Assembly (NCBI RefSeq): GCF_040938485.1 | Contig: NW_027271593.1 | Location: 496,001-560,000 of the forward strand | Length of the DNA: 64,000 bases | Reading direction: 5' to 3' | Source of the DNA: Diadema antillarum | Lineage: Eukaryota | In this document: positions 1 to 64,000 of the stretch, piece after piece | Layout: each line of letters opens with the position of its first letter | How positions within the stretch are numbered: position 1 is the stretch's first letter | Program-made: the position numbers and the translations under genes | The notes under the pieces: generated by a model | What the model was told of the DNA's origin: nothing | The model's database searches: none | Seen by the model: only the letters and a program-made list of their open reading frames with translations

Positions 1-48300: not shown

Positions 48301-48849
48301 AGGCTTGCACCATATCCCGACAGACGTTCTCGGGCTAGACATTCACTATCGACACTGGCGTCTGCGAATACCATGGCAGCCCTCTCTAGTTTCATTGTCG
48401 GCGCCTTTGTACTCCCTGCTGATGTACTCATCTTTGTACAACTCGGCATCGCACTCGACATTGTCATCGTTTGCAGCTGGTTATACGGTACGTTTTTCTT
48501 CATGTCACTCTGCTATGTTGCCGGACCAGAGGAAACGTTTTGTCTGATTCCATGCTGCCTAAAGAAATCTGACGTCGTAACAACCCAGAAGGAAAAACCA
48601 GTTACACCAGTTGAAAATTTCAACAGGTTCAAGTTGATTTCAACTGGAAGCAGTTATCTGCAAGTGGTTCCAGTCGACTCCAACTGGTCTCTAATGCATT
48701 TCATGTGGACAGTCGGTACGAGTACATGGGATTTAAATAGGCACCAGTCCCCACAACCAGATGATAACTGGTCTGTGCCCATGTTTCCAGTTGCACCAGT
48801 TACACCAGTGAAAACCAGTAACGATTTTAACTGGTCTCTGCTGGTTTAA
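39273..48849 (+). CDS. disp-like: Dispatched-like RND/SSD membrane protein, copy 2, 1080 aa, with a transposon-derived C-terminal tail
   Basis: join(39273-39352,43197-43320,44939-45167,46040-48849) = 3243 nt. Same exon phases and motifs as copy 1, and ~95% aa identity over the shared part of the large exon (manual count, roughly 45 differences in ~840 aa). Confidence 0.9.
40845..40925 (+). repeat. Degenerate TTAGGG-like tract (second example at ~51370-51500)
   Basis: TTAGGGTTATGATTAGGTTCAGGATTAGGATTAGGGTTAGGG; probably the internal microsatellite of a Helentron/HINE-type repeat (inference). Confidence 0.45.
43614..44602. mobile_element. Non-autonomous piggyBac-like element B (989 bp), same family as 25203-26169
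   Basis: TTAA|CCCTATAAAGCCCTAAG...CTTGGGCTTTATAGGG|TTAA. The empty TTAA site is visible in copy 1 at ~28377 and ~28680. Confidence 0.9.
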
Positions 48850-49419
48850 CTGGTCTTCACTGGTTGCAACTGGTACCAGTTAAAATCAGTTGATATGTTG
48901 ATGTCATATCGGTACAAGTTTATACCAGCTGAAATGAAATGGTTACCAGTTGATACCAGCTGATCAAATTTTGTGTACAAGTTGATACCAGCTGATCAAA
49001 TTTTGTGTACAAGTTGATACCAGTTGAGGTCTTCCAGGTACCAGTCAGTTGACTCCAGTTGAAACAATTGAGTCGAATAACTAACCTAAAAAGATACTAT
49101 TCATTGTGGTTCAATCAAGCTGAAATAACTGGATAAATTGCATGGCCAATTTTACACCGGACTGAACATACATATTTAATTCCCATGCATTCATTGACTA
49201 AAAATAATGGCAATTAAACAAAATTAATAAACTGATTAGAGTTGACTGGAAACCAGATGAAAGGTAACTGGTTTTGTATACTGGTCCAGTTGGAAAGTAA
49301 CTGGTTCCGTTTACTGGTTGGAATTCAACTGGACCAGTAAGCCCATTTCAATTTCCAGGGTTACCAGTTGATTGGAACTGGTTCAATTTGTACAGTTGTA
49401 ACTGGTATTTCTTTCTGAG
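48584..49419. mobile_element. Non-autonomous CACTA/EnSpm-like element (836 bp) inserted in the last coding codons of copy 2
   Basis: Termini CCCAGAAGGAAAAACCAGTTACA ... TGTAACTGGTATTTCTTTCTGAG; 2-bp TSD AA (48582-83 / 49420-21); dense ACCAGTT/AACTGGT subterminal repeats. Removing it and one AA restores exact codon register with copy 1. Confidence 0.9.
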
Positions 49420-52400
49420 AAGCCGATATGGACCAGGGGCAGGGGTAGAAAAGGTAAAAATGAGTTCCTTAACTTATGAATATGACAAAGCTGCTGCTGT
49501 GGAATTCCATTTCCCTACGTGTTTGTGTGTGTTTTCTTTTCTTTTCTTTTTATTGCTCTGTGCTGCTAGTCGACAGGATATCGTATTATAAAGAAATCGA
49601 CCTTACGAAACGTCGAGAACACTCACATTGCCATAATGACAGAATTTTTAGCGTCAGCCTTTTATTTGATATCCTTCTCTTGCCGTCTTATGTCTTGGAC
49701 CCTCGTTTAAGTGTAGGCCTACATATTGCAAGCCATTTTAGGTACATTGTATTTCGTAATATCGGGAAGGTGGATCCATTTCCCTGAATAAACATGGTTA
49801 TCTCAACTAATACTATTTGTAAATTTGATAATTAATTAGGATGAAATATGTACTCTTTTCATTACAGAAATCGTTTTGCGAAACTTGCCAAATCTCAAAT
49901 GATAATGCCTACTATGTTATACGTTAGCATTAATCCTTACTGGTGACTCAAACATGCACGGTGCATTTAAAAGTGTCCAAATATTTTTTCATTTGTTATT
50001 TGTTTTTTTACAATAAAGAAACCATATACAGATAAAACACGCATGAAGTTCGTTGATTGGTATGGTTGTCGTGAAATGAATGATATAATGAATACTAGTA
50101 ATTGATAATCTCATTGTTTTCACAGAATTTTAACAATGTTTGATTGAAATCGATTTGAGGTCATTTAGGGGCAATTCTGTGTAGGACAGCTAAGGAAAGT
50201 CCATTGAGATTCAAAGGACGATGTTGTATGAAGGCAATCGACCGCTGGAAGGGCAGCACACTTTGACAAGCGTAACTCAGTACAGCTTCAGCAGTGTGAT
50301 AGATCGATGGAATCCAATAGTACGCACACAGAAAAGCCGGGGTATACAAACACATGTCACACTGAAGTAACTGCATATGAACAGTCAAATGTCTGTAGAA
50401 ATGTCATCTTATTAATGTAAAAATATGAATATAGTTAGTAGTAATATGTAATTTTCTATTTGAGATTACAGCAACGAACAAAACAGTGAAAAAAAACCAA
50501 CCCAGCAAGATACCTTCTTTCACATGTTCCAAAGGGTACGTCTATATCCACCTCGATTTTATTGATTCAATTTACTTCGACAATGAAGTACTGATTTTTA
50601 ACAGAGTACAAGTAACAGATGTAGAGAAATTAGTTTAACCTGCGAATACGTAATAACGGTGTTTTCTTTATCTTTGTCTTATCAACGGAGAAATCTCGGT
50701 CTGCCTAAAAATCTGAGCTATTATTGCGAGAAGTTTAAGAACAGAAAATCCGTTTGAAAGAAATATCTCACCGGATCAGATTGTTTGAATTCGTCAAGCT
50801 TATTGCACACTAGAGGATTACAAGACAAATCCTTAATCTTTAATAATCTTCATCTAAACGTGCTAAGAAATCAGATTGTAGCCAGTGGCGAATAAAACAG
50901 ATTTGACTTGGCAATGATTAAGATACTAACCAGCGAACGGGAAGCCTGGGAGATGTCGTGAATGTGATTTTGTTTTTATTATATACACACAAATACACAC
51001 AAGCACTGAAGCTGTCCATTGCAGATCCTCTTCCGGGTAAATGTTGGTTCACGTCTTAAGTTACACCTGAACCTTACGTAGAAGGATATCTTTTTAGTGT
51101 AGCTATTTAGGATACCCTTTTGAAGCCCTTCGGAATTCTTCGGAACCGTTACACGTTTGGCTATCTTTTCCTCTTTTTTTTTTCTGAATCCACAGCGAAG
51201 TAAATTTGATCCCATTTTTCTTTCGGGAGACTCATTAATAATATGAGCATTAAAAGACAAAAGTCATGTCCTTATATCAAACTGTGTCTATGGCAGTGGC
51301 ACAACATTTGCTCGTGTGGCAATTTTATTATTTCTGTGTTATTTTCTCCAAGGACATAGAGCTATGGTTGGGGTTGTGCCAGGCTAGGGTTTTAGCTTTA
51401 GTTTGATGTGAGGATTAGGATTAGGGTGGGTTTATGTAAAAGGGTAGAATTTAGTCTAAGCATCAGATATTTCATGGGAGCAACTGTCATGTAGGAGTAA
51501 ATGTCAAGGAACAGTGAGTCTTCGTCTGTCATAACAGAGATGTTTTTAATTCTGGGTGTTAATGTTCTGCAATGTATAACCTCTCCGATGTCTTCATGTT
51601 CACAGAAAACTAAGAACGCTTAAAAAGTCAACATATTAGAAATTAAAATCGATATCTGTAAGAGCTGATAGCCTTGGGAGACCGTGCAATTGGAAGCTAG
51701 CCCGGCTTGGAGATACATATTCGAAAATCACCGTAACAAATCGTGTACAGCTTTATACGCAGTTACCTGTATACATACGCAGTCGAAGAATCTCGACTGG
51801 TGTCGAACATACTCGCTGACGGGCAACTCTGTTCTAGCAGACCTGTGCTGGTCGTGGTTTTCAAATGTACATCGTTGGTGAGCGAATAAAGATCGATAGC
51901 ATCTAAGCAATATTATCTCCCAACGCTATCGAGTCTTTGAATCATTTATGAAATTACTTTGATTGAAAATTATTTTCCAAGGGATAATTACTTCAAAAGC
52001 CATAGCATGTTGTGACTACAACTTAGAACCTCGTTGAAGAATACAACGACGGATGTAGGGCCCTACAAAGTATTTGAAATGCGATGTCCTGGACCATTTG
52101 CTGGTACACTGAGTGACAGAGTGAGGAATGTTGGCATCAGACTAGAACTTCATGTGCACGGGACCATTACCCGAGAAATCAGGAAACGATGATTGCCTTG
52201 GTTTCAACAGGTCTCCAGGATACATCACTCCCGACACCCATACCAAGCACACAGATAGGCCTATGTTTTCACGCCATTAAGACCACCGCTTTTAGTAGAT
52301 TGGAAGATCAGGTCAGGGCATCTTATAGACTACCACCTTCATGAGGCAGAATATCAAGCAAATAACTCTATGGGATTATCTTCGCTAGTCTTCAACGCCT

Positions 52401-52958
52401 AAGTCAAGTAAGTCATTACATTATAATTTGCTCATCCCTGATGGCATGTGCATAATCTACCTACTTTTGGAGTATAATACATATCATGGATTAGGCCTAT
52501 CTGGATTACTCTTTGGTAGGCAAAATCGACATAAATTTGCAAACAAACCTAATCATCGATTACTTAAGCAATTCACATAGAATTGTGAAATGACTTGTCC
52601 GTTTTCAGGACATTAAAAAGACCACTTTGAGTCCGTTATGCAAAGCAGAGTGCAAAGAGAGGCCAAAGCATGATAAATCTCAGTCATGCTCGTAGAAACT
52701 TCTTTTAGTTCACATGCACATGCTATCTGGGCAAACACGAAACATCGGGCTTCTTTAAAACGAATTCGCGAACAAATGCCGATTGACGTCTGACACAAAA
52801 TGTGCCAACCTGTAGCTTTATCGCACACACATTATCATTATAAAGTCTGTTGCTGTAAGCGTTACAGCCCTCCTTTATGTGCAACGCACGCACATTGTTT
52901 GTTGTCGGGTATGATAGAACCCTGAAATGGCATATTGAGACCAAATTTACAGATCAGA

Positions 52959-55900
52959 TCAAACATCATTTCCGTCAATCTTGTCTTGGTTGTCCAACAA
53001 TGCCAAAAAGCTGGGGGTTCTTGGTTTTTTCTTGCTTCCTGTGGTCGACGTCGTTATTGGCGACATCGAGGGTTGTGGTACTTTGAGCGTGGATGAAACG
53101 TCGTTAGAGTTTGGCTCCGTCGTCGTGGTCTGTGACTGGCTGTTGTCGCTGGTACTTGGCGAGGGCGAACGAAACTTGGGCCAACGTGACCGCTGCTCGC
53201 CGGTCCCATAGAAGCGATAGATCCTGGAGCCGAAGGGTCTCCGTTGCAGTCCTGGCTGCAATCCATCCGTCTGGAGGTACATGCTCCAGAAGTACACGAG
53301 TGCGAGGAGAGTCCCTTGGTTGGGGGCGGTTACGGCCTGGTTAAACAGTGGTACAACAAATCACATCAAACTGATTACGAGTTGTGCGTAACTGACACAT
53401 TAGAAGGATACTTGTCCTAAATGGTTCATTTTACTTTCTCTGGCAAGTGAGCACAGGGAGTTGGTGCCTTTTTCACATCTAAAAGGATAAGTCACGTATA
53501 TCTTTAAATCACTCAGCCATGATATCATAGGTGAACATACAAACAGCCTATTGGTGGAAGCGTGGATGATGAATTTGCCGGTGTGCTAGTGAAAATATCG
53601 TGTGTGTGCATGTAAGTGAACACTTAATTTACAATAGTCCTCATTTTCTGCTGGAAAGAACACAGTGTCCCATAAGTATGAAAAACAATGCGAAACCGTC
53701 GAGTGTGAAAACATTTTAAACACATTGTAAAATTTCTTCACACTGTTATTAAATTTGAGCGTTTAAACAAAGGGAACACACTGTGAATAATAAATTTTCG
53801 TTGCTAATCATCAATTCACAGTGTGAAACAGAACAATACTATTTGAACTATCTATTAAAAACCACACCACAGTGTGGACTGTTTAATTCGCGAGTTGACC
53901 ACATAGCCGACTAAGTGAACACACCATGAACACAATGTGAGACACTGTGTTCTTTCCAGCAGGCTTTTCGTGACATAGGATGTCATATCAACACTGCAAA
54001 AAGTCCGGTGTTAAATATGAAACACCGAGCTGGTGTTAAATTTCCGGTGATCTTTCATGGTGTTAGATTAACACCTCCAGGTGTCATTTCAAAATTTATT
54101 ATTTTTTTGTAATAGTTTCTTAGTTACTGCACTTCTTGTTAATTTTGAACTTCAACAAGACGATAAAGAATTTTCCGATTAAGTACTTGATTTTTGAAAA
54201 AATCACAGTAACACCAGTTGGTGTGGTCCCCTATTGGAGCTGGACGGTCGTTGTACCATTGAAATTAACACCACCAATGTCAAATCAACACCATGCGGTG
54301 TCATTATTGAATTAACTCTAGCGCAGTGTCAAAAATATCACCAGCCACAGTGTCAAATTAACACCACGAAGTGCCAGGTGAACACTTTTTAACACCGTCA
54401 CAATACATTTTCTACACCTGTGGGTGTGGTCCTCTATTGAAGCTTGATCGGTGTTAGATTTAACACCCATGGTGTTAAATCTAACACCGATGTTTTTACA
54501 GTGAACGTTACGTACCCATACGTAGAAAAGCACGACCAGGTTTGGAGGGCCTTTATCGCAGGAGTAGAAGTAGCACAGGCCTAGTACCGCTATGGTGATA
54601 GCTGTTATAGGTGATACGTTTCCAAAATAGATAATGAAAAAGGAGACAGGTTAGTGAGGTAAACAAAGTAGAGTGCTATGGCGTAGAAGATAGAGTTAAT
54701 GAATTTACCCCACTCGAATTGATACGAACACTGAGTATATGTGGCAGAGTCCTTTACTAATGTATACATATTAATAAAATTGATATATCATTAGAAAGAA
54801 ATATTATCGCCATGCAATTTCGCAGCTTTCAATGGTATATATTAATGTTATCAATATGATAACCAGATTTGCTGCTCGTCTTTAAATCTACAATATAACC
54901 TTGCTCTCACGCTATAAATGAACTATACCAGTTTATCATAGCTTTCCGAAAGACGCACTAGACCGAAAGCTACAGAAGATTAACTTACTTTGTCACTATA
55001 TAAACAAATGAGCTTGCTTGCTGTAAACTATTTCTATTCTGCTACCAGAGCTAAACTACTATCAAAATAACAGTGATGATAATCTCAAGCGTTATTTAGT
55101 CTTATTGACTTCATGATATTTAATATCTGGCAATATTTTTACATTGCGACCACGAAGTGTGTCTTTCGACAGGCCCAGTGTATATAAGTTGCCTTATCTA
55201 TAGGAAACAATGATTCCATTTTTAGACGCAACTCCATAAAGTTTGCTGTACGACATAATACATATAATTATACATGATCCACTAACAATGAAACTATACT
55301 ACTGGCATGTGAGCACATCATAACCCTACGATCCCATTTGATCATATTAAAAACACACCAAGATGCTCTTTATACTTTAACGTCTGACGTCATGTGACGT
55401 CACATTCCGTGGTCAGTAATACAGGACTTACTCGGTGCCCAGCAGAAGAAAAATGTTGATAGGTAGAGTGAAAGCCGCGTCCTCAATGACTTGATTGCCA
55501 ATTTGATCTTTTGAACTAATTCTGTTTAAAAAAAGACAGCAAATCATGAGTTAAACATGTAAAGATTTTATACATTATTCCGTAAATGACGTAAAAGTTA
55601 TTTTGCATTTTATTGAAAAGTTCTTTTTAATCGTTGAACGGATCTTGGACGCGTGATTAAAGAAGGCCTGTGTATGTGTAAATAGTGCAACTCGTATCAT
55701 ATCATTATCATTTCTCTTTAAAGGAGAAATCCAGTCCAGGAATGCTTGAACTTGAAATAGCTCAACATTTTTCTTCAATTAATGTTTGGAAAGAATGTAA
55801 TTCTACTTTGCATGCATGTCATAACGAAATCAAAGGTCTGAACTCTCGGTCTGGAAACACTGCCATCTTTTTTTTTGAAAGTAGATTATCAAATAGGACT

Positions 55901-58900
55901 CCAAGGGCTTCTAGTCTAAAAAACAAAAACAAAAACAAGAACAACTATTCATCTGTCACCGGGAAGAGGAAAATAAGCTCATTCAAAATTAAACATAAAA
56001 TCACTCTATGTCTTGCTAAAATAAGTTCAAAATTCGTGAGAAATATAACTTGAGCATTACTTACCTTGTCTTGGTAATAATTTTCTGCACAAGCGTAGAC
56101 ACAGGATAAAGAATATCTGAAATCAAACGGATAAAAATGATTCGCAACACAATGTGAGACGAGAAATAATAGCAATTCCTGGTTGGAAGTCTGCTAACAA
56201 AATCACAAAAAAACACAAACAAACGTCAAGGAGAAATCATTACGCTCAGACAAAACATCTTACTGTCACGTGATAAAGTCAGCTTCAGTGTAGATTGCGG
56301 ACTATTCAAGGTTCTCTTTACTTTTTGGAGCAGTGATTTAAAAAAAAACATAATCAAGAAATCATATTTGATGCATATGTGTAAGTCAGTTGTATCAAAA
56401 AAATCCTACCACATAAATCACTATTTTTCTCAATAAACCTAAACTGCATGTGGACGGTTTAGTCTAAAAATAATTTTATTACAACTATTTTCACATTTTG
56501 TATATTAAAAAACATTTAACATCGATTATACTAATTCAAATGTTTACATTGGTTGTTTCTATCCCTAATTCACATTTTATTACTATTTGAGGCACTAATG
56601 CTGGATTTTTGTTTCACTTGCATATAACAAATTATGCATTTAATTGTCAGGTCCCTGGGTCGAGTCTTTGTCTGCAACAGAGGTTGTTCCCTCATTATAG
56701 ATAATGCACACTATGTCCTTCGGAAAGGACTTAAAAATTCAATTTCGTCGGTTTTCCGCTGATGGCTGCTTGTTTACAATCATCCATTGCTCTCATAGTA
56801 ACCACGTCATTAAAATTATAATTCAACTTACAGGTTGGGTAAGTGTGTTATCGGATACTGGTCAAGTTCAATCAATCCACTACCTACAAAGACCGAAGAA
56901 TGGGAAGAATCTGAGCTAAACTTACCACTATGAGTGTTCCTGTGATGAAATACGTTGCTATAGCTACGACGAAGCCAAAATTCTGTGCCAAATTCTTGTC
57001 ATAAAATGTTGAGTTCTGCAATTTAGTTCAAGTAAAACAAGACCATTAGCGAAACATTGCCAAAAAATCGCCAAGTTTGTTTTAAATGTAAATATACATC
57101 TATCGATACACACATACCGCAGATTCTTCTGGAAAGTGAGCAATTTAGAATGAAAGTCGACCATCTGTGTTATAAATTCCATTAGCTTTTCATTGAATTA
57201 CCCAAGATTTTGATTTACCTCAAATCAGCAATGTTTAACATTCAATGCCTGAGTAAGGTTAAGCTTGAGTTGCCATTAATGCTAAACATACTTGATGTGA
57301 CTGATTTATTCTGCTTCTCAATGGTCATTATCAGTTTTCTCATACTTCCACGCAGTTAGGGACTACAGCGAAGATAGGAGTGTGTACATATTATCATACA
57401 AATATGAAAATAAATACTCTCTAAAAGACACATATAATAATCTCGATTAAGATGGCCGTATTACCTTGTTATCTGGATAAAATGTGATGGACGGGCAGCT
57501 GAAAAGCAACGCATAAAGAAGCATAGACAAAGATTGACGGATAGATGTAGAGAGAGAGAGAGAGAGAGAGAGTATAAACAATGTTTAAACAACGAACTAC
57601 AATAATCATGATCATACAGAGTTTCAGTGGAAACTCATTGTATTTTTCATGGTGTATTACTATTTGCATGATTGGCACATTAAAGTTGAATCATATCTAC
57701 ATGTCAACATAATGATAAACATATGAATATACACAAATATATAACTTGGAATTTTCCACGTGTTGGACTTTGAATATTATAATTATAAGAAGAATGAGTC
57801 TCAAATACGCCATCTGTAGATCCAACAAGAAGGTTTTTGCAAAAACTTATCATTGTCCTAGTATACACTACACTGACGAAGGCTCGAGGCGGGTTGAAAA
57901 TTTTGAGACAAAAAACCTTCTTGTTGGATCTACAGATAGCGTATTTGAGACTCAATCTTCTTATAGTTATAACACAAATATATAGATATATACAATGTTT
58001 ATATTATCATGTATGTATTTACACACTATATGTGTATAATATGCATTATACACGCATTAACAAACATATGATTAGTGTGGGCAAACATAATTGTATACTT
58101 TCAGTCTTCATCAATGCCACAGTGGCCCCTTGTAATGCCTCAAGCTAAATGATGATCTCCTTCTCCTAGGTGTGTAAATGAAAAGTTTTCAAAGCGTTGT
58201 ATATCTTTTTTTTTTCTGTCTCACTTAACGCCATAAACTGTCACATTCAATGCCCACTTGCGGCGTATGAAACTGCGCATGGAGATTAATGTTAAGTTTC
58301 TAGGACGCCGGAACAACATTGTATTATCGATGTAATATTTGCTATTATTCATCTTAAAATAAAGATGACTGTTATCGTAATAATATCCCTATACTTACAT
58401 AGGACATAAAGCAATCTTGATCTTTTTATCTTTAAAGATGACGTACAATGAGAGGGGAAGAAGCGCTAGAGGCGGTACGGTCCTGTTAGAAAAAAAAAGA
58501 GAGAGAATAGAATAGGAACCAATCACATAACCTCTTTAAGATTAATTGTCCCTTGTCATGCTTGTTAGATGACAGATCTCATGTTGGAGTCATGATATTG
58601 TGATCATCGGGACACAAGTCTGCTATACAAACAATTATAATAAGACTTCAGGAGGACATGTGCTATACGGATTCAAACCCGTGCGCTAACAGCTAATTTG
58701 CAATAATGTTATTCAGCTGCTGCAAACAAAATTATGATGATGCAAATATCACACAGACGACAATACGATCAAAAATCATCACCGTGCACTTGCACCACCC
58801 ACGGCTACCATAGCTGTGCGACATTGATGGTGATGATGATGATGACAATGAAGAAGTAATGATGAGGAAAATTATTGTATTTCTGAATAACTATATTGGG

Positions 58901-61900
58901 AACTCAATATTTATACTTAATAGAAATTTTGCAAAAAACTTGTTTAGTATACATTGTTATGTAATTTACGCATTCAACATTTGTAAAAGAAAAAATTAAA
59001 AGTTATGTTGGAATGGAAAAGTGAATGAATGCATGGATGAATGAATGAATGAATGAATGAAAACTTATGATGCGCAAAGTTCATTTACTAGAATGCTGGA
59101 AGGTGAAAGAACTGATGATGATAATAATGAGATGATGAAACCAATATCACGAAGTTAAATTCAACATTTTCAAAGTGTTAGTTGGCGTTCAAAGTAAATG
59201 TCACTTCCGGACCAACCCGAATCCACTTAAATATCTACATCATTTTACAAGATAAGATGGATCATCTTGGGCATTTTCAGTCTTGGATTTAAGGTCCGTT
59301 ACCATGGGATAGGGGCCCAATAAGGGAGAAGGCGTGGCCCAATACCTCCGGACACATTAGGAACCTAGAATGACGAGCCGAATTTTACCTTTGATCCTAG
59401 ATTGTTCCCTAAAAGTAACATATTCAAAACCTACGGTGTTTCTCCTCCCAGTATTAATAATACTTAAACAAACAAAAGAAAACAAAATGTTCACATGATG
59501 AAGCCCCGCATTTCGATGAAACATTAGTATAGCCAGTTGCGATGAATTGGTAATCACGATATTTGAAACTATGACAGTTGACCTCTCTCTATCAGTAGGC
59601 CTGCAGCCCATCTTGTGTTAAACTGGACTTATGAGCAAATTATCAATGTGAGCAGATGAAAAGGCCCTTTGGCTCAAAACAGACGTAGCTAGTTGTGTTT
59701 ACAAATCTTTATGGAGTACAAAGTTCACTTCAATGTGGATTTCTAGGCATTCAACTATTTTTATCCAACTCAATCTAAACACAAATATAACAACAGGATG
59801 AGCGTCTCAGAAAGCTAGACAATCACGACCGTAGCTAAGGGTCTTTCCAGAGACAAACCTGAAATCAAAACTTTATAAGATGAATGATCTCACCATGATA
59901 TAATGTAGGCGCATCGTGTTAGTCTTCGTGCTTCAGTCTGATCCTGTATACAGAGATGTGAAGAAATAAATTTGGCGGGTTTTTACTTCAAGGCGTGTAG
60001 TAATTAGATAGTAGACATTATCATGAGATCACTGTATCAGCGGAATTTGAAGTACATAATGAGGGATGGAATAGGCATATCTGGAACGATTGTCATAGCC
60101 GTGGGTTACATGACCAGCTTACCCTTCTGCGGGTCACATCAATTTCTCGTCCCTTGGTTTGTGTGTAAAATTTGTGGCAGGGTCAAACACTCACTGTGCT
60201 GAGGATAAGGCTTACTTTATCCTTTAATTGAACATTTCAGTTTCATTCTTCCTCAGAAATTTCTATCTGAATTACATATAGGTGTGCACAGGACAGAGTA
60301 TTACACGCAAGTTATTGTCTCTGACCCTTTCAATGTTTGCAGGAAATTGAATACAGCTCTTCAAATCTCTCTAGAATGTTCTCGAAATATAAAATGTTGA
60401 TTAGTTGAGCAGTTTTATATTTGCGTCGTTACATGGTTAGTGGGCTTGTCGGAGACTAAAAAGCAGAAATCGATTGCTGGTGCCTCTCCAACGCTCCAAT
60501 CAAGTATCTAGTCTCAACAGACATGAGACAAACAATTATTACGTCATTCATGTCATAACATACTAATGAGTCCTTCAAAGTCCACGGTATTTGCCTACGC
60601 GATTGTTAGCTTCGGCAGAAACAATGAAAACGCAATCTTTTTTTTTTTAATTCTACGTCTATGAAACATAAGCCCGTTACACTGTAAACCAGGTGTGGGA
60701 TGTATTTTTTCCTTTAACAGTTGATTTATCTAATTTATTTCTTATGTCTTACGTGCATTAATACACTAAAAATGATGGTAATAGACAACAAAACCGCAAA
60801 ACTTTCACCTACCTAACATGACCAGCATACGGGTATGCCAGGAGCGGATCAAGGAATTCCGTAAAAAAAAAAAAAAGGGGGGGGGGGTTTGTACGCAGCC
60901 ACAATTGTTTTCTTTTTTATTTCTTTTGTTTTATCAAAGAATAAGGGGGCGCCCGGTGCGCCCCCCCTCCCCCCGAACCGCCACTGTACGCGGAAGTGGG
61001 TTGTGCCTCTTTCCTTTTGTTGCCGTTCACTACTAAGGGATTGTATCGTCGAGATTTGACTCCTAAGTGGATTCAGCTCTTGCTTAACCTTACCTACATG
61101 TATTTATCTTTTATTCGTACATGAGCTCAAAGAACGATAACATTTCAGCATTCCCTTCGTATGGTGAAAAACGTGAAAAACATAGAACACAGGATTGCAA
61201 CACAGTATTGCAAGACGCGGGGTGGGGGTGTCAAAATGAGACATCAAAATGACGAACTTACTCTGAGAGTGCTCCCTTTGTTGAGAACTTGAACCCTATC
61301 CCTTAGCCGCAGGTACACAGTGACGGTCAAAATAGCCATGAGGAAGAAGATGACGAGGTAGAATACCTAGAAAGTAAATGAAGTCAAAAGGTTGATCAAA
61401 TGATGAATGAAGCTCCGGGATGATGTCATTACTATTTCAAACTTGCCGACAATTGGTCTTTTTGTATGTTGGTCCTGGGAAAGTTGGTGGGGAATCGCTA
61501 ATTAGGTCACGACAACAGGTGACAGGTGACGAAAGGAGTTGTGCTCAGTAGCAAACATATTTACAGGGTGTTAGTAGTATCATCAATGAGTATTTGATAT
61601 GGTACTGTGAAATGTATTTTGGTTACAGTACATTGAGTAAAGTATTGTAGTTATGTTTGGTAATGTCAGATTATGCATGTTTTGGTATAATCATAATGGA
61701 GGAAACACAATGATTTCACATAGTCCCGCAAAACTAAATCAATAAAAAAGCAATCAATAACAAACAAGACGTATACACTGTTCATCTTATCAGTTTCAAT
61801 GTTGTCGAAATTGTTTGTTTTTTCCGAATTTGTCAATGCAACGTTCCCTATTTTGCTTGTCTGTAGGCCAATACAGTGCCTAATGTGCCTGTATATTCCT

Positions 61901-63209
61901 TTTCGTAAAGTCTGAGTTCAACTGTTTTAGAATGAACAGGTGGACCTACACTCGAAATAAATAATCTTCATCATAAATCCCAATGTATTCAAAACTGAAA
62001 AAGACACACATACAAGGCCCCAAACTAACGAAATTCAGACTTCTTTTAAATTGAATGCAGATACTTGGAACTTGGTTGCCTATCCACGAATTTGAATGAC
62101 CGACGAGATTCATCTTCAGCTTAAGATGGATTTGAATGCTCATTGCTGAAATGCGTGCTCCTCTTTTAAAGGGACTGTACAGTTCTGGTTGAGGTGAGGA
62201 TTTAGCTTTTAACGTTTTGCGAGATATTCAGAAACCACTCTATGAGATGTCAAAATCATGCAATTCTAAGGGGTATCAAAAGTTTATTCGATGAAAGCCG
62301 GTTTTGAAATGGCTAAGATATCCAAAAACAAGGTGAAACAAAGACTATCCTAATAAAAGGCGTGGCCTGTCACCTTTTATTATTATCACTTTTTTGGATA
62401 TCTTAGCCATTTGAAAACCAATTCTCATCAAATAAACGTTGAATCCTTCTTAGAATTACATGTTCTTTCATATTTCATAACAGGTTTCTCATTATCTCAC
62501 TTAGAAATGTTGTAAACCTGAACCCCAACCTCAGCCAGTACTGTACAGTCCCTTTAAATTTGAATGCTGAGAGAGTGAATTTGAATGCTCCGATTCTGAA
62601 TTCCACTGGCCGGATTTGGAATTTAATTGCTGATCTATGCTATCATTTTGTATTATTACACGTATTTATATCAATGAATGCTCTTATAATTATCTTTGAT
62701 ACAAATTATTGTACTGTGTATTTCTAGGATTACCACTACACTACTATACGTTTTCCGCACCAAAGTTTTTGCAAAGTTTTTTTTTTCTTTCAATATCTGC
62801 ACCAAAGTTTGGATTCAGACTGTCTCTTTTTGATCTTTTCTTAAAACTTTTTGAACAGTAATCATATTAGCATTTCTGCGTAGAGGCCTTTTACGTTTTC
62901 AAGCTTAGATCCAAGCCTGAAAATGGTATTATGTATTAAAAAAACAAACACACTAACAAACAAAACAAAGTAAAATAAACAACAATAAACGACAACAAAC
63001 AAAACAACAACAAAACAACAACAAACATGACATACCAGAGCATTTAACATGTATTTTATAATTACCTCTTGTAGGGTAACCAGGATAAGATAGGCTTTGA
63101 GTATTTCATCTTCGATAGGCCTGTCAACAAAGAGATATATCATCACTGTAGTGATCAGACATGCGCAGTACCCGGCGCTTGCGAAAGCCATGTGGAACAC
63201 CGGACGAAC
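52959..63209 (-). CDS. TMEM116-like: TMEM116/GPR157 (cAMP-receptor-like) family 7TM protein, 5'-incomplete (TM2-TM7 plus C-tail, 370 aa)
   Basis: complement(join 63066-63209,61262-61366,59894-59943,58399-58482,57465-57498,56926-57015,56065-56116,55432-55521,54516-54601,52959-53336) = 1113 nt, all GT-AG with compatible phases and open to a TGA stop. Translation: VRPVFHMAF...LQEVFYLVIFF...CAYIISWTVPP...RLSLYLSTFFFCWAP...AVTAPNQGTLLALVYFW, which parallels TMEM116 IRPLFYLSF / RVRFYPVAFFCCWGP / ALTATSQGLLNCGVYGW (recalled from memory, not searched). The TM1 exon was not found in the window. Confidence 0.82.
53648..53962. mobile_element. MITE with TIR CTGCTGGAAAGAACACAGTGTC
   Basis: Perfect 22-bp inverted termini. 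Confidence 0.8.
53992..54503. mobile_element. Non-autonomous CACTA/EnSpm-like element (CACTG...CAGTG)
   Basis: AA|CACTGCAAAAA...TTTTTACAGTG|AA (2-bp TSD), with GGTGTTAAAT/TAACACC subterminal repeats. Confidence 0.85.
57776..57972. repeat. Foldback element with ~70-bp inverted arms
   Basis: TTATAATTATAAGAAGAATGAGTCTCAAATACGCCATCTGTAGATCCAACAAGAAGGTTTTTG and its reverse complement, around a ~60-bp spacer. Confidence 0.75.
60839..60986. mobile_element. Poly-G/C MITE, same family as 1609-1791, with 5-bp TSD
   Basis: TATGC|CAGGAGCGGATC...ACCGCCACTG|TACGC. Confidence 0.65.
62170..62553. mobile_element. Kolobok-like MITE (384 bp)
   Basis: TTAA|AGGGACTGTACAGT...ACTGTACAGTCCCT|TTAA. Confidence 0.85.
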
Positions 63210-63263
63210 CTGGAAATAAATCAATGCTCAGGTCAATGTCTATTTCACCTTAGTTTGCTTGTT

Positions 63264-63301
<38 letters not shown>

Positions 63302-63604
63302 CTTTTCTTGTTACATTTATCCAACACGGTCCAAGCGAAACATATGATGAAATCATTTATCCATTCTCGTATTTCACCCAGTATCATGTCTTAACTTACC
63401 ATACAATTATTTTGTTCAAATTCTTTTTTTTTTTCAATTCTCGCTATCGCCAATGACGTAAAAAGTACCCGGATGTGGCTTTTTCGTCAAGATAGTGCAC
63501 TTGGTAGCAAGGGCACTTCCGGCGCGGAGCATAATTTGCACAACGCTAGCGTGCGCGTACGTGTACCTTACCTATAGCGCAGCGCCGACCACGGATACTA
63601 GTAT

Positions 63605-63777
63605 ACTAATGATGCACAGGATAGAGTGTGTTAGTGAAGGTGCGGCGCGCTCGAGAGTATTGACAATGGTGCGACATGCACGAGGCGCAGCCGAGTGCAT
63701 GTTTGCAACCGCTGTCAATACTCGAGAGTGAGCCGCACCTTCACTAACGCCACGAAATAATCCTGTGCATCATTAGT
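63605..63777. mobile_element. Hairpin MITE
   Basis: ACTAATGATGCACAGGAT..GTTAGTGAAGGTGCGGC..CTCGAGAGTATTGACA is mirrored by its reverse complement. Confidence 0.75.
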
Positions 63778-64000
63778 TTTATAAAATGGGTCGAAAACTA
63801 ACAGCATTATTCACGTACCTTTGTGGGTCAATACCAGTCAGCTACATGTAACACTCGCTCAAAAGTCAAGATGTCCGAAGATGTTCGTCCCAAACATTTA
63901 CGCACGTCGCACTCGGAAATCCCGCTCACTCACCTAGTACTGTACGTACGTATAAGAGTATAAGCCGATTCGCAATCTCGGCGCGCATTGCATTGTGGGT

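What the first reader, a model, noticed from the sequence alone, without database searches (positions are those of the whole stretch)
48582..49471. Transposon exonization caught in the act: a CACTA-like element supplies the C-terminus of Dispatched-like copy 2
Seen in the sequence: an 836-bp element with TIRs and an AA TSD inserted ~16 codons before the ancestral stop. The reading frame runs on for ~87 codons inside the element (QKEKPVTPVENFNR...FNWSLLV*, stop at 48847-48849). Excising it gives ACA AGC CGA TAT GGA CCA GGG GCA GGG GTA GAA AAG..., codon-for-codon with copy 1's GCA AAT AGA CAT GAA CCA GAA GCA GAG GTA GAA AAG. The orphaned stop has decayed (TGA at 33393 in copy 1, TTA at 49469 here), so the old tail is no longer under constraint while the upstream ORF is intact. 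An 87-codon open run has ~1.5% probability at uniform base composition (my estimate; the repeat's composition could change this). Inference: cytoplasmic tails of Disp/Patched proteins carry trafficking and turnover signals, so the new tail could change localisation or stability.
Basis: partly seen in the sequence, partly recalled or inferred. Interest (0 to 1): 0.7.

Follow-up and report, generated by a model that had tools for sequence, protein, structure and literature searches.

The report
Old transposon-made tail on Dispatched paralog

Summary
An 836-bp TIR element (48584-49419) with AA/AA flanks sits 16 codons before the old stop of copy 2. The frame runs 87 codons into it, to TAA at 48847. 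Removing it restores codon-for-codon register with copy 1, and the old stop now reads TTA.

"Caught in the act" is wrong. The genome is Diadema antillarum (GCA_040938485.1). Both retained haplotypes carry the insertion, and so does the D. setosum ortholog, at the same site with the same flanks and the same stop. Contigs from three organism labels bridge a junction, and no empty site was seen.

RefSeq models in both species end inside the element. Copy 2 is still under purifying selection in each species (omega about 0.15-0.19). The old tail is dead in both: its stop is lost in one, and a 41-bp deletion removes it in the other.

The new tail evolves much more freely (9 nonsynonymous and 4 synonymous changes, omega about 0.6), which cannot be told from neutral. 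The frame is closed in all related element copies, and shuffles give it 0.5-1.7%.

"CACTA-like" is only half met: the TSD is 2 bp, but the termini are CCCAG, not CAC. No RNA data could be reached.

Verdict: a new, clean example of a known kind of event.

The parts
39273..48849 (+). Dispatched-like copy 2 (RefSeq XP_071504048.1, 1080 aa). CDS pieces lie at about 39273-39353, 43198-43320, 44936-45166 and 46039-48849.
   Evidence: tblastn of P0020 on the window is 98.7-100% identical in four blocks. Pfam finds SSD, Patched and MMPL. E = 3e-182 to solved DISP1 structures.
23867..33395 (+). Dispatched-like copy 1 (XP_071504047.1, 1013 aa). It is the uninterrupted paralog with the ancestral tail ...EVEKVEMSP and stop TGA at 33393-95. 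The empty target AA is at 33344-45.
   Evidence: The D. setosum copy 1 (P0021) ends with the same residues.
48582..48583 (+). Left copy of the 2-bp target site duplication (AA).
   Evidence: The register with copy 1 is exact only if one AA is removed.
48584..49419 (+). 836-bp non-autonomous TIR transposon with many subterminal ACCAGTT/AACTGGT motifs and a 32-bp internal tandem repeat.
   Evidence: It is present at the same site in D. setosum.
48584..48606 (+). 5' terminal inverted repeat, CCCAGAAGGAAAAACCAGTTACA.
   Evidence: The same terminus occurs in about 5 other genomic loci.
49397..49419 (-). 3' terminal inverted repeat. Its reverse complement is CTCAGAAAGAAATACCAGTTACA.
48586..48846 (+). 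87 transposon-encoded codons (QKEKPVTPVENFNR...FNWSLLV). There are 90 codons on the second haplotype and in D. setosum.
48847..48849 (+). Transposon-supplied stop codon TAA, also TAA at the aligned position in D. setosum.
49420..49421 (+). Right copy of the TSD (AA).
49420..49471 (+). Orphaned ancestral tail (16 codons) with the former stop now reading TTA at 49469-71. A 41-bp deletion in D. setosum removes most of it.
49787..49792 (+). AATAAA in a block conserved with copy 1 (33707) and D. setosum. It is the likely ancestral poly(A) signal and probably still in use.
   Evidence: The two signals inside the element (49213, 49226) are not conserved in D. setosum.

Best explanation
The two Dispatched-like genes arose by tandem duplication. 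After that, and before D. antillarum and D. setosum split, a non-autonomous DNA transposon inserted into the last coding exon of copy 2, 16 codons before its stop. The element has a 2-bp TSD, CCCAG termini and subterminal ACCAGTT repeats.

The insertion lies in the terminal exon. In that orientation and phase the element happened to be open for about 87 codons. The gene therefore acquired a tail of 87-90 transposon-encoded residues and a transposon-supplied TAA, in place of a short and poorly conserved 16-residue cytoplasmic tail.

The rest of the element and the old tail became 3'UTR, which probably still ends at the ancestral AATAAA.

The change was tolerated and fixed. The body of the protein stayed under purifying selection. 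The old tail decayed, and the new tail drifts under weak or no constraint.

Shown: the insertion, its age, its fixation in all the samples seen, the annotated CDS, constraint on the gene body, and decay of the old tail.
Inferred: that the tail is transcribed and translated, that the old poly(A) site is used, and that the tail is near neutral.
For: Anatomy and register with copy 1.

That paper says the assembly retains both haplotypes. The second contig, C1146, is 97.7% identical over 3.8 kb with the same flanks. Its tail is open, with an in-frame +9 nt insertion.

D. setosum: XP_072163739.1 carries the tail. Its DNA (L031) shows the same site, the same AA/AA flanks and a TAA at the aligned stop position, plus a 41-bp deletion of the old tail.

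Other samples: contigs bridge junctions in X2 (both junctions), X4 (organism B, 3' junction) and X10 (organism C, 5' junction). No joint matches an empty site.

Constraint on the body: omega is 0.15-0.18 in all pairwise comparisons. The lineage-specific estimates are 0.15 for D. antillarum copy 2 and 0.19 for D. setosum copy 2.

Tail: 9 nonsynonymous and 4 synonymous changes, omega 0.6. This is looser than the body (Fisher p = 0.035) and not different from neutral (p = 0.29).

Ancestral tails are short and unconserved across sea urchins. The poly(A) signal at 49787 is conserved, and those inside the element are not.
Against: - There is no RNA or protein evidence.
- RefSeq models would extend a CDS to the first in-frame stop anyway, so they are not independent proof of translation.
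- Several things might hint at some constraint on the tail. The frame is open and ends at the same aligned TAA in two species and on both haplotypes. The only indel is in frame. No related element copy has this frame open.
- A rough estimate puts the chance of no new stop at about 0.58 and of no frameshifting indel at about 0.10-0.16.
- Nucleotide divergence of the ORF part (5.3%) is somewhat lower than that of the rest of the element (6-8%).
Confidence: 0.72

Rival explanations
1. Co-opted tail. The transposon-encoded C-terminus was kept because it gives copy 2 a new property, for example a sorting or turnover signal in the cytoplasmic tail. That would sub-functionalise the two tandem paralogs.
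For: - The ORF and the stop are preserved in both species and on both haplotypes, and the one indel is in frame.
- The frame is closed in all relatives. By shuffles it is open with probability of only 0.5-1.7%.
- A YxxPhi-like motif is present in both species (SYLQV, SYQQL), read directly.
- Gene conversion between the paralogs never erased the insertion.
Against: - Tail omega is about 0.6, from 13 changes, and cannot be told from 1.
- 9 of the 87 aligned tail residues differ between the species, plus one 3-residue indel. The tail is significantly less constrained than the body.
- The joint neutral probability of an intact frame is only about 0.06-0.09, which is not decisive.
- Local divergence is too uneven to give a neutral yardstick.
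- No Pfam domain is found in the tail.
- Short motifs of this kind arise by chance.
Confidence: 0.15
2. The element is removed from the mRNA. This could happen by cryptic spliceosomal sites or by the TIR-hairpin-triggered 'SOS splicing' described in C. elegans and human cells. The main protein would then not carry the transposon tail.
For: - The transcript would fold with the TIRs paired and is far more structured than shuffles (z = -10.9).
- SOS splicing acts on exonic and 3'UTR DNA transposons with pairing inverted repeats (PMC12779559).
Against: - The sequence that excision would rejoin is decayed in both species. The stop is lost in D. antillarum, and a 41-bp deletion that is not a multiple of three is present in D. 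setosum. No selection has maintained an excised product.
- The gene models of both species end in the element.
- SOS splicing has not been shown in echinoderms.
Confidence: 0.08
3. Copy 2 is an unexpressed or decaying duplicate, and the open frame through the element is a chance relic.
For: No RNA evidence was obtained. The tail looks neutral.
Against: - A 929-codon last-exon ORF is intact in two species and on both haplotypes.
- Lineage-specific omega is 0.15 and 0.19 since the species split.
- Haplotype differences are 0.9% in the exon against 4.3% downstream.
Confidence: 0.05

Closest known systems
TE exonization, that is TE-derived coding sequence in host genes (for example Alu-derived coding exons, PMC6924539, and L1-derived exons, PMC12129022)
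   Same: Transposon sequence is read as part of a host CDS and is fixed in the lineage. As reported for most Alu-derived coding exons, there is little evidence that the new peptide matters.
   Different: - Here the cause is a direct insertion into the terminal coding exon with read-through, not recruitment of an intronic TE by new splice sites.
- It is the only annotated isoform, not an alternative one.
- The element is a DNA transposon in an echinoderm.
Animal CACTA/EnSpm (CMC) non-autonomous elements, for example ENS1_Cis of Ciona with a 2-bp TSD (PMC6004678)
   Same: A 2-bp TSD, short TIRs, and dense subterminal repeats.
   Different: - The termini are CCCAG...CTGRG rather than the invariant 5'-CAC...GTG-3' (PMC6004678, PMC4079192).
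- No autonomous partner or transposase was found, so the superfamily is open.
DISP1 / Dispatched (solved structures 6xe6, 7rph, 7e2g)
   Same: Full-length similarity over residues 19-984 (E = 3e-182) and a sterol-sensing domain.
   Different: - The sea-urchin paralogs are about 1010-1090 aa, belong to an expanded 'dispatched homolog 1-like' family, and lack the long vertebrate tails.
- The transposon tail (residues 994-1080) has no counterpart.
SOS splicing of exonic DNA transposons (PMC12779559)
   Same: An exonic DNA transposon whose inverted repeats can pair in the mRNA.
   Different: Nothing here shows excision, and the rejoined frame has decayed. This is only a testable possibility.

Membership tests
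Dispatched (RND/SSD transporter, DISP1-like) | Sterol-sensing domain | tested here: met
   Pfam PF12349 (E = 6e-12), PF02460 and PF03176 in both copies.
Dispatched (RND/SSD transporter, DISP1-like) | Full-length similarity to Dispatched rather than to Patched or NPC1 | tested here: met
   phmmer against PDB: DISP1 6xe6 at E = 3e-182 over residues 19-984. PTCH1 and NPC1L1 reach only E = 1e-4 to 1e-6, over the SSD alone.
Dispatched (RND/SSD transporter, DISP1-like) | Release of lipidated Hedgehog ligand | not testable with these tools
   This needs a functional assay.
CACTA/EnSpm (CMC superfamily) | Termini 5'-CAC(TA)...GTG-3' | tested here: not met
   The termini are CCCAG/CTCAG in both species and in all related copies. 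The defining termini are as stated in PMC6004678 and PMC4079192.
CACTA/EnSpm (CMC superfamily) | Short TSD of 2-3 bp | tested here: met
   AA/AA here, with exact register to the paralogous empty site. The sister family shows TA, CC and TA in L020, L024 and L068, and one of four pairs does not match.
CACTA/EnSpm (CMC superfamily) | Autonomous partner encoding a CMC-type DDE transposase | tested here: inconclusive
   No second terminus lies within 10-20 kb of three solo ends. No transposase search was done.
TE exonization (TE-derived CDS) | TE sequence lies inside the annotated CDS | tested here: met
   XP_071504048.1 and XP_071511763.1 (D. antillarum) and XP_072163739.1 (D. setosum) all contain the tail.
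TE exonization (TE-derived CDS) | Transcripts and peptides that contain the TE part | not testable with these tools
   No RNA run was returned.
Recent or polymorphic insertion ('caught in the act') | Presence/absence polymorphism, or absence in the sister species | tested here: not met
   The insertion is present on both haplotypes, in X2, X4 and X10, and in D. setosum at the same site. No near-identical copy exists elsewhere in the genome.

The most novel reading that the evidence does not exclude
The transposon tail is a domesticated cytoplasmic module that sets copy 2 apart from copy 1, for example through a YxxPhi-type sorting signal. Alternatively, its TIR hairpin makes the mRNA a natural substrate of SOS-type excision, so that the locus produces two alternative C-termini. 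Either would be a natural example of a DNA transposon remodelling the regulatory tail of a Hedgehog-release protein and persisting for millions of years.
Probability: 0.15. Interest if true: 0.55.

Novelty: new member of a known kind. Interest (0 to 1): 0.3.

Why it matters
This is an unusually clean case of how a coding-exon transposon insertion can be tolerated. An in-genome control exists in the tandem paralog with the empty site, and the same event is present in a second species.

It shows that a 12-TM transporter can swap a short, unconserved tail for about 90 residues of transposon-encoded sequence and stay under purifying selection.

It also gives a natural test locus in an echinoderm for whether hairpin-forming exonic transposons are excised from mRNA.

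On present evidence it does not change what is known about Dispatched or about exonization.

Tried and rejected
- **RNA evidence.** The single run search returned no RNA run. All four laid runs were DNA contigs. X4's pieces begin and end at or near EcoRI and MseI sites, so it is probably a RAD-type DNA library and not RNA.
- **Overall divergence as a test of constraint on the tail.** Rejected, because local divergence between the species ranges from 4% in the last intron to about 20%.
- **Full-length relatives, for classifying the element.** The only other full copy is the allele. The exact-terminus subfamily has about 5 loci, all solo ends.
- **A splice donor at AAG|GTR (33377, 49454) extending the ancestral CDS.** Rejected. 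Copy 1 models of both species end at ...VEMSP.
- **The second full copy (C1146) as a separate paralogous insertion.** Rejected. It has the same flanks at 97.7% identity, and the assembly is known to retain both haplotypes.
- **The bacterial promoter/terminator scan.** Irrelevant for this eukaryote, so ignored.
- **A date for the D. antillarum / D. setosum split.** Not found in the papers searched. From memory only, Lessios et al. 2001 place D. setosum as the earliest-branching Diadema, in the Miocene.
Full report
**What is in the sequence**

The window holds two tandem copies of a four-exon gene, from a segmental duplication (21490-34496 against 38210-50448). The big last exons are 94.3% identical, and the flanks are 68-85% identical.

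The last-exon ORFs are 30822-33395 (857 codons) and 46060-48849 (929 codons). Both carry a sterol-sensing domain. The full protein matches solved DISP1 structures over residues 19-984 at E = 3e-182, against about 1e-4 to 1e-6 for Patched and NPC1L1. These are genuine Dispatched homologs.

Copy 2 contains an 836-bp element at 48584-49419.
- The TIRs are CCCAGAAGGAAAAACCAGTTACA and, on the opposite strand at the 3' end, CTCAGAAAGAAATACCAGTTACA.
- There are many subterminal ACCAGTT/AACTGGT motifs.
- The flanks are AA/AA.
- Removing the element and one AA puts the next 16 codons in exact register with copy 1's last 16.
- Copy 1's TGA (33393) corresponds to TTA (49469).
- The host frame runs 87 codons into the element, to TAA at 48847.

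**Which genome, and how old is the insertion**

The genome has 1,754,659,819 bases. This is exactly the size of the Diadema antillarum assembly GCA_040938485.1, which its authors describe as inflated because both haplotypes were retained (PMC13511894).

RefSeq XP_071504048.1 (1080 aa) equals the window's copy 2, tail included. XP_071504047.1 equals copy 1.

The only other full-length copy of the element in the genome lies on contig C1146. That contig is 97.7% identical over 3.8 kb with the same flanks, so it is the other allele. Its tail is also open. It has one P-to-Q change and an in-frame 9-nt insertion (+PVT), and it matches XP_071511763.1.

The protein search found D. setosum XP_072163739.1 with the same tail. 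Its DNA (L031) shows the same features:
- the insertion at the identical position;
- AA on both sides;
- a TAA at the aligned stop position.

D. setosum has two further differences. A 239-bp repeat unit lies after the stop, bounded by near-identical ~20-bp direct repeats, so it was probably lost by deletion in D. antillarum. A 41-bp deletion removes most of the old tail.

Laid contigs bridge both junctions in another D. antillarum-label run (X2). They bridge the 3' junction in organism B (X4, 2 mismatches in 147 nt) and the 5' junction in organism C (X10, 15 mismatches in 221 nt). No joint corresponds to an empty site.

So the insertion came after the duplication and before the species split, and it looks fixed. 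"Caught in the act" does not hold.

**Is copy 2 a working gene?**

Nei-Gojobori comparisons of the shared 837 codons among the four genes give dS of 0.17-0.23 and omega of 0.15-0.18. Changes unique to each lineage give the following omega values.

| Gene | Lineage-specific omega |
|---|---|
| D. antillarum copy 1 | 0.10 |
| D. antillarum copy 2 | 0.15 |
| D. setosum copy 1 | 0.17 |
| D. setosum copy 2 | 0.19 |

The transposon-tailed gene has therefore stayed under purifying selection in both species since the split.

Site patterns are a mosaic: 17 support orthology, 28 support concerted evolution and 8 are crossed. The tandem paralogs exchange sequence by gene conversion, but never across the insertion.

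**Is the new tail selected?**

Points that could indicate selection:
- The frame is open in both species and on both haplotypes, with a TAA at the same aligned position.
- The single indel is in frame.
- Shuffles give 0.5-1.7% for such an open run.
- None of the related element copies has this frame open.

Points against:
- Between the species the tail has 9 nonsynonymous and 4 synonymous changes, for omega of 0.6.
- That is significantly looser than the body (Fisher p = 0.035) and not different from neutral (p = 0.29).
- A neutral walk of 14 substitutions leaves the frame stop-free 58% of the time.
- The indel density of the untranslated part of the element predicts no indel in the ORF part 10-16% of the time. 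The joint probability is about 0.06-0.09, which is suggestive but not significant.
- Overall divergence cannot decide the matter, because it ranges from 4% in the last intron to about 20% nearby.

The ancestral tail after the conserved CCxxKS motif is short (7-23 residues) and unconserved among sea urchins. Replacing it was probably cheap. My reading is a tolerated, near-neutral extension. Co-option remains possible at about 15%.

**The transcript**

Everything about the mRNA is therefore inference.
- The stop lies in the terminal exon, so no exon-junction-dependent decay is expected.
- The two poly(A) signals inside the element are not conserved in D. setosum.
- AATAAA at 49787 sits in a block shared with copy 1 and D. 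setosum. The 3'UTR probably runs through the rest of the element and the dead tail to the old site.
- RefSeq models end in the element. NCBI used 12 RNA-seq runs for the D. antillarum annotation. Even so, a gene predictor would stop at the first in-frame stop regardless.
- In silico, the element pairs its TIRs in RNA (z = -10.9). That is the trigger described for 'SOS splicing' of exonic DNA transposons (PMC12779559).
- The independent decay of the old tail in both species argues that no excised, rejoined product has been under selection.

**What kind of transposon**

The exact-terminus subfamily is tiny: 11 hits, which is about 5 loci once allelic contigs are discounted, and all are solo ends.

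A larger sister family has about 100 termini of the form CCCAGGTCGAAAAACCAGTAG and an internal 83-bp minisatellite. It shares internal segments with this element and shows 2-bp TSDs in three of four paired copies (TA, CC, TA).

A 2-bp TSD fits animal CACTA elements (PMC6004678). The CAC...GTG termini that define CACTA and Chapaev are absent, and no autonomous partner was found. "CACTA-like" is therefore unproven, and I leave the superfamily open.

**Verdict**

This is a new, well-controlled instance of a known phenomenon. Interest is modest. Existing RNA-seq would settle the main open point.

Noticed in passing
window 30822-33345 and 46060-48583, with L031:872-3511 and L031:19186-22095: The two tandem Dispatched-like paralogs are about as far from each other within a species as from either gene in the other species (dS 0.17-0.23). 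Site patterns are mosaic: 17 support orthology, 28 support concerted evolution and 8 are crossed. This points to ongoing gene conversion between the copies that stops short of the transposon junction.
   Followed up: partly
window 44851-46040 (last intron of copy 2): This intron is only 4.0% diverged from D. setosum. That is less than the exon's synonymous divergence (0.19) and far less than the other introns of the gene (15-21%). It may hold a conserved regulatory or RNA element.
   Followed up: no
L031 about 22131-22370 (D. setosum), equivalent to window 48877/48878: D. setosum carries an extra 239-bp, diverged second copy of the element's 5' subterminal unit just after the stop. It is bounded by near-identical ~20-bp direct repeats (…GGTTGCAACTGGTAC), so it was probably deleted in D. 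antillarum.
   Followed up: partly
genome-wide, for example L020:1488-3172, L024:1488-3105, L068:1501-2850: A non-autonomous transposon family has about 100 termini of the form CCCAGGTCGAAAAACCAGTAG. Elements are 1.3-3.7 kb, carry an internal 83-bp minisatellite and show 2-bp TSDs. The superfamily is unassigned.
   Followed up: partly
window 1262-1414 and 24406-24570: These are runs of N, although the published assembly is described as gap-free, so they are presumably masked by the operators. I left them alone.
   Followed up: no
window 10182-17368: Several ORFs of 120-190 codons lie on the + strand, upstream of the Dispatched pair. Another first-stage note calls this a GH9 cellulase with CBM2-like modules. 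I did not examine it.
   Followed up: no
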